Assembly: GCA_965224705.1 (NCBI GenBank)
Contig: OZ245056.1
Location: forward strand, 544,001 to 608,000
Source of the DNA: Spirochaetaceae bacterium
GTDB taxonomy: Bacteria > Spirochaetota > Spirochaetia > DSM-2461
Reading direction: 5' to 3'
DNA length: 64,000 nt
Shown here: piece by piece, positions 1-64,000 of the stretch
Position numbering within the stretch: the first letter of the stretch is position 1
Layout of the letters: every line of letters starts with the position of its first letter
Program-made: the position numbers and the translations under genes
The notes under the pieces: generated by a model
What the model was told of the DNA's origin: nothing
Seen by the model: the letters and a program-made list of their open reading frames with translations, nothing else
Databases searched by the model: none

Positions 1-17
1 CTGAGAATCAATCCCAT
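1..17 (-). CDS. Probable 5' end of CRISPR-associated Cas2 (truncated by window edge)
   Basis: An ATG at 17 reads MGLIL.. just after the cas1 stop. Type II-B loci are ordered cas9-cas1-cas2-cas4. Only 5 codons are visible, so this is positional inference. Confidence 0.3.
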
Positions 18-21
18 ACCA

Positions 22-981
22 TCACCATTTGAACAGATAGGGCCGGTATTTTTTGTCCCCGCAGAAATGGCCGCTTAGACGGTAAACCTGCCGCTGGATA
101 ATGTGCTCCAGCTTTACCTGTTTTTTTCTGTAGGGATATTTCTTGCTGCAGGTACGCTGTATCTCCTGAATAAGAGTCTGCTTCAGCCTGGGGGTCAAAC
201 TCCCAGCCCCTTCGCTTTGAGAACGCAGCTTTATCACCGCCCGATCCACCACCCAGGCCCGGTATTCCTCCATAATATCCAGCACCAAAGACATTTTTCC
301 GGGCCGGACCGCATGGAGTATGCCCAGATAGGGTTCCAGGCCGGCGTTTTCAACCGCCCCCAGAATAGTACTGCTTAAAACAGCGTACCCCAGATTGAGC
401 ATACTGTTGTTGATTTCCTGACTGCCCCGCCCCTCCCGGCAGCGAAATGACGATGAAAACAACCCGGCTTTGTTCAAGGCTTCAAAATAGCTTCGGGCAC
501 TGCTTCCCTCCAGGCCAAGAAGGGCTTCGGGAGTTGGACAATTTCCGGCTTTCAGGATGCACTCCTTCAAGCCCTCCGAGGCGTTGAGCAGTTCGGGGTT
601 TTTGTGGTACTTGGACAGATAGTTCAACACCGCCCGCTGGTTTTTGATTTTGGCCGTTATGATAGTTCGGGCAAGGGGCAGCCTGTCACCATCGCAGTAT
701 CTGTACTGGTGAAGACGGGCGGCCGCAACGCCATGACGGTTATTTCCAATCAGTACCGCCTGGGATGTTCCCTTAAAATCCAGGAAAAAAAGCTTAATCC
801 CTCGGGCGCTAAAGACCTCTATCAGATCGGATGAAAAGCTTATTCCCCGGCGGGCGATGCTTAGGGTGCTCAGCCGATTGAGGGGATAGTGTTTTTCCTG
901 CCTGTCCGCGTTCCGTACCGAGAGCAGCCCGTTTCTTACGCCGACGAAGGAGCCGTATTCACTGATCACCAGATGTTTCAT
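22..981 (-). CDS. cas1: CRISPR-associated endonuclease Cas1 (type II-B-like)
   Basis: 319 aa with LLGLEG, NSMLNLGY, GLEPYLGILH and LVLDIMEEYR motifs. The start overlaps the cas9 3' end. Confidence 0.97.
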   Translation of the reverse strand: MKHLVISEYGSFVGVRNGLLSVRNADRQEKHYPLNRLSTLSIARRGISFSSDLIEVFSARGIKLFFLDFKGTSQAVLIGNNRHGVAAARLHQYRYCDGDRLPLARTIITAKIKNQRAVLNYLSKYHKNPELLNASEGLKECILKAGNCPTPEALLGLEGSSARSYFEALNKAGLFSSSFRCREGRGSQEINNSMLNLGYAVLSSTILGAVENAGLEPYLGILHAVRPGKMSLVLDIMEEYRAWVVDRAVIKLRSQSEGAGSLTPRLKQTLIQEIQRTCSKKYPYRKKQVKLEHIIQRQVYRLSGHFCGDKKYRPYLFKW

Positions 982-3900
982 CGGGCATAATCCGGTTGTG
1001 AAAGAGTTCCTTCAATTGACTTCCACCAGCCCCTTTGTAGGGAGGCAGGGTTTGTCCGGCCAGATATTCTTTGGTTTCCTTTTGCCAGGCATCCTCATTT
1101 TTCTTTTTATCCCCGTCAAACCGTCTCTTACACAAGGGGTCTTCCCTGAAAAGTTTGATCAAATCAAATTCCGTGTTATCTTTGGCAAGTTCGAGTTTTA
1201 TCATCGGACGGGTATTGTTGGGAATTAGAAAAAAGATTCTCGCTATGCCCTCGGGAAGTGGTTTTTTGGCGGCATCAAGTTCATACCATTTTTCAGGGTC
1301 AATAGCTTCCCCTGCCTGAAATTTATCATCGGAAAGTTTGACAAAACTACCGGATATGCCCCAGGAAGACATTTGCGTACCCAATTTACCATCGGCAGTG
1401 AAGACGGGTATTCCAATCTTGTTATCAACAGAACGGGAGTCCGAATCGTTGACAATCTGAAAGATGGTTTTTCCCTCCCAGGTCTGCCGTCGAAGCATGT
1501 ACTTACCTTCGGATGTCAAAATCGGCAGGGAAAACACCTTGCGGACCTTCTGATGGGGGTGTTTTTTACTATTTACGCGGAAGTAGCTTCGCAGAAAGGT
1601 GCCAAAGTCTTTATCGTCACGATGTTTTTCCCATTCTTTTTTAAGATTTATCCAGCTTTGACGCTGGGGGATGGTGATGGCTGTTCCATTGGATGGAAAT
1701 TTAGTCTGGAAGTTTTTTTTATTGGCTATTGTAGCAAAGAGGTTTTTTTTCTTTTCCTTTTTTTCTTCTTGCAGAGTAAGTTTACGCTTCTCTGTGCGAT
1801 AACCCAGGCCGGAATAGCAGAATTTAGCAAAGCCATCAAAGGGGACTCCCGTTTTTGTATTGTGTTTTTCCATCCAGTACTTATGCAGCTTCAGTTTATC
1901 GATGGTCAGGGTTATACAGCCGCCGGTTTTGATTTTGGGGATATTGACCAGCCAGTCATATAGCTCACCCAGCGACTTGAATGGAGGGGGTGTTTCCGGA
2001 TAGTGTACGCGCTGTTTCAAAAGGGGCAGCAGCCGGTTGAGGAAATCTATCTTGGGAGATTTCCACTGACCGGAATTTGTCCAGTCGAAACCGGCCTTGA
2101 CGCTAATCTTTCCATCTTTTTCCTTTTTCATCAGAACAGGCAGGTAATGGTCGCCGTACATGGTGTCTCTGGTGTAGGCCCTGTGTCGGGTGAACTCTTC
2201 CCTCGGCTTTCTTCGACTTAGAGCGATGACTGAAAAATCAGCAGAATCCGCACGAACCAGAGTATCGGTAAACAGGTTTTCGCGGGAGACTTCGCCGGTT
2301 TTCCTGTTGACGGGAAAAAGGCCTCTGTCTTCAGAAAAAACAAGTTGAAGACTGCCCTCCCTCTTGTGGCGGTCCGCTGTCAGCAGAAAGGCCATCTGGG
2401 CATCCAGAAGATGGGAGTAGGATTCTTGTTTCTGCTCCGGTGCCTTGGCATACTTCTCTATTTCATCGTCCATGAATTCATATAGTTTTCTAAGGTCCTT
2501 TATGCCGTCTCCCTTGGAGTTGCTCACCGCCTCCACGCCAAAGTAGTCAAAATCAATCAGTTCTTGCCTGCCCAGGGAAAGGGCTTTTTTATAAAACGCA
2601 TTGGCCAAAATCTCGGCGAAGTAGCGCTGGGTGCCGTTTACCAATGCCCGGCTTCTGTTGTCTATGGCCTGGAGTACCGCCTTCTTGAGAGGATGCTCAT
2701 TGCCCAGAAACAGGGCATGGCGAAAGGCCTTTTGCTGCTCCTCCTCCAAATTGACAAAGTTCTTATATCGTCCAAACTTAAACTGCCCTCTGTCCGCATC
2801 CCAGATTGTTTCGACAATCTTTTTTTCTATCACCCCATCGTCGGCGGTGTCAAAGATTTTCTGCTTGTAATGAGTATGAAGGTTTGAAAGGGTGTAGAAT
2901 CGCTCCAGCTTGTCGTTGTTTCCCTTCTTGCTGGCATAGATGAGATTGGCCTCATCATTGAGGGTGCCGTATCTGGATGATCGGGGAATAATGTGGTCCA
3001 GTTCGCCATCGTTTCCAGCGAGGCTCCCCGTGTAGGGGCATATTCCCCCTCCCGCAGCCTGGATTCTTTTTTCCTTGTCTTCTATCGTGGGTGCTTTTCC
3101 TGCGTCTTTTTTGCTAGATTTTTTTTTGGCTTTATCCCCCTTAATCGTTCGCAGGGATGGTTCAAATTCAAAGCGGTTGGATTCGGTGATAATGGGAACC
3201 CGAACACGGGTTCCCTGTGCCAGAGACTTTTGGATGCGGGGCCATTGATCTTCGGCTATCTGTTTGGTCAGGATTCTGGTCATCCGCATAACGCCCCCAT
3301 CTATCAAGCGGGTGGGAATGGCCGGAAGACGCTGAGCTTTGGCTCCCATGTCGTCCTGCTGCTCGATGCTCTCCATTCTATAGCTGTTATCCATGCTGCA
3401 AACCGGGCAGGTATTGGAGTTTCCCGTTCGGCCCGTAAAAACAATGTTGTATATCTGGGCAAAGGAAAAAACCGATTCAAACTTTTTTACTCTGGCTTCG
3501 GTTTCTTCCGACTTTCCAAACAGTTTTTCTCCAATTTTTTTACTGAATTTGATTGAGTTATCGCGGAGGGCCGTTAGCTTCTTATCCTTACCCATGGCAA
3601 TACGAACTCCCAGATACCCCTTGTGATCCTTTTGAGCCTCGGCGCATTTTTTGCAATGGTCTTTCATTTTGAAATCCTTGATCCACTCCAGCAGCTCATC
3701 ATCGCTGCTGGATCCGATTTTATCTTTCAGGAAATCCGGGTTCACCTGCAGAACACCGGCCAAGTCATGAAACATCTGGTAGCGTTTTTGCCGGGGTTTG
3801 TGGTTGCAGTAGATCAGCAGTTTGCCAGTGTTATCGAAGCGGGTGGTTCTTTCATAACCCCTTTTACCGTTGTGTTTGTATTCGGGATGGATAAAAATCC

Positions 3901-5788
3901 GCCCATCCCTGGCCCGCTGCCGCATTTTGTAATACCGGCAGACAAAGTGGAGAAATTCGCCGTTGGGAAAAATATCATCGCGGTTAAAGTCAGGCTTGGT
4001 TTTCAGTAAATCCGGGAGGCGGCTTTCTTCTATGGCTTCGGCCAGTTCTTTCCGTACATCTTTAGCTGATTTTTCCTGGCGTATTTTCTTTGTGCGGCTG
4101 TAGATTTCATTGAGCTTCAGGGGGTCGGAGGCCTTGCTCCGATCCAATATAAAGTGTAGCACTCTGGCATCCAGGTCAGCCATATTTCTTTTCTGGGAGT
4201 CCGTGCGCAACTCGCCGGAAAATTCTCCGGTATAATATGGCTTGCCCTTGCTGCTTTGCAGCTTTTCCAGTCTATCCCGGAAGTTTCCCAGATACTCCAC
4301 TGCCGCCTCTTCCAAAAGGGAGAGCCACTCTTTCCACCGGGGGTATTTTTGGTCAAGAAACCCGGAATGGAGTATCAGGCTTTGACAGCGCGGCGGGCGG
4401 CGGTTGTTGTTATCCTGATAGGGGGGAATTGTGCTGATGGGCGCTTCGGTCATCCAGAAATCGACAATCCCGCCGCTGTGCTTCGTCCAGCGTTCTTTGA
4501 GGGCCTTGTAATCCTGCGGCTTTCCGGGCTGTTTTTCCCGGTCGGTATCCGGATTAACCCTCCATTCCCGCAGCAGCCACTTGTCAAAGCAGTTTGTCAG
4601 TCTGGCTTCATCCCAGAAATCACCGCCTCGGTGTGCTTTGTTATCGAAATACTTCCTCAGCGGCTTTAGTTCCAAATTGCTTATGTGGCCAATCAAGTTG
4701 GTCAGTTTTTCCGGGCTTGTTCCCGAGTACTTTCCCCCTTGCAGGCTGCTGCAAAACCGCTTGAGATACCCATGGGTATGATCCTTGCGGCTAAGAACTT
4801 CCAGCACCTCATCAAAGTACTTTTTGCGGTGCCGTCCGCCCGATACCAGCTCACCATGAACCTTATAGAGTGCGTAGGTCAGGTGGTGGATGTGCGACTT
4901 GTCGTACTCCTTTTCGTCGGGGTCGCTCAGATTGAGTTTGTCCATATCGCACGAAGATTCATCGAAATCCCACATTGAATCCTTGCGGGACTTTGTTTTG
5001 GCCGTGTAGTCCGGCACTGTGTCCCGTATCCGCTGTATCCGGTCCTGGTTTTCGGCTGCGTACTCGGTCATATTCATTGATTTGGCATCATTCGGTACTC
5101 CCTCCAGTCCCTGAACACCGGATTCAATCCACCTGTCGATAATCCAGCGGGAAAGCTGCTGCAGAGTTTTGCCTTTTTTATTCAGATCAACTCCGGAGGC
5201 ATTATCCAATACCAGTTGGCAATACTCTTTAAGGAGCTTTGTTCTGCCGTAATACTGCAAGTCATCTTTACCCTCTTTGGCCTTTTTGACCTCTTTGCAT
5301 AGTGCTTCCAGGGCTTCGCCGCATTTTTCCTGGTTGCCCGCAAGTTCTTGCAATACCCGGTCCAAATCTATGCGTCCCCCTTCTTCGGCATCCACCATGT
5401 TCTTGAAGTCACTGGGGAGTTTCGACCACACTTCCGCAGGAAAGCAGGAGAGCACGGACTTGTCGTATTCCTCGGTAAGAACACTGAATCCCCGGCGGTT
5501 CAGCAGAAATCCGATGCTTTGGGAAACATCCGCATTCCAGGGAAGGCAAAGGTGCTTCTCCCAGATAAGCCGGAAGAGCCGTTTGGCCATTTGCCGCCGG
5601 TCCATTCCCCGGCGCTGATGCCGTGTGGCGGTACGGCCCACCATAAGCAGGGTGTAAGCATTTTTTTCCAGATTGTACACGGTTCCTGATCTTTCAATAT
5701 TCCTGGCATCACTTCCGGCGGGGTAGTGCGCACTGTACACGCCGGTATGGGCGGCACCTAAGTCAATGGCTATGGGATTTATATTCAT
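959..5788 (-). CDS. cas9: Type II-B CRISPR RNA-guided endonuclease Cas9 (Csx12/FnCas9-like)
   Basis: 1609 aa. RuvC-I IAIDLG, Arg-rich bridge RTATRHQRRGMDRRQMAKRL, RuvC-II IITESN, HNH ELDHIIPRS..TLNDEANL and RuvC-III SHLLDA. Blocks such as NLELKPLRKYF, IPPYQDNNNRRPPRCQSL and NGTQRYFAE match Francisella Cas9 as I recall it. Confidence 0.97.
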   Translation of the reverse strand: MNINPIAIDLGAAHTGVYSAHYPAGSDARNIERSGTVYNLEKNAYTLLMVGRTATRHQRRGMDRRQMAKRLFRLIWEKHLCLPWNADVSQSIGFLLNRRGFSVLTEEYDKSVLSCFPAEVWSKLPSDFKNMVDAEEGGRIDLDRVLQELAGNQEKCGEALEALCKEVKKAKEGKDDLQYYGRTKLLKEYCQLVLDNASGVDLNKKGKTLQQLSRWIIDRWIESGVQGLEGVPNDAKSMNMTEYAAENQDRIQRIRDTVPDYTAKTKSRKDSMWDFDESSCDMDKLNLSDPDEKEYDKSHIHHLTYALYKVHGELVSGGRHRKKYFDEVLEVLSRKDHTHGYLKRFCSSLQGGKYSGTSPEKLTNLIGHISNLELKPLRKYFDNKAHRGGDFWDEARLTNCFDKWLLREWRVNPDTDREKQPGKPQDYKALKERWTKHSGGIVDFWMTEAPISTIPPYQDNNNRRPPRCQSLILHSGFLDQKYPRWKEWLSLLEEAAVEYLGNFRDRLEKLQSSKGKPYYTGEFSGELRTDSQKRNMADLDARVLHFILDRSKASDPLKLNEIYSRTKKIRQEKSAKDVRKELAEAIEESRLPDLLKTKPDFNRDDIFPNGEFLHFVCRYYKMRQRARDGRIFIHPEYKHNGKRGYERTTRFDNTGKLLIYCNHKPRQKRYQMFHDLAGVLQVNPDFLKDKIGSSSDDELLEWIKDFKMKDHCKKCAEAQKDHKGYLGVRIAMGKDKKLTALRDNSIKFSKKIGEKLFGKSEETEARVKKFESVFSFAQIYNIVFTGRTGNSNTCPVCSMDNSYRMESIEQQDDMGAKAQRLPAIPTRLIDGGVMRMTRILTKQIAEDQWPRIQKSLAQGTRVRVPIITESNRFEFEPSLRTIKGDKAKKKSSKKDAGKAPTIEDKEKRIQAAGGGICPYTGSLAGNDGELDHIIPRSSRYGTLNDEANLIYASKKGNNDKLERFYTLSNLHTHYKQKIFDTADDGVIEKKIVETIWDADRGQFKFGRYKNFVNLEEEQQKAFRHALFLGNEHPLKKAVLQAIDNRSRALVNGTQRYFAEILANAFYKKALSLGRQELIDFDYFGVEAVSNSKGDGIKDLRKLYEFMDDEIEKYAKAPEQKQESYSHLLDAQMAFLLTADRHKREGSLQLVFSEDRGLFPVNRKTGEVSRENLFTDTLVRADSADFSVIALSRRKPREEFTRHRAYTRDTMYGDHYLPVLMKKEKDGKISVKAGFDWTNSGQWKSPKIDFLNRLLPLLKQRVHYPETPPPFKSLGELYDWLVNIPKIKTGGCITLTIDKLKLHKYWMEKHNTKTGVPFDGFAKFCYSGLGYRTEKRKLTLQEEKKEKKKNLFATIANKKNFQTKFPSNGTAITIPQRQSWINLKKEWEKHRDDKDFGTFLRSYFRVNSKKHPHQKVRKVFSLPILTSEGKYMLRRQTWEGKTIFQIVNDSDSRSVDNKIGIPVFTADGKLGTQMSSWGISGSFVKLSDDKFQAGEAIDPEKWYELDAAKKPLPEGIARIFFLIPNNTRPMIKLELAKDNTEFDLIKLFREDPLCKRRFDGDKKKNEDAWQKETKEYLAGQTLPPYKGAGGSQLKELFHNRIMPDETSGDQ

Positions 5789-5794
5789 GGACTG

Positions 5795-5823
5795 AATATA
5801 CTAAACGAAAAATACTATATCAA
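5795..5823 (-). promoter_or_regulatory. sigma70-like promoter of cas9 (leaderless geometry)
   Basis: TTGATA-17 nt-TATATT, with the -10 ending 6 nt before the cas9 ATG. No Shine-Dalgarno sequence. Confidence 0.55.
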
Positions 5824-5902
5824 GGAATTCGATTTTCCCCAAACCACCATGGCTGCCCAATCAGCCAATTCCAGCCTTTTATCAACTAGTTTCCAGAAGG
5901 TA

Positions 5903-5931
5903 TTGCAAGTATTCGGAGTATAAGCTAATAT
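5903..5931 (+). promoter_or_regulatory. sigma70-like promoter of the SRPBCC/VOC genes (divergent from cas9)
   Basis: TTGCAA-17 nt-TAATAT, 5 nt before GTG 5937. Confidence 0.5.
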
Positions 5932-5936
5932 GGGGC

Positions 5937-6516
5937 GTGGCTAGGATTACCATTCAGACTAAAGTCAGAGCACCTGTTGAAAAAGGTGTGGGACTTTTAC
6001 ACCGAGCCGAAGCATGTCAAGCACTGGGAGCCTGTCGAACTTACGTCTCACGGCTCGATTTTTGCCCTTTTTTCCCGCTACCGCGTTGCCAAAATGCTCA
6101 CGTAGCCCAGCTACGCTCCGCTTTTGCCGCCTTGTATCGGAAAAAAATCATCAAAAATCGCCTCGAAGCCTTAAAGTCCGACAGACTCCTGGAACAATGC
6201 AAGCGAAGACTGGCACACGCCGCAGGCCGAAAACGAGCTTGGACCCGGCGGAACATTTTCATACCGGATGGAAGCAAAGGACGAGAGCAGGGGCTTTGAT
6301 TATACCGGGACCTTTGAAGATGTCGTCGCCTGCAAGTCGCTCAAATCAAGCCTCGCAGACGGGCGAAAGGTGGAGGCTTCTTTCTCCGGCGTTGGAGCCG
6401 AAACAACAGTCGTCGTCAGATTTGATCCCGACAAACAGGTATCGGAAGACATGCAAAAAGCTGGCTGGCAGGCGATCCTGGACAACTTCAAAAAATATAC
6501 GGAACAAGGAGTCTGA
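5937..6516 (+). pseudogene. SRPBCC/AHA1-like protein disrupted by a +1 frameshift and a MITE insertion
   Basis: Reconstructed reading: MARITIQTKVRAPVEK/VWDFYTEPKHVKHW[insert]NNASEDWHTPQAENEL..MEAKD..GWQAILDNFKKY. There is an extra base near 5980-5986 and an in-frame TAG inside the insert. Confidence 0.88.
6028..6188 (+). mobile_element. MITE family A, 161 bp
   Basis: Ends GAGCCTGTCGAAC...GTCCGACAGACTC with a 4-bp duplication CTGG (6024-6027 / 6189-6192). Homologous copies lie elsewhere in the window. Confidence 0.9.
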
Positions 6517-6519
6517 TTT

Positions 6520-6945
6520 ATGAAGGTTAATCCCTATCTCAATTTCCCCGGCAGCGCCGAAGAGGCTTTTACTTTTTATAAGTCCATCTTTGGGGGCGAG
6601 CCATCTGTGTTAAAGTTTAAGGATATGCCGCCCATGGAAGGTGTTGAGATATCGAAGGAAGATGCGGAAAAAGTCATGCATATTTCCCTGCCATTGGGCA
6701 AGGACATTCTGCTGATGGCCTCCGACGTCCTGGAATCGCTGGGACAGAGCTACAAAGAGGGCAATAATATCTCTGTTTCTTTGCACCCGGATTCAAAGGA
6801 AGAGGCCGACCGAATCTTTCAGAAGCTCTCTGAAGGAGCCGAGATTGAGATGCCTATAGAGGACCAGTTCTGGGGCGATTACTTCGGCTCCCTGAAGGAC
6901 AAATTCGGTGTTCAATGGATGGTCAATTATAACGCCGAGTTTTAG
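6520..6945 (+). CDS. VOC family protein (PhnB-like)
   Basis: PYLNFPG.AEEAFTFY, VMHISL, LMASD and FWGDYFGSLKDKFGVQWM motifs. Confidence 0.92.
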   Translation: MKVNPYLNFPGSAEEAFTFYKSIFGGEPSVLKFKDMPPMEGVEISKEDAEKVMHISLPLGKDILLMASDVLESLGQSYKEGNNISVSLHPDSKEEADRIFQKLSEGAEIEMPIEDQFWGDYFGSLKDKFGVQWMVNYNAEF

Positions 6946-7126
6946 GGAACAAAAAGAATAAACTTGTAGATATTCTGTTATTGCGTCAGTAATAGCCGGA
7001 GCTGCTGAAAGCATACCTTTTTTATATACCATCTCTTCGCCCGCCATTCGGAGGTCTGGACATTTTCCTTACCATTCAGAGAATTGCGGAACGGGTAGAT
7101 AGTCTTACCCTGATGATGCTTCCTTT

Positions 7127-10100
7127 TTAACTGAACCCGTTATTTCCAGTTCCCCCCGTCAGGCAATGCCGTGACGGTACAAACTGGAACCCTTTAACGG
7201 CATCCAGGGAAGCGGCACCGTCTTTATGCCGCAGCCACACCCGCTGCCAGGCCAGTTCGGTACCCCGTAACCGGGTGTAACGGCCGTTTTCATCTATTTC
7301 CAGCGACCACCACTGCCCGTCAGGATTTGTGCTCATAATACAGGAGGGAAGGGACCGGTCCAGGGCCCAGATAATCTGCGTACCATCATCGGAGCCGGAG
7401 GCCAGGAGGCGGCCATCAGGGCTGAATGCCACACTCCCAACCCAGTCGGCATACCCTTCCAGGACGCCTTCGCATTCACCTCTCGCACTCCACAGTCTCA
7501 CCGTTCCGTCAGCGGAGCCGGAAGCCAGTCGACGGCCATCAGGGCTGAATGCCACACTCCAAACCCAACTGGCATGCCCTTCCAGGACGGCTTCGCAATC
7601 TCCTTCCGCGCTCCACAGTCTCAGCGTTTTGTCAGAGGAGCCCGAGGCCAGGCGGCGGCCATCAGGGCTGAATGCCACACTCAAAACACTAGAGGCATGC
7701 CCTTCCAGGACGGCCAGGCAATCTCCTTCCGCGCTCCACAGTCTCAGCGTTTTGTCAGAGGAGCCGGAGGCCAGGCGGCGGCCATCGGGGCTGAATGCCA
7801 CACTAAAAACCAAAACAGAATGTCCTTCCAGGACGGCTTCGCATTCTCCTTCTACGCTCCATAGTCTCAGCGTACCGTCAAAGGAGCCGGAGACCAGGCG
7901 GCGACCATCAGGGCTGAATGCCACACTATTGACTTTATTGGAATGTCCTTCCAGGACGGCTTTGCATTCACCTTCTGCGCTCCACAGTCTCAGTGTACAG
8001 TCATTGGAACCGGAGGCCAGGAGGCGGCCATCGGGACTGAATCCCACACTCAAAACCCTGGCGGAATGCCCTTCCAGGACGGTTTTGCATTCGCCTTCTG
8101 AGTTCCACAGTCTCACCGTTCCATCATCGGAGCCGGAAGCCAGGCGTCCATCGGGGCTGAATCCCACACTCCAAACACTAGCGGAAGTCCCTTCCAGGAC
8201 GGCTTTGCATTCTCCTTCCACGCTCCACAGTCTCACCGTTCCATCATCGGAGCCGGAGGCCAGACGGCGGCCATCGGGGCTGAATCCCACACTAGAGACT
8301 CCACCTCTATGCCCTTCCAGGACACCTTCGCATTCTCCTTCCGCGCTCCACAGTCTCACCGAAGCGTCATCGGAGCCGGAGACCATGAGGCGTCCATCGG
8401 GGCTGAATCCCACACTAGAGACTCCACCTCTATGCCCTTCCAGGACACCTTCGCATTCTCCTTCCGCGCTCCACAGTCTCACCGTTCCGTCAGAGGTACC
8501 GGAGGCCAGGAGGCGGCCATCGGGGCTGAATGCCACACTCATAACCCAGTCGGAATGCCCTTCCAGGACGGCTTCGCATTCTCCTTCCGCGCTCCACAGT
8601 CTCACCGTTCCGTCAGAGGAGCCGGAGGCTAGGCGGTGGCCATCAGGGCTGAATCCCACACTCCATACCCAATTGGAATGCCCTTCCAGGACGACTTCGC
8701 ATTCGCCTTCCGCACTCCACAGTCGCAGCGTACCGTCAAAGGAGCCGGAGGCCAGGCGGCGGCCATCGGGGCTGAATGCCACATTACAAACCCTATCGGA
8801 ATGCCCTTTCAGGACGGCTTCGCATTCTCCTTGCGCGCTCCACAGTCTCAGCGTTTTGTCATCGGAGCCGGAGGCCAGGCGGTGTCCATCTGGGCTGAAT
8901 GCCACACTTCTAACCCTATCGGAATGCCCTTTCAGGACGGCTTCGCATTCTCCTTGCGCGCTCCACAGTCTCAGCGTTTTGTCATCGGAGCCGGAGGCCA
9001 GGCGGCGGCCATCGGGGCTGAATGCTATACTATAAATTCTACCTCTATGGCCCCATGTTATATGATTCTTCGCGTAGGGCAGGGGCGAGACAGGTGCCAT
9101 AGGGCGACCCGGATATATCCGGCTTCCCCTTTTTGCAAAAAGTCCGGGAATCGGCCCCTTCGCATTGACACAGGTCAGCCTTTGAGCATCCTGCTTCCCT
9201 TCTGTTCTCGTAACCCGGCATTCTTCCCATACCGATTGATTGATGTTCGTTTCGTTCAACTCCAGCTCATCAATGCGGCATTCCTGCCAGCGGCAGAGAA
9301 GCATTTGACAGCGGGTTAGTACCAGTTTCCGGGCACCGATGCCCCGAAGCTTTTCGCCGGACATATCGGCACCGAAGACATGAACCTTTTCAAATGCTTC
9401 AAAAGGCTGGCCCTCCTCCGCCGCGGATCGGATAATTCGGAGCAGCAGGGCATCCTGATGCGGTGAATGGGCACTCTTTTCCGGCCGGGCGGCATAGGCC
9501 GCAAGCTGTGCATGCAGTTTTTTCCGCTCGCCGTCCTTCAGTAGAACAAGGGCCTCTCCAATGAACTTTTCCGTCAGGCGGGAAACGGGTTTGGCCAGGG
9601 AATAACCATCCTGTATCCACTGTGAGAGCAGTTTCCGGGCCAGGAAATACTCCTGCATGGAGCTGTGGGTAAAACCGAATTCATCCTCGCCGAATCGGAG
9701 CAGCAGGGTGGAATTGCGCAGATCCTTTTCGAGCTGTTCGCTGCCCTCCGTCTCATACTGGGCAAACATATTCCTGTCTCTGCGCAGCCATGTCTGGTAC
9801 CAGTCGTTCAAATTGTCTATGTTCATGCGCTGTTCACTGTTCTTCCAAAAATACAGGGCCATATCCTGGAGCAAACGGTGCTTATGGCGGGGCTTAAGAA
9901 CATGTTTACGATCGCGATCCATTACATCAGCGATAAGGGCTTCATAGAACACGGCGGCATTGACGGGAATACCCTCCGACTGTATGGACTGGATGGACGG
10001 AAGCAAATCGGGCAGTTTACTCAGCAGGAGGGGACGGCGTCCCAGGGCGGCCAGGTATTCCTCGCCGTCTATGTAATTCCACACCCGTAATGCCCCCTCC

Positions 10101-11878
10101 TTCCCCAGTTTCTTCTCCAGGAGCTGCCGCATCTTTCCATCCGAAAGGAGCAGTATTTCCATGGCCCGGTAGTCCCCCTGTTCAGCATCGGAGCGATAAA
10201 GGCCTCGCAGGAAACCGGCCTGCTTGTAAATCGTTTCAAAGTGATGACTCCGGCAGGAAATTACCGTCTTTACCTTTGACTCATCCCGCGTTTTCTCGGA
10301 CGGAAACACCTTCATCAGTTCGCCTAGAAAACGGTCCTGCCTGTCGTCGGTATAGTAGACTAGCTTTTCATCCAGGCCGTCAAATATGGGAAGAACCCGT
10401 CCCTGTCTGACATCTTCAATAACCTTTTTCGGCACGGCCCGAACCTCATGCTTTCGCAGCACCATTGCAATCATTTCGTTTAGAAGGGGAAGGCGTTTCG
10501 TGACTATGCCGTCTTTTATCTCTTCAACAAAGGTCTGTACCTCGCGTAAATCCATGTACAGGGGAATCGGCAGGGAAGAATCGTTTTTGCGTGCTTCCAC
10601 CAGATGCTGGGCAAAAATACGGCAATTGAAGGTTTTGCCCATGCCGTAGTCGCCCAGTATTGTGTAAACGGGTTCCTTGCCATCTTTTGCCCAGCTCAGC
10701 ATGTCGGGAACCAGTTCCCTGGATGGCCTTGACTGCCTTTCCTCATTGCCATCCTCTCTGTGGCGTCGTTTTTGTTCTGCCAGAAAGACTTTTTCCGTTG
10801 GGCTTAACATCAAAGTGCGTTGTGCCTCGGAACTTACAAATTTTTCGGGAGAGTAATCTGGGTTGTTCTTATCTTTGCATTTTTCTAATTCTTTGTTCCG
10901 GGTTTTTTCACGCTCTTCTCTCTGTACCATGACTTCCTGAATATTCTTAATCAAACCATCGACAAATCGTTCCTGGAAATTGTCGGATTCGCATTTTCCC
11001 CAAAAAGCATCGGGATCAAGTCCCTGCTGATAGTACGTGTGGATCGTCACTATTTTTCTGGTATTTTTTTTCCAGCCGGGAATCTTTCCTTTGAACCCCC
11101 TTTTCATAAGAGCAAAAAATTCTGAAGGTGTTTTTACGCGACCATCCCACTTGGAATCCAGTCCGGCCACAAGGAGCTTGTCGTTCTGAAGCAGATAAGG
11201 GAATTCCTCTTCTGCAATGAATCGGCTGTCGAGGAAGGCCTGGGATAGGCAGGCCAGGCCAAAATCGGCTTCAGCCATCTTCTCCCTAATCTGTACCGCA
11301 AAATCCCGGCCCGGCAGCAGATGAGGCATTCGCCAAATACGGATGGGCCTTTTGGTACCCTTGCTTCGCTCCTCCAGTATCCGAGTAAGATCCCTGACTA
11401 ATCTGTTGTCCTCATAGGCATAGCTGAGAAACAATTTCAAGTCATTCTTGCCCAGGGGTTTGTCGTCCACATTCGAAACGTCATTGAAAACGAATTGTTC
11501 GCTGTTATACTGCCGGTTGGCATCCAGTAAGTTGCCAATCGGTTCGGAAGGGGCCTCAATGCTTATGCATCCGGGATTGGAAGCGGTTTTCTGATGGGTG
11601 ATTATCTTTAGGGATTCCAGCACATCCTTCAAACCTCTGTCTTCCTGATTACCGGCGGCCGTTTTAATGGCTTCTCTAACCCGCCTGAGAAAGTTCCGGA
11701 AACTGCCGCCGGGGTTCTTCGCGTTGGCATAGATTTCCTGCACAGCCCGTTCGGTTTCCACCTTTCCGTCTTCAAGCAGGCGGACCAGCTTGTTCAGATT
11801 TTTAGAATCGGTCTTTCCCAACTCGTTAAGGCTAAGGAATTCGTCTATCACTTTTTCTATGGAAGTCATAAAAACCAT
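7127..11878 (-). CDS. NLR-like TIR-NACHT-(pentapeptide-like)-WD40 protein
   Basis: TIR (LFLSYAYED..SQAFLDSRFIAEEE), Walker A GDYGMGKT, Walker B IFDGLDE, wHTH FGFTHSSMQEYF and 14 WD40 repeats. The start may instead be ATG 11869, which has a GAGG RBS. Confidence 0.92.
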   Translation of the reverse strand: MVFMTSIEKVIDEFLSLNELGKTDSKNLNKLVRLLEDGKVETERAVQEIYANAKNPGGSFRNFLRRVREAIKTAAGNQEDRGLKDVLESLKIITHQKTASNPGCISIEAPSEPIGNLLDANRQYNSEQFVFNDVSNVDDKPLGKNDLKLFLSYAYEDNRLVRDLTRILEERSKGTKRPIRIWRMPHLLPGRDFAVQIREKMAEADFGLACLSQAFLDSRFIAEEEFPYLLQNDKLLVAGLDSKWDGRVKTPSEFFALMKRGFKGKIPGWKKNTRKIVTIHTYYQQGLDPDAFWGKCESDNFQERFVDGLIKNIQEVMVQREEREKTRNKELEKCKDKNNPDYSPEKFVSSEAQRTLMLSPTEKVFLAEQKRRHREDGNEERQSRPSRELVPDMLSWAKDGKEPVYTILGDYGMGKTFNCRIFAQHLVEARKNDSSLPIPLYMDLREVQTFVEEIKDGIVTKRLPLLNEMIAMVLRKHEVRAVPKKVIEDVRQGRVLPIFDGLDEKLVYYTDDRQDRFLGELMKVFPSEKTRDESKVKTVISCRSHHFETIYKQAGFLRGLYRSDAEQGDYRAMEILLLSDGKMRQLLEKKLGKEGALRVWNYIDGEEYLAALGRRPLLLSKLPDLLPSIQSIQSEGIPVNAAVFYEALIADVMDRDRKHVLKPRHKHRLLQDMALYFWKNSEQRMNIDNLNDWYQTWLRRDRNMFAQYETEGSEQLEKDLRNSTLLLRFGEDEFGFTHSSMQEYFLARKLLSQWIQDGYSLAKPVSRLTEKFIGEALVLLKDGERKKLHAQLAAYAARPEKSAHSPHQDALLLRIIRSAAEEGQPFEAFEKVHVFGADMSGEKLRGIGARKLVLTRCQMLLCRWQECRIDELELNETNINQSVWEECRVTRTEGKQDAQRLTCVNAKGPIPGLFAKRGSRIYPGRPMAPVSPLPYAKNHITWGHRGRIYSIAFSPDGRRLASGSDDKTLRLWSAQGECEAVLKGHSDRVRSVAFSPDGHRLASGSDDKTLRLWSAQGECEAVLKGHSDRVCNVAFSPDGRRLASGSFDGTLRLWSAEGECEVVLEGHSNWVWSVGFSPDGHRLASGSSDGTVRLWSAEGECEAVLEGHSDWVMSVAFSPDGRLLASGTSDGTVRLWSAEGECEGVLEGHRGGVSSVGFSPDGRLMVSGSDDASVRLWSAEGECEGVLEGHRGGVSSVGFSPDGRRLASGSDDGTVRLWSVEGECKAVLEGTSASVWSVGFSPDGRLASGSDDGTVRLWNSEGECKTVLEGHSARVLSVGFSPDGRLLASGSNDCTLRLWSAEGECKAVLEGHSNKVNSVAFSPDGRRLVSGSFDGTLRLWSVEGECEAVLEGHSVLVFSVAFSPDGRRLASGSSDKTLRLWSAEGDCLAVLEGHASSVLSVAFSPDGRRLASGSSDKTLRLWSAEGDCEAVLEGHASWVWSVAFSPDGRRLASGSADGTVRLWSARGECEGVLEGYADWVGSVAFSPDGRLLASGSDDGTQIIWALDRSLPSCIMSTNPDGQWWSLEIDENGRYTRLRGTELAWQRVWLRHKDGAASLDAVKGFQFVPSRHCLTGGTGNNGFS
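7365..9055 (-). repeat. Coding tandem array of 14 WD40 repeats (~123 bp / 41 aa)
   Basis: The unit GHxxxVxSVxFSPDGRRLASGSxDxTxRLWSAEGECEAVLE is repeated 14 times and is near-identical at DNA level. Confidence 0.95.
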
Positions 11879-12282
11879 CCTCGTAAGTCTAATCTAACCA
11901 GGGAGACAAGAAAACGTCAAGGAAATTTTTACAAATATTTCTAAATTTTTACATTTCTGCCCTTCGGATGGAGCGGTATCCAATGAGGTGGGATATGTAT
12001 AGCCGATTTTCCTTCCGATTTATCAAATGAGCGGCGAATCAATCTCTCAAAACGACTGTTTTTCATTCTTGTTGGAATAGAATTAGATACGATTGTCCGA
12101 CCCTATCTCCCCAATTTATGAAAGACGACACGCATTTTGTGGCAAGATAAGAGGACAGCCTGATAGGGATAAGCTAAGCTGTCAAGTTAATTGTCCATTT
12201 TTCTTATGAAATCTTGATCTTTTTATTTCATCTATGTAGCTTTAACCATGTTTAACCTAATGTAGCTGGATTTGTTTAAATT

Positions 12283-12492
12283 ATGAATGATGAAGTATAA
12301 CTGAAAATACGGACGAAAGTATTTGCTTTGGGCATGGTCAGAATGTTTGCCTAATTATATACAACTATTGAATCACAGGTGAGTGAAATTGTATCATTGC
12401 ATGATATGACCAAATTGCTGGATGAAACCAAGCAGCTTCCGGCAATTTTTACAAGAGTTTCCAAGCACCCAAAAAAGAGATTGAAACAATGA
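12283..12492 (+). pseudogene. Decayed four-helix-bundle (IVS protein/Avd-like, TIGR02436-like) gene
   Basis: One frame reads MNDEV*LKIRTKVFALGMVRMFA*LYTTIESQV|SEIVSLHDMTKLLDETKQLPAIFTRVSK. These are typical N- and C-terminal helices with the central part deleted and two TAA stops. Heptamer repeats flank it. Confidence 0.65.
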
Positions 12493-12740
12493 CAGATAAG
12501 AACACCAAAGACTCAAGCTTCATCCCTCAGACTTCATCCTTTACTGATCGCTGGTTGTCTGTAGATGAAATTGGAGACTATCTCGGGATCAAGAGGGATA
12601 CCGTTTATAAGTGGATAAACGAAAAAGATATGCCCGCTCATAAGATTGGCCGTCTTTGGAAATGCAAAAAAGACGCAGTTGATCAATGGGTGCGCAATGG
12701 CGGCGCTGATTCTTCAGATGAATCCGGCAAGGGAAAGTAA
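12489..12740 (+). CDS. Excisionase-like helix-turn-helix (HTH_17) DNA-binding protein
   Basis: DRWLSVDEIGDYLGIKRDTVYKWI..MPAHKIGRLWK. Confidence 0.9.
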   Translation: MTDKNTKDSSFIPQTSSFTDRWLSVDEIGDYLGIKRDTVYKWINEKDMPAHKIGRLWKCKKDAVDQWVRNGGADSSDESGKGK

Positions 12741-12773
12741 AGCGATATGATGGAAGGATAAACGGGCGACAAG

Positions 12774-15700
12774 ATGAAAATCCTGGACAATATAAATAAC
12801 CTTTGGGGAAATGACCTGAAGGAGACTCTTAAGCCAGGTGCAAAACTGAAAATTGCAGCCTCATGCTTTTCTATCTATGCATTTGAAGCCCTTAAAAAAG
12901 AGCTCGAAAAAATTGATTCGCTTGAGTTTATCTTTACGGCTCCGACGTTTGTTCCTAATGAAGTGACCGACAAGGTATCCAAAGAGCGTCGGGAATTTCA
13001 TATTCCGAAGCAGCAGCGTGAGCGAAATCTCTATGGCAGCGAGTTTGAAATACAGCTTAAAAACAAACTGACGCAACGTGCCATTGCCAAAGAATGCGCT
13101 GGCTGGATTAGACGCAAAGCCTGCTTTCGATCAAATTCCATAAAAGCACCGATGCAGCAATTTGCATGTTTAAATAAAGGCGATGCTGCTGCTGTATATA
13201 TGCCGCTTCATGGCTTTACAGCAGTCGATCTTGGCTACCAGCAAGGTAATGCCGTCTCGAATTTTATAAGCAAATTTGACGATGCTCCTTCAACGCAGAC
13301 ATGGCTGAATCTTTTTAATCAGATATGGAAAGATTCTTCAAAACTAAAAGATGTGACAGATGCCATTTGCACACATATCGAATCCGTTTATCAGGAGAAT
13401 CCTCCCGAAAAAATCTATTTTCTAATGCTCTATAACATCTTCAACGAGTTCCTTGAGGACCTGAATGAAGATCTCCTTCCAAATGATTTGACTGGATACA
13501 AAAACAGTGTTGTCTGGAATAAGCTGTTTAACTTCCAAAAGGATGCAGTAACCGGGATTATAAATAAGCTTGAGAACTTTAACGGATGCATTCTTGCAGA
13601 CAGTGTCGGGCTCGGTAAAACCTTTACTGCACTTGCAGTGATTAAATACTACGAACTACGCAATCGCTCAGTACTGGTTTTATCCCCGAAAAAACTTGCT
13701 GACAACTGGTTGAACTATAACCAAAACCTAAAAACAAATATTCTGGTTAAAGACCGTTTGAATTATGAGGTTCTTTGCCACACGGATTTACAGCGCACAA
13801 GTGGGGAATCTTTTGGAACACCGCTGGACAGAATTAACTGGGGCAATTATGATCTCGTGGTCATTGATGAGTCACACAATTTCAGAAACAACGATGCTTA
13901 CAAGGATAAGGAAACCCGATACCAAAAACTGATGAATTCTGTCATTAGAGATGGGGTTAAAACAAAAGTCTTAATGCTTTCTGCAACACCGGTCAATAAC
14001 AGATTCAATGACCTTAGAAACCAATTGGCATTGACATACGAGGGCGAGTCAGAAAAACTGAGTAGTAAATTAAGGACCGGAAAAAAAGTTGAAGAAATTT
14101 TCCGGCACGCACAGACTGTATTTAATTCATGGGCAAAGCTGCCAGCAGATAAACGCACAGCCAGAGCAATACTGGATGCTCTTGATTTTGATTTTTTTGA
14201 GCTGCTTGATAGCGTAACCATTGCCCGGTCCAGAAAACACATAGAAACTTTCTATGATACTGCGTATATCGGCAAGTTTCCTGTAAGACGCAAACCCATA
14301 TCTTTCCGCTGCCCACTGACTTCCCGTAAGGACGTCATGAGTTTTAATGAAATTTATGAACATCTAATGGAAATAAAGCAATCTGTTTATATTCCTATGT
14401 TATATGTTTTTGAAAGTAGAAAATCAAAATATGAAAACCTTAACGAAGGTAAAAAATATGATAGTCAGTTTTTGCAAGCTCAAGCAAACGGTATAAAAAA
14501 ACTCATGGCTACTAATCTACTCAAAAGATTAGAAAGCTCAGTAAATTCTTTCCGTATAACACTTAATACAATGAAAGAAAAAATTAAAGAAAAACTATCT
14601 GAAATTGATGAACTCAATAAGATTCAATTATCTTCTGTGATTAGTGACGATTGGGAAGATGAAGACACGGATGGTGTTTTGGAAACACAAGCAAATTCTA
14701 AAATCGAAATAGACCTTGCTGACATTGATTTAGAATCATGGAAAAGAGACTTAGAAGAAGACCAGACTCTGGTTGAATTACTCCATGAGGAAATGGAAAA
14801 AATATCTCCTGAAGATGACACCAAGCTCCAACACCTTAAATCTCACATTAAAAACAAAATCAAACAACCCATAAACTCTGGAAATAAAAAGATCATTATC
14901 TTTACGGCTTTCGCAGATACTGCGAGCTACCTTTACGACAACCTCTGTGATGAACTATTAAAAATTGGAATACACGCTGGAAAAATTACCGGAAAAGATA
15001 TTCCTAAAACCACACTGAGCCAATTGAACAAAAAACGGGGATATGGCTTTCAGTCTATCCTCACCCTTTTCTCCCCGATATCGAAAGAAAAAGCACTGAC
15101 TCTTCCTGAAGAGCACAGTGAAATTGACTTACTTATAGGTACGGACTGTATTTCTGAAGGGCAGAATCTACAGGATTGCGATTATCTAATCAACTACGAC
15201 ATTCACTGGAACCCTGTCCGTATTATTCAACGATTTGGGCGTATCGACCGTATCGGCTCCCCAAACGAATCCATCCAACTGGTTAACTACTGGCCTGATA
15301 TTTCTCTGGATGAATACATCAATCTGAAAGAGCGGGTGGAGAACAGGATGGTCATTGACGATGTTACGGCCACCGGAGACGACAATGTACTTTCGGGCCA
15401 GTCCAATGATGTCAGCTATCGAAAAGAACAGCTCCGCCGTCTTCAGGATGAAGTGATCGATCTTGAAGACCTGAAAACTGGTGTAAACATAACTGACCTC
15501 GGACTCAATGACTTCCGCATGGACCTAATCAACTATATCAAGAGCAACAGTGACTTAGATCATTTACCTAATGGACTCCACGCTATCGTCGCAGCCAATG
15601 AGAATATAGGGTTACAACCGGGAGTGATATTTACACTCCGGAATAGAAATTCGGGCGTCAACATCAATCAGCATAACCGGCTGCATCCGTATTATCTCAT

Positions 15701-16028
15701 CTACATCAACGACGATGGTCAGGTCATTACTGACCACACACAGGTCAAACAACTTTTGGACTTGGTACGAACAAGCTGCAAGGGGAAGGAAGTGCCTTTT
15801 ACTGATTTATGCTCTACCTTTAATCGTGAGACCAACGACGGAAGAAATATGCTGAAATATTCAGAACTTCTCGGCCAGGCAATCCGAACGATGATTGAGA
15901 TCAAAGAAGACAAGGATATCGACAGTCTGTTTTTAGGAACGAATACAACGGCATTGGTAGACACTATTCATGGACTGGATGATTTTGAACTGATTTCCTT
16001 CTTGGTCGTCAAGGAGGATACAACATGA
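12774..16028 (+). CDS. SNF2-related SF2 helicase associated with type III RM
   Basis: ILADSVGLGKT, VIDESHN, MLSATP, SEGQNLQ and QRFGRIDRIG motifs. The N-terminal region is PLD-like without an evident HxK motif. Confidence 0.9.
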   Translation: MKILDNINNLWGNDLKETLKPGAKLKIAASCFSIYAFEALKKELEKIDSLEFIFTAPTFVPNEVTDKVSKERREFHIPKQQRERNLYGSEFEIQLKNKLTQRAIAKECAGWIRRKACFRSNSIKAPMQQFACLNKGDAAAVYMPLHGFTAVDLGYQQGNAVSNFISKFDDAPSTQTWLNLFNQIWKDSSKLKDVTDAICTHIESVYQENPPEKIYFLMLYNIFNEFLEDLNEDLLPNDLTGYKNSVVWNKLFNFQKDAVTGIINKLENFNGCILADSVGLGKTFTALAVIKYYELRNRSVLVLSPKKLADNWLNYNQNLKTNILVKDRLNYEVLCHTDLQRTSGESFGTPLDRINWGNYDLVVIDESHNFRNNDAYKDKETRYQKLMNSVIRDGVKTKVLMLSATPVNNRFNDLRNQLALTYEGESEKLSSKLRTGKKVEEIFRHAQTVFNSWAKLPADKRTARAILDALDFDFFELLDSVTIARSRKHIETFYDTAYIGKFPVRRKPISFRCPLTSRKDVMSFNEIYEHLMEIKQSVYIPMLYVFESRKSKYENLNEGKKYDSQFLQAQANGIKKLMATNLLKRLESSVNSFRITLNTMKEKIKEKLSEIDELNKIQLSSVISDDWEDEDTDGVLETQANSKIEIDLADIDLESWKRDLEEDQTLVELLHEEMEKISPEDDTKLQHLKSHIKNKIKQPINSGNKKIIIFTAFADTASYLYDNLCDELLKIGIHAGKITGKDIPKTTLSQLNKKRGYGFQSILTLFSPISKEKALTLPEEHSEIDLLIGTDCISEGQNLQDCDYLINYDIHWNPVRIIQRFGRIDRIGSPNESIQLVNYWPDISLDEYINLKERVENRMVIDDVTATGDDNVLSGQSNDVSYRKEQLRRLQDEVIDLEDLKTGVNITDLGLNDFRMDLINYIKSNSDLDHLPNGLHAIVAANENIGLQPGVIFTLRNRNSGVNINQHNRLHPYYLIYINDDGQVITDHTQVKQLLDLVRTSCKGKEVPFTDLCSTFNRETNDGRNMLKYSELLGQAIRTMIEIKEDKDIDSLFLGTNTTALVDTIHGLDDFELISFLVVKEDTT

Positions 16029-16687
16029 GTTCGCTATACAACTTCCCAAAGGCAGCTGCATTGGGAAGGATGCTTGCCAAAAGTAAAATCTACGATCACG
16101 CCGCGCCGAGCAGCAAGGTAAAGGAGCTGTTCGTCAAGGAGGTTGAAAAGATCATCTGGTCACACAAACTCTCTCCGACAACGATTAACCTTCCAGCCAG
16201 TGATGGCGTCCAGGAGATTCAGGTTTTCTCCATACTATTAAGGACCGGGGAACTGTCGCAGGAAGTTCTGCACACAATAGACAAGGCAATACCTTCTCCC
16301 ATTCTGTTTGAATTGAAATATGGCGGTAAAACCAAATATGCCGCCAGTTACAAACGGCCCAGCGAGGTTGACAAAAAAAAGCGGGTGGTCAGCAGTTATT
16401 TCCTCTCCGACTGGATGAAGGAAGATGGTCCGGCATCCGAACTTCCGGTGCTGCTCAATATGGGCGCTCTTTATCAGTCGTTTTTGACAAGTCTCAGTCC
16501 TCTTTCTTTCCGGCAAGGGGAGAAGCTGGGCGACTTGGCCGCAAGAGTTGACCTGCTGCGTATCAAAGAACGCGAAGCTGAAAAGGTGGAGAGCCGGATA
16601 AAGAGGGAGAAGCAGTTTAATCGACGAGTGGAACTGAACCGCACATTGAATGTGTTGAAGGCTGAGATAGAAGAAATGAGAAGATGA
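16025..16687 (+). CDS. DUF4391 domain protein
   Basis: IDKAIPSPILF and a C-terminal coiled coil EKQFNRRVELN. It sits in its usual position between the helicase and mod. Confidence 0.85.
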   Translation: MSSLYNFPKAAALGRMLAKSKIYDHAAPSSKVKELFVKEVEKIIWSHKLSPTTINLPASDGVQEIQVFSILLRTGELSQEVLHTIDKAIPSPILFELKYGGKTKYAASYKRPSEVDKKKRVVSSYFLSDWMKEDGPASELPVLLNMGALYQSFLTSLSPLSFRQGEKLGDLAARVDLLRIKEREAEKVESRIKREKQFNRRVELNRTLNVLKAEIEEMRR

Positions 16688-17050
16688 ACCGCGAAAAGCG
16701 CGAAATACGCGAAAAGGTTTTGTTTTTTGATGAATGCTGTGTTATTCAGGGGGATGTTTTTTTTGTATAAAGAGATGGGGTGTGGCTTCCTGATAGAAGG
16801 ATTGAGAAGATGAACCGCGAAAAGCGCGAAATACGCGAAAAGGTTTTGTTTTTTGATGAATGCTGTGTTATTCAGGGGGATGTCTTTGATGTGTATAAAG
16901 AGAGATGGGGTGTGGCTTCCTGATAGAAGGAATGAGAAGATGAACCGCGAAAAGCGCGAAACACACGGAAAGGTTTTGTTTCCTGAGGAATCCTATGCCA
17001 TTCAGGGAGCTATCTTTGATGTGTATAAAGAGATGGGTTGTGGCTTCCTG
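16666..17050 (+). repeat. Tandem triplication (126/130-bp units) of the DUF4391 end plus GxxExxY 5' end
   Basis: GATAGAAG.A.TGAGAAGATGAACCGCGAAAAGCGCGAA starts at 16666, 16792 and 16922, and each unit ends TGTGGCTTCCTG. Confidence 0.93.
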
Positions 17051-17374
17051 GAGGCTGTCTATCAAGAATGTCTGGATAAGGAGTTGTCTAAACGAGACAT
17101 TCCGTTTCAACCGCAAGTAGAGCTTCAGCTTAATTATAAAGGTGAAAAGCTGAATCAGACCTATAAACCGGATTTTATCTGCTACGACAAAATCGTTGTT
17201 GAGATAAAAGCAGTAAAAGAACTGACATCTGAACATAAGGCGCAACTCTTAAACTACCTCAAAGCCACCGGGCTTGAATTAGGACTGCTCGTCAACTTTG
17301 GCAGCCACCCAAAAATTGAAATTATACGAATTGCTAATACAAACTTTCGCGATTTTCGCGCATTTCGCGGTTAA
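16940..17374 (+). CDS. GxxExxY protein (PD-(D/E)XK-like)
   Basis: GCGFLEAVYQECL, YKPDFIC..VEIKA, QLLNYLKAT and GLLVNFG. The real start is ATG 16940, because the longer ORF from 16853 reads through a repeat copy. Confidence 0.92.
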   Translation: MNREKRETHGKVLFPEESYAIQGAIFDVYKEMGCGFLEAVYQECLDKELSKRDIPFQPQVELQLNYKGEKLNQTYKPDFICYDKIVVEIKAVKELTSEHKAQLLNYLKATGLELGLLVNFGSHPKIEIIRIANTNFRDFRAFRG

Positions 17375-17386
17375 GGAGACACAAAA

Positions 17387-19423
17387 ATGGAAAAATTAAA
17401 AATGCACAGCCCTAACTTTGCAGAAGAAAATATCGCAAAGCTGGCGGAGCTGTTCCCAAACTGCGTTACTGAAAAAGAAGAAACCGCGAAAGACGCGAAT
17501 GAACGCGAAAAGATGGTTTTGAAAAGAACCATTGATTGGGATTTGCTCAAACAAGAGTTGTCCAACGACATTGTTGAAGGGCCACAGGAGCGCTACCACC
17601 TGAACTGGCCCGGCAAACGGAAAGCACTGCTTACGGCCAATGCGCCCATTGCCAAGACGCTCCGCCCTTGCCGCGAAAAGAGTGTGGATTTCGACACCAC
17701 CGAAAACCTCTTTATTGAAGGGGATAATCTCGATGCCCTGAAACTTCTACAGGAAACCTATCTCGGCAAAGTAAAGATGATCTATATCGATCCGCCGTAT
17801 AACACTGGTAAGGATTTTATCTACGCTGACAACTTTGCAAAATCCACGGAAGAATACTTGCTGGATTCCAGGCAAAAAGATGAAGAAGGTAACCGTCTCA
17901 TTGCCAATACTGACTCCAATGGCCGCTTCCATTCAGACTGGCTGAGCATGATGTATCCACGGCTTAAATTGGCCAGAAACCTGCTCAAAGATGATGGAGT
18001 GATTTTTATTAGTATTGATGAAAATGAAATTGGGAATATTGAAAAAGTTGTCACAGAAATCTTTGGCTCCGAAAATTTTCTTGGAAGTTTTCCTGTAGTA
18101 ATGAACTTAAAAGGAAACCAAGATTCCTTTGGTTTCGCTGAGACTCATGAATATGTTGTTATCGCCTCAAAAAACAAAATACTCTGTAGTTTTAATCATT
18201 TTCCGATTGATGATGAGGAATTTAACAAAGCATGGTTTTCTGATGAATATGGGCCTTATAAAGAAGCGGATAATTTAAGGGCTACCGGTGTAAATGCACC
18301 GAGAGAAAAGAGACCAAACTTATGGTACCCAATTTTCTTAGATGAGAGTAAATTGGAATACTATGCAACAGATGACGATAAGCCTAAAGATAGTGCTCAT
18401 ACAAAAGTTTTGCCAATCAGCCCCAATGGTGAGGAACTAAGTTGGTACTGGAGTAAAAACAATTTGAATCAAAACAAACACAATCTTATCTTAAAGAAGA
18501 CATCAAACGGTTGGCAGTTTTACAAAAAACAACGACCTCAAATTGGTGATTTACCAAGCAAAAAACCAAAATCATTTTTTTACAAACCTGAGTATAGTAC
18601 AAGTACGGCAACAACCCACCTTAAAGTATTGCTTGAGTGCAAATTGTTTAATGGCCCTAAACCAGTACCATTCCTTAAAGACTTGGCTATTATTGGAACA
18701 AATGATAAAGACATCATCCTAGACTTCTTCGCTGGCTCCGCCACAACCACCCATGCAGTGATGCAGCTCAATGCCGAAGACGGAGGCAAGCGTAAGTTCA
18801 TCATGGTTCAGCTCGCCGAAGCCTGTGATGAAAAATCCGAGGCATTCAAAGCAGGCTATAAAACCATCGCCGAAATCAGCAAGGAACGTATCCGCCGTGC
18901 CGGGAAACAATTGACAATGAAAGGTGAAAACCATTCTCAATTATCAACTGTCAATTCTCCATTGGATATTGGTTTCCGCATCCTCAAGGTCGACTCCTCC
19001 AATATGGCCGATGTGTACTATACACCGGATGCCGTTGAACAAAAAGAACTCCCATTTTCTACCGATAACATCAAAGACGACCGCAGTTCCGAAGACCTGC
19101 TCTTCCAGGTATTATTGGACTGGGGAGTTGATTTAACTTTGCCGATTTCTCGCGAAATCATCAAAGTTAAGAAGGATGAAAAAGACGAAAGCAAAGATTC
19201 ATCCTTTCAAAAATACGAAGTATTCTTCGTGGATGGCAATGCACTGGCGGCCTGTTTCGAAAAAAGCGGCAGGATCACCGAGAATTTTTGCAAAGAACTC
19301 GCCGGGCGGCAGCCGTTGCGTGTTGTCTTCCGGGACTCCGGCTTTAAGGACGACAGTGCCAAAATAAATGTAGAGCAGATATTCAAACTAATGAGTCCGC
19401 ATACGGATGTGAAAACAATTTGA
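17387..19423 (+). CDS. mod: Type III RM methyltransferase Mod
   Basis: IEGDNLDALKLL, IYIDPPYNTG, HSDWLSMMYPRL and DFFAGSATT, with an AT-rich central TRD. RBS AAGGAG. Confidence 0.96.
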   Translation: MEKLKMHSPNFAEENIAKLAELFPNCVTEKEETAKDANEREKMVLKRTIDWDLLKQELSNDIVEGPQERYHLNWPGKRKALLTANAPIAKTLRPCREKSVDFDTTENLFIEGDNLDALKLLQETYLGKVKMIYIDPPYNTGKDFIYADNFAKSTEEYLLDSRQKDEEGNRLIANTDSNGRFHSDWLSMMYPRLKLARNLLKDDGVIFISIDENEIGNIEKVVTEIFGSENFLGSFPVVMNLKGNQDSFGFAETHEYVVIASKNKILCSFNHFPIDDEEFNKAWFSDEYGPYKEADNLRATGVNAPREKRPNLWYPIFLDESKLEYYATDDDKPKDSAHTKVLPISPNGEELSWYWSKNNLNQNKHNLILKKTSNGWQFYKKQRPQIGDLPSKKPKSFFYKPEYSTSTATTHLKVLLECKLFNGPKPVPFLKDLAIIGTNDKDIILDFFAGSATTTHAVMQLNAEDGGKRKFIMVQLAEACDEKSEAFKAGYKTIAEISKERIRRAGKQLTMKGENHSQLSTVNSPLDIGFRILKVDSSNMADVYYTPDAVEQKELPFSTDNIKDDRSSEDLLFQVLLDWGVDLTLPISREIIKVKKDEKDESKDSSFQKYEVFFVDGNALAACFEKSGRITENFCKELAGRQPLRVVFRDSGFKDDSAKINVEQIFKLMSPHTDVKTI

Positions 19424-19437
19424 GGAAAGCTTTTAAA

Positions 19438-20898
19438 ATGAAGGATAAAAACACCCTAATCGATTTACTAAAAGAGTTGCGCAGTTTGCCGAATGAGTGC
19501 GAATGGGCTGAGTTCAAACAGAATAATGCCAAACCTGAACAAATTGGTGAATATATTTCAGCTTTGGCAAATGGTGCGGCGCTTAACGGCAAAGCCAATG
19601 CCTATATGCTTTGGGGTGTAGAAGACAGCAATCACGATGTGGTTGGGACTACATTTTCTCCAGCATCAGAAGAAATTGGCGGTGAGGAGTTGGAAAGCTG
19701 GTTACTGCGCCTCTTAACTCCAAAAATCAATTTCAGATTTTACACAATTCCTTTCGATGATAATGTCGTAGTTTTACTAGAGATCGGAGCAGCTTTTCAA
19801 CACCCTGTTCAATTCAAGAATATCGAATATCTTCGTATAGGGTCCTATAAGAAAAAGTTAAAAGACTACCCAGAAAAAGAGCGGGAACTTTGGCGGATAT
19901 TTGATCGTGTTCCTTTCGAAAAAGAGATCGCTTTAGAAAATATTTCTTCGGAACAGGTTCTGAAGTTATTAGATTATCCCGCCTATTTTGACTTGCTTTC
20001 ACTTCCTTTGCCCGAAAAGCATCAGGGTATTTTGGATGCTCTTGAGTCTGAAGCGATGATTTGTAAAGGATTGGCTGGTAAATGGAACATCAATAATCTG
20101 GGAGCCGTTCTTTTTGCACGCAAACTCAGTGATTTCAATAGTCTTCGTCGTAAAGCCATTCGTGTTATCCTATATAAAGGTGAAACTCGAGTTGAAACGA
20201 TTCGAGAACAAGAAGGTGTTAAAGGGTTAGCTGTTGGTTTTGAAGGTTTGATTGAATATATACAGAATCTGCTTCCAAGTAACGAAGTAATCGGCCAATC
20301 GCTGCGCAAAGAAGTTTCCATGTTTCCTGAACTGGCAATCCGTGAGTTGCTTGCCAATGCTATTATTCACCAAGACTTCCACATCACAGGCACTGCCCCT
20401 ATGGTGGAAATATTTTCAAGCCGAATGGAAATTACCAATCCTGGGTTGCCCTTGGTTAACACAGAACGATTCCTGGATAGTCCACCGAGATCCCGCAATG
20501 AAGCCATAGCCTCTTTTATGCGACGTGTCGGTGTGTGTGAAGAACGTGGCAGTGGTATCGATAAAGTTGTTTCCGAAACAGAACGCTACCAATTGCCAGC
20601 ACCTATTTTTGAACAGACACAAGAACATATACGCGTTGTGTTATTTGCTCATAGAGAATTCAGAAATATGGACAAGCAGGATAGAATTCGAGCCTGCTAC
20701 CTTCATGCTTGTTTGCGATATGTACAACGAGATTACATGACGAATAGTACACTGCGTGAGCGTTTTGGCATTGAAGAAAAAAACAGCTCAATGGCTTCCA
20801 GGGTTATTAAAGATGCAATAGATGCTAATGCTATCGTGCCCTATGGCAGCCAAGCTTCGCGGAAATTTATGAAATACGTACCATGGTGGACTCAATGA
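19438..20898 (+). CDS. Schlafen/AlbA_2 - GHKL-like (HATPase_c_4) - wHTH protein
   Basis: ECEWAEFK, ISALAN and LWGVED (AlbA_2); IRELLANAIIHQDF, EITNPG, SRN and EERGSGIDK (RecG_C/HATPase_c_4); C-terminal MTNSTLRERFGI HTH. Confidence 0.88.
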   Translation: MKDKNTLIDLLKELRSLPNECEWAEFKQNNAKPEQIGEYISALANGAALNGKANAYMLWGVEDSNHDVVGTTFSPASEEIGGEELESWLLRLLTPKINFRFYTIPFDDNVVVLLEIGAAFQHPVQFKNIEYLRIGSYKKKLKDYPEKERELWRIFDRVPFEKEIALENISSEQVLKLLDYPAYFDLLSLPLPEKHQGILDALESEAMICKGLAGKWNINNLGAVLFARKLSDFNSLRRKAIRVILYKGETRVETIREQEGVKGLAVGFEGLIEYIQNLLPSNEVIGQSLRKEVSMFPELAIRELLANAIIHQDFHITGTAPMVEIFSSRMEITNPGLPLVNTERFLDSPPRSRNEAIASFMRRVGVCEERGSGIDKVVSETERYQLPAPIFEQTQEHIRVVLFAHREFRNMDKQDRIRACYLHACLRYVQRDYMTNSTLRERFGIEEKNSSMASRVIKDAIDANAIVPYGSQASRKFMKYVPWWTQ

Positions 20899-20901
20899 TA
20901 C

Positions 20902-21105
20902 TTTTATTTGACGGCTATTTGACTGAGAATGAGTACTCAAGGACCTCATCTCCATGTAAAGCATTGTTTATGAGATATTTAAGTATTGTGGCTTTCTTTG
21001 ACTGTTGTTTGACTGAAGCAACGAAACTCCTCCTGTTATTAAAATTTAACTCTTTGAATAGTAGATATTTATCCTTTGATTTTTTATTTGACCGTTGTTT
21101 GACTG
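20902..21105 (+). repeat. Three-unit repeat array with exact 90-bp period
   Basis: TTTGAC-N5-TTTGACTG starts at 20907, 20997 and 21087. A second block TAA..TTG..AGATATTTA starts at 20957 and 21047. Confidence 0.85.
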
Positions 21106-21226
21106 GAATCAGTTTAATTCAAAGGCGACCTTCGTTGATTTCGGCCAAGACACGCTCATGTTTTTCGTACCTTCCGTGGTTAAAAAATCATTCTGTTTGT
21201 TCAGTGGTTATAAATGGTGGCATTGT

Positions 21227-24200
21227 ATGAAGTTAAAATTTAAAAAACAGCCCTACCAGACACGAGCCGTTGAATCGGTAGTCGATTGCTTTAAGGGCCA
21301 GCCAAATACACCCGATATCAGTTATCGGATTGACCCGGGTGTATCAAAGACGGAGAAAACTTATTTGGCTGAAGATCAACTGAGTATGGGATATGATTTT
21401 CATGAATCCGGCTTTAGAAATGGCGATATTTTTCTCACCGAACAGCAACTTCTTGAAAATATTCAGAAAGCCCAGCGTCTTCAGAATCTGCCGCAATCAG
21501 CCAGCCTTATCAAAACCAAGGTGTCATCGTTAAACCTTGACGTGGAGATGGAGACCGGAACCGGAAAGACTTACTGCTACATAAAAACCATCTTTGAGAT
21601 GAACAAGCGCTTCGGCTGGACAAAGTTTATTATCGTGGTGCCCAGTATCGCCATCCGGGAAGGTGTTTATAAATCATTGGAGATTACAGCAGAACACTTT
21701 CAGGAAACTTACGCCAAGAAAGCCAGGTTTTTCATCTATAACTCCAAACAGCTTCACAACCTTGAGAGCTTTTCTTCAGATGCCGGAATCAACGTTATGG
21801 TTATCAACGTTCAGGCGTTTAATGCCCGGGGCAAAGATAACCGTCGAATCTATGAAGAGTTGGATGACTTCCAAAGCCGCCGCCCCATTGATGTGATTAA
21901 GGCGAATCGCCCGATTCTGATTCTCGACGAACCGCAGAAGATGGAAGGCGCAAAGACGCTGGACTCACTCAAGGAATTTAATCCGCTATTTATCCTGCGT
22001 TATTCGGCTACACATAAAACCCAGCATAACAAGGTTCACAGGCTGGATGCACTGGATGCCTACAATCAGAAGCTGGTTAAAAAGATAGCTGTCCGGGGTA
22101 TCTCCGTAAAAGGGCTCTCCGGCACCAACGCCTATCTCTATCTTGAATCCATTGAAGTGTCGAAGCAGATGCCGGTGGCCCGAATAGAAATTGAGGTCAA
22201 GCAGAACAGCGGAATCAAGAGAATAATCCGCAAGCTGAAAAAAGGCGACAATCTCTACGACCTATCCGACGATCTGGATCAATACAAGGGCTTTGTGATT
22301 GCGGATATCAATGCCATTACTGATACCGTTGAATTCACCAATGGCCTCGGGCTGCAGGCCGGAGAAGCAACCGGTGATGTGAATGAAACAGCTCTCCGGC
22401 GCATCCAGATACGCGAAGCCATAAAAGCCCATTTTGAAAAGGAACAGGTCCTCTATTATCAGGGCATTAAAGTACTGACTCTTTTCTTTATCGATGAAGT
22501 CGCCAGGTATCGGATTTATACCGATGCCGGAGAAGAAGGCGGCGAATATGCCCAAATATTTGAAGAGGAATACAAGGATGCCTGGAATGAGCTGAAGCAG
22601 GATATGTTTATGCACGAAGGCTACAAAAAGCATCTGGACAGCATTCCTGTAGATCAAACTCACAACGGTTATTTTTCCATAGACAAGAAAAGCAAACGCA
22701 TGGTCGATCCGGCCACCGGCAAAAAATCGACTGAAGCGGATGATGCCGATGCCTACGACCTGATTCTTAAAGACAAAGAGCGTCTTCTCTCATTCGATGA
22801 ACCAACCCGCTTTATCTTCTCCCACTCTGCTCTCCGTGAAGGTTGGGACAACCCGAATGTGTTCGTTATCTGCACCTTGAAACACAGTGATAGTACCATT
22901 TCACGCCGACAGGAAGTCGGTCGTGGGTTGCGTATCGCCGTTAATCAGTTTGGGGATCGTCAGGATGATCCGGCAACTGTTCATCAGACAAATGTACTGA
23001 CAGTCGTGGCCAGTGAAAGCTACAAGGACTTTGTGACCGCTTTGCAACGCGATATCAGTGAATCACTCTCTGAGCGTCCACGAGTTGCGGATGTAAAATA
23101 CTTCACGGGAAAGGTTCTGCAGACAGCCGACGGCACAATTGAAGTGACGGAGGACATGGCAGAAGGAATTGAATTCTATCTGATACAAAATGGTTATGTT
23201 GATCGTGAGAGAAACATTGTTCAGAAGTACCATGATGAGCTTAAAAATGGAGAACTTTCTGATTTGCCGGAAGATTTATTACCGTTCAAGGAACAGGTCT
23301 TCCAACTGATTGATAGCGTCTACAGTGATGCCAAGCTACCGGAGGTTGAAAATGATCGCGGAGCAAAGACAAATCCTCTAAACGTCAATTTTGAAAAGAA
23401 AGAGTTCAAAGAACTCTGGAATCGGATCAATCGAAAAGCGGCTTACAGTGTGCATTTTGATAGTACTGAGCTGGTAGGGAAATGCATTCAGACGTTCAAT
23501 AAGGAACTGCGGGTTATGCCGCTTCAATACACCGTGCAGCGAGGTGAGCAAGCTGATGGCATTAGCTATGATCTGATGAAGTCAGGGGATAGTTTTGATA
23601 TAAAGGAAACCTCTACCGAATACACTGCCCACTCAATTCACTCAGCAGTGAAATACGACCTGATCGGCAAGATAGCTGAAAACGTGCAGTTAACCAGACG
23701 AACTGTTACTGAGATTTTATTAGGACTGGGAAAGCCGGTATTTGCCCAGTTTAATACCAACCCGGAGAGCTTCATCTCTGAAGCCGCGCGCCTAATTCAG
23801 GAACAGAAAGCCGCATGTATCACCGAGCACCTGAGTTACGATGCTGTATCCGAAACTCATGACATTGATATCTTCACCAACGGGCAAAGCAAACAGGATT
23901 TCAGCAAAGCCGGAGACCCGCTTAAACGTCACATTTATGATTACGTCGTAACCGATTCAGATACTGAACGCACCTTTGTTCAGGAGCTTGATACCAGTTC
24001 GGAAGTGGTTGTGTACGCCAAGTTACCTAAAGGATTTTCCATACCCACGCCGGTTGGAAACTACAATCCCGACTGGGCTATCTCCTTTAAAGAAGCTTCC
24101 ATTAAGCATGTTTACTTTGTTGCCGAAACCAAAGGTTCCATGTCCAGCTTGGAATTCCGGGAAATCGAAAAAACAAAGATTGAATGCGCCCGCAAGTTCT

Positions 24201-24319
24201 TTGATGAAATCAACCGCAAGATAAATCCGGACAATGTGAGATACGATGTGGTGAGCAGCTTTGGAAAACTCATGGAGATTGTCGGACCCGGAACATCCGC
24301 ATTTCATTGGGGTGGATGA
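21227..24319 (+). CDS. res: Type III RM restriction subunit Res
   Basis: [11 protein letters not shown] start, [38 protein letters not shown] and the nuclease motif NPDW..AETKG. Confidence 0.96.
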
Positions 24320-24447
24320 TTTTTTAGCTTGGAGAATTTCTAAAAATTTCCATTGACTCTATCTGTTTCATGAGACACAGTATAATCGTGGCATTGTTTT
24401 TGTAAGAAGCTGCGATGATTATGAAATTTTAAAATGAGGAGTGTTCT

Positions 24448-25398
24448 ATGAATATCAAAGGAAGTATTGATAAGATTCCTGGTGGCATGATGGTTGTTCC
24501 TCTTCTAATTGGGGCGTTAATTAATACGTTTTTCCCTGAAGCACTGGAAATTGGAGGCTTTACAACCGCACTTTTTAAAAAGGGTGCAGGAGCTTTAATA
24601 GGAGCCTTCCTGCTCTGTATGGGTGCAGGACTAAGCTTCAGGGCTGCACCAAAGGCTTTAGTGCGCGGCGGAGCCATTACCTTCACCAAGTTTTTAATAG
24701 GTTTTCTTATCGGCATATTGATAGCCAAAGTTACAAAAAATGGGCTGTTCGGTTTATCAGCTCTTGCTATTATCGCTGCAATGACCAATACCAACGGCGG
24801 ACTATATGCTGCTCTGGTTGGAGAATTTGGTGATGAAACAGATATCGGAGCAATCTCAGTTATTTCGATTAATGACGGTCCTTTCTTAACAATGATAGCC
24901 CTGGGATCGGCAGGTCTGGCATCAATCCCCTTTATGACTCTTGTTGCTGTAATCGTTCCTATTCTGGTGGGGATGCTGCTTGGTAATCTTGATGACAAAA
25001 TGAAAGATTTCCTGACAAAAGGTGGTCCGGTACTGATTCCTTTTTTTGCCTTTGCTCTTGGAGCCGGTCTTGATTTTGCAACTATATTAAAAGCTGGTGT
25101 TCCAGGGATTATCCTGGGCTTAATGACTACCTTTATTGGAGGTTTCTTTAACGTCCTGGCAGATAAGGTAACAGGAGGAACAGGTGTTGCCGGAGCTTCA
25201 GCGTCCAGTACTGCCGGTAATGCGGTGGGGACACCTGCGGCAGTCGCATTGGCAGATCCAACCATGTCGGCAATTGCTTCTGTTGCAACAGCTCAAGTTG
25301 CAGCTGCAACCATTACAACAGCAATCTGTACTCCAATTTTGACAACGATTGTCCGAAAACGGCAGGCCAAAAAATCTTTAAACGGCATAGCTGAATGA
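24448..25398 (+). CDS. kdgT: 2-keto-3-deoxygluconate permease family transporter
   Basis: [31 protein letters not shown] and SSTAGNAV. Confidence 0.9.
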
Positions 25399-26675
25399 AG
25401 CTTGCTCTGGTTGCTGATGATTTTACTGGCGCAAATGATACAGGTGCCAAGTTAGGAAAATTGGGAATTAAAACACTGGTTACTACTAACTTGCATCTTG
25501 CTGACGAATTGATTGACTATCAGGCACTGGTGTTTGATTCAGAAAGCCGCTTTATCGCTCAAAATGAAGCATATGACAGGGTATATAAACTGTGCAGGAG
25601 CATCAGACAGAAATCTGATACTCCTGTCTATAAAAAGGTGGACTCAACTTTCAGGGGAAATCCGGGCCCGGAAATTCTGGGATGCCTGGATGGCCTGAAT
25701 CTAAAAACAGCCATTGTTGCAGCAGCTCTGCCCTCACAGGGCAGGGTTACCAGACAGGGTACGGTCTATGTTAATGGAGTAAGGCTGGAAGAGACGGAGG
25801 TCAGAAATGACCCTGTGACTCCAGTAAAGGATTCCCATATCCCAAAAATTCTGAATAAAGACAATACAAAAACAAGCTGTGTTATTGATAAATCATCACA
25901 TGAAGAAAGCTTCAGGGATCCGCACAAATTAAAAAAGATACTTGAGCAGGAAGTTCAGAAAGAAACAACCTTTGTGGTTGTTGACGGAGAGTCAGAGGAA
26001 GACTTGATCGTAACGGCCAAAGCCATAGAACTGCTGGATTCACCCGTCATGGCAGCAGGAACTGCTGGATTAGCGGAGTACTTCAGCCTGCTTTACGGTT
26101 GGTTTGAAAAAAAACAGCATATATCTATTATTGCAAGTGCCAGCCAGGTAACCAGGAAACAGGTGGAATATGCAAAAAACACTATGTCTCTGGTAGACGC
26201 AGCCGTTTATATTCCAGATTTACTATCTGATGATGGTTTAAAAATGTGTTTCTCACATGTAGAAGAAGCAAAAAAGTTGAATCAGCCTGTCATAATCAGA
26301 ACCATGAGTAATCATGATGAAAGGGGATCTGCAGATGATTATGGCAGGAAAATAGGTCTAAGCTCACTTGAACTGAGCAATGCGATAACGAGACGGCTTG
26401 GAGAATTTTTCGTCGCTTATCTGGAGAAGCATATTACTGACATCGGTAGTCTTCTCTTATCCGGCGGTGATACGGTAATCAAAATGGTAGAAGCAATTTC
26501 AGCAAGCGGAATGGAACTAAAAGGGGAAGTATTACCCGGGATCCCATATGGTTTTTTCCATCACAAAAAGTATGATGGTTTCCCGGTAATTACGAAAGCC
26601 GGTGGGTTTGGATCAGAAAAAGATGTTGCGACTGTTCTAAAACTATTGAATATGGGTCTGCTTCAAAAAGTATGA
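25395..26675 (+). CDS. Four-carbon acid sugar kinase (DUF1537, DtnK/DenK-like)
   Basis: [28 protein letters not shown] and ITKAGGFG. Confidence 0.92.
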
Positions 26676-27658
26676 ATTTAATCGCCGTTACTCAAGGGGA
26701 TCCTTCCGGTGTTGGCCCGGAAGTCATCTTAAAAAGCTTCCTGAAAGATAGTATTCGCTCATTACCGTTGATTGTTATTGGCGATCTGACCGTAATGGAG
26801 TATTACAAAAAACTCACAAAAATATCGGGTTTCAATATAAAAGGAATATCTTTTCCTGATGAGTATAAGTTTGACAAAGAGACATTGACAGTGTTAGACT
26901 TGGGAATTGTATCCAGGGATAGTATTAAACCTGGTAAGGGCAGCGGAGAGTCAGGAAAATCAGCTTTTCAATATATCAGCAAGGCAATTGATTCAGCTGC
27001 GCAAAAAAAGATATCTGCAATTGTTACTGCACCCATAAACAAAGAGGCTTTACAGGATGCTGGTTATAAATACTCCGGCCACACAGAGATATTTGCCCAT
27101 AAAACCAGTTCTTCAAATTATGCCATGCTTCTCTATTCGCCAGATCTTTCGGTCATTCATGCAACCACTCATGTTTCACTATCACAGGCCGTTAAGAACA
27201 TCAGCAAGGAAAGGATTGAGTGTTGCATTCAACTGGCTCATGACAGTATGGCAAAAATATCCGGGAAAGAAAATCCTCGTATAGCCGTAGCAGGCTTAAA
27301 TCCTCATGCAGGAGAGAATGGACTGTTTGGTGACGAAGAGGTTCGTATAATAAAACCTGCTGTACTGAATTTTCAGGATAAAGGTATTAATGTGTCTGGA
27401 CCGATTCCACCAGATACGGTGTTCCTTAAGGCATTGAACGGAGATTATGATATTGTTGTGGCCATGTATCATGACCAGGGACATATCCCGTTTAAAATGG
27501 TTGCCTTTGATAATGGAGTGAATATTACTGTTGGGATGCCGGTAATTAGAACATCTGTTGATCATGGAACAGCTTTTGATATCGCAGGAAAAGGAATCGC
27601 TAAGGAGCAAAGTATGGTAGAGGCCATACTTCTTGCTTCCAGATTGAGTCAGTCATAA
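26672..27658 (+). CDS. pdxA: 4-phospho-threonate/4-hydroxythreonine-4-phosphate dehydrogenase (PdxA2-like)
   Basis: GDPSGVGPE, TAPINKEA, GHTE, GLNPHAGE, MYHDQGH and RTSVDHGTAFDIAG. Confidence 0.93.
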   Translation: MNLIAVTQGDPSGVGPEVILKSFLKDSIRSLPLIVIGDLTVMEYYKKLTKISGFNIKGISFPDEYKFDKETLTVLDLGIVSRDSIKPGKGSGESGKSAFQYISKAIDSAAQKKISAIVTAPINKEALQDAGYKYSGHTEIFAHKTSSSNYAMLLYSPDLSVIHATTHVSLSQAVKNISKERIECCIQLAHDSMAKISGKENPRIAVAGLNPHAGENGLFGDEEVRIIKPAVLNFQDKGINVSGPIPPDTVFLKALNGDYDIVVAMYHDQGHIPFKMVAFDNGVNITVGMPVIRTSVDHGTAFDIAGKGIAKEQSMVEAILLASRLSQS

Positions 27659-27780
27659 TGCTGTTTTCTACCTGAAAAAATCCTGAGTGACTTTTATCAA
27701 ATCATAACTGCGAACAGTATAAGAACAACTATACCAGATGGAAGACTTCACCTTACCCAGGTACAATGCAAGCAGACATC

Positions 27781-27799
27781 TACAAGCTTTCTGACACTG
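27781..27799. repeat. Family B terminal repeat (isolated end)
   Basis: TACAAGCTTTCTGACACTG, the inverse of CAGTGTCAGAAAGCTTGT at 56999. Confidence 0.75.
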
Positions 27800-27899
27800 C
27801 ATGAACCATAACGAATGTCTGAAATTTTTGCTTCCTGCACAGATATTCAATCCATTCATTTCACTTGATGAAGTTCAGCAATAAATGATCTAATACCAG

Positions 27900-27952
27900 G
27901 AGCCTGTCGGATTCACGCCTCACGCCTCAAAGCCTTAAAATCCGACAGACTC
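27900..27952 (+). mobile_element. MITE family A, internally deleted 53-bp copy
   Basis: GAGCCTGTCGGATT...AATCCGACAGACTC flanked by CCAG/CTGG. Confidence 0.85.
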
Positions 27953-27975
27953 CTGGACTGAAAAAGGAATACCGA

Positions 27976-28944
27976 ATGTTTACTGATATTGAAGAGCTGA
28001 AAGCCATTCAGAGACGACTTGCACCCTTTGTCCACAACACGCCTGTTCTCACCTCTTCATCTTTTGATGAAGCGGCAGGCTGCAGGGCCTATTTCAAGTG
28101 TGAGAACTTCCAGCGAATGGGCGCTTTTAAGATGAGGGGGGCCATGAATGCTGTTCTTTCTCTCACAGATGACGAAAAAAGAAGAGGCGTCATTACCCAT
28201 TCTTCCGGAAACTTTGCCCAGGCCGTTGCTCTGTCTTCCCGGAATATGGGAATTCCTGCCACTGTGGTAATGCCAGGCAATGCCCCGGCCACAAAGAAAT
28301 CTGCTGTAGTCAGTTACGGAGCCACAATCATTAAGTGTGAACCAACGATGGAGTCTCGAATTTCAACTACAGAAAAGGAACAGAAAGAAACAGGAATGGT
28401 ATTCCTTCATCCTTCAGATCAAAAAGATGTAATTGATGGAAACAGTACCGCCTGCCTGGAACTGCTTCAGGAGAATCCAGCACTGGAAGCTGTCATAGCT
28501 CCTGTGGGCGGTGGAGGTTTACTGGCCGGAACAGCCCTGGCAGCCAGAGGTATAAATCCTCAAATTACTGTATTCGCCGGGGAACCATCCGGAGCCGACG
28601 ATGCTTTCAGGTCATTGAAGGCTGGCAGAATTCTCCCATCAATCAACCCTGTGACTATTGCTGATGGACTTAAAACCCAGCTTGGCAAATCAAATTTCCC
28701 AATTATTCAAAACCTGGTGGAAGAGATCATTCTTGTTGAAGAAGAGGAAATAATTGCTGCCATGAGATTTATCTGGGAAAGGATGAAAATTGTTGTTGAA
28801 CCTTCTTCGGCTGTAGCTCCGGCAGCAGTATTAAAAAGTCCACAACTTTTTCATGGTAAAAAGGTTGGAATAATCATCTCCGGTGGTAATGTTGATCTGG
28901 AGAATCTCCCCTTTCAGGGATCTGACCCGGCCCGCTCTGCGTGA
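27976..28944 (+). CDS. PLP-dependent serine/threonine dehydratase (serine racemase-like)
   Basis: KCENFQRMGAFKMRGA, HSSGNFAQA, PVGGGGL and IISGGNVD. Confidence 0.9.
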   Translation: MFTDIEELKAIQRRLAPFVHNTPVLTSSSFDEAAGCRAYFKCENFQRMGAFKMRGAMNAVLSLTDDEKRRGVITHSSGNFAQAVALSSRNMGIPATVVMPGNAPATKKSAVVSYGATIIKCEPTMESRISTTEKEQKETGMVFLHPSDQKDVIDGNSTACLELLQENPALEAVIAPVGGGGLLAGTALAARGINPQITVFAGEPSGADDAFRSLKAGRILPSINPVTIADGLKTQLGKSNFPIIQNLVEEIILVEEEEIIAAMRFIWERMKIVVEPSSAVAPAAVLKSPQLFHGKKVGIIISGGNVDLENLPFQGSDPARSA

Positions 28945-29013
28945 GTTTTCTTATTACCTCTCCTTCCTATTCAACCCGTCGAGTATTCAAATAATTGTGC
29001 TGTGAGTCATCTT

Positions 29014-29030
29014 CAAGCTTCCTGACACCG
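29014..29030. repeat. Family B terminal repeat (isolated end)
   Basis: CAAGCTTCCTGACACCG. Confidence 0.6.
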
Positions 29031-29049
29031 CAATGCCGTAATCTAAACA

Positions 29050-29604
29050 TCACATGCGGGTCCATTTTTCCATCATTTGCAGTATTTCATTTGAACTCCA
29101 TTCCAGCGCACCAACAACAGATGCAATGCCCTGACCATTTCGGTCAATAAGTACTGTAGTCGGCAGATTTACAACACCCATCGTCTGAGCGATCTCACTA
29201 CTTTCGTCCAGAAAAACAGGGAATTCTACATCATATAATTTCATAAAGGATGTAACAGTCTGAGAATCTTCACCGACATTGACTGCTATCATGGAGAATT
29301 CATTCCCCTGCAACTTGCCTGCCAGAATATTGAAGTCGGGAATTTCTGCACGACAGGGTGGACACCAACTCGCCCAGAAATTGAGAAGGATGACTCGACC
29401 CTGATGTTCACTCATTAATTGGGTATTACCACCAATATCCGTCAGTAGAATATCCGGAACCTGAGAGTTGTTCTCAATGGGACGAAAGCCCAGATCTATC
29501 AGTTCCTCCTCTCCGGGGACAACTGAGCCCTTAGTAAAGCAGGCAGCAAGCAAGAGAACAGATATGAACCCTTTCAATTGATTTTTCACAGCTCTAACCA
29601 TCAC
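29050..29604 (-). CDS. TlpA-family thiol-disulfide oxidoreductase (probable lipoprotein)
   Basis: NFWASWCPPCRAE, LPTTVLID and an LLLAAC signal. Confidence 0.9.
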   Translation of the reverse strand: MMVRAVKNQLKGFISVLLLAACFTKGSVVPGEEELIDLGFRPIENNSQVPDILLTDIGGNTQLMSEHQGRVILLNFWASWCPPCRAEIPDFNILAGKLQGNEFSMIAVNVGEDSQTVTSFMKLYDVEFPVFLDESSEIAQTMGVVNLPTTVLIDRNGQGIASVVGALEWSSNEILQMMEKWTRM

Positions 29605-30203
29605 ATGATATACCAGACAAGTATTAATGAAAGAGTATTATGCATCACATGAGACATTATCACTGTTGCAATACAACGTCTATGATAGAAGTAAAAAGAA
29701 TAAAGAGCACCTGCAATACAGGCGAATAACACAGACCACCATCCCTGCCACAAATGGAAAGAAGCAAATAGAAGAACTGAAAAAACACCCGAATATACTT
29801 TGTTCAATCCAGACTCAATAAGTGTTGCAATGAGCCATGAACGAAAATAGAGTTCCTCAATCACAGCAGAAAGGATGGAGAGAAGTATCATCAGCACAAA
29901 GCTGTTCGAGATGAAATCTGATGGATCACTACTTTCCAGCCCGGGGAATAGAGCTCCAAGAGACAGTGTCAGCAAGGTGAACACTGGTATAGCAATAACA
30001 TCCTGCAATTCTGGGACTCGCCAGCCCATATTCCGGCGGCTGCTCCGATCTCCGGTCAAAGTCATCCAGACAAGAAGTCCAAGAGCAGGCAATAAGATGA
30101 GTATTCTTGTGTTAATTATAGTGAGTTGCCACAGGCTGAAATTTGGTGAAGCCAGAATCAGTGGAATAAACAATCCGGGAAGTAACAGTTTTCGCTCAGC
30201 CAT
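29601..30203 (-). CDS. CPBP (CAAX/Abi) intramembrane metalloprotease
   Basis: EELYFR, FASFH and HVMHN motifs in a hydrophobic protein. Confidence 0.88.
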   Translation of the reverse strand: MAERKLLLPGLFIPLILASPNFSLWQLTIINTRILILLPALGLLVWMTLTGDRSSRRNMGWRVPELQDVIAIPVFTLLTLSLGALFPGLESSDPSDFISNSFVLMILLSILSAVIEELYFRSWLIATLIESGLNKVYSGVFSVLLFASFHLWQGWWSVLFACIAGALYSFYFYHRRCIATVIMSHVMHNTLSLILVWYIM

Positions 30204-30211
30204 TCAATACC

Positions 30212-30525
30212 CTGTGTCAGAAAGCTTGTCAATGCAGCAACAATCCGTATTAAGCTCACCATAGTAAAATTTTTGTCCTTTCTCTCCAGGAGCAAGCCTC
30301 CTGCTTGCTCCTGGAGAGCCGCCTTCGTTCGCTTTCGCCGCCCTCCATGGCGGCTTTTCTTCGCTATCGCTCAGCGCTCTCTTCGGGAGCCGAGTCTACG
30401 ACTCGCCTCCCCTGCGGCTGCGTTGCCAAAATACTCACGTAGCCCAGCTACGCTCCGTTTTCGTCGCCTTGCATCAGGAAAAAATCATCAAAAATCGCCT
30501 CGAAGCCTTAAAGTCCGACAGACTC
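30212..30525. mobile_element. Composite of repeats: family B left end, GC-rich hairpins, right part of MITE family A
   Basis: CTGTGTCAGAAAGCTTGTCAATGCAGCAA at 30212, a 16-bp perfect stem at 30282-30318, and family A sequence from ~30409 to 30525. Confidence 0.8.
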
Positions 30526-31632
30526 CTGGACGCTCATTGTTGGTAAACGGGGCAGAAAATCACAGAGAATTTCGTAAGAAATAGTTCCTGCTGCATCAGC
30601 ATAATCATCCGCCGTTATTTGCAGATTGCGGTCTGAGTTTAGAACTAAAACCCTATCACCTGCCCTGACAGTATCCTCCAGACTGAAAACCATCAACTGA
30701 TCCATGCAAACCCTCCCACATATCGGGTAACTTCGCCCTCCAATAATCATTTTTCCACCGCCATTAGACAGCAGGCGTGGATAACCATCTCCATACCCTA
30801 TGGGTATAACGATTACATAACCATCCTCCGGGGCATTCCACGTCGAGCCATAGCTCACCCCCTCACCTTTTTTAACAGGTTTGACAAGACTTACCTTTCC
30901 GTCGATTTCCATAACAGGTTTGAATCGGCTGTCAAATTCTGTATCCGAACCGGGAGTGTATCCGTAGAGAGAAATTCCAATCCGTACCATGTTGTAATGA
31001 GCCTCAGGAAAATTCAGAACACCGGCTGAATTGCACATGTGCTGGTATTTGAATGTGATTCCATTCTGCTTGAATACGTCAAGACATTTCTTGAAACGCT
31101 GAATCTGCAAAGCATTAAGAGGATGCTCTGGAGAATCTGCACAGGCAAAATGAGTCATGATACCTTCAAACTGAACCTGCTGCACACGGAGACATTTTTC
31201 AGCTATTTCCTGACAAAGCTCATACCGAAATCCAAGGCGAATCATTCCTGTATCGATTTTCAAATGGATCTTTGGACTCATGTTGAGTTGTCTGGACATT
31301 TCAACTATCAATTCCAATGTTTGCCAGTCGCTCACAGCCATTGTTATTCCGGCCTGAATTAATTTCTTGATGTGAAATATCTCAGGGATTCCCATCATCA
31401 GTATTCGAATGTGCGGAAACTCCTCTCCAAGCATGAGAGCTTCACCTGAATAAGCGACTGCAAAGTAATCAACACCTTCATCCACCAGTGCCTGTACCAC
31501 AATTGTTGTGGAATGACCATAGGCATCGGCTTTCACAACCGGTACGGTCAGGACTCCACCAGCCTTTTCTTTCAATAGGTTGTAATTATGAACAAGATTC
31601 CGGGTAATAATGCGTTTTGTGAATGATCGCAT
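30508..31632 (-). CDS. alr: Alanine racemase
   Basis: VVKADAYGH, HLKIDTGMIRLG, THFACAD, GYGDGYPR, GRVCMDQ and GTISYEI. Confidence 0.96.
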   Translation of the reverse strand: MRSFTKRIITRNLVHNYNLLKEKAGGVLTVPVVKADAYGHSTTIVVQALVDEGVDYFAVAYSGEALMLGEEFPHIRILMMGIPEIFHIKKLIQAGITMAVSDWQTLELIVEMSRQLNMSPKIHLKIDTGMIRLGFRYELCQEIAEKCLRVQQVQFEGIMTHFACADSPEHPLNALQIQRFKKCLDVFKQNGITFKYQHMCNSAGVLNFPEAHYNMVRIGISLYGYTPGSDTEFDSRFKPVMEIDGKVSLVKPVKKGEGVSYGSTWNAPEDGYVIVIPIGYGDGYPRLLSNGGGKMIIGGRSYPICGRVCMDQLMVFSLEDTVRAGDRVLVLNSDRNLQITADDYADAAGTISYEILCDFLPRLPTMSVQESVGL

Positions 31633-31653
31633 GATTTTTCCTGAATTGTGTGG

Positions 31654-31685
31654 AAGAAGAAGCCCCTGTATCAGGGCTTCTTCTT
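31654..31685 (-). terminator. Stem-loop between agcS and alr (probable intrinsic terminator)
   Basis: AAGAAGAAGCCC-8 nt-GGGCTTCTTCTT. Confidence 0.6.
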
Positions 31686-31734
31686 TTTCAAGTAGTTATA
31701 ATACCGGTACTATAACTATTTGTATCCTGTTGAA

Positions 31735-33078
31735 TTAAAGTTCATTCTGGTTGTCCAGATATACTTTCGTTTCCTTGACAATAACTGGCGTCAGAAAAAT
31801 CAGAGCTATGAGATTTGGAACTGCCATCAACCCGTTGAGAGTATCAGAAATACTCCATACAAAGCTGAGTTTTGCGACAGCACCAATACCAACGAAGAGG
31901 ATGAAAACGACTCTGTAGGGTACAACAGCTTTGATGCCAAAGAGATAGCCTATTGATTTCTCACCATAATAGCACCAGCCGATTAAAGTGGAAGAGGCAA
32001 AAAGAGTCATACCAATAGTAACAATATATCCACCACCTTTCATTCCCAGATTGAAGGCAGTTGTTGTAAGCTCCGCACCATTCTGACCATTGGACCAGGC
32101 CCCTGTAAGAATAAGGACCAGACCTGTCATGGTACAGACAATCAGGGTATCAATAAAAGTTTGAGTCATGGATACCATTGCCTGAGTGAAGGGTAATTTC
32201 GTCTTAGCTGCTGCTGCTGCAATAGGAGAACTGCCAAGACCTGACTCGTTGGAGAAAACACCACGAGCGACACCCATGCGGATGGTCAGCATCACTGCGG
32301 CACCCGTAAAACCACCTGCAGCCGATGTGGGAGTAAATGCACTTTTAAATATAAGACCAAATGCGGCAGGTATTCCACCAATATTGCTCAGTATAATAAA
32401 AAGAGATGCACCCATGTAGAAAACTATCATGATTGGTACAAAGAATGCGGTCACTCTTCCGATGGATTTGATACCACCCACAATGACCAGAGCAGTAAAA
32501 ATCGTTAAAACAATGCCTGTAATATATGGAGGGACATTGAACGTTGCTTCAATGGCATCTGCAACTGAATTAGACTGAACCATATTGCCAATTCCAAATG
32601 CAGCCACTGCAGCAAACACTGCAAAGACAGTCCCCAGCCACGGCATGTTAAGACCCTTTGAGATGTAATACATAGGGCCGCCACTCATTTCACCGTGCTC
32701 ATCAGTCTCCCGGTATTTAACAGCAAGAACTGCTTCCCCATACTTTGTAGCCATACCAACAAGACCGGTCATCCACATCCAGAACATGGCTCCTGGTCCC
32801 CCTATGGCTACTGCCGTAGCAACACCGGCTATGTTACCAGTACCAACTGTTGCTGCAAGAGCTGTCATCAATGCCTGAAAGTGAGTAATATCACCCTCTT
32901 TGTCACTGTCTTTTTTTCGCTTGAAAAGAGCAAGATTCAGTGCATACCCCAGCTTTGTGAACTGCAGGCCTCGTAGAGCGAAAGTGAGCCAAAAACCAGT
33001 TCCAACCAGTAAAATCAACATGGGCGGCCCCCATGCGAAGGAACCAATCTTCCCGATAATCGCATCCAATCTATCCAT
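31735..33078 (-). CDS. Alanine/glycine:cation symporter (AgcS family)
   Basis: [28 protein letters not shown] and [12 protein letters not shown]. Confidence 0.95.
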
Positions 33079-33165
33079 ACTTAATCCTCCATTTGTAAGC
33101 TGTAAGCTTACTTAAAATCTAATAATATATAAAACGCAATGTTTGCACAACGATATAGAAACACA

Positions 33166-34278
33166 CTATATCAGCTCGACAGCTGGTGTGTATTCGAGTC
33201 CGAATGCATCTGCGACACCTGAATACGTCACTTTCCCCTGTATCACATTGAGACCCTCAAGAACACCAGGATCATCTTTAGCACATTGTTTCCAGCCCTT
33301 GTTGGCCAATGCAACTGCATACGGCAATGTCGCATTGGTAAGTGCCATGGTCGATGTGAGCGGAACGGCACCAGGCATGTTGGCGACACAGTAGTGGATA
33401 ACTCCTTCTTCTTCAAAAACTGGATCAAGGTGGGTGGTTGGCCGGGATGTTTCAAAACACCCCCCCTGGTCAATAGCAACATCGACAATCACCGCTCCGG
33501 GTTTCATTGTTCGCAGAATTGGCCGGGTAATGAGTTTCGGTGCCCTGGCTCCGTGAAGCAGAACAGCTCCGATAACCGCATCAGCTTTCTCCGCCAGTTC
33601 CCTCACCTTTGATGGAGAAGACATCACAGGGAAACAATTCTTCGGCATTGTATCGGACAGAGATCTCAGTCTTGGTAACGATGTGTCCAGCAAATAGACT
33701 TTTGCCCCTAAACCACAAGCCATTTGAGCGGCATGTGAGCCAACGACACCACCTCCAAGCACGAGAACTGTAGCACTGTCCACTCCCGGTACTCCTCCAA
33801 GAAGCAGACCTCGCCCGCCTTGAGCTCTTTCCAGATACTTAGCTGCCTGTTGGACAGCCATTCTACCTGCGACTTCACTCATGGGAGTCAGTAACGGCAA
33901 AGTCCCTTCTTTGTCCACAATGGTTTCGTAGGCAATGCAAACAGCTTTGCGATCCATCATAGCTCTGGTTAACTTCTCAGCGGCAGCAAAGTGAAAGTAA
34001 GTAAACACCATTTGATTTTCACGGATCCATTCATATTCCCCAGGCTGCGGCTCTTTCACATGCATAACCATATCGGACTTTGCATAAATCTCTGCAGGAG
34101 TATCAATGATTTCTGCTCCTGTAGCAGTGTACATCTCATCGGGGAATCCACTGCCCTTACCGGCAGATTTCTCGACCAGTACTTGATGACCATTATGCGC
34201 CATTATCTCAGTGCCGATCGGGGTCATACTGACTCTGTTCTCTTCAGATTTGATTTCCTTCAAAATGCCAACGATCAT
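33166..34278 (-). CDS. ald: Alanine dehydrogenase
   Basis: KEIKSEENRV, VKEP, MSEVAGR, DVAIDQGG and HYCVANMPGAVP. Confidence 0.96.
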   Translation of the reverse strand: MIVGILKEIKSEENRVSMTPIGTEIMAHNGHQVLVEKSAGKGSGFPDEMYTATGAEIIDTPAEIYAKSDMVMHVKEPQPGEYEWIRENQMVFTYFHFAAAEKLTRAMMDRKAVCIAYETIVDKEGTLPLLTPMSEVAGRMAVQQAAKYLERAQGGRGLLLGGVPGVDSATVLVLGGGVVGSHAAQMACGLGAKVYLLDTSLPRLRSLSDTMPKNCFPVMSSPSKVRELAEKADAVIGAVLLHGARAPKLITRPILRTMKPGAVIVDVAIDQGGCFETSRPTTHLDPVFEEEGVIHYCVANMPGAVPLTSTMALTNATLPYAVALANKGWKQCAKDDPGVLEGLNVIQGKVTYSGVADAFGLEYTPAVELI

Positions 34279-34421
34279 GGACCAACCTCTCTTTGTGGTC
34301 TCTAACTACCACTGATGCCATTTATACCATAAATCTAACCTTTTTTATATGAAATAATATTGCATCTTTTAGCAGGAAAAACTATCATTTTGAAAGATGA
34401 TTTCTGTCTCCAGGGAAATGC

Positions 34422-34910
34422 ATGCAGAAAACACATAAGTATCATTTGGATGAAATCGATAAGGCCATATTATCGGCACTTCAACAGAATTGTCACTTAT
34501 CAAATGTTGAACTTGCCCGAAAAGTACACCTGTCAGAATCAGCATGTCTTCGAAGGGTAAAACTCATTGAGGCAAGTGGTATAATCGACCAGTTTGCTCT
34601 ACTGCTTAAACCTGCTGTGGCCGGTATTCATGACACAGTTTTCGTGCGCATAACACTGGAAAGCCAGCAGCAGGAAAGACTCCAGGCCTTTGAGGATGCT
34701 GTTAAAAAAATAGAAGAAGTGATGGAATGCTATTTAATGTCTGGTCAATACGATTATATGCTGAAAATCCTGTGCACAGACAATGACGATTATAAACGAA
34801 TACACCATCGACTAACCGGTCTGCCTGGAGTTAACAGGATTCTTTCTTCATTTGTCCTGCACAAAGTCATAAAAAAAACTGAGATTCCAGTACATGCTGA
34901 TTCCATATGA
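34422..34910 (+). CDS. Lrp/AsnC regulator (AldR-like), divergent from ald
   Basis: LDEIDKAIL..SNVELARKVHLSESACLRRVK and ECYLMSGQYDY. Confidence 0.93.
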   Translation: MQKTHKYHLDEIDKAILSALQQNCHLSNVELARKVHLSESACLRRVKLIEASGIIDQFALLLKPAVAGIHDTVFVRITLESQQQERLQAFEDAVKKIEEVMECYLMSGQYDYMLKILCTDNDDYKRIHHRLTGLPGVNRILSSFVLHKVIKKTEIPVHADSI

Positions 34911-34924
34911 AGACAGATTTGATC

Positions 34925-35719
34925 CTAACGCTTGATAATCAAGGTAATTCCAAGAACCAGAGCTCCCGCCAGGGCAGTTGTTGCTCCTGCCGGTAGATCA
35001 GTTGCCAGTGAAGTGACAAACCCTGTCAGTCCTAAACCGATCCCTGTGAAAACAGAACGTTTATAGAGTCCTGCCAGGCTCCGTGTTCCTATGGAACCGA
35101 TAATCACTGGAACTAAAAGAAGGGCATCCAGGAGCAGCGCACCAATAATCTTCATAGCAAGGGCTATGATTAAGCCAATTAGAACAAGAAGAATCCTCAT
35201 CATCCATGTGTCATTAACCCCGGCGGTGAAGGCGGCATCCCTGTCAAAGATAACGGCCTGTATCTGCAGGTGAAAAACACGAGAAAAAACAGCCAGTCCA
35301 GTGCAGAACAAAATGATGGAAACAGCCTCAATTGAAGAAATCGCAAAGAGACTACCCCATAGAAGGCTCAGGGTATTCTGAGCGGATACCTTTGCACCGT
35401 AGATGAGGGCCATGGCTCCTCCCAGACTGGCGGTCATCAGGAAAATGGTAACCTGGCCTGCATCCAGACGACCTTGATTTGCCATTAAATCGGCAAGAGC
35501 GATGAGGATGAAAACAGTAATTATCAATACCGGGAGTTGTGACAGACTGAAGGCAAGGGCAATGGCTCCGCCCAGAAGACTGCCATGCATGAGCATGAAC
35601 CTGTACGGCAGAAGATTCAAACGTAAAACCCAGACCCCTGTGACAGGAAGAAGGGCTGACAGGGTTAATAAAACGATAAAACCCCTGATAATTGGCGGAT
35701 AGCTCAGCAGGTACAGCAC
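34925..35719 (-). CDS. Metal (Zn/Mn) ABC transporter permease
   Basis: Hydrophobic, with MHGSLLGGA and IIGALLLDALLLVP. Overlaps the ATPase gene. Confidence 0.85.
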   Translation of the reverse strand: MLYLLSYPPIIRGFIVLLTLSALLPVTGVWVLRLNLLPYRFMLMHGSLLGGAIALAFSLSQLPVLIITVFILIALADLMANQGRLDAGQVTIFLMTASLGGAMALIYGAKVSAQNTLSLLWGSLFAISSIEAVSIILFCTGLAVFSRVFHLQIQAVIFDRDAAFTAGVNDTWMMRILLVLIGLIIALAMKIIGALLLDALLLVPVIIGSIGTRSLAGLYKRSVFTGIGLGLTGFVTSLATDLPAGATTALAGALVLGITLIIKR

Positions 35720-36414
35720 AGTCTTCCTCCCTCGAGGTGGTATTCTCTCCAGTCCGGGAACATATTTCCGGTATGAGTAACAATGATGATGGAAAGACCC
35801 GATTTCACCAAACTCTGTAACAGATCCACAAAATGGATTCGGGATTCTTTATCCAGAAAAGCTGTCGGCTCATCCAGAAGAAGCAGGCTTGCTCCCTGTA
35901 CCAGGCATCTGGCTAAGAGAACTTTTTGCCTCTGCCCAGCCGAGAGGTGGTGAAAACAATGTGTGTCGAGGTGGGCTGTACCGGATATAGACAGGGCCTG
36001 TTCAATGGTTCTCTTCTTCTGTTGGCAGCTCATGCGGCGGCTGGCCAATCCTGTCGCAACGACTTCCTGCGCAGAAATTGGAAATCGATGAAGTACTCCC
36101 TCCTGTGGCACCCATGCAGCAGTTCTACGGATTTTTCGCCAGTCCGAGCTGCCAACCCTGTATCCGTTAATCTCAATGCTGCCGGATGCAATGGGTAAAA
36201 GACCAAGAACAGCCAGGAGGAGAGAGGATTTACCTGTACCGTTCGCACCGTGTATCTCCACCAGTTCCTGTTCTGCTACAGTAAGACTGAGTTTGTTGAG
36301 AATTGTTTGACCGCTCCGAACCAGAGAGATTTGATCTATGTTCAGCAATGTGGTTTGCACAATTTCCATCCTTATGATCTTCTTATGCATAATAGCTGAC
36401 GATTCAACCTGCAC
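35704..36414 (-). CDS. Metal ABC transporter ATP-binding protein
   Basis: GANGTGKS, LSAGQRQK, LLLLDEP and VTH. The start is uncertain. Confidence 0.88.
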   Translation of the reverse strand: MQVESSAIMHKKIIRMEIVQTTLLNIDQISLVRSGQTILNKLSLTVAEQELVEIHGANGTGKSSLLLAVLGLLPIASGSIEINGYRVGSSDWRKIRRTAAWVPQEGVLHRFPISAQEVVATGLASRRMSCQQKKRTIEQALSISGTAHLDTHCFHHLSAGQRQKVLLARCLVQGASLLLLDEPTAFLDKESRIHFVDLLQSLVKSGLSIIIVTHTGNMFPDWREYHLEGGRLCCTC

Positions 36415-36549
36415 TCCAGAGTATCATAACTATTGAAACTACCACACTGAAAACTGGACTGTGGAGAGATTTATCACCAGAGTTCTGATTTAAGATGGAA
36501 CTGTACAGGCATTCTCTTTTTTCAGCCCATTCTGCTACTGGAAAGAGGC

Positions 36550-37629
36550 ATGAATATTGTGGACAATATCTGCATGATTACGGCAACAGGGAAATGGCTC
36601 CGATACAGCCGTATCAATTTACTGATCTGGATTTGCATCTCTGCTTCAGCGGCTGTCAATGCACAAACCCCTGCAGTATCGCCTGTACCAAAAGAAGTGT
36701 TGGGAGCAGCCAGTACCGGCCTGCACCTGTATCCTCTGGGATGGTCTTCGGAAGGCCGCTGGGGAGCTCTTATTGGCCGAGAAGAAAAAATCCAGGTCGT
36801 AATAATTGATACCGTAACAGATGATATCCTTTTTGAATCCCGATCAGTATCATGGTCAGGGCCGAAAACCATCAACCAATTCTGGAAAGCTCGTTCGTCC
36901 GAGATTCGGACAATTTTGAAATCTTACGGAATTGAGTCCAGCCGGATAACAGATACCAGGGAAGCAGAGTTCATTACCGGCGGTGTGAAGTACGCATTCA
37001 AAATGAATCCGCCATCTCCAGCCAGCGGTCATTATGCTGTGGAGATTTCTTCTTCAAGAGGAGATAAAAAGACAGTCTACTCCAGCCGGGATAAATCCCC
37101 ACCAGACCGCACCAGACTTGCTGCAGCGGTTTTAAGTCCCTTTGAGGAACGGGCCCTGGCCGTACTTATCGAGCAAAATGAATCTGAAAAGAAACTCAGT
37201 TACCGCTTCATCGGTGCTCACCTTACTCTGGGATTTGCCAGTACACAGAACAAAACCACCCCTGTCTCAAAAACTCCCCCCGGTAATTTGCTCACTGCTG
37301 TTTTTAACGGCCAGGCATATCTTGTCAAATCACGGTTAAAATCCGGAGCTGATCCAGACATCAAGGATAATCGAGGGTATTCGGTAGTTTTAATAGCCGC
37401 ACGATTGGGCTATTGGCCGATTCTTGTTGACCTTCTTCAAGCTGGAGCATATCCTGATGCTATCGATAACACAGGGCGAAGTGCTCTTCATTATGCGGCT
37501 TTTGCTGGCAGTATTGAGGCTGTTCAGGCTTTACTTCATGCCAAAGCAAATACAAATCGGCGGGACAAGGCCGGGCAAACACCTGGCAGCCTTGCTGCCG
37601 ACAAGACAGTACAACAGATTTTACGTTAG
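36550..37629 (+). CDS. Exported protein with C-terminal ankyrin repeats
   Basis: Signal-like segment and GADPDIKDNRG / GRSALHYAA / GQTP ankyrin motifs. Confidence 0.75.
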   Translation: MNIVDNICMITATGKWLRYSRINLLIWICISASAAVNAQTPAVSPVPKEVLGAASTGLHLYPLGWSSEGRWGALIGREEKIQVVIIDTVTDDILFESRSVSWSGPKTINQFWKARSSEIRTILKSYGIESSRITDTREAEFITGGVKYAFKMNPPSPASGHYAVEISSSRGDKKTVYSSRDKSPPDRTRLAAAVLSPFEERALAVLIEQNESEKKLSYRFIGAHLTLGFASTQNKTTPVSKTPPGNLLTAVFNGQAYLVKSRLKSGADPDIKDNRGYSVVLIAARLGYWPILVDLLQAGAYPDAIDNTGRSALHYAAFAGSIEAVQALLHAKANTNRRDKAGQTPGSLAADKTVQQILR

Positions 37630-37637
37630 TATGTTAT

Positions 37638-38177
37638 ATGATTTATACTTTTAACAACCATACTCCAGAATTTGACAGCGAAAAAATTTTTGTTGCTCCA
37701 AGTGCCGATATCATCGGGCATGTGAGTTTGGCCGAGAACACAAGCGTATGGTTCAATGCCACCTTGAGAGGTGACCTGGAACCTGTTAGAGTGGGAAAAG
37801 GAAGCAATGTGCAGGACTGCTGTACTGTACATACTGATGAAGGATTTCCTGTCATCATTGGGGAAAACGTGACAATAGGTCATAACTCTGTGATTCATGG
37901 CTGTGAAATTGGCAGCGGAACCATGATTGGCATGGGTACTGTTATCCTCACAGGGGCAAAGATAGGCCGTAACTGTCTGATTGGAGCGGGATCCCTGGTA
38001 ACCGGCTCAATGAGTGTTCCCGATGGAATGCTTTTGCTGGGTTCACCAGCAAAGGTGATAAAACCTCTGGGAAAAAGAGACACCGCCAGCATCCTTGAAA
38101 ACTCCATGCATTATCTGCGTAGAAAAGATGAATACCTTAAACAGGGTATTGGACATGTTGATTCTACCTACTTATGA
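37638..38177 (+). CDS. Gamma carbonic anhydrase family (hexapeptide repeat) protein
   Basis: SVWFNATLRGD, SNVQD, VTIGH..IHGC and GSPAKV. Confidence 0.92.
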   Translation: MIYTFNNHTPEFDSEKIFVAPSADIIGHVSLAENTSVWFNATLRGDLEPVRVGKGSNVQDCCTVHTDEGFPVIIGENVTIGHNSVIHGCEIGSGTMIGMGTVILTGAKIGRNCLIGAGSLVTGSMSVPDGMLLLGSPAKVIKPLGKRDTASILENSMHYLRRKDEYLKQGIGHVDSTYL

Positions 38178-38416
38178 CAGGTGATGAATCGTATCATTAA
38201 CTGCCCGTTATTCTACTCGCCATATTTCTCTTATCTACTGAATATCTTAATGAGAATGATTTGGTTTTATTGACTATAACGGTCCGCTGTTATGCGACGT
38301 TCCCATGCCGTAGGCCTGGCGTAGATTTTACCGATTGATCAGCATTTTTTGTTTGCATACAACACTATACCTCAGCCGCAAGAATCCGCAAGATCTATGA
38401 CAGAGGCGAATGTGCC

Positions 38417-40006
38417 CTAAAATAGCTCCGTCTGGGTTTCATGTAAGGTAAGAAGTTTTTTAATCTTCCCTGGCTGAGCCCAATTCATCGTGCCTTCCAT
38501 TCTCAAAGACAACAAGTAGTCTTCGACCCATTTCTCAGACAATTCACTATGGATCGCTGCAGCCTGCTCTTGTGACCGACATGGTATGAAAGCCTGCAAA
38601 GATTGGTTAGCCTGCCATTCTCCACTGAAGATAACAGGATGGAATCTTTGCTTCCCATATGCCTGCCATACAATCTTTACCGAAAAGAAGTTATAGGGGC
38701 CGACACCAAGTAAAGCCCACCAGATTCCTTTGCGGATTGATGAATTTATCATTGCCCCTTTTCGATTCGATAGTTTCTTCTTAAACCGAGATAAGTAATC
38801 AAATAGATCAGGTACCTGGCAGATTTCATTCTCACTCAACGGTTTCCCATTTCTGTTGTATGGGAGCAAGACCCATTTTACTGGCTTGAAATCACCATCC
38901 TTGAAGTTCTCCTTGGTGATTAGAGGGTATACATACTTCTCCGGCAATTTATATTCATCGTTTACGATACAAGTTGACTCATCAACCTTTGTGTACGATG
39001 AGAAAAAGAAGACGTCATTCGCACCGCACGTATTAATACCCTGTCTAGGAGAAGACTCTTTAGCAGCACTGATCTTACGGATCTGATTTTGAAACCCTTT
39101 GGAATCAGATAGTATACTAAGAGGCGATTTGGGCCCAAGGAGAGGTTTCGAGAAGTAATCCTTCCAATTCTCGTCCTCAAGCACAGAGTATCTTATTGGA
39201 AAAACCGTTTTTTTGTTTCTCCTGAGGCCAAATAAACCGTACCGCGTTGATACGTTCTGGAATATCTCAGATTTATTGAAGTCAATTATTTTCTTAATCT
39301 GGTAGTCGACTCCGGAAATCGAGTATGTACGAAATTCTTCATTTGCTCCATCATTTAGGAATATTGATAAGGGTGTAAAGAATACTGCATCACCACCTTC
39401 TTCCAGACAATCCAGAACAGACTTGTTAATTACAAGTGCTGCAATGTCAATCCTCGCGCCACCAAGCAAGAGACTTTGTGCGTTATTTATCAAACCGTAT
39501 CTATGATAGTAGTCCTTCAGTTCTTCTTTATAGTTTTCCGGCAGGTCTACAAAATTTTGCCAGGGAGGATTTCCAAGGATAATGTCATAACGACGATCTT
39601 CGTACAGCATGAGATCAGAAAGAGCGAAATTATCGCTAAGGTCTATTCCATAGCAATTCTTGAATTTCTGAATTGCAGATTGATGGTATTCTTTGTTTTT
39701 CTCGCATCCATACAGATTGTAAATGGGGAGATAATTTATTTCGTATCCGCGTTCAAATCCTTCAGCAACAAATGATTCAAGAAGAGAGCCTTCTCCCATT
39801 GTAGGGTCGAAAACTGTCTTGCCGTTTAGCCAGGGTTCAAAAAGGTCGAACTCTCTTATTGCAAAGCGACCCCATTCAATAGGTGTAAAAACATCGCCAA
39901 TTTTAAGAGTGTTATCTAATAAATCGGAAGTTAGTGCAGTCATTTTTTCTTGAAGATTCTCAGATATTTCCTGGAAGTTCATACATTTCTCCAGAACAGA
40001 ACCCAA
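38417..40006 (-). CDS. Orphan amino-DNA methyltransferase (gamma class, Eco57I/TaqI-like)
   Basis: GDVFTP, VFDPTMGEGS, ILGNPPW and a TaqI-C-like C-terminus. Confidence 0.85.
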   Translation of the reverse strand: MGSVLEKCMNFQEISENLQEKMTALTSDLLDNTLKIGDVFTPIEWGRFAIREFDLFEPWLNGKTVFDPTMGEGSLLESFVAEGFERGYEINYLPIYNLYGCEKNKEYHQSAIQKFKNCYGIDLSDNFALSDLMLYEDRRYDIILGNPPWQNFVDLPENYKEELKDYYHRYGLINNAQSLLLGGARIDIAALVINKSVLDCLEEGGDAVFFTPLSIFLNDGANEEFRTYSISGVDYQIKKIIDFNKSEIFQNVSTRYGLFGLRRNKKTVFPIRYSVLEDENWKDYFSKPLLGPKSPLSILSDSKGFQNQIRKISAAKESSPRQGINTCGANDVFFFSSYTKVDESTCIVNDEYKLPEKYVYPLITKENFKDGDFKPVKWVLLPYNRNGKPLSENEICQVPDLFDYLSRFKKKLSNRKGAMINSSIRKGIWWALLGVGPYNFFSVKIVWQAYGKQRFHPVIFSGEWQANQSLQAFIPCRSQEQAAAIHSELSEKWVEDYLLSLRMEGTMNWAQPGKIKKLLTLHETQTELF

Positions 40007-40462
40007 ATTATCTCATAGTTGACGTTTTATTGGCAGTCTTGCATTTAGCGATCAGCCGTTATGTGAAGTTTCATGTCCGGCGCAGCCGGTTGGCATGCGC
40101 TCTTGCTCTTCTTCAGCAACAACTCGTTCGCATTTGATAGTATCACAATCTGAACCAGGACGTATCTGCAAGAGCCATAGCAAAGAGAAATTTGAACGTC
40201 CCCCGGAGGCAATAAGCATTGCTTAACGCCGCAGCGCATCAACAACTGTTAAACAAAGAAGACCGTCGATAGAAAATATGGCTCTTCAGACTATTGTAAG
40301 AATCAAAAAATACCTGTGAATATCGCAATAAAGAACGGTTCAAAACTGCTATTCTCCTCCATTTTGGGGAGGATGCCCTGTCCCACATGATACCCGGAAG
40401 AGTCAGAATGTCTTGACAAAAGGGCCCACTTCAGCGATCAGTTAAAAACAAGGAGGTACAAC

Positions 40463-41272
40463 ATGAAAAAAAGAAAATTCTCAGTATTGACGATGTCTGG
40501 CCTATTCGTATTTACCGGCATCGTTTTAACAAGCATGGGCAAGCCGGAAGTTACGATAAAGTATGAAAATATAACCAAAAAGACACTGGATCTTTCGGAT
40601 TTCGACACTGTGCTGGCGAATTCCTTATGGAATATCGACATACAGCACTCTGAAGACTACAGTGTGGAACTTCAATATTCCTCGCATTTTGAGGAATACC
40701 TTGATATTCGTGTCACGCAGGGAAAGCTTATTTTTGAATTGAAGCCGCATAAAATTCGGAAATTGTTCAGCAATGATAAGCTCAAGGCCTATGTGACAAT
40801 GCCAGGCCTTGGCTCCGCAGCATTGAATGGTTCGGGAAATATCGATATGGAAGGTTTCGATGAGAACAGGATGGAAATTCTTCTTAGCGGTTCTGGCAGC
40901 ATATCGGCTGCTGACTGCCGGGTTCGGCAGCTAAACATGGATTTGAATGGCTCCGGGGATCTCCGCCTGGAGGAATTTACAGCAGACAATATGGAAGTTC
41001 GTGTCGATGGGTCCGGCAGTGTAAGGGCTTCCAATAGCCGGGTTCAGCAGATAGATGTGGGCATGAATGGCAGCGGAACGGTCAATTTTAAGGATCTTCT
41101 GGCGGTCAATGCGCGTGTTGATCTTGTCGGTTCCGGCGATATTTCATTAACAATGGACGGGGGCCGCCTGGAAGGAACGTTGAACGGAAGCGGAGAAATA
41201 GAATGGTACGGCACCGTGAGTGAGGAAAGTATTGAAAAAAGTGGTTCGGGCAGGGTCAAACGGGGAAATTGA
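40463..41272 (+). CDS. GIN-domain (DUF2807) putative adhesin head protein
   Basis: Signal peptide and repeated L(N/S)GSGxI beta-helix units. RBS AGGAGG. Confidence 0.85.
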   Translation: MKKRKFSVLTMSGLFVFTGIVLTSMGKPEVTIKYENITKKTLDLSDFDTVLANSLWNIDIQHSEDYSVELQYSSHFEEYLDIRVTQGKLIFELKPHKIRKLFSNDKLKAYVTMPGLGSAALNGSGNIDMEGFDENRMEILLSGSGSISAADCRVRQLNMDLNGSGDLRLEEFTADNMEVRVDGSGSVRASNSRVQQIDVGMNGSGTVNFKDLLAVNARVDLVGSGDISLTMDGGRLEGTLNGSGEIEWYGTVSEESIEKSGSGRVKRGN

Positions 41273-41545
41273 TATGTTCCAGACTGACGTGTGTCCGCGT
41301 AGATACTGTATCTTTGCAGCTTAGCGGACACCTGTCCCCTAACCCAACGGTCAAACTACAAAATCAATAGTGAAAAAAAGACTCATGACTGTCTCAGAGG
41401 AAACTTAGAATACTGAATTTGGGTTAAGAATTGCTGTCTTTTCATCATTTTATGGTTTTTCACAGGCTGTGAGGGGATAGTGTTTTCTGTGTGAATGGTA
41501 GAGGGGAAACCTCCGAGAAGTGGACAGTTAACTCGACAATTTACC

Positions 41546-42025
41546 CTACTTATGATAGGTTTCTCCAAACCTTATTTTTTCAGCTCTGTATAGCTGTTCC
41601 AGTAGAATAACCCTGAAGAGCTGATGGGGAAATGTTACGGATCCAAAAGAAACAATCTGATGGCACCGGTTATAAACCTCCGGGGAGAGTCCATTGGAAC
41701 CACCAATGAAAAAGGTTATGTGATGTTGACCTTGATTGGCTTTTCTATCCATGAAAGCAGCTAATTCTTCAGATTTCATGCATTCTCCATGTGGTGAAAG
41801 GGCAATACCCTGAGTTCTTTCAGGCCAATTCGCCAGAAGGCGATGTCCCTCCTTTACAAGAGCCTGATTGAGTTCCCCTGGAGAGTAGTTCGACGGAATT
41901 CTCTCCATGGATATCTCAATGATATCAACACGTCCAAAGCGTTGAAGTCGCTTTCTGTATTCATTGACACCTTCGATGAGCCATTTATCTTTGATCTTTC
42001 CAACGGCGAGAACGCTGATACGCAT
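41546..42025 (-). CDS. rlmH: 23S rRNA pseudouridine-1915 N3-methyltransferase
   Basis: AVGKIK, FFIGGSNGL and TFPHQLFRVILLEQLYRA..YHK. Confidence 0.97.
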   Translation of the reverse strand: MRISVLAVGKIKDKWLIEGVNEYRKRLQRFGRVDIIEISMERIPSNYSPGELNQALVKEGHRLLANWPERTQGIALSPHGECMKSEELAAFMDRKANQGQHHITFFIGGSNGLSPEVYNRCHQIVSFGSVTFPHQLFRVILLEQLYRAEKIRFGETYHK

Positions 42026-42089
42026 GCAGCGATTCTATATTCAGGACATTATTTTGTCAGGCACACAGGATCTTTTTTGTAAACCAATA

Positions 42090-42314
42090 CAGTGTCAGGA
42101 AGCCTGTTGAATGAAACAAGTGCTTTCATCAAAAGAATTAATACATTGTGGAACAGAATTTACAAAACATCCTGCCGGAGAGTCTTTTCATCATTCCAGA
42201 TGAGTAATTCGCTGAATCACAGCTATCAATGAGTATTGAACGACTATATTGGGCAAGGATCCTCATCTAACCGAATTCAAATGAAACCAGGCTATAACAA
42301 GCTTTCCGACACTA
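42090..42314. mobile_element. Family B element, 225 bp, non-coding
   Basis: CAGTGTCAGGAAGCCTGT ... ACAAGCTTTCCGACACTA inverted ends. Confidence 0.7.
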
Positions 42315-42424
42315 TACAAATTGAATGAAAATCTCCCGGGTGAAAGATCAAATCAGGTAAAATTATGCCATTGCAATGTTGGATTCAGCTTGCATTCACA
42401 GCCTTCGAAGGTCATACTGAGAGG

Positions 42425-43744
42425 ATGAATAATCACAGAAACGCTGTCGAAAAATTCCTCCAGGAAGTCCATATGCATCCTGATACGGTGAATATGGAGA
42501 ATACTGTTGACCATATGCTGGAAGAGATGGCTCTTGGTCTCAATGGGAAACCATCTTCTCTGAAAATGCTCCCCACATACATTGAAACTGATACCGATAT
42601 TCCCCTGGAAAAACCAACAGTAGTTCTGGATGCTGGTGGAACGAATCTGCGCGTAGCACTTGTAACATTCAAAGAAGGGAAAAAACCAGTTATCGATGAT
42701 TATTCAAAGCATCCCATGCCTGGTTCCAGGGATTCCACAGTAGGTAGGGAGGAATTCTTTGATACTCTTGCAGCATTGGTAGAACCACTCATCTCAGGAG
42801 ATTCAAGTATAGGATTCTGTTTTTCCTATTCTACAGAAATATTTCCAGACAGGGATGGCCGATTGCTTCATTGGTCAAAAGAAATCAAAGCTCCTGATGT
42901 TGTTGGCCGTATGATTGGCTCAGATCTCAAAGATGCCCTCCGCAACAGAGGAATACAGGATGTACCAGACATTGTTATTCTTAATGATACCGTAGCGACT
43001 CTACTCACCGGTAAACTCTCCAATCCAACCCGTCCCTGGGGAGGATATGCAGGATTCATCCTTGGAACAGGTACCAATACCTGCTATGTGGAATCAAACT
43101 CAGCCATAAGGAAAGTCCCTGGTCTTAATCCTTCCGGGAAACAGATTATCAACTGTGAAACTGGAAATTACGCATACCCAAACAGGGGTGAGGCCGATTT
43201 AATGCTGGGTAGAACAACATCTGATACCAATGCATATCTACTTGAAAAAATGCTATCAGGCGGCTACTTTGGAGCTCTTGCTACTCAAAGTGCAAAACTT
43301 GCTGGCAGTAAAGGGCTGTTTTCCACCAGGGCTGTTCATTCACTGACCGAAATCGGCATGTTTTCAACAAAGGACGCTGATAATTACTGCCATAATCCTG
43401 CTGATACCAGGGACAATGCCATTGCCAGAATAATGAAAACTCATGCCAATGAATCCGACCGACAACGGTTGTGGTTTCTTTTCGATGCTTTGCTGGAGCG
43501 TGCTGCAAAACTGTCAGCAGCAAATATAGCAGCGTCCATCCTGAAAGGCCCCAGCGGAAGTGGTCCGCTGGAAGCAAGTTGTCTCACCATTGATGGAACA
43601 ACGTATTACTGGTATTACAGGTTTCAGCAGCGGGTGGAAAGTCATCTCCGGCCATGCCTCTCCAATAAGAACAAGTATTATGAAACAGTACGAGTTAATG
43701 ATGCTCCCCTGATTGGAGCTGCAGTAGCAGCCCTGACAAACTAA
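42425..43744 (+). CDS. Hexokinase (eukaryote-type hexokinase family)
   Basis: LKMLPTY, LDAGGTNLR, GFCFSY, LLHWSKE, LNDTVATL and ILGTGTNTCY. Confidence 0.93.
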   Translation: MNNHRNAVEKFLQEVHMHPDTVNMENTVDHMLEEMALGLNGKPSSLKMLPTYIETDTDIPLEKPTVVLDAGGTNLRVALVTFKEGKKPVIDDYSKHPMPGSRDSTVGREEFFDTLAALVEPLISGDSSIGFCFSYSTEIFPDRDGRLLHWSKEIKAPDVVGRMIGSDLKDALRNRGIQDVPDIVILNDTVATLLTGKLSNPTRPWGGYAGFILGTGTNTCYVESNSAIRKVPGLNPSGKQIINCETGNYAYPNRGEADLMLGRTTSDTNAYLLEKMLSGGYFGALATQSAKLAGSKGLFSTRAVHSLTEIGMFSTKDADNYCHNPADTRDNAIARIMKTHANESDRQRLWFLFDALLERAAKLSAANIAASILKGPSGSGPLEASCLTIDGTTYYWYYRFQQRVESHLRPCLSNKNKYYETVRVNDAPLIGAAVAALTN

Positions 43745-43754
43745 AACTCATTTC

Positions 43755-43827
43755 TCGGAATGAGAGGACTCGAACCTCCGATCTCCTGCTCCCAAAGCAG
43801 GTGCCCTGGCCGCTGGGCTACATTCCG
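43755..43827 (-). tRNA. tRNA-Pro(TGG), CCA not encoded
   Basis: CGGAATG acceptor stem, CCTGC-TTTGGGA-GCAGG anticodon arm and GGTTCGAGTCC T-arm. Confidence 0.96.
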
Positions 43828-43989
43828 TAAAACCTATCCTATACTCAACGGCATCCTGGGTCAACTATTCGAATTGCTTCATAATTGAAATCTGCTTGAA
43901 TGAGCGATCCATTCACATTGACGACCGATCTTTCGTATAAAATCTGAAAATTCATCATATCCAGAATTCCAACCTACCTCGGGAGGTCT

Positions 43990-44008
43990 TACAGGCTTTC
44001 TGACACCG
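43990..44008. repeat. Family B terminal repeat (isolated end)
   Basis: TACAGGCTTTCTGACACCG. Confidence 0.7.
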
Positions 44009-44062
44009 GGAATTGATTTCATGATGAGCGGGCTCCAACCGATATTGTACTCAGGAGGAGTC

Positions 44063-44626
44063 ATGCCCACACTTGAACACGCTGAACACCTGATGAGGGA
44101 AGGAGCCTTTCAATCGGCCAAAGCAATCCTTTCAGAAATAATTTCCGAATATCCTGATGACTTGCGGGCAATATGCGATATAGGGATTGCATATACTGAA
44201 ACTGGGGAAAACCACAAAGCTATCAGAGCATTAGAGTTTTATATAAAGAATGATGAAACGAATACCTATGCCTGGGAAGCCCTGGGCTGTGCTCAGCTGA
44301 GGACCGGGAATCTGGATCAGGCTCGAAAAAGTCTGATGAAGGCAATTGAAGTGAAGCCTGAAAATTTTTCGGCTTTCCGTAATCTGGGAATACTGAAGAG
44401 TATGGAGGGATCTCATGAAGAAGGACTTACCTTTCTTCAGAAATCCATGCGTATCAATCCAGGTGATTATAGAACACTTTTTGCATTGAACTACAGCTTC
44501 AAAGACTCAGGGAAAAATGAGGAACGAAACAAAATTCTTGATCGCCTTGCAGAAATGGATCTGCCTGAAAATCTGCGGCAGGAAATTGCACTTATTCGGA
44601 TCAGAATCTCTTTGGAGTGGGAGTAA
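44063..44626 (+). CDS. Tetratricopeptide repeat protein
   Basis: AWEALGCAQLRTGNLDQARKSLMKAIEVKP-type repeats. RBS AGGAGGAG before ATG 44063. Confidence 0.85.
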   Translation: MPTLEHAEHLMREGAFQSAKAILSEIISEYPDDLRAICDIGIAYTETGENHKAIRALEFYIKNDETNTYAWEALGCAQLRTGNLDQARKSLMKAIEVKPENFSAFRNLGILKSMEGSHEEGLTFLQKSMRINPGDYRTLFALNYSFKDSGKNEERNKILDRLAEMDLPENLRQEIALIRIRISLEWE

Positions 44627-45040
44627 TAGAACAGATTCGGTACCTTAGCGTAGATATCCACAAAGATTTCCCTGTTGGAATTGAGAAAATGGCGGCTTAA
44701 TCATGAATAAACTGCACGAACTTATGAGGTCATCTGGAAAACAGTCTCAAGAAACTGACGGAGAGATTTTCACCTGCCTGCTGCAGGTCGATTGATACAG
44801 GGTAAGCATGTTGGCCATGCCGCAGCAGGAAAGACCAGACCAGGAACTGGAGAGCGGGTGTTCTGCGGCATATTTTGAAAGAGTTCTGATACAGTATTAC
44901 ATTGAGAAATAATCCGGGACTGCCTGCCAATCCCGAATTATAGAATGATGGTTACTCCTGGAAGTATTCATTTCGGCTCCATCCTGAACTCTTCATTTCA
45001 GCAGATTCCGAAAACAAGTTTCCAGAAGAGGTACCATGAA

Positions 45041-45226
45041 TTAGAAATCTTTGTCCTGTACAGTTTTCCGTTTTGCACTTTTTGCATTGTCAATCGCTTT
45101 GTCGCACATTTCACGAACCGCATTGGAGAGTGCTTCTATAACGGTTGCAGAGCACTTCATATCAGCTGTCGTCTTGATATAAGCTTTTACCTTGGAAGCA
45201 ACAACCAGATTTTCGTTTTCAGCCAT
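45041..45226 (-). CDS. Bacterial histone-fold protein (singlet)
   Basis: 61 aa, LVVASKVKAYIK...EALSNAVREMCDKAIDNAKSAKRKTVQDKDF. It has the histone RKTV..xD loop motif and RBS AAGGAG. Confidence 0.88.
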   Translation of the reverse strand: MAENENLVVASKVKAYIKTTADMKCSATVIEALSNAVREMCDKAIDNAKSAKRKTVQDKDF

Positions 45227-45332
45227 AATGACTCCTTCTATTGTGTATATTGATTATAGTATACTTGCTGCAGTTGATTGTGTCCTCCTCATTGCACTGG
45301 AATTGGACTAACTTTACTGAAATTCAGGATGA

Positions 45333-46523
45333 TTGATGAAAATACATGTACGAATAATGCTTTCAGCTGTTCTGCTTGGATCCTCCATCGCCTCAGGATG
45401 GGCAGGAAATATAAGTGCAAGAATGATCATTGCCGGGCCTGGCGATCCTCTATACACCTATTGGGGACACATAGGTTTAGCATTGAAGAACAACGATACA
45501 GGTGAAGATTTATTCTATGACTTTGGAAATTTTTCTTTTTATTCGGAAAATTTCTACGAAGACTTCATAAAAGGATACATGCCGTACCTGGCCGTTGTTT
45601 CACCAACGGACAGATTCATTGCCCAATCCATGTTGAAGAACATGGATTTAACAATGTATAACCTCAATCTGGGTCATGAAGAACTGGAAATGCTTGACAA
45701 AAAACTTCGGTGGTGGGTATTACCGGAAAACCGGGTATATCTCTATAATTATTTCACAAATAACTGTTCGACAATCATACGGGATATACTGAACGAAGTT
45801 CTTGACAATCAACTAAAAGATCAAACGATCTCTCTTAAAGACAAAAGTTTCCGATATTATGCACGAACTCTGTCCTATCAATCATTACCAGCAGAGATTA
45901 TGTTTCATTATCTTCTTGGTCCTTATACCGACAAAACTATCAATGGATGGGAATTGATGTTCCTGCCCTTTGCAGTCGCAGACTATGCAACCAGGTTGGA
46001 ATACACAGGCCAGGATGGAGTAATCCGAACATTGTCCGATGAAAAAACAATTCTCAAAAAAGCAATCCGTCCGCCAGTACCTGATAAACCCACGAAACTA
46101 TGGCCGTTGTTATTATGCGTAAGCTTGTTCATGTCAATCGTCTGGTTCCAGGCCTCAAACTTGAAATGGGGGGGGCTCATTCAACTGCCCATCGTGTTAA
46201 TCGTTGGCTTGCCAGGAGCAGCGATCGGTTTTTTCATGTTCTTCACCAATCATAATGCCGGCTATGGAAACATCAATTTCTGGTCAACCTTACCCACAGT
46301 CCTCTTATGCGTGATACCCCTCTTTGCCTCAAGGTGGAAATACCAGGAATCTGTTATAGCCTGGATCTGGACAATCAATGCAATTGGACTGATTTCATCC
46401 GTTTATTTGCGGTTAAGCGGTGAAGTTTATCAGGATGTCAGTGCGTTCTGGGCACTGTATGGTCCCATCACTCTGGCCGCATCGTATCCCGGCCTTCTTC
46501 TTAAGAGGCGCTTAGGATGGTAA
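45333..46523 (+). CDS. DUF4105 (Lnb-like) membrane protein
   Basis: GPGDPLYTYWGH, YDFGNF, YLYNYFTNNCST and C-terminal TM helices. Confidence 0.82.
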   Translation: MMKIHVRIMLSAVLLGSSIASGWAGNISARMIIAGPGDPLYTYWGHIGLALKNNDTGEDLFYDFGNFSFYSENFYEDFIKGYMPYLAVVSPTDRFIAQSMLKNMDLTMYNLNLGHEELEMLDKKLRWWVLPENRVYLYNYFTNNCSTIIRDILNEVLDNQLKDQTISLKDKSFRYYARTLSYQSLPAEIMFHYLLGPYTDKTINGWELMFLPFAVADYATRLEYTGQDGVIRTLSDEKTILKKAIRPPVPDKPTKLWPLLLCVSLFMSIVWFQASNLKWGGLIQLPIVLIVGLPGAAIGFFMFFTNHNAGYGNINFWSTLPTVLLCVIPLFASRWKYQESVIAWIWTINAIGLISSVYLRLSGEVYQDVSAFWALYGPITLAASYPGLLLKRRLGW

Positions 46524-49454
46524 GGGGATTTCCAGGGTGATTTTTGATTCGTTTAATGCCTGATTGACCTTACTGGCTTCCTGTAAATCCTCATCTCCAG
46601 CAATAACCGAAATTGAACGGCTGCCCCACGAATCAAGGAGGGCTTCTGCGGCTTTTCTCACATCCTCTGCCGTTGCGTTTAATTGTGTATCTCTGTTCAA
46701 CTGCCTCAATTCATCCGTTATGCCATAGAGTTTACGCTTAAAGGCTATCACCCCCCTCTCTTTTGGCTTAAAAGGTTTAAGTTCCCGGCCTGTTGAACCA
46801 ATTATTGCCATTTTTACTGTATCATCGTCGAGGTTCCCGGCCGCCCATTCCAATGATTCACGGAAGGCTGTGAGACTGGGTATAATAAGGGGATCCCTGT
46901 AAGTTGAAAAAGTAAAGGTTCCTTCAAGTCCCGATACAGAAGCAGAAGTGCCATAGGCCCCGCCCTTCATCCGTATATTCTCCCAGAGGTAGCCAGTCTT
47001 TAAAACATGAGCCAGGAGAACGGCCATGGCATGTTCTGGAGATCCAGTGCGGGGAGCTGGCAGGCTCAGGGCTGAATAAGAAACTGCCGAGCTGGTTGAT
47101 ATCGATTCGGCAACAGTTTCATGGCGAAAAAGTGGCGGCATTCTGGAAGGTGCGAGTGATCCAACAGGCAGGGAGGATACTCTTTCCAATGTCCTGTTAA
47201 GAATTGTTGAATCGGCGTCAAAATCAGATGTAACAGCGAGGGAAAGATTGGTCTGCTGCAGGATGGATTCCCTAATCCTCTTCAAGGCCCTGGAAGCAAT
47301 ACTGGCTCGCTCCTTATTCTGAGCGATTGATTGAAGAAACTGATATTGACTGATGCCATACCATAAATCCTCCCATGAAGAGCTTATTGAATGCTTTGCA
47401 CTTGCCCGCATTGACGCAAATGCATTGCCAGAGGGAATGATGGCAGAGCGATAATCATTACGGAGTTCTATTAACAGATCATCAACTCTCTTCAAATTAT
47501 CAAAATCTGCAGAATGAAGGATTTCCATCGTGATACCAAGGGCTTCATCCCACTGGCTGGAAAGGGCTTTCAGATGAAGAAACAATCGGAGGCTGATCCT
47601 GTTTCCGTTACTCTTGTGGATTGGTGAGGCCTCCAGCGAGCAATTCAGACCACCGATCCGCATTGCCAGTATGCGTGACACTTCGTTGTGCGGTAAACCC
47701 GGCAACCCTACATCAGTCAGAGCAAACCCGAATAAAGGCATCCAGGTTTGCAGTTCCGGGCTCAGGCCCTCAAGGTCAAAGGCCATTTCCAGGTAGGAAA
47801 TACCACTGGTCAGAGTTTCATGACTGTACCAATCTATCAAATCGTGTGTTCCAGATTCTAAAGGGATTTCAGCCACTTTTTTGGGGAGGTCTTCCGGAGA
47901 AAGAAAAGGGATTCGAGCAAGATCTTCAGGTTTGTCCGGAGTTTCCTGAAAAGATTTCAGGTTCTCACTGGATAGTTCCAGGGTCTTTAGATCTTCGGGG
48001 CTGAGTTTTCCATATACCTCTCTCAAGTGGATTCTATCTTCCTCTTCACGGCGTTCATTCAAACCTGGAGATGGGCTGAGCACAACCGTTGTACGATGCG
48101 AGTTATCGATAAGAGATTTTCTTATCAATTCTTCAAAATAGCTTTTTCCCTGATTTTCCCGGAGATTCTTCATTGGCCGCTCAAAGGACATGCTTTCCCC
48201 AGGAGGCTTATCATGCAGCCAGCCTCTGACAGCCCGCTGCATTAAGCGAAGTCCGAAGGGCATACTGCCGCTGATTTCCCGAAAACGGAATTCGACGCTC
48301 CTCAAAGCTCCTTCGACAAGATCATCATCCAGTTTACGAGAAGATTTCTCCAGGGAATCAAAGATGACTTTCTCTATCTCGACATCCTTTCCCGGATCGG
48401 TTCCCCTGAGAGCAACTGTGAAAATCATCTGTCGAAGACTGGTATCTAAACCGCTGATGGGAGAAAGATCTTCTCCCAGGGCACTGTCAATCAGGGCCTG
48501 TTGTAGAGGAGAACCGCTGTGACCCAGCAGGATATACGATAGAACCTGTGCGTCAAGAAACTGTTTCAAATCTGTCGTATCACCCCAGAGCCAATTCTGG
48601 CTGACTATGGATTTACCCTGAACTCTCTCATCGGGACTACAGGGCCAATACCCGGTCATACGCTTCGGTTCAGGCCAGGGACTCTGCATGGAGATCTGTG
48701 ATGCAATCTTCCGGTACTGGAATTTACTGAGGTATTCGGAGTCCAATACGGTCAACACCTCTTCCAGATTGTGATTTCCATATAGAAATATTCGTGAATT
48801 TGAGGGTTGGTAATAAGTTTCATGGAAGTTAATAAAGCTTTCATAAGTGAGTTCAGGGATGTGTTTCGGAGCACCGCCGGAATCCCATCTATAAGGTGTA
48901 TCAGGAAGAATCGACCTCACAGTTAAATCCTCCGCTACAGATTCAGGAGATGAGTAGCTGCCCTTCATTTCATTAAGAACAATGCCGGAACGTACCAACC
49001 AGCCATTTTTTTCAATTTCCAGTCTATGCCCCTCCTGCTCAAAGGCTTCCTTTTTAAGATTTGGAAAGAAAACAGCATCTCCATAGACACGTAAGAGATT
49101 GAAAAAATCAGCCTTGACAGTACTTGATGCGGGGTAAACCGTTTTATCCGGGTAAGTCATGGCATTGAGGAATGTGTGAGTACTGCCCTTGAGAAGAACC
49201 AGGAAGGGATCCTTTAGGGGGTATCGCTGCGATCCGCATAGAACGGCATGCTCCATTATATGAGGGACACCTGTATGGTCAAAAGGTGGAGTGCGGAAGA
49301 TGAATGCGAAAAGATTTTCTTCATCGTCGACGTTGACTTTGTATATTTCCGCACCTGTCTGGATATGCCGGAGATGAATACCGTCAGCCTGATATTCGGC
49401 GAGTGAATCTATGGAAATAGTTTCAAATCCCGGGAAACTGAAGTCTTTTTTCAT
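46512..49454 (-). CDS. M16C insulinase-family (presequence protease-like) peptidase
   Basis: HIMEH, FLNAMTYPDKTVYP and IRMKGGAYG. Confidence 0.94.
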   Translation of the reverse strand: MKKDFSFPGFETISIDSLAEYQADGIHLRHIQTGAEIYKVNVDDEENLFAFIFRTPPFDHTGVPHIMEHAVLCGSQRYPLKDPFLVLLKGSTHTFLNAMTYPDKTVYPASSTVKADFFNLLRVYGDAVFFPNLKKEAFEQEGHRLEIEKNGWLVRSGIVLNEMKGSYSSPESVAEDLTVRSILPDTPYRWDSGGAPKHIPELTYESFINFHETYYQPSNSRIFLYGNHNLEEVLTVLDSEYLSKFQYRKIASQISMQSPWPEPKRMTGYWPCSPDERVQGKSIVSQNWLWGDTTDLKQFLDAQVLSYILLGHSGSPLQQALIDSALGEDLSPISGLDTSLRQMIFTVALRGTDPGKDVEIEKVIFDSLEKSSRKLDDDLVEGALRSVEFRFREISGSMPFGLRLMQRAVRGWLHDKPPGESMSFERPMKNLRENQGKSYFEELIRKSLIDNSHRTTVVLSPSPGLNERREEEDRIHLREVYGKLSPEDLKTLELSSENLKSFQETPDKPEDLARIPFLSPEDLPKKVAEIPLESGTHDLIDWYSHETLTSGISYLEMAFDLEGLSPELQTWMPLFGFALTDVGLPGLPHNEVSRILAMRIGGLNCSLEASPIHKSNGNRISLRLFLHLKALSSQWDEALGITMEILHSADFDNLKRVDDLLIELRNDYRSAIIPSGNAFASMRASAKHSISSSWEDLWYGISQYQFLQSIAQNKERASIASRALKRIRESILQQTNLSLAVTSDFDADSTILNRTLERVSSLPVGSLAPSRMPPLFRHETVAESISTSSAVSYSALSLPAPRTGSPEHAMAVLLAHVLKTGYLWENIRMKGGAYGTSASVSGLEGTFTFSTYRDPLIIPSLTAFRESLEWAAGNLDDDTVKMAIIGSTGRELKPFKPKERGVIAFKRKLYGITDELRQLNRDTQLNATAEDVRKAAEALLDSWGSRSISVIAGDEDLQEASKVNQALNESKITLEIPLPS

Positions 49455-49840
49455 AGCGTATCCTTGATGATCGGACCTCTCCAGTGATGATAAGCACCGT
49501 AGTATGTTACATTATAATATCCATTTTCTCCCAGTTGTTTCGCAGATCTCTGCACTGTTCGCTGATTTGGACCAAATACAAAGATTTTTTCAAACAGGTT
49601 TTCGGCCGGAAAGAATCTCTGAGGAAGTGGGTAGGGATTGTTTAAGGAAGCTGGAACATGTTCAGTTTTGAAGTCAATTGGATCCCGGACATCAATAATT
49701 GTAAATTGATATTCGTTCTTTTCAAGAAGTCTTATGAGCTCCTGCTCAACATTCAAACGGTGAAAGTGCTGTTTAAGGTGTCTCGCTACTATTAAAGTGA
49801 ATACCGCAACAGTACCGAGTACACCAAAAAAGACAATCAT
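49451..49840 (-). CDS. Rhodanese-like domain protein with N-terminal TM helix
   Basis: IIDVRDPIDFKTEHVPASLN. Confidence 0.78.
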   Translation of the reverse strand: MIVFFGVLGTVAVFTLIVARHLKQHFHRLNVEQELIRLLEKNEYQFTIIDVRDPIDFKTEHVPASLNNPYPLPQRFFPAENLFEKIFVFGPNQRTVQRSAKQLGENGYYNVTYYGAYHHWRGPIIKDTL

Positions 49841-49854
49841 TTTTCGAAAGAAAC

Positions 49855-50070
49855 CTAACGGCCCTGAGGTGTTACTTTTCGGAGTTTTTTCATTTGTTTT
49901 CTTACCAAAGCCTTCTTCTTTCTATTTTTGATCGTCGATGGTTTCTCAAAATACTCCCGTCGTTTGAATTCCCGGATTATCCCTTCTTTTTCCACCATGC
50001 GCTTGAATCGTTTGACAGCTTTTTCCAAGGGCTCATCTTCATTAACTCTTATATAGGCGATTTGAATCAC
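49855..50070 (-). CDS. rpsU: 30S ribosomal protein bS21
   Basis: [33 protein letters not shown]. The start is possibly ATC at 50061 (see findings). Confidence 0.96.
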
Positions 50071-50120
50071 CTCCCCTTTCTATGAATTTCAATTCAATAA
50101 CCTGAATCAAAAAATGCCAG

Positions 50121-50282
50121 GAGTCTGTCGGATTTTAAGGCTTCGAGGCGATTTTCGATAATTTCTTCCTGATGCAAGGCGACAAAAACTTAAGCGTAGC
50201 TGGGCTACGTGGGTATTCTGGCAACGCCGCAGCAGGGAAAAAGGGCAAAAATCGATCCGTGAGACGTAAATCCGACAGACTC
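50121..50282 (-). mobile_element. MITE family A, 162 bp
   Basis: GAGTCTGTCGGATTT...AAATCCGACAGACTC with flanks CCAG/CTGG. Confidence 0.9.
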
Positions 50283-50292
50283 CTGGAACAGT

Positions 50293-51213
50293 CTAGGGAT
50301 ACAGGGATTCAATGTCAATAAGGGGACGATCAAGATATTGAGATGGCTGGATTGCTGTTGTACTTGTCCTGAGCTCCCAATGAAGATGCTCGCCGGTCGC
50401 AAACCCGGTTGCACCCAGAGTTCCAATTTCATCCCCCGCCTCAACAATCTGACCCAAACTCGCTTTAATTGTATCCAGGTGGTAATAGAGGGTATACACT
50501 CCGGGAAGATGTTCGAGAATGACCGTATTACCTGTAAGATACCGTTCGACAGCCATCACAACACGCCCCTTACCAGCAGCCAGAATGCTGGTCCCGGGTT
50601 TTTCCCAGAGATCCTGACCTGCGTGGATAGACGCATTCTCAGAACCATCAAGTTTTTGATACAGACGCCGTTCCCCAAAATCAGAAGTTACCGTTCCTTT
50701 GATAACAGGCTTCAGAAATGCTCCGGTATGATGAATCTCATTGGAATTAAACTGAGTCAGCACACCCCACAATGCTCTGGCTTCCTTCTTTTTCCGCTCT
50801 GAGTTTTCAGTATACAGAGTATTCATCGTTTCATTCAAACGGATGATGTTCTCAGGATATGAAGAACTGCGAACCGTGATGGTATCCTCCAGGTTCCACT
50901 GAGCCTGACCATCCCTGGCATGAAGGGCAATTGTGTAACGTCCCTGAGGCAGATCCGAAGGAATTCCGAGCAAGGCTACATTCACCCCTGAGCCATCAGG
51001 TCCTGTCCACACGAATCCTGAAGCTCTGCTGACAGCCTTCCCCTGACCATTAAACAGTGACACAGACACATCGTCGAGTAATACTCCATGCACTGAAACC
51101 TGTATGGCATTTCCTGGATCAGCATAGTCTGGTACAATAAGTACGGGCTCGACTGCACCCAGCAAATACCCTGCGGTAAGGAAGAGAAGGGCGGTGATAT
51201 TCAACTTGAGCAA
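50293..51213 (-). CDS. M23 family metallopeptidase
   Basis: HAGQD, YTLYYHL and ATGEHLHWE. The start is TTG 51213 after GGAGG. Confidence 0.9.
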   Translation of the reverse strand: MLKLNITALLFLTAGYLLGAVEPVLIVPDYADPGNAIQVSVHGVLLDDVSVSLFNGQGKAVSRASGFVWTGPDGSGVNVALLGIPSDLPQGRYTIALHARDGQAQWNLEDTITVRSSSYPENIIRLNETMNTLYTENSERKKKEARALWGVLTQFNSNEIHHTGAFLKPVIKGTVTSDFGERRLYQKLDGSENASIHAGQDLWEKPGTSILAAGKGRVVMAVERYLTGNTVILEHLPGVYTLYYHLDTIKASLGQIVEAGDEIGTLGATGFATGEHLHWELRTSTTAIQPSQYLDRPLIDIESLYP

Positions 51214-53372
51214 GGTGCTGCCTCCAATATGGTTAGTCGGCGGGAGATTTCTCCCCGCCAACGGTCTTTGTCAATTGTATATACAAGATCTATATCCTTA
51301 CCAATATGGATGTCTCTACCATAGTGGTCGGCTCCATCCCACCAGAGGGCAGGCCATTTCTCCTTTCCCAAAGAGACAACAAGCTTGAGATGATTGCTTT
51401 TTTCTTTCCCAACAAGGTTTGCACTTTGAACAGGTACAGATCTCGTAAGAAAAGTAAGGGGCTGGAACTCTTTGCCGTAGGGCTCAAGGCGATCCAGCAG
51501 GGATTCAAGTCCCTGAGAACCCATTTTTATGAATTCTCCATGAGACAGCTCTGCATCAATGATAACGGGTTCCTCCTGCGCCGATGATAGGGGTGTTTCA
51601 GCTATCCACTCCTTGCATTTTGTGGTTAATTCATCCACTTTACTTCTGTCGATCTGGAATCCGCCAGCCTGGGGATGACCTCCATAACTGTCAAACAGCG
51701 ATGACATGGCTTCCAGCCAGATAAGGGCATTGATACCAGCATTACTGCGAATTGATCCCGAAGCATTTTCCATTCTCCGAGAAATAACAACAGATGTAAC
51801 ACCCAGGGTTTTTTGGAGACGGCTGGCCAGGATGCCCGTTATACCCCTGGGTATCTCATTATCGGCAACAATGGCCATTCGCCCACTGAATTCATCCCTG
51901 GATTGATATGCGGCTGGAAGAATACTCTCCCAGATCTGGTTTCCCAAAGCACGTCTCTTCTTATTGAAGCCGATTAACTCACTGGATAATGCGGTGATTC
52001 TCGAAGTATCATTGGAGAGCAGGAATTCAACAGCCACATCAGCCCGCCCCATCCGACCGGAAGCATTGATGAGAGGACATAACTGCCAGGCTATTTCAAC
52101 ACTGTCGATTCGTCCTTCATGAAACTCCTGCTGAATCAACAGTTCCCGCAATGCGGTTCTTCTCTCTTTAATTCCATCTATGGCATTGAGACGATTGATT
52201 CCCAGGCCAACGAGAATACGATTTTCATCAAGCAGGGGCATAAGATCGGCAAGAGTAGCGATGGCAACCAGATCCAGGTCTCTCCGCCACATATTGAAAG
52301 ATTCAGAAAATCTTCTGGTATACAGAGTTATAAGGAGGTTGCCCAGGGTGGATAGTATACCTTTCTGACCTGGGAAGTATTGAGCTAAACGGCTTCGTCC
52401 TTCCAATTTTTCTACTGAATGACCTTTGAGACTGGGAAATGTAGAAGTTAAATCGGGTTCAATATCGATGACATGAACATCATCTGTTCCAAAAAAATTT
52501 GAAATCAAAGGCACCTGATTGGCTTTCCCATAAGTAAATAACAGCTGTCCATCAATGAAACGCAGTGCTTCGTTCCTTCCAGCTTCACCTTCATCCTGAG
52601 AGACATGAAGGCGCTGGATCTCAACCAGGTTGCGCATTTTAAGGGCTTCAAAAACAATTGATGACTCAAAACCGTTGTTGTCAGGGTTTGTTCTATTATC
52701 TACGCTGACATGAATAAGACAGAATTCTTCACACCAGAGCTCTGTTCCTGCAAAGCACAGTGCCCACTGAAACTTTGAGACAACACCAGCGGCGCACAGT
52801 CCATTGAAGGGATAATCTCCCGGTATCCTGGGGTTGACTATGGCATATGCAGCGGGAATCTCATTTCCTCTGGGCATGTGGTGATCAAATACCAGTACAT
52901 CCATACCAAGATGATTCGCCAGTTCAATTTCTGCAAACTCGGTGATACCACAGTCCACCGTTATTACAAGTGTGATATTCTCTACGGCCTTTGCCTCCAG
53001 AACTTCAATACTTAAACCATATGTTTCCTCTCCAACAGGCACACGCCATTCCGGTTCAATACCCACCGAACGAAGTGCCTGGATCATGAGAACTGTACTT
53101 GTGATGCCATCGGCATCCTTATCCCCGCAAACCAGAACCTTCTCACCTGCTTCCACGGCGGATAATACCCGTTCAACTGCTCTCTCCATCTGGGGAAATA
53201 AAAAGGGATTGTGAAGAAACCGCTCATCATCTTCCAGAAAAAAACCAATTTGCTCGGGTTCAGACATGTTTCGGCGAGTAAGAATTGCAGCAGTCAGTAG
53301 ATCCAGATTGTATAACTCTGCTACAGCCCGCACCCTGTCAGAATCAACCGGCGGTTTTATCCATTTTTTCAA
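51201..53372 (-). CDS. recJ: ssDNA exonuclease RecJ
   Basis: GDKDADG, TVDCG, FDHH, INASGR and GGHPQAGG. Confidence 0.94.
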   Translation of the reverse strand: MKKWIKPPVDSDRVRAVAELYNLDLLTAAILTRRNMSEPEQIGFFLEDDERFLHNPFLFPQMERAVERVLSAVEAGEKVLVCGDKDADGITSTVLMIQALRSVGIEPEWRVPVGEETYGLSIEVLEAKAVENITLVITVDCGITEFAEIELANHLGMDVLVFDHHMPRGNEIPAAYAIVNPRIPGDYPFNGLCAAGVVSKFQWALCFAGTELWCEEFCLIHVSVDNRTNPDNNGFESSIVFEALKMRNLVEIQRLHVSQDEGEAGRNEALRFIDGQLLFTYGKANQVPLISNFFGTDDVHVIDIEPDLTSTFPSLKGHSVEKLEGRSRLAQYFPGQKGILSTLGNLLITLYTRRFSESFNMWRRDLDLVAIATLADLMPLLDENRILVGLGINRLNAIDGIKERRTALRELLIQQEFHEGRIDSVEIAWQLCPLINASGRMGRADVAVEFLLSNDTSRITALSSELIGFNKKRRALGNQIWESILPAAYQSRDEFSGRMAIVADNEIPRGITGILASRLQKTLGVTSVVISRRMENASGSIRSNAGINALIWLEAMSSLFDSYGGHPQAGGFQIDRSKVDELTTKCKEWIAETPLSSAQEEPVIIDAELSHGEFIKMGSQGLESLLDRLEPYGKEFQPLTFLTRSVPVQSANLVGKEKSNHLKLVVSLGKEKWPALWWDGADHYGRDIHIGKDIDLVYTIDKDRWRGEISRRLTILEAAPCSS

Positions 53373-54691
53373 TGAGATATCTCCTCAATGATAAGAGTAT
53401 CTCGCAGAGTATGAGTTTTTGAATCTATCTGCATGAAGGATCCCAGATGATCTTCTGCCGTATCCAGCCGTTTTTCTTCATTGGCCCATAACCGCATTAC
53501 GGTTTCACCAGCATGGACGCTCTCTCCTGTTTTTTTTACTATTTCTATTCCGGCCAAAGGGTCTACAGGATCGGCAGCAGTATCCCGACCAACTCCCAAT
53601 GCAACACTGGCTGTTCCAACGGCAAGGGCATCCATGCCGGATATGTACCCCGAGTTCTTTGCGCTGATATCCCGTGAAAACCTTGCCCTGGCACTTCCCA
53701 ACATGGCATCCATTTCATCCAGTCTTCCTCCCTGAAATTTTATGTTTTCACGGAATTTCCTCATCGCTGTTCCATCAGAAATTACATTTTTACAGAGACT
53801 TTCAGCCTCCGAAATACTCTTCTGCAATCCGGCAGCAACAAGCATCCATGCTGTCAGTCTGTAAGTGACTTCCATTACATCTGCCGGGCCATTGCCTCCG
53901 AGGCAATCAACTGCTTCTTCTACCTCCAGGAAGTTGCCGACTTTCCGGCCAAGAGGTTCTGACATATCGGTGAGCACTGCAATTACCTGGCGATTAAGCT
54001 TCCTGCCGGTAAGAACAAGGGATTTTGCCAGAGCTCTGGCATCTTCTCTCGTTTTCATAAATGCTCCCCTACCACACTTCACATCCATAACCAGAGCATC
54101 AGCACCCTCTGCAAATTTCTTGGAGAGAATGCTTCCTGTAATCAAAGGAATTGATTCCACAGCCGCAATGACATCCCGAAGGGCATACAGTTTTTTATCG
54201 GCCGGAACGATTTCTTCGCTTTGACCGGTCATTGCATAACCAACTTTGTCAACACATTCCACAAACTGCTGAGGCGGAAGTACTGTTGTATAACCGGGAA
54301 TAGAATCAAGTTTGTCCAGTGTTCCACCAGTGTGTCCAAGAGCACGGCCGCTCATCATAGGAACTTTTACACCACAGGCCGCAGCAACAGGTGCAAGAAC
54401 CAGAGAGATTTTATCTCCCACACCGCCTGTGGAATGCTTATCAACCAATGGTCCCCTGCGTGAAGAAAAGTTGATAACCTCTCCTGAGTCTATCATGGCC
54501 TGGGTAAGGTACCCTGTTTCTTCAGGTGTCATGCCCCTTAGAAAAACAGCCATACACCAGGCTGCAGCCTGGTAATCGGGTATATCTCCCCTGGCATAGC
54601 CGGAAATAAATGAAACAATTTGTTCTGCTTTGAGAGCCTGTCCATCCCGTTTAGCCGCTATGATATCAACCGCTCGCAAAGAATCATTCAT
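53369..54691 (-). CDS. pdp: Thymidine/pyrimidine-nucleoside phosphorylase
   Basis: DKHSTGGVGDK, SGRALGHTGGTLDKL and YALRDV. Confidence 0.93.
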   Translation of the reverse strand: MNDSLRAVDIIAAKRDGQALKAEQIVSFISGYARGDIPDYQAAAWCMAVFLRGMTPEETGYLTQAMIDSGEVINFSSRRGPLVDKHSTGGVGDKISLVLAPVAAACGVKVPMMSGRALGHTGGTLDKLDSIPGYTTVLPPQQFVECVDKVGYAMTGQSEEIVPADKKLYALRDVIAAVESIPLITGSILSKKFAEGADALVMDVKCGRGAFMKTREDARALAKSLVLTGRKLNRQVIAVLTDMSEPLGRKVGNFLEVEEAVDCLGGNGPADVMEVTYRLTAWMLVAAGLQKSISEAESLCKNVISDGTAMRKFRENIKFQGGRLDEMDAMLGSARARFSRDISAKNSGYISGMDALAVGTASVALGVGRDTAADPVDPLAGIEIVKKTGESVHAGETVMRLWANEEKRLDTAEDHLGSFMQIDSKTHTLRDTLIIEEISH

Positions 54692-54886
54692 CTGTATTCC
54701 TCCGGAATTCGATATTCATGATTACACAGGGTACCTCTGAAGAGCAATATTGTATACCTGCCGGACGATGTGAAAAGCATTGGGTAAATATGATGGTATA
54801 CTGATTCATAAATCATTCTCTAAACTGTATAAACCGTCTTGCATCCTGTTTCAGGACAGAGAGCAGGTCTCATCCTTTTCCACTAT

Positions 54887-55660
54887 TCATCCAATCAGGG
54901 AACGAAACCCTCGGGGGTATTGAGAAATTACCTTGAGCTGATATTCAAGAAGTCTCTGAACGATACAGACAACCCACTCCTCAACCGCTGGAAGGTTGCT
55001 GTACTCTAATTCAATCCTTAACGAATCTTCAATGCTTCCCGATATACGCTGAAGCCAGGCCCGAGCTCCGTCAGAAATCTTCCGTCCCTTTGATTCAGCA
55101 CATTCCGGTCCGACAAGCAAACCATCTGGCCAGAACAGGGCTGAATCACCGTTCATATCGACAGGAAGAATTTTGCCGCAGCGGCCACATCTCATTGCAT
55201 CCGGCTTAACTCCTTCAATTGATAAGAAGTGCCATAGAAAGCCTGTATTAAGTTTCCGTACATCCTTCCCGGAAATTCTTGATAAAAGAGAAAGGCTATT
55301 GGCAGCCAAATGATACAATTGAACTGAGTCGCCCCCACTTCCATGACTTTTAAGCAGTATTTCAGCCCATGCTGTTGCCGTATAAAACCTGTTCAGGTCT
55401 TCCCTGAGACCATCAGTACTCCCCTCTGGATCAAAGGCAGTCAAACGCCATCTGTCTCTGGCGCCATCAAAGTGAAGATTCGCAAGACCTGTATTATATG
55501 GAACGGCCGTGGCCCGTAATGAGTTTCGTCTCCCCTGAGCACCAAATGCCAGGGCTCTCAAAAGTCCCTCACCAGCCACCAGCATAAACAGCCCCCGGTG
55601 ATTTTCACCAACAGGATTCATTTTCAGTACGAGAGCTGGTGCTTTGACCTGACGACTCAT
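54887..55660 (-). CDS. recO: DNA repair protein RecO
   Basis: N-terminal OB-fold (ALVLK..GENHR..ALAFGA) and CGRCG Zn motif. Start at ATG 55660. Confidence 0.8.
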   Translation of the reverse strand: MSRQVKAPALVLKMNPVGENHRGLFMLVAGEGLLRALAFGAQGRRNSLRATAVPYNTGLANLHFDGARDRWRLTAFDPEGSTDGLREDLNRFYTATAWAEILLKSHGSGGDSVQLYHLAANSLSLLSRISGKDVRKLNTGFLWHFLSIEGVKPDAMRCGRCGKILPVDMNGDSALFWPDGLLVGPECAESKGRKISDGARAWLQRISGSIEDSLRIELEYSNLPAVEEWVVCIVQRLLEYQLKVISQYPRGFRSLIG

Positions 55661-55746
55661 GAAATTCCTTTCGATTAAGATACCCGTATACTCCTGATCA
55701 CTCCAGTTCACAACCCGCATATTGGGCTTTTTAACCGGTTCTCAAG

Positions 55747-55908
55747 GAGTCTGTCGGACTCTAAGACTTCGAGGCGATTTTTGATGATTTTTTCCTGATG
55801 CAAGGCGACAAAAACTTAAGCGTAGCTGGGCTACGCGAGTATTTTGGCAACGCCGCAGCAGGGAAAAAGGGCAAAAATCGAGCCGTGAGGCGGAAGTCCG
55901 ACAGACTC
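55747..55908 (-). mobile_element. MITE family A, 162 bp
   Basis: GAGTCTGTCGGACT...AGTCCGACAGACTC with 4-bp duplication CAAG. Confidence 0.9.
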
Positions 55909-55961
55909 CAAGTATACAGGATACATGGCTAATGCTATGATTCTATAGCAAGAGGCACTTA

Positions 55962-56981
55962 ATGAATACATTTACAGCTTCACAGTCACAGAAGGAATCG
56001 GGCAGAAATCACATCATTGCATTCTTCCTGATTCTATCACTGGCCCTTCCAGCATCCCTTGACTCCCGAGGAGTAGAGGAGCCGAACTCTGAAAACAACA
56101 CTCAGGTTCGTTTCATTGTTCCCAATGGAGCCACGATAGCCACCGTAGCCCTCCTTGACCTTGAGTCCATCGCCGCCGGATACGATGTTCAAATATCCAT
56201 TATCACTGCCGCCGATCTTCTGGCCGCGAAGATTATTTCCGGTGAGGCCGACTTTGCTGTTATTCCCAGTAATCTGGCCGCAATCCTCTCAAACAAGAAT
56301 ACCAGTATTCAAGCTGTCGGGCCTGTTATATGGGGCATTCTCTACATCGTAACATCTCTGGACATAGAGAGTTGGGAAGACTTGAAAGGACAAACTGTGC
56401 ATTCATTCGGGCGAGGGCTTACCCCGGACATCACGTTTCGTCATCTATCAAACCTGAACGGCATTGATCCAGAGCAGGACCTGACCATCCAATACGCATC
56501 GTCGGCTGCTGAACTGGCCCCGGCATTTCTCACCGGCAGGAGTACCGTCTCAATGATGCCCGAACCCATGTTGACAACCGTCCTGGCAAAGAAACCAGAC
56601 ACCCGTATACTGATAGATATTCAGGCGGAATGGGCTGACCGCTATGGATCATCCTATCCCCAGGCCTCTCTGGTCGTTGACAGGGAGTTCGCAAACGCCA
56701 ACAGAGAGTTTACCAGACAGCTCATCAATGCCTGTGCGACCGCTGTCAAAGATGCCAGAAACCAACCGGAAAAGGCTGGTCAGGCCGCCGTTGTCCTGTC
56801 TCCACAGCTGAATTCCGACACCTTTGCTGCTGCCATCCCCCGGATGAATTTGAGATTTGTACCGGCAGCTGCTGCTTTAACTTCGTTTGAAGACTATTTC
56901 CGAGTTCTTGAGTCCTTTGATCCTGCATCCATCGGAGGAAAGCTGCCTGGTGAGGAGTTCTACTATCCCTGGATTGAATAG
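55962..56981 (+). CDS. ABC transporter substrate-binding protein (NitT/TauT-like)
   Basis: GEADFAVIPSNLAA, GRGLTPD, PEP and SIGGKLP..EFYY. No adjacent permease. Confidence 0.8.
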   Translation: MNTFTASQSQKESGRNHIIAFFLILSLALPASLDSRGVEEPNSENNTQVRFIVPNGATIATVALLDLESIAAGYDVQISIITAADLLAAKIISGEADFAVIPSNLAAILSNKNTSIQAVGPVIWGILYIVTSLDIESWEDLKGQTVHSFGRGLTPDITFRHLSNLNGIDPEQDLTIQYASSAAELAPAFLTGRSTVSMMPEPMLTTVLAKKPDTRILIDIQAEWADRYGSSYPQASLVVDREFANANREFTRQLINACATAVKDARNQPEKAGQAAVVLSPQLNSDTFAAAIPRMNLRFVPAAAALTSFEDYFRVLESFDPASIGGKLPGEEFYYPWIE

Positions 56982-56998
56982 CTCTCAGGACATTCTCC

Positions 56999-57690
56999 CA
57001 GTGTCAGAAAGCTTGTTAATGCAGCAAAAACCCCTGTCAGGCTCGTTATAACATAGTAAGAAAACAATTTATAAAGGAGTTTGACCGTGGTATTCCTTCA
57101 CTGTCCCAACCCGAAATGTATCCATTTCAGTGCTCCGAAGCAAAAAAACTGAATTTCGATACACAGTTCGTACCACATAGAAGCATCTGGAACAGTCCAG
57201 CGCTGCATCTGCAATGACTTCAAAAAACCTTACAACTGCATGATTCCATGGAGTCTGTCGGACTTCAAGACTTTGAGGCGATTTTTGATGATTTTTTTCC
57301 GATACAAGGCGGCAAAAGCGGAGCGTAGCTGGGCTCTGTGAGCATTTTGACAACGCGGTAGCGGGAAAAAAGGGCAAAATCGAGCCGTGAGGCGTAAGTC
57401 CGACAGACTCCATGGCGGGTGAAGGAGATCCGAAAGAAGAAGGACACAACTCATGCTGAGAAGCCGGGATCACCTGGAAGAAACTTCGCAAGGCAGAGAG
57501 CAGGTACTGGTTGAAGAGGGTCTTTTTGAGCAAGGTCAATCCGGGTGCGGCAGAGAAGAAAATCTGGTTGTGTGAGTGGCGTAATCCGGGAGTGGAATCT
57601 GGCCATTATGATCCGTTGTATGTGAAGGTTCAGGATGAGATTGGACTCCCGGGATGGGCTGAAGGGGGTTTTACAGGCTTTCTGACACTG
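56999..57690 (+). mobile_element. Family B element with decayed transposase-like ORF and nested MITE A
   Basis: Inverted ends CAGTGTCAGAAAGCTTGT / ACAGGCTTTCTGACACTG. After AAGGAG a GTG frame reads VVFLHCPNPKCIHF..*..GTVQRCIC, resembling an IS1-type Zn finger. Confidence 0.72.
57251..57410 (-). mobile_element. MITE family A, 160 bp
   Basis: GAGTCTGTCGGACTT...AAGTCCGACAGACTC with 4-bp duplication CATG. Confidence 0.9.
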
Positions 57691-57801
57691 TGAAACATTT
57701 ACACTGCCGGGAATTCTGGAAGTTCAAAACCTTCACTGTACGAAATCACTAAATACAATTACATTACCCAGATCAAACAATTCTTCGAAAGGAGGGAAAA
57801 C

Positions 57802-58734
57802 ATGATTCTTAGTTGTGGTGAATCTCTTATTGATTTCGTTCCCAGAGACGGGGAAAACTTATTGTACGCTCCCTGTCCTGGAGGGTCTCCCTATAACTTT
57901 GCAATTGCAGCAGCCCGTCTTGGAATTCCTGCCGGTTTCCTTGGAAAAATATCCAGGGATTTATTCGGAGATATTCTTTTCAATCGTCTTGTTAATGAGG
58001 GAGTAGACACTTCCTTTATTCAACGATCCAGTCACCCTTCCTCTCTGGCCTTTGTTAGTACTGAATCTGGTAAAGAACCTCGTTATGCTTTCTACACCGA
58101 AAACAGTGCTGATCGGAATCTCTCTCTCCCTGACATTCCCAGGTTTCTGGCCGACAATGTTCATTGTCTGGAATTCGGATCCATTTCTCTGCTTCTGGAA
58201 CCCCAGGCTTCTACTATCAAGTCCCTGGTTCATCGAGAAAGAGGCAAACGGGCCCTTTCCTATGATCCCAACATCCGTCCTGCCATGGTGGGCAGGAGAG
58301 AGACCTTCATCGCCGAAGTGGAAAAACTGGCCCGCATTTCTACCATTGTGAAGGTGAGCAGTGCAGATCTTGAATGGCTTTATCCCAATCGGCGGCCACT
58401 TGACAGTGCTCTCGCATGGCTTTCCAGAACTTCCGGAATCGTTGTAATGACCCGGGGGAAGGATGGGGCAATTCTCCTTTCCCCCAATTTTCGGGTGGAA
58501 ACACCCGAGTACAGAGTCATTGTGAAGGACAGCATTGGTGCTGGCGATACTTTCCATGCCGCTCTTCTGAGCCGACTCCATCAGCTTCACTTCCTCTCGG
58601 CACAGACGGCCTCCATTCTCACAAAGGAAATAGCTCAGGAAGTGCTGAATTTTGCTGTGAAAGCCTCCAGTATAAGCTGTACCAGACAGGGTGCGGATCC
58701 CCCTTTTAGTGCCGAAATGACAAAAACTCGCTGA
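57802..58734 (+). CDS. PfkB family carbohydrate kinase (fructokinase-like)
   Basis: GGSPYN, YDPNIRP and DSIGAGDTF. Confidence 0.92.
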   Translation: MILSCGESLIDFVPRDGENLLYAPCPGGSPYNFAIAAARLGIPAGFLGKISRDLFGDILFNRLVNEGVDTSFIQRSSHPSSLAFVSTESGKEPRYAFYTENSADRNLSLPDIPRFLADNVHCLEFGSISLLLEPQASTIKSLVHRERGKRALSYDPNIRPAMVGRRETFIAEVEKLARISTIVKVSSADLEWLYPNRRPLDSALAWLSRTSGIVVMTRGKDGAILLSPNFRVETPEYRVIVKDSIGAGDTFHAALLSRLHQLHFLSAQTASILTKEIAQEVLNFAVKASSISCTRQGADPPFSAEMTKTR

Positions 58735-58841
58735 AGGGTTTCAAAGATATGCCGATGGCAAGACAGCATAACCGACAGGGTGCATTGTAATTGCTTGCCC
58801 TATCGGATATTAATTCGCTGATGGAAGTAATTGTTTTATCT

Positions 58842-58859
58842 TACAAGCTTTCTGACACT
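58842..58859. repeat. Family B terminal repeat (isolated end)
   Basis: TACAAGCTTTCTGACACT. Confidence 0.7.
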
Positions 58860-58935
58860 TGTAAACGAAAGAAATGACAGGGCATCGATAAGTAGTATAT
58901 TTGGAATCATGATGATGACAGGCACAGTTCCGCTA

Positions 58936-59970
58936 TCACTCGTAGATCGGTTTGTACAGGGAAGAATGCTTGAATCCTGCAACAATGGCTTCCTTCATAC
59001 TGAGCGGGTTCGCAATACCCTTCCAGGCAATGTCAAGGGCTGTTCCATGATCGACACTTGTTCGAATGAAGGGATATCCAAAAGTAACACTCACCACGCG
59101 AAAGAAATCATAACATTTCGATGCAATATGACCCTGATCATGATAAAGAGAGAGAACTGCATCATAGCGTCCTTCTGCAGCCTGGTGAAAAACACTGTCT
59201 GCCGGAACCGGTCCTACGGTATTGATCCCCAGTTCAACAGCAGCCTCAATCGCCGGTTTGATTTGTTTTGCCTCTTCATCGCCAAACAAACCACCATCAG
59301 AGGAATGCGGATTCAGGCCTGCAACAGCCAGATGAGGTTCCGATAAACCTATAGAAACAAGGCAGTTCCGGACGGTTTCAATTGAATCGAGAATCTTATC
59401 CTTTTCAACAAGATCGATGGCACTGCGAAGACTGACATGGCGACTGTGAAAGAAAATCTTCAATTTATCAACTTGAAACATCGTGATACCTGTCTTCTTG
59501 TTAGACATCTCTGAAATCATTTCAGTATGTCCTATGTAATTCAGTTTCGCCTCCCTGAGCGCTTCCTTGTTAATAGGTGCAGTGGCCATCCCATGAGCTT
59601 CACCGGAATTGCAAAGATCGACGGCTGCCTGGATATAGGCTACTGCTGCCCTGCCTGCAAGATCTGTAACGGTTCCCACTTTCAGATCAGATATGTTCGT
59701 TATGATTTTTTGATCCAGGATCGGAACTGTAGGCATTCCATCAGAAACTCGTTTCAATGAAGAAGCTTCACCTACACCTGTTACCCTGACAGGAGATACA
59801 GGTATATCCAGAGCTGATCTAACGGTGTCTATTACGGCATAATCACCGCAGACAATCGGTGTTCCATAGTCTCGGAAATCCTCCATTAGAAAGCTCTTAA
59901 GAACAATCTCCGGGCCCACTCCTGCGGGATCGCCAAGTGAGATGGCAAGTATGCGTTCATTATTCTGCAT
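58936..59970 (-). CDS. pdxA: PdxA2-like dehydrogenase (second paralogue)
   Basis: GDPAGVGPE, TAPINKEA, GLNPH, YHDQGH and RTSVDHGTALDIAW. Confidence 0.92.
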   Translation of the reverse strand: MQNNERILAISLGDPAGVGPEIVLKSFLMEDFRDYGTPIVCGDYAVIDTVRSALDIPVSPVRVTGVGEASSLKRVSDGMPTVPILDQKIITNISDLKVGTVTDLAGRAAVAYIQAAVDLCNSGEAHGMATAPINKEALREAKLNYIGHTEMISEMSNKKTGITMFQVDKLKIFFHSRHVSLRSAIDLVEKDKILDSIETVRNCLVSIGLSEPHLAVAGLNPHSSDGGLFGDEEAKQIKPAIEAAVELGINTVGPVPADSVFHQAAEGRYDAVLSLYHDQGHIASKCYDFFRVVSVTFGYPFIRTSVDHGTALDIAWKGIANPLSMKEAIVAGFKHSSLYKPIYE

Positions 59971-61210
59971 TTCCTATCCTCCTGTAAAACCAGGCCATTG
60001 TTTTCAGCAGAATGGAAGGGCCACCTACCAATCCTCCTTTTGTAACAATCTTCGTCCCTGACATGGTACCGTTGAGCATTGTTCCTCCCATCACAAGAGT
60101 ATCCAGTTCCACCTCAGGCCGTATGCTGCTTGTACCTGATCTGTCAAGCACCGCCATAGCTGTTTCACCCCCAGACAATATCAAACCTGCTATCCCAACG
60201 TTAATCTGATCTATTATAATCTGACTTGTTCTTGCCAGTGCATGAGTGATTCGCTGCTGCAAGTCTGTACTGGCCCGTTGTTCGTTAGTTCTAACAACCA
60301 GAACTTCTGTGCGGTCGGGATCCCACTTATCAAGAAAACCTTTTACCACTTCATTCGTGGAATTATCAACAATCGCCGATACGGGTAGATTGAGATAGCT
60401 GACAGTGTACTTTTCTTCCAGAGCAGACACCTGCCGCCGGGTTTGTTCCGTGGTACTCCCAATCACCGCAACCACAATACGATGTTCTTCATGCCTGTGC
60501 CGCATTCCAAGAGCTATACTGATAAATGCACCGGGACTGACCAGTATCAATTCCTGATCAATCAGTGCGGTGGCCCGAGCTATCATGGCGATGTCTCCAT
60601 CGCTGCAGGCATCGACAAGCACCATTGTTCCAGGATGTACCAATTCCTGCAGCCGGGTATTCAATACTTCAAATCCCGCATTCACCTCTTCCAGGGAAAT
60701 GTGGTTCACTCTGGTTCCATCACATTCAAAGTAACCCGGCACAAAGCTATTCGAAATGGGCCAACCCGGGTCAGATCCCACCTCGGTTCGATCAACAGGA
60801 ATACCATTGACCATTTGATATCCACCGATACACAGTCGACCGCTTGCAGGATATGATGGGACTATAATTGCCGCCGCCTGAGGCCGCTCTGCCATAATCG
60901 CTGATAACTCCGCACCAAGATGTCCTCTCAAAGTAGTATCAAATCTTTTCACAATTCTTGCTGCTTCTGGAAAGCTATTAATAACTGAACTCACCGCCTT
61001 CCTTGATTCTGCTTCAGAAAGACCTCGTGAATTGGTGTTTACCACCACCACCCTTCCTCTATCCTCAGATGGATCGTAGTTCCTGTCAAAACTAACCAAT
61101 GCACGGACAGGAATGTTTTCATTGGCAATCATCGTGGATAAACCAAGAGTGCCTGTGAGGTCATCTGAAAGTGCAATGGCCAGCGGCGAAGTAGCTGTCG
61201 GCTGCTCCAT
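59960..61210 (-). CDS. Four-carbon acid sugar kinase (DUF1537), second paralogue
   Basis: SDDLTG, KRFDTTLRGH, LSGGET and VTKGGLVG. Confidence 0.9.
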   Translation of the reverse strand: MEQPTATSPLAIALSDDLTGTLGLSTMIANENIPVRALVSFDRNYDPSEDRGRVVVVNTNSRGLSEAESRKAVSSVINSFPEAARIVKRFDTTLRGHLGAELSAIMAERPQAAAIIVPSYPASGRLCIGGYQMVNGIPVDRTEVGSDPGWPISNSFVPGYFECDGTRVNHISLEEVNAGFEVLNTRLQELVHPGTMVLVDACSDGDIAMIARATALIDQELILVSPGAFISIALGMRHRHEEHRIVVAVIGSTTEQTRRQVSALEEKYTVSYLNLPVSAIVDNSTNEVVKGFLDKWDPDRTEVLVVRTNEQRASTDLQQRITHALARTSQIIIDQINVGIAGLILSGGETAMAVLDRSGTSSIRPEVELDTLVMGGTMLNGTMSGTKIVTKGGLVGGPSILLKTMAWFYRRIGNAE

Positions 61211-61211
61211 A

Positions 61212-62504
61212 TCAACCGCCGCGAATAAGCCTGAGTAGACCAAGACTTATGGCTGGAATATTGCTTACCATCAAAATCCCTACGATTTCTGCCAGGAGAA
61301 ACGGAACGATACGAACTGCTATTTTCTCCATTGTAACCCCATACTCTTTGACCAATCCCGCTGCAACAAAGAGATTAACCGCCATTGGAGGGGTGATCAT
61401 ACCAACAGACGTATTCACCACAATTATTGTGCCTGTAAGTATTGGATCCATTCCGATGTTGGACAGAAGCGGCAGGAGAATCGGTGCGATGAGAAGGATG
61501 ATTGCCTGCGTTTCAAGAAACACGCCCAGGAAGAGAAGCAGAACATTGGTGAGAGTTACGATCAAAAATGGATTCTGGGATAGGCTGAGCATGGCTGATG
61601 TAATCTGTTCCGATATTCGTGCGACTGTTATCAACCATGAAAAAGACTGACTGGTGGCAATGACGAAGAATACAACAGCACTGCTTATACCAGCTTTGAT
61701 AATGACTTCCCGAAGCTCCTTCAGCCGCATTTCACGATAAACACAGATGGATACAATCAGACTGTAAACAACGGCAACCGCCCCCGCTTCAGTGGGTGTG
61801 AAAATACCTCCATATATCCCGCCAAGAATAATCAACGGCATCATGATGGCAAGGATTGACTCCTTAAGAGCGGTTCCCACATTTTTCATTGAAGAACGTT
61901 CTTCGGCTGGTATGCCAAGCTTCCGAGCCTGCATTATAACCAGAATCGAAAGAAACAGTGTCAAAAGTATGCCGGGAACTATACCGGCAATAAACATGTC
62001 TCCAATTGAAACACCTGCAACAACACCGAAAGTAATCATGGGTATTGATGGAGGTATGATAACACCCAGAGTTCCGCCAGCAGCAGTGACAGAAGCCGCA
62101 AATGCGGCTGGATAACCCTTTCCCACCATTGCTGGAACCATTATCCCGCCAATGGCAGCAACTGTTGCAGGGTTGGAACCGCTGATAGCGCCAAAAAATG
62201 CACTTGCAACAATTGTAACAAGCCCAAGACTGCCGCGTATATTGCCGATGAGGGCGGAAGCAAGGTTAATCAGCCGCTTTGAAATACCACCCTTCCCCAT
62301 TATTCCGCCTGCAAGCATGAAAAAGGGAATTGCCATGAAAGGAAACGAGTCTACAGCGGTGAACATCCTTTGAGCCACTACAATGGGTTCCATTGGCAGC
62401 GAACTCACCATTACACCAAACATGGCTGCAAGACCAATTGATATTGCCACCGGTACATTGATGAAGATCAATCCGATAAGGGAACCGAACATTGCCAGAC
62501 CCAT
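61212..62504 (-). CDS. dctM: TRAP transporter large permease
   Basis: AIPFFMLAG, ISGS, IIPPSIP and FTPTEA. Confidence 0.95.
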   Translation of the reverse strand: MGLAMFGSLIGLIFINVPVAISIGLAAMFGVMVSSLPMEPIVVAQRMFTAVDSFPFMAIPFFMLAGGIMGKGGISKRLINLASALIGNIRGSLGLVTIVASAFFGAISGSNPATVAAIGGIMVPAMVGKGYPAAFAASVTAAGGTLGVIIPPSIPMITFGVVAGVSIGDMFIAGIVPGILLTLFLSILVIMQARKLGIPAEERSSMKNVGTALKESILAIMMPLIILGGIYGGIFTPTEAGAVAVVYSLIVSICVYREMRLKELREVIIKAGISSAVVFFVIATSQSFSWLITVARISEQITSAMLSLSQNPFLIVTLTNVLLLFLGVFLETQAIILLIAPILLPLLSNIGMDPILTGTIIVVNTSVGMITPPMAVNLFVAAGLVKEYGVTMEKIAVRIVPFLLAEIVGILMVSNIPAISLGLLRLIRGG

Positions 62505-62505
62505 A

Positions 62506-62985
62506 TCAGTTCACCTTCATTTTCAGCGATCGTCTTGCTGAAATAAATCCCTGAATTGTGCGGATACTCAAAAGAACCATCCCATAAGGCACCGCAGCAT
62601 ACATAATCCAGATCGGGATGAATAATGCAGGAGATGTCTGCTTCATGGCTATCAAATTCTGAATGATCTGGATCATGTATACCACAATGGAAGCAGCAAA
62701 AAACAGAAGCAGTAAGAGACTGATGATATCCAGAATGTAGCGTAACCGGGCATTTCTGACACGTTCCACAAGAAATCCAACACTGATGTGTGAACCGGTT
62801 TTCATGGCCAGCCCTACTCCTGTATATGCCAGGTAAACCATGATATAACGCGCTAATTCTTCTCCCCAGAACATCGGGAAGAGATCCAGATAACGAGCAA
62901 CAGTAGCAATGAAAACAATGATAACCATTGCCGGAAACAGCACAAGAATCGTGTTTTCTTCAAAACGATCAAAATACTTCAACAT
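62506..62985 (-). CDS. dctQ: TRAP transporter small permease
   Basis: WGEELARY and GSHISV, with four TM helices. Confidence 0.92.
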   Translation of the reverse strand: MLKYFDRFEENTILVLFPAMVIIVFIATVARYLDLFPMFWGEELARYIMVYLAYTGVGLAMKTGSHISVGFLVERVRNARLRYILDIISLLLLLFFAASIVVYMIQIIQNLIAMKQTSPALFIPIWIMYAAVPYGMVLLSIRTIQGFISARRSLKMKVN

Positions 62986-63031
62986 AACATCTCCCTGAAA
63001 TTGGTCCGCCCTGAACGAACGGACCGTCTAA

Positions 63032-64000
63032 TCACTGCTGTGCAGCAATAAAACTTCTTACCATTTCCTGGTCAATTTTATCGGCAAACTGCTGATAGAC
63101 TGGCTGAACCATTTCAAACCATTCAGTTGCATCTACATCAGCAATCTGCATCCCTCTTTCCTGGAGTTTTTTACGGAGATCCTGTTCTCCTTTCATACTG
63201 AAATTACGCTGCCACTTCCGTGATTCTGCTTCTGCCTGAGTAACAATCTGCCGTTCTTCTTCAGTCAGTGTGTTGTTCCAGAAATCAAGATTTATCAGTA
63301 ATACCGCTGGTGAGTAAAAATGACCGGTCAGAGAGAGATAATCCTGAACTTCATAGAACTTACTTGTATCGATGATCACCAATGGATTCTCCTGACCATC
63401 CACAGTACTCTGCTGGAGAGCGGTAAAGAGTTCTCCGAACGGCATGGGAACTGCCCGGGCACCGAGAGTTTCAAACGTTGAAACATGGATCGGGTTTTCC
63501 ATCAAGCGAATTTTGAGGCCATCCATATCTTTAGGGGATTCAACAAACCTCCTGGAATTGGTGAGATTACGAAATCCATTTTCCCAGATACCAAGCCCCT
63601 TGATTCCAGAGGACTCAAGACTCGATAGAATCTTCTTACCATTGGGGCCATCCATCCATGTGTAGGCTTTTTGTCTATCCTGTACGATGAATGGTAAATC
63701 AAAAACCATAAAAGCATTGGTAAAATTAGGAAGAGGCCCGGTCGATGTAAGCGTTGCTTCTATCGTACCAAGCGAAACTCCCTCTACAACATCCCTCTCA
63801 CTGCCAAGTTGTGCACTATGAAAAACCTCTACTTTTACAGATCCATTTGACCGAGATTCAACCAATTCCTTCCAATGCATCAGTCCCTGATGATAGTGAC
63901 TCTCGGGAGCCAGGGTATGGGAAACACGAATCGTCTTCACCCCTCCTTCGCTTCCTTCCTTCTGACCGTTAGCCAATACTATTCCTGCTAAAAGCAGAAA
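63032..64000 (-). CDS. dctP: TRAP transporter substrate-binding protein (5' end beyond window)
   Basis: QLGSERD, WENGFR, GLKIR and DGQENP. The frame stays open to the edge (FLLLAGIVLANGQKE). Confidence 0.95.
   Translation of the reverse strand, partial: FLLLAGIVLANGQKEGSEGGVKTIRVSHTLAPESHYHQGLMHWKELVESRSNGSVKVEVFHSAQLGSERDVVEGVSLGTIEATLTSTGPLPNFTNAFMVFDLPFIVQDRQKAYTWMDGPNGKKILSSLESSGIKGLGIWENGFRNLTNSRRFVESPKDMDGLKIRLMENPIHVSTFETLGARAVPMPFGELFTALQQSTVDGQENPLVIIDTSKFYEVQDYLSLTGHFYSPAVLLINLDFWNNTLTEEERQIVTQAEAESRKWQRNFSMKGEQDLRKKLQERGMQIADVDATEWFEMVQPVYQQFADKIDQEMVRSFIAAQQ

Follow-up and report, generated by a model that had tools for sequence, protein, structure and literature searches.

The type member of the bacterial dimer α3 histones is HBb (Bd0055) of Bdellovibrio bacteriovorus (PDB 8FVX, 8FW7, 8CMP, 9EZZ and 9F0E). 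According to the available text of PMC11390915, this class was defined in print by clustering, α3-truncated histones possess an α3 of three to four residues together with a shortened α2, and bacterial dimer histones occur mainly in a set of taxa that includes Spirochaetia. Two groups disagree on the action of HBb: in the accessible parts of the papers, bending of DNA (PMC11317129, PMC11390915) stands against edge-on coating (PMC10627809). HLp of Leptospira perolatii (PDB 9QT0-9QT2), described in the text available of PMC12701072 as only the second characterized bacterial histone, is, like LA_2458 of L. interrogans, a face-to-face histone; its stable tetramer is held together by contacts of R49, S52 and N53 with F63, T61 and R55 and wraps about 60 bp. 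The archaeal face-to-face histone HTkC of Thermococcus kodakarensis (PDB 9F2C) requires R45 for its tetramer. Without the matching arginine it turns into an HBb-like dimeric bender, and a lysine at this key position may support weaker tetramers, as stated in the accessible part of the preprint (bioRxiv 10.64898/2025.12.06.692711).

Here we analyzed a histone gene in a 64,000-nucleotide window of a Spirochaetaceae genome (contig OZ245056.1, positions 544,001 to 608,000). The coordinates given for it in a first-pass annotation were exact, and the strand, which had been left unstated, is minus. The gene and the surrounding features are listed in Table 1. The Shine-Dalgarno (SD) sequence agrees with the good ribosome binding site claimed earlier, and AGGAG or AGGGG is found 5-10 nt ahead of the start codon in all 20 fetched family loci. 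These loci derive from 20 of the 25 family genomes in the single-protein search, the own genome included, and represent related rather than independent sequences. The protein had been called basic, which holds for the sign of its net charge; the charge itself is mild, 11 K/R against 9 D/E giving +2 and a pI of 8.64.

Table 1. Coordinates of the histone gene, its signals and its surroundings in the window.
Feature	Position	Strand	Basis or remark
Convergent neighbour, TPR protein	44021..44626	+	414 nt away
Non-coding stretch past the histone stop, possible long 3′ UTR	44677..45040	-	RNA-run contigs; strand and ends not readable from these
Singlet α3-truncated histone CDS (HBb/bacterial-dimer type)	45041..45226	-	Complete ORF of 61 aa, ATG at 45226, stop ending at 45041; Pfam; PDB alignment; AlphaFold2 model
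Shine-Dalgarno AAGGAG	45232..45237	-	5 nt before ATG; equivalent site in 20/20 family loci
Two overlapping predicted σ70-type -10 boxes	45253..45263	-	TATACT 45263-45258, TATAAT 45258-45253
Possible -35 box AGGACA	45281..45286	-	Weak match (9 of 12); 17 nt from TATACT
Divergent neighbour, Lnb-like membrane protein (Lnb_N + 5TMH_Lnb)	45333..46523	+	106 nt away

The two predicted -10 boxes lie 26-37 nt upstream of the ATG, with the exact TATAAT at 26 nt; transcription is predicted to start near 45245-45250. An exact TATAAT 15-70 nt upstream of the start codon was present in 15 of the 20 family loci and a five-of-six match in the other five, compared to frequencies of 2.9% for the exact hexamer and 27.6% for at least five of six matches in a control set drawn from the own genome (1,964 long ORFs). 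A promoter scan alone performed no better than shuffled sequences (5 sites vs 4.5 ± 2.2). A G-rich hexamer similar to the possible -35 box occurs at the same spacing in several loci of the same genus. Downstream of this histone copy an intrinsic terminator could not be identified, the fold there reaching a z-score of -1.9; many relatives carry a strong hairpin downstream of the gene. Codon bias was dropped as a proxy for high expression: the histone gene ranks at the 72nd percentile, and the value is uninformative because the 23 ribosomal genes (range 40-96) barely differ from the genome.

Comparison of the family loci revealed a fixed gene arrangement. The Lnb-like gene is located upstream and in opposite orientation in 20 of 20 loci, and the TPR gene downstream, opposite and within 1.5 kb in 14 of 20, one of the loci comprising just 19 nt of downstream DNA. 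Both genes are thus conserved position markers of the histone locus within the family; neither was found beside the fetched, more distant histone homologues. As both neighbours are encoded on the opposite strand, the histone gene is not co-transcribed with them and forms its own transcription unit. To this extent the initial description as a separate unit among core genes was correct, but the adjacent genes are conserved in the family and do not belong to the universal core, while rpsU, an rlmH-like gene and recJ are found 3-6 kb from the histone gene.

Several other elements of the window deserve mention. A presequence-protease-like M16C metallopeptidase of 980 aa is encoded at 46512-49454 on the minus strand and is also present near the histone locus of several relatives. 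A hexokinase gene with Pfam matches to Hexokinase_1 and Hexokinase_2, a family best known from eukaryotes, occupies 42365-43744 of the plus strand and is followed by a tRNA-Pro(TGG) on the minus strand (43755-43827). An N6-adenine DNA methyltransferase of 529 aa with an Eco57I-like domain is encoded at 38417-40006 (minus strand). A dispersed element of approx. 165 nt (50119-50284), situated between rpsU and an M23 peptidase gene, exhibits long terminal inverted repeats and folds into a rod; a second copy lies near 55745-55909. The own genome contains 100 near-full-length matches, with 88-93% identity among the other copies that were scored, and comparison with Rfam gave no match. This repeat looks like an element of the MITE/ERIC type.

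Contigs from metatranscriptome runs were inspected for coverage of the locus. Exact-match contigs over the histone gene were present in four of four runs, all from one study labelled as mollusc metagenome, the identical contigs spanning 45044-45228, 44854-45226, 45042-45233 and 45034-45184. Further contigs extended from the 3′ end of the gene down to about 44680. The runs had been picked with this very stretch, and assembled contigs show neither strand nor level, so that the contigs fit transcription of the histone gene but could also stem from DNA carry-over. A ranking of the histone gene against its neighbours by RNA depth was rejected as invalid on contigs, uncovered neighbours being uninformative. 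Summed contig depth in these runs peaked by a wide margin at the 165-nt repeat, which is expected for a multi-copy element.

The 414-nt gap between the histone and TPR genes (44627-45040) was searched for a known RNA and for a decayed gene. Both were rejected, as Rfam gave no match at E≤5 and tblastn with the downstream genes of five relatives no match, the downstream gene of the nearest relative producing just short weak ones. Several relatives carry another gene in place of the gap; its product by eye resembles pentapeptide-repeat proteins, and no counterpart was detected in the own genome. Part of another short dispersed repeat, with eight further partial matches, also lies in the gap (about 44732-44802).

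The histone gene is under purifying selection. Compared to the nearest relative it displays eight synonymous and two non-synonymous differences (dN/dS 0.063); the median pN/pS over 190 pairs was 0.16 and the median dN/dS over the 86 pairs with unsaturated dS was 0.05. A single-protein search recovered the histone in 24 of 24 genomes of the same family and in 2 of 16 genomes of other families. An alignment-based query detected the gene in all 26 family genomes, a sample overlapping with the 24, and in 68 of 301 genomes of the class. In a search of the phylum 69 of 301 genomes were positive, 50 of which belong to one family, and the 13 loci fetched from that family encode a Leptospira-type sequence. 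The closest named records are all from spirochaetes. The pattern is one of vertical inheritance within the family and patchy presence outside of it. Neither protein nor family searches of the own genome (3.0 Mb) detected another histone, nor was there a second PF00808 match, so that the gene is single-copy.

Some of the genomes and proteins recovered depart from the single-copy, singlet form. In one of the genomes searched (G451) an intact copy is accompanied by a second copy in two pieces on one contig, and another genome (G001) shows a weak second histone match inside a 322-codon frame. Many top-scoring cluster representatives (P0042-P0190) are longer and contain either two histone-fold stretches per chain (126-274 aa) or N-terminal extensions; most domains of these proteins are devoid of the face-to-face Arg and Asn. 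Tandem HBb-like doublets may therefore be more common than papers centred on singlets suggest. One incomplete sequence (L089) was excluded from trees and counts, two frameshifted rows (P0033 and P0036) are part of alignment A1 and absent from A2, and duplicates were collapsed prior to tree calculation.

To assign the protein, sequence, profile and model comparisons were combined. The Pfam profile PF00808 matched with 22.6 bits at a cut-off of 21.4. Sequence search against the PDB returned HBb (E = 4e-9), HLp (4e-7) and HTkC (7e-4), and the family profile retrieved them in the same order (1e-23, 1e-15 and 2e-11). A first AlphaFold2 model, calculated from 39 sequences, was of low quality, with a pLDDT of 81 and an rmsd to HBb of about 4.9 Å, and gave no Foldseek match at E≤0.001, HBb still being ranked first. 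The second model, based on 89 sequences, reached a pLDDT of 89 and superimposed on HBb with 0.6 Å (TM 0.86-0.90), compared to 1.1-1.3 Å for HLp and HTkC and 2.8 Å (TM 0.62) for the nucleosomal HPhA. VIA Z-scores were 9.0-9.1 for HBb, 8.1-8.3 for HLp, 7.9 for HTkC and about 6 for HPhA, with a Z of 9.1 and an rmsd of 0.7 Å over 58 residues to 8FVX; the scores of HBb and HLp lie within 1 of each other and are regarded as tied. DSSP assigned α1 to residues 10-21, α2 to residues 27-50 and a one-turn α3 to residues 58-60.

The translation contains the histone motifs S11-K12 and R53-K54-T55 and the RD clamp R53/D60, which together with T55 makes up the RxTxxxxD motif. S11, K12, T55 and D60 occur in 89 of 89 aligned rows and R53 in 86. 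The alignment to HBb is ungapped, whereas nucleosomal histones require a gap. Profile, PDB matches and model together identify the protein as an α3-truncated singlet histone as defined in the available text of PMC11390915. The protein does not show the traits of archaeal nucleosomal histones (long α2, three-turn α3, tetramer His), having the one-turn α3 and Ser50 at the His position, which corresponds to A48 of HBb. Nor does it represent a doublet/DUF1931, ZZ or Rab-GTPase-fused histone, as it consists of a single fold with its own SD sequence and its frame spans just 70 codons from stop to stop. The first-pass annotation, made from the letters alone, had proposed a three-helix histone fold with an RKTV...D ending and a likeness to the Bd0055 and Leptospira histones, and had named structure prediction as a check. 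Its observation is confirmed and its interpretation supported by the order of matches and the predicted fold, the third helix being a single turn.

Ten HBb residues have been named as making the most DNA contacts (PMC11317129, available text). Seven of them are identical in the query (S11, K12, K14, K18, S26, K54 and T55). Of the other three, R57 is replaced by lysine (K59), N22 by lysine (K24) and T8 by alanine. Residues S11, K12, K14, K24, S26, K54, T55 and D60 are invariant in all 20 family loci. The auxiliary salt bridge residue D49 of HBb is an alanine in the query and in 15 of the 20 loci.

Taken together, we consider it likely that the gene, monocistronic and vertically inherited, encodes a dimeric histone of the HBb/Bd0055 class, which bends DNA alongside an HU/IHF-family protein. 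Points that speak against this reading are the small net charge, the replaced D49, the tied VIA scores and the low quality of the first model. By analogy to HBb, two chains would associate head-to-tail through α2. The dimer would grip the DNA backbone at the minor groove without sequence preference via two L1-L2 sites, each probably formed by K24 and S26 with K54, T55 and K59 and held by the R53-D60 clamp, while the α1 pair of S11, K12, K14 and K18 may add to the grip. Free dimers would then bend and compact DNA, forming neither nucleosomes nor a face-to-face tetramer, and would act beside, not instead of, the HU/IHF-family protein.

The same dimer might instead work mainly edge-on as a nucleohistone filament, coating straight DNA through one L1-L2 interface and shielding rather than bending it. 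This mode was observed for Bd0055 in the first Bd0055-DNA crystal (PMC10627809, accessible part), and in the query both the L1-L2 motif and an HBb-like acidic segment at the N-terminus are retained. By sequence, bending and edge-on coating look alike and cannot be told apart. However, the later crystal, tethered-particle and simulation data on HBb favour bending by single dimers (PMC11317129 and PMC11390915, as far as their available text goes), and the filaments lack an in vivo demonstration in the text available of PMC10627809. We therefore regard edge-on coating as the main mode of the query as unlikely.

The bending histone would not be the only nucleoid protein of its host. The own genome encodes one HU/IHF-family, one YbaB/EbfC-family and one ferritin/Dps-family protein, and an HU/IHF-family gene exists in 26 of 26 histone-bearing relatives. 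It is located about 135 kb from the histone gene in the own genome; in three relatives (G017, G018 and G022) the distance is about 5.5-6 kb on the same contig and strand. Co-occurrence of histone and HU/IHF is also the situation in Bdellovibrio, whereas two Leptospira species were reported to be devoid of HU and Dps (PMC12701072, accessible text). Histone-based chromatin, as suggested initially for this lineage, is plausible, but the presence of an HU/IHF-family protein makes a histone among nucleoid proteins the more appropriate description.

The same set of genes raises the question whether the histone is only a minor or specialized DNA-binding factor, of low abundance or confined to one growth stage, with HU/IHF and YbaB/EbfC doing most of the packaging. 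The weak net charge would suit such a role, as would the distribution in just 68 of the 301 genomes of the class, which can thus live without it. On the other hand, a consensus -10 box and a strong SD sequence are kept across the family, no family genome searched has lost the gene, and the characterized singlets are abundant both in Bdellovibrio, where HU/IHF is also present, and in Leptospira. A minor role consequently appears quite improbable, and a regular nucleoid component bending DNA remains our preferred reading.

It is equally improbable, in our estimate, that the family histone acts in a third way, intermediate between those of HBb and HLp, namely as a dimer that tetramerizes weakly or only on DNA and is perhaps tuned by cysteines. 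This reading would draw on the exact C-terminus of face-to-face histones (18 of 20 family loci) and the HLp-like α1, combined with loss of the interface Arg (Lys in 3 of 20). Two cysteines are invariant in the family, C25 in the DNA-contacting L1 and C41 in α2. Cys25 was considered as a family-specific novelty and rejected, since several face-to-face sequences have a cysteine at this position, and Cys41 is also found in HBb. If this mode were true, both a dimer/tetramer switch and a division of labour between histone and HU would become testable in cultured carriers.

Whether the protein forms a dimer or a face-to-face tetramer was addressed at the positions of the HLp interface. HLp R49, which like R45 of HTkC pairs with the C-terminal carboxylate of the facing dimer, and N53, located at the dimer-dimer dyad, correspond to N47 and A51 of the query. 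Across the 20 family loci, position 47 is never arginine and three times lysine, and position 51 is Ala, Gly or Asp throughout. Among 73 relatives of the Leptospira-type histone, 69 carry both Arg and Asn, the Asn being the weaker criterion because HTkC also lacks it in the alignment. The residues of the dimer class K54, K12, K14 and K18 are present. A dimer profile gave the query 103.6 bits and a face-to-face profile 66.5 bits, the dimer profile being preferred by 58 of 58 group members. There is some circularity in this comparison, because similarity to the query was the basis on which the dimer rows had been collected. HBb was the best PDB match by sequence, profile and Foldseek.

Phylogenetic analysis, which had been recommended as a check, placed the query outside the face-to-face clade and among dimer-type rows. 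The face-to-face set split off with support of 100/99, and of 100/100 after removal of the diagnostic columns, in unrooted trees of 79 rows and just 62 and 46 columns, respectively, which included Bdellovibrionota dimer-type rows and were calculated without HBb and archaeal sequences. Trees from all columns positioned the Spirochaetia group between the two sets. This intermediate placement was discarded as not robust, since it was lost in a control tree without the label-defining columns and the α1 stretch shared by the search words, where the group formed its own clade (98/90) among dimer-type rows. Common spirochaete ancestry with the Leptospira histone was likewise considered, as the Leptospira-type rows, when just two of them were included, were placed within the Spirochaetia group with a long branch; when 39 face-to-face rows were used, they left the group. 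A forced Spirochaetia plus Leptospira clade was 30.6 lnL units worse with a p-AU of 0.066 and is neither rejected nor supported.

These residues and trees are in favour of the dimer class, to which the query most likely belongs, an assignment built on residues and clustering. A face-to-face tetramer, perhaps a weak one, wrapping about 60 bp like Leptospira HLp could be argued from an α1 that is identical to HLp over nine residues, from the lysine at the key Arg position in three family loci, and from a chain end one residue past the clamp Asp, which 18 of 20 family loci share with 68 of 73 face-to-face relatives but with only 17 of 47 other dimer-type rows. Given the Asn and Ala at the two interface positions of the query, the absence of Arg from all family loci, the profile scores and the tree position, we judge such a tetramer to be very unlikely. 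That the histone ORF is spurious, or that the overlapping 102-codon plus-strand ORF (44945-45253), in register with the histone gene and open across it in the own genome, is the real gene, was refuted by comparative data and is virtually out of the question: the plus-strand frame has no Pfam match and is interrupted by stops in eight of the 20 family loci. The minus-strand frame, in contrast, stays open in every one of them and is under purifying selection.

Relatives of the query have been catalogued before. Table S1 of PMC10627809 lists, in its available part, at least 11 spirochaete rows; among the matches listed there, the query sequence itself is absent, and the accessible text of that paper holds no characterization of these orthologues. 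Two of them, OQX28748.1 and VDA99093.1, are 85% and 77% identical to the query and have the same length and motif set, and singlets of this type share the Lnb-like neighbour in named records (L041 and L026). The orthologue names tried gave no match in the supplementary files of PMC11390915 that were available. Public databases already label several orthologues as histone-like. Orthologues, some of them still annotated as hypothetical, exist in the cultured, free-living species Oceanispirochaeta crateris (QEN09792.1, with Lys at the face-to-face interface position), Thiospirochaeta perfilievii (QEN05566.1) and Spirochaeta isovalerica (MBB6482557.1). A literature search, which did not extend to subscription journals, did not turn up any experimental work on a Spirochaetia histone. 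The query is thus an ordinary addition to a catalogued histone class and not a discovery. It extends a class with a single characterized protein, HBb, by a histone that all searched family genomes have retained, the locus and promoter being conserved and an HU/IHF-family gene accompanying it in the genome in each case. As cultured species carry orthologues, one of them with Lys at the interface, the generality of the HBb mechanism can be tested.

HBb is the closest of the known systems. It is 46% identical to the query without gaps over 56 residues, and the model lies within the above-mentioned 0.6 Å of its crystal chains. Both proteins have the SK motif, the RKT motif, the RD clamp, a short α2 and a one-turn α3, and both are devoid of the face-to-face Arg and Asn and of the archaeal tetramer His. 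In contrast, the Asn-Thr in L1 of HBb is Lys-Cys in the query, D49 and T8 are both alanine, and the chain of HBb is a few residues longer, while that of the query stops directly after α3. HBb also stems from Bdellovibrio and the query from a spirochaete, its function being deduced. HTkC shares the SK and RKT motifs and the fold (1.2-1.3 Å) at 31-32% identity, but the query has Asn47 in place of the arginine needed for the tetramer. HLp, from the same phylum, resembles the query in the α3-truncated fold (1.1-1.3 Å), the nearly identical α1 and the exact C-terminus. It differs in that the query has N47 and A51 at the tetramer positions, keeps the Lys of RKT, possesses an L1 longer by one residue and lies outside the face-to-face clade. 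With dimer-type and tetramer-type histones in one phylum, it can be tested side by side whether the behaviour of HBb is general.
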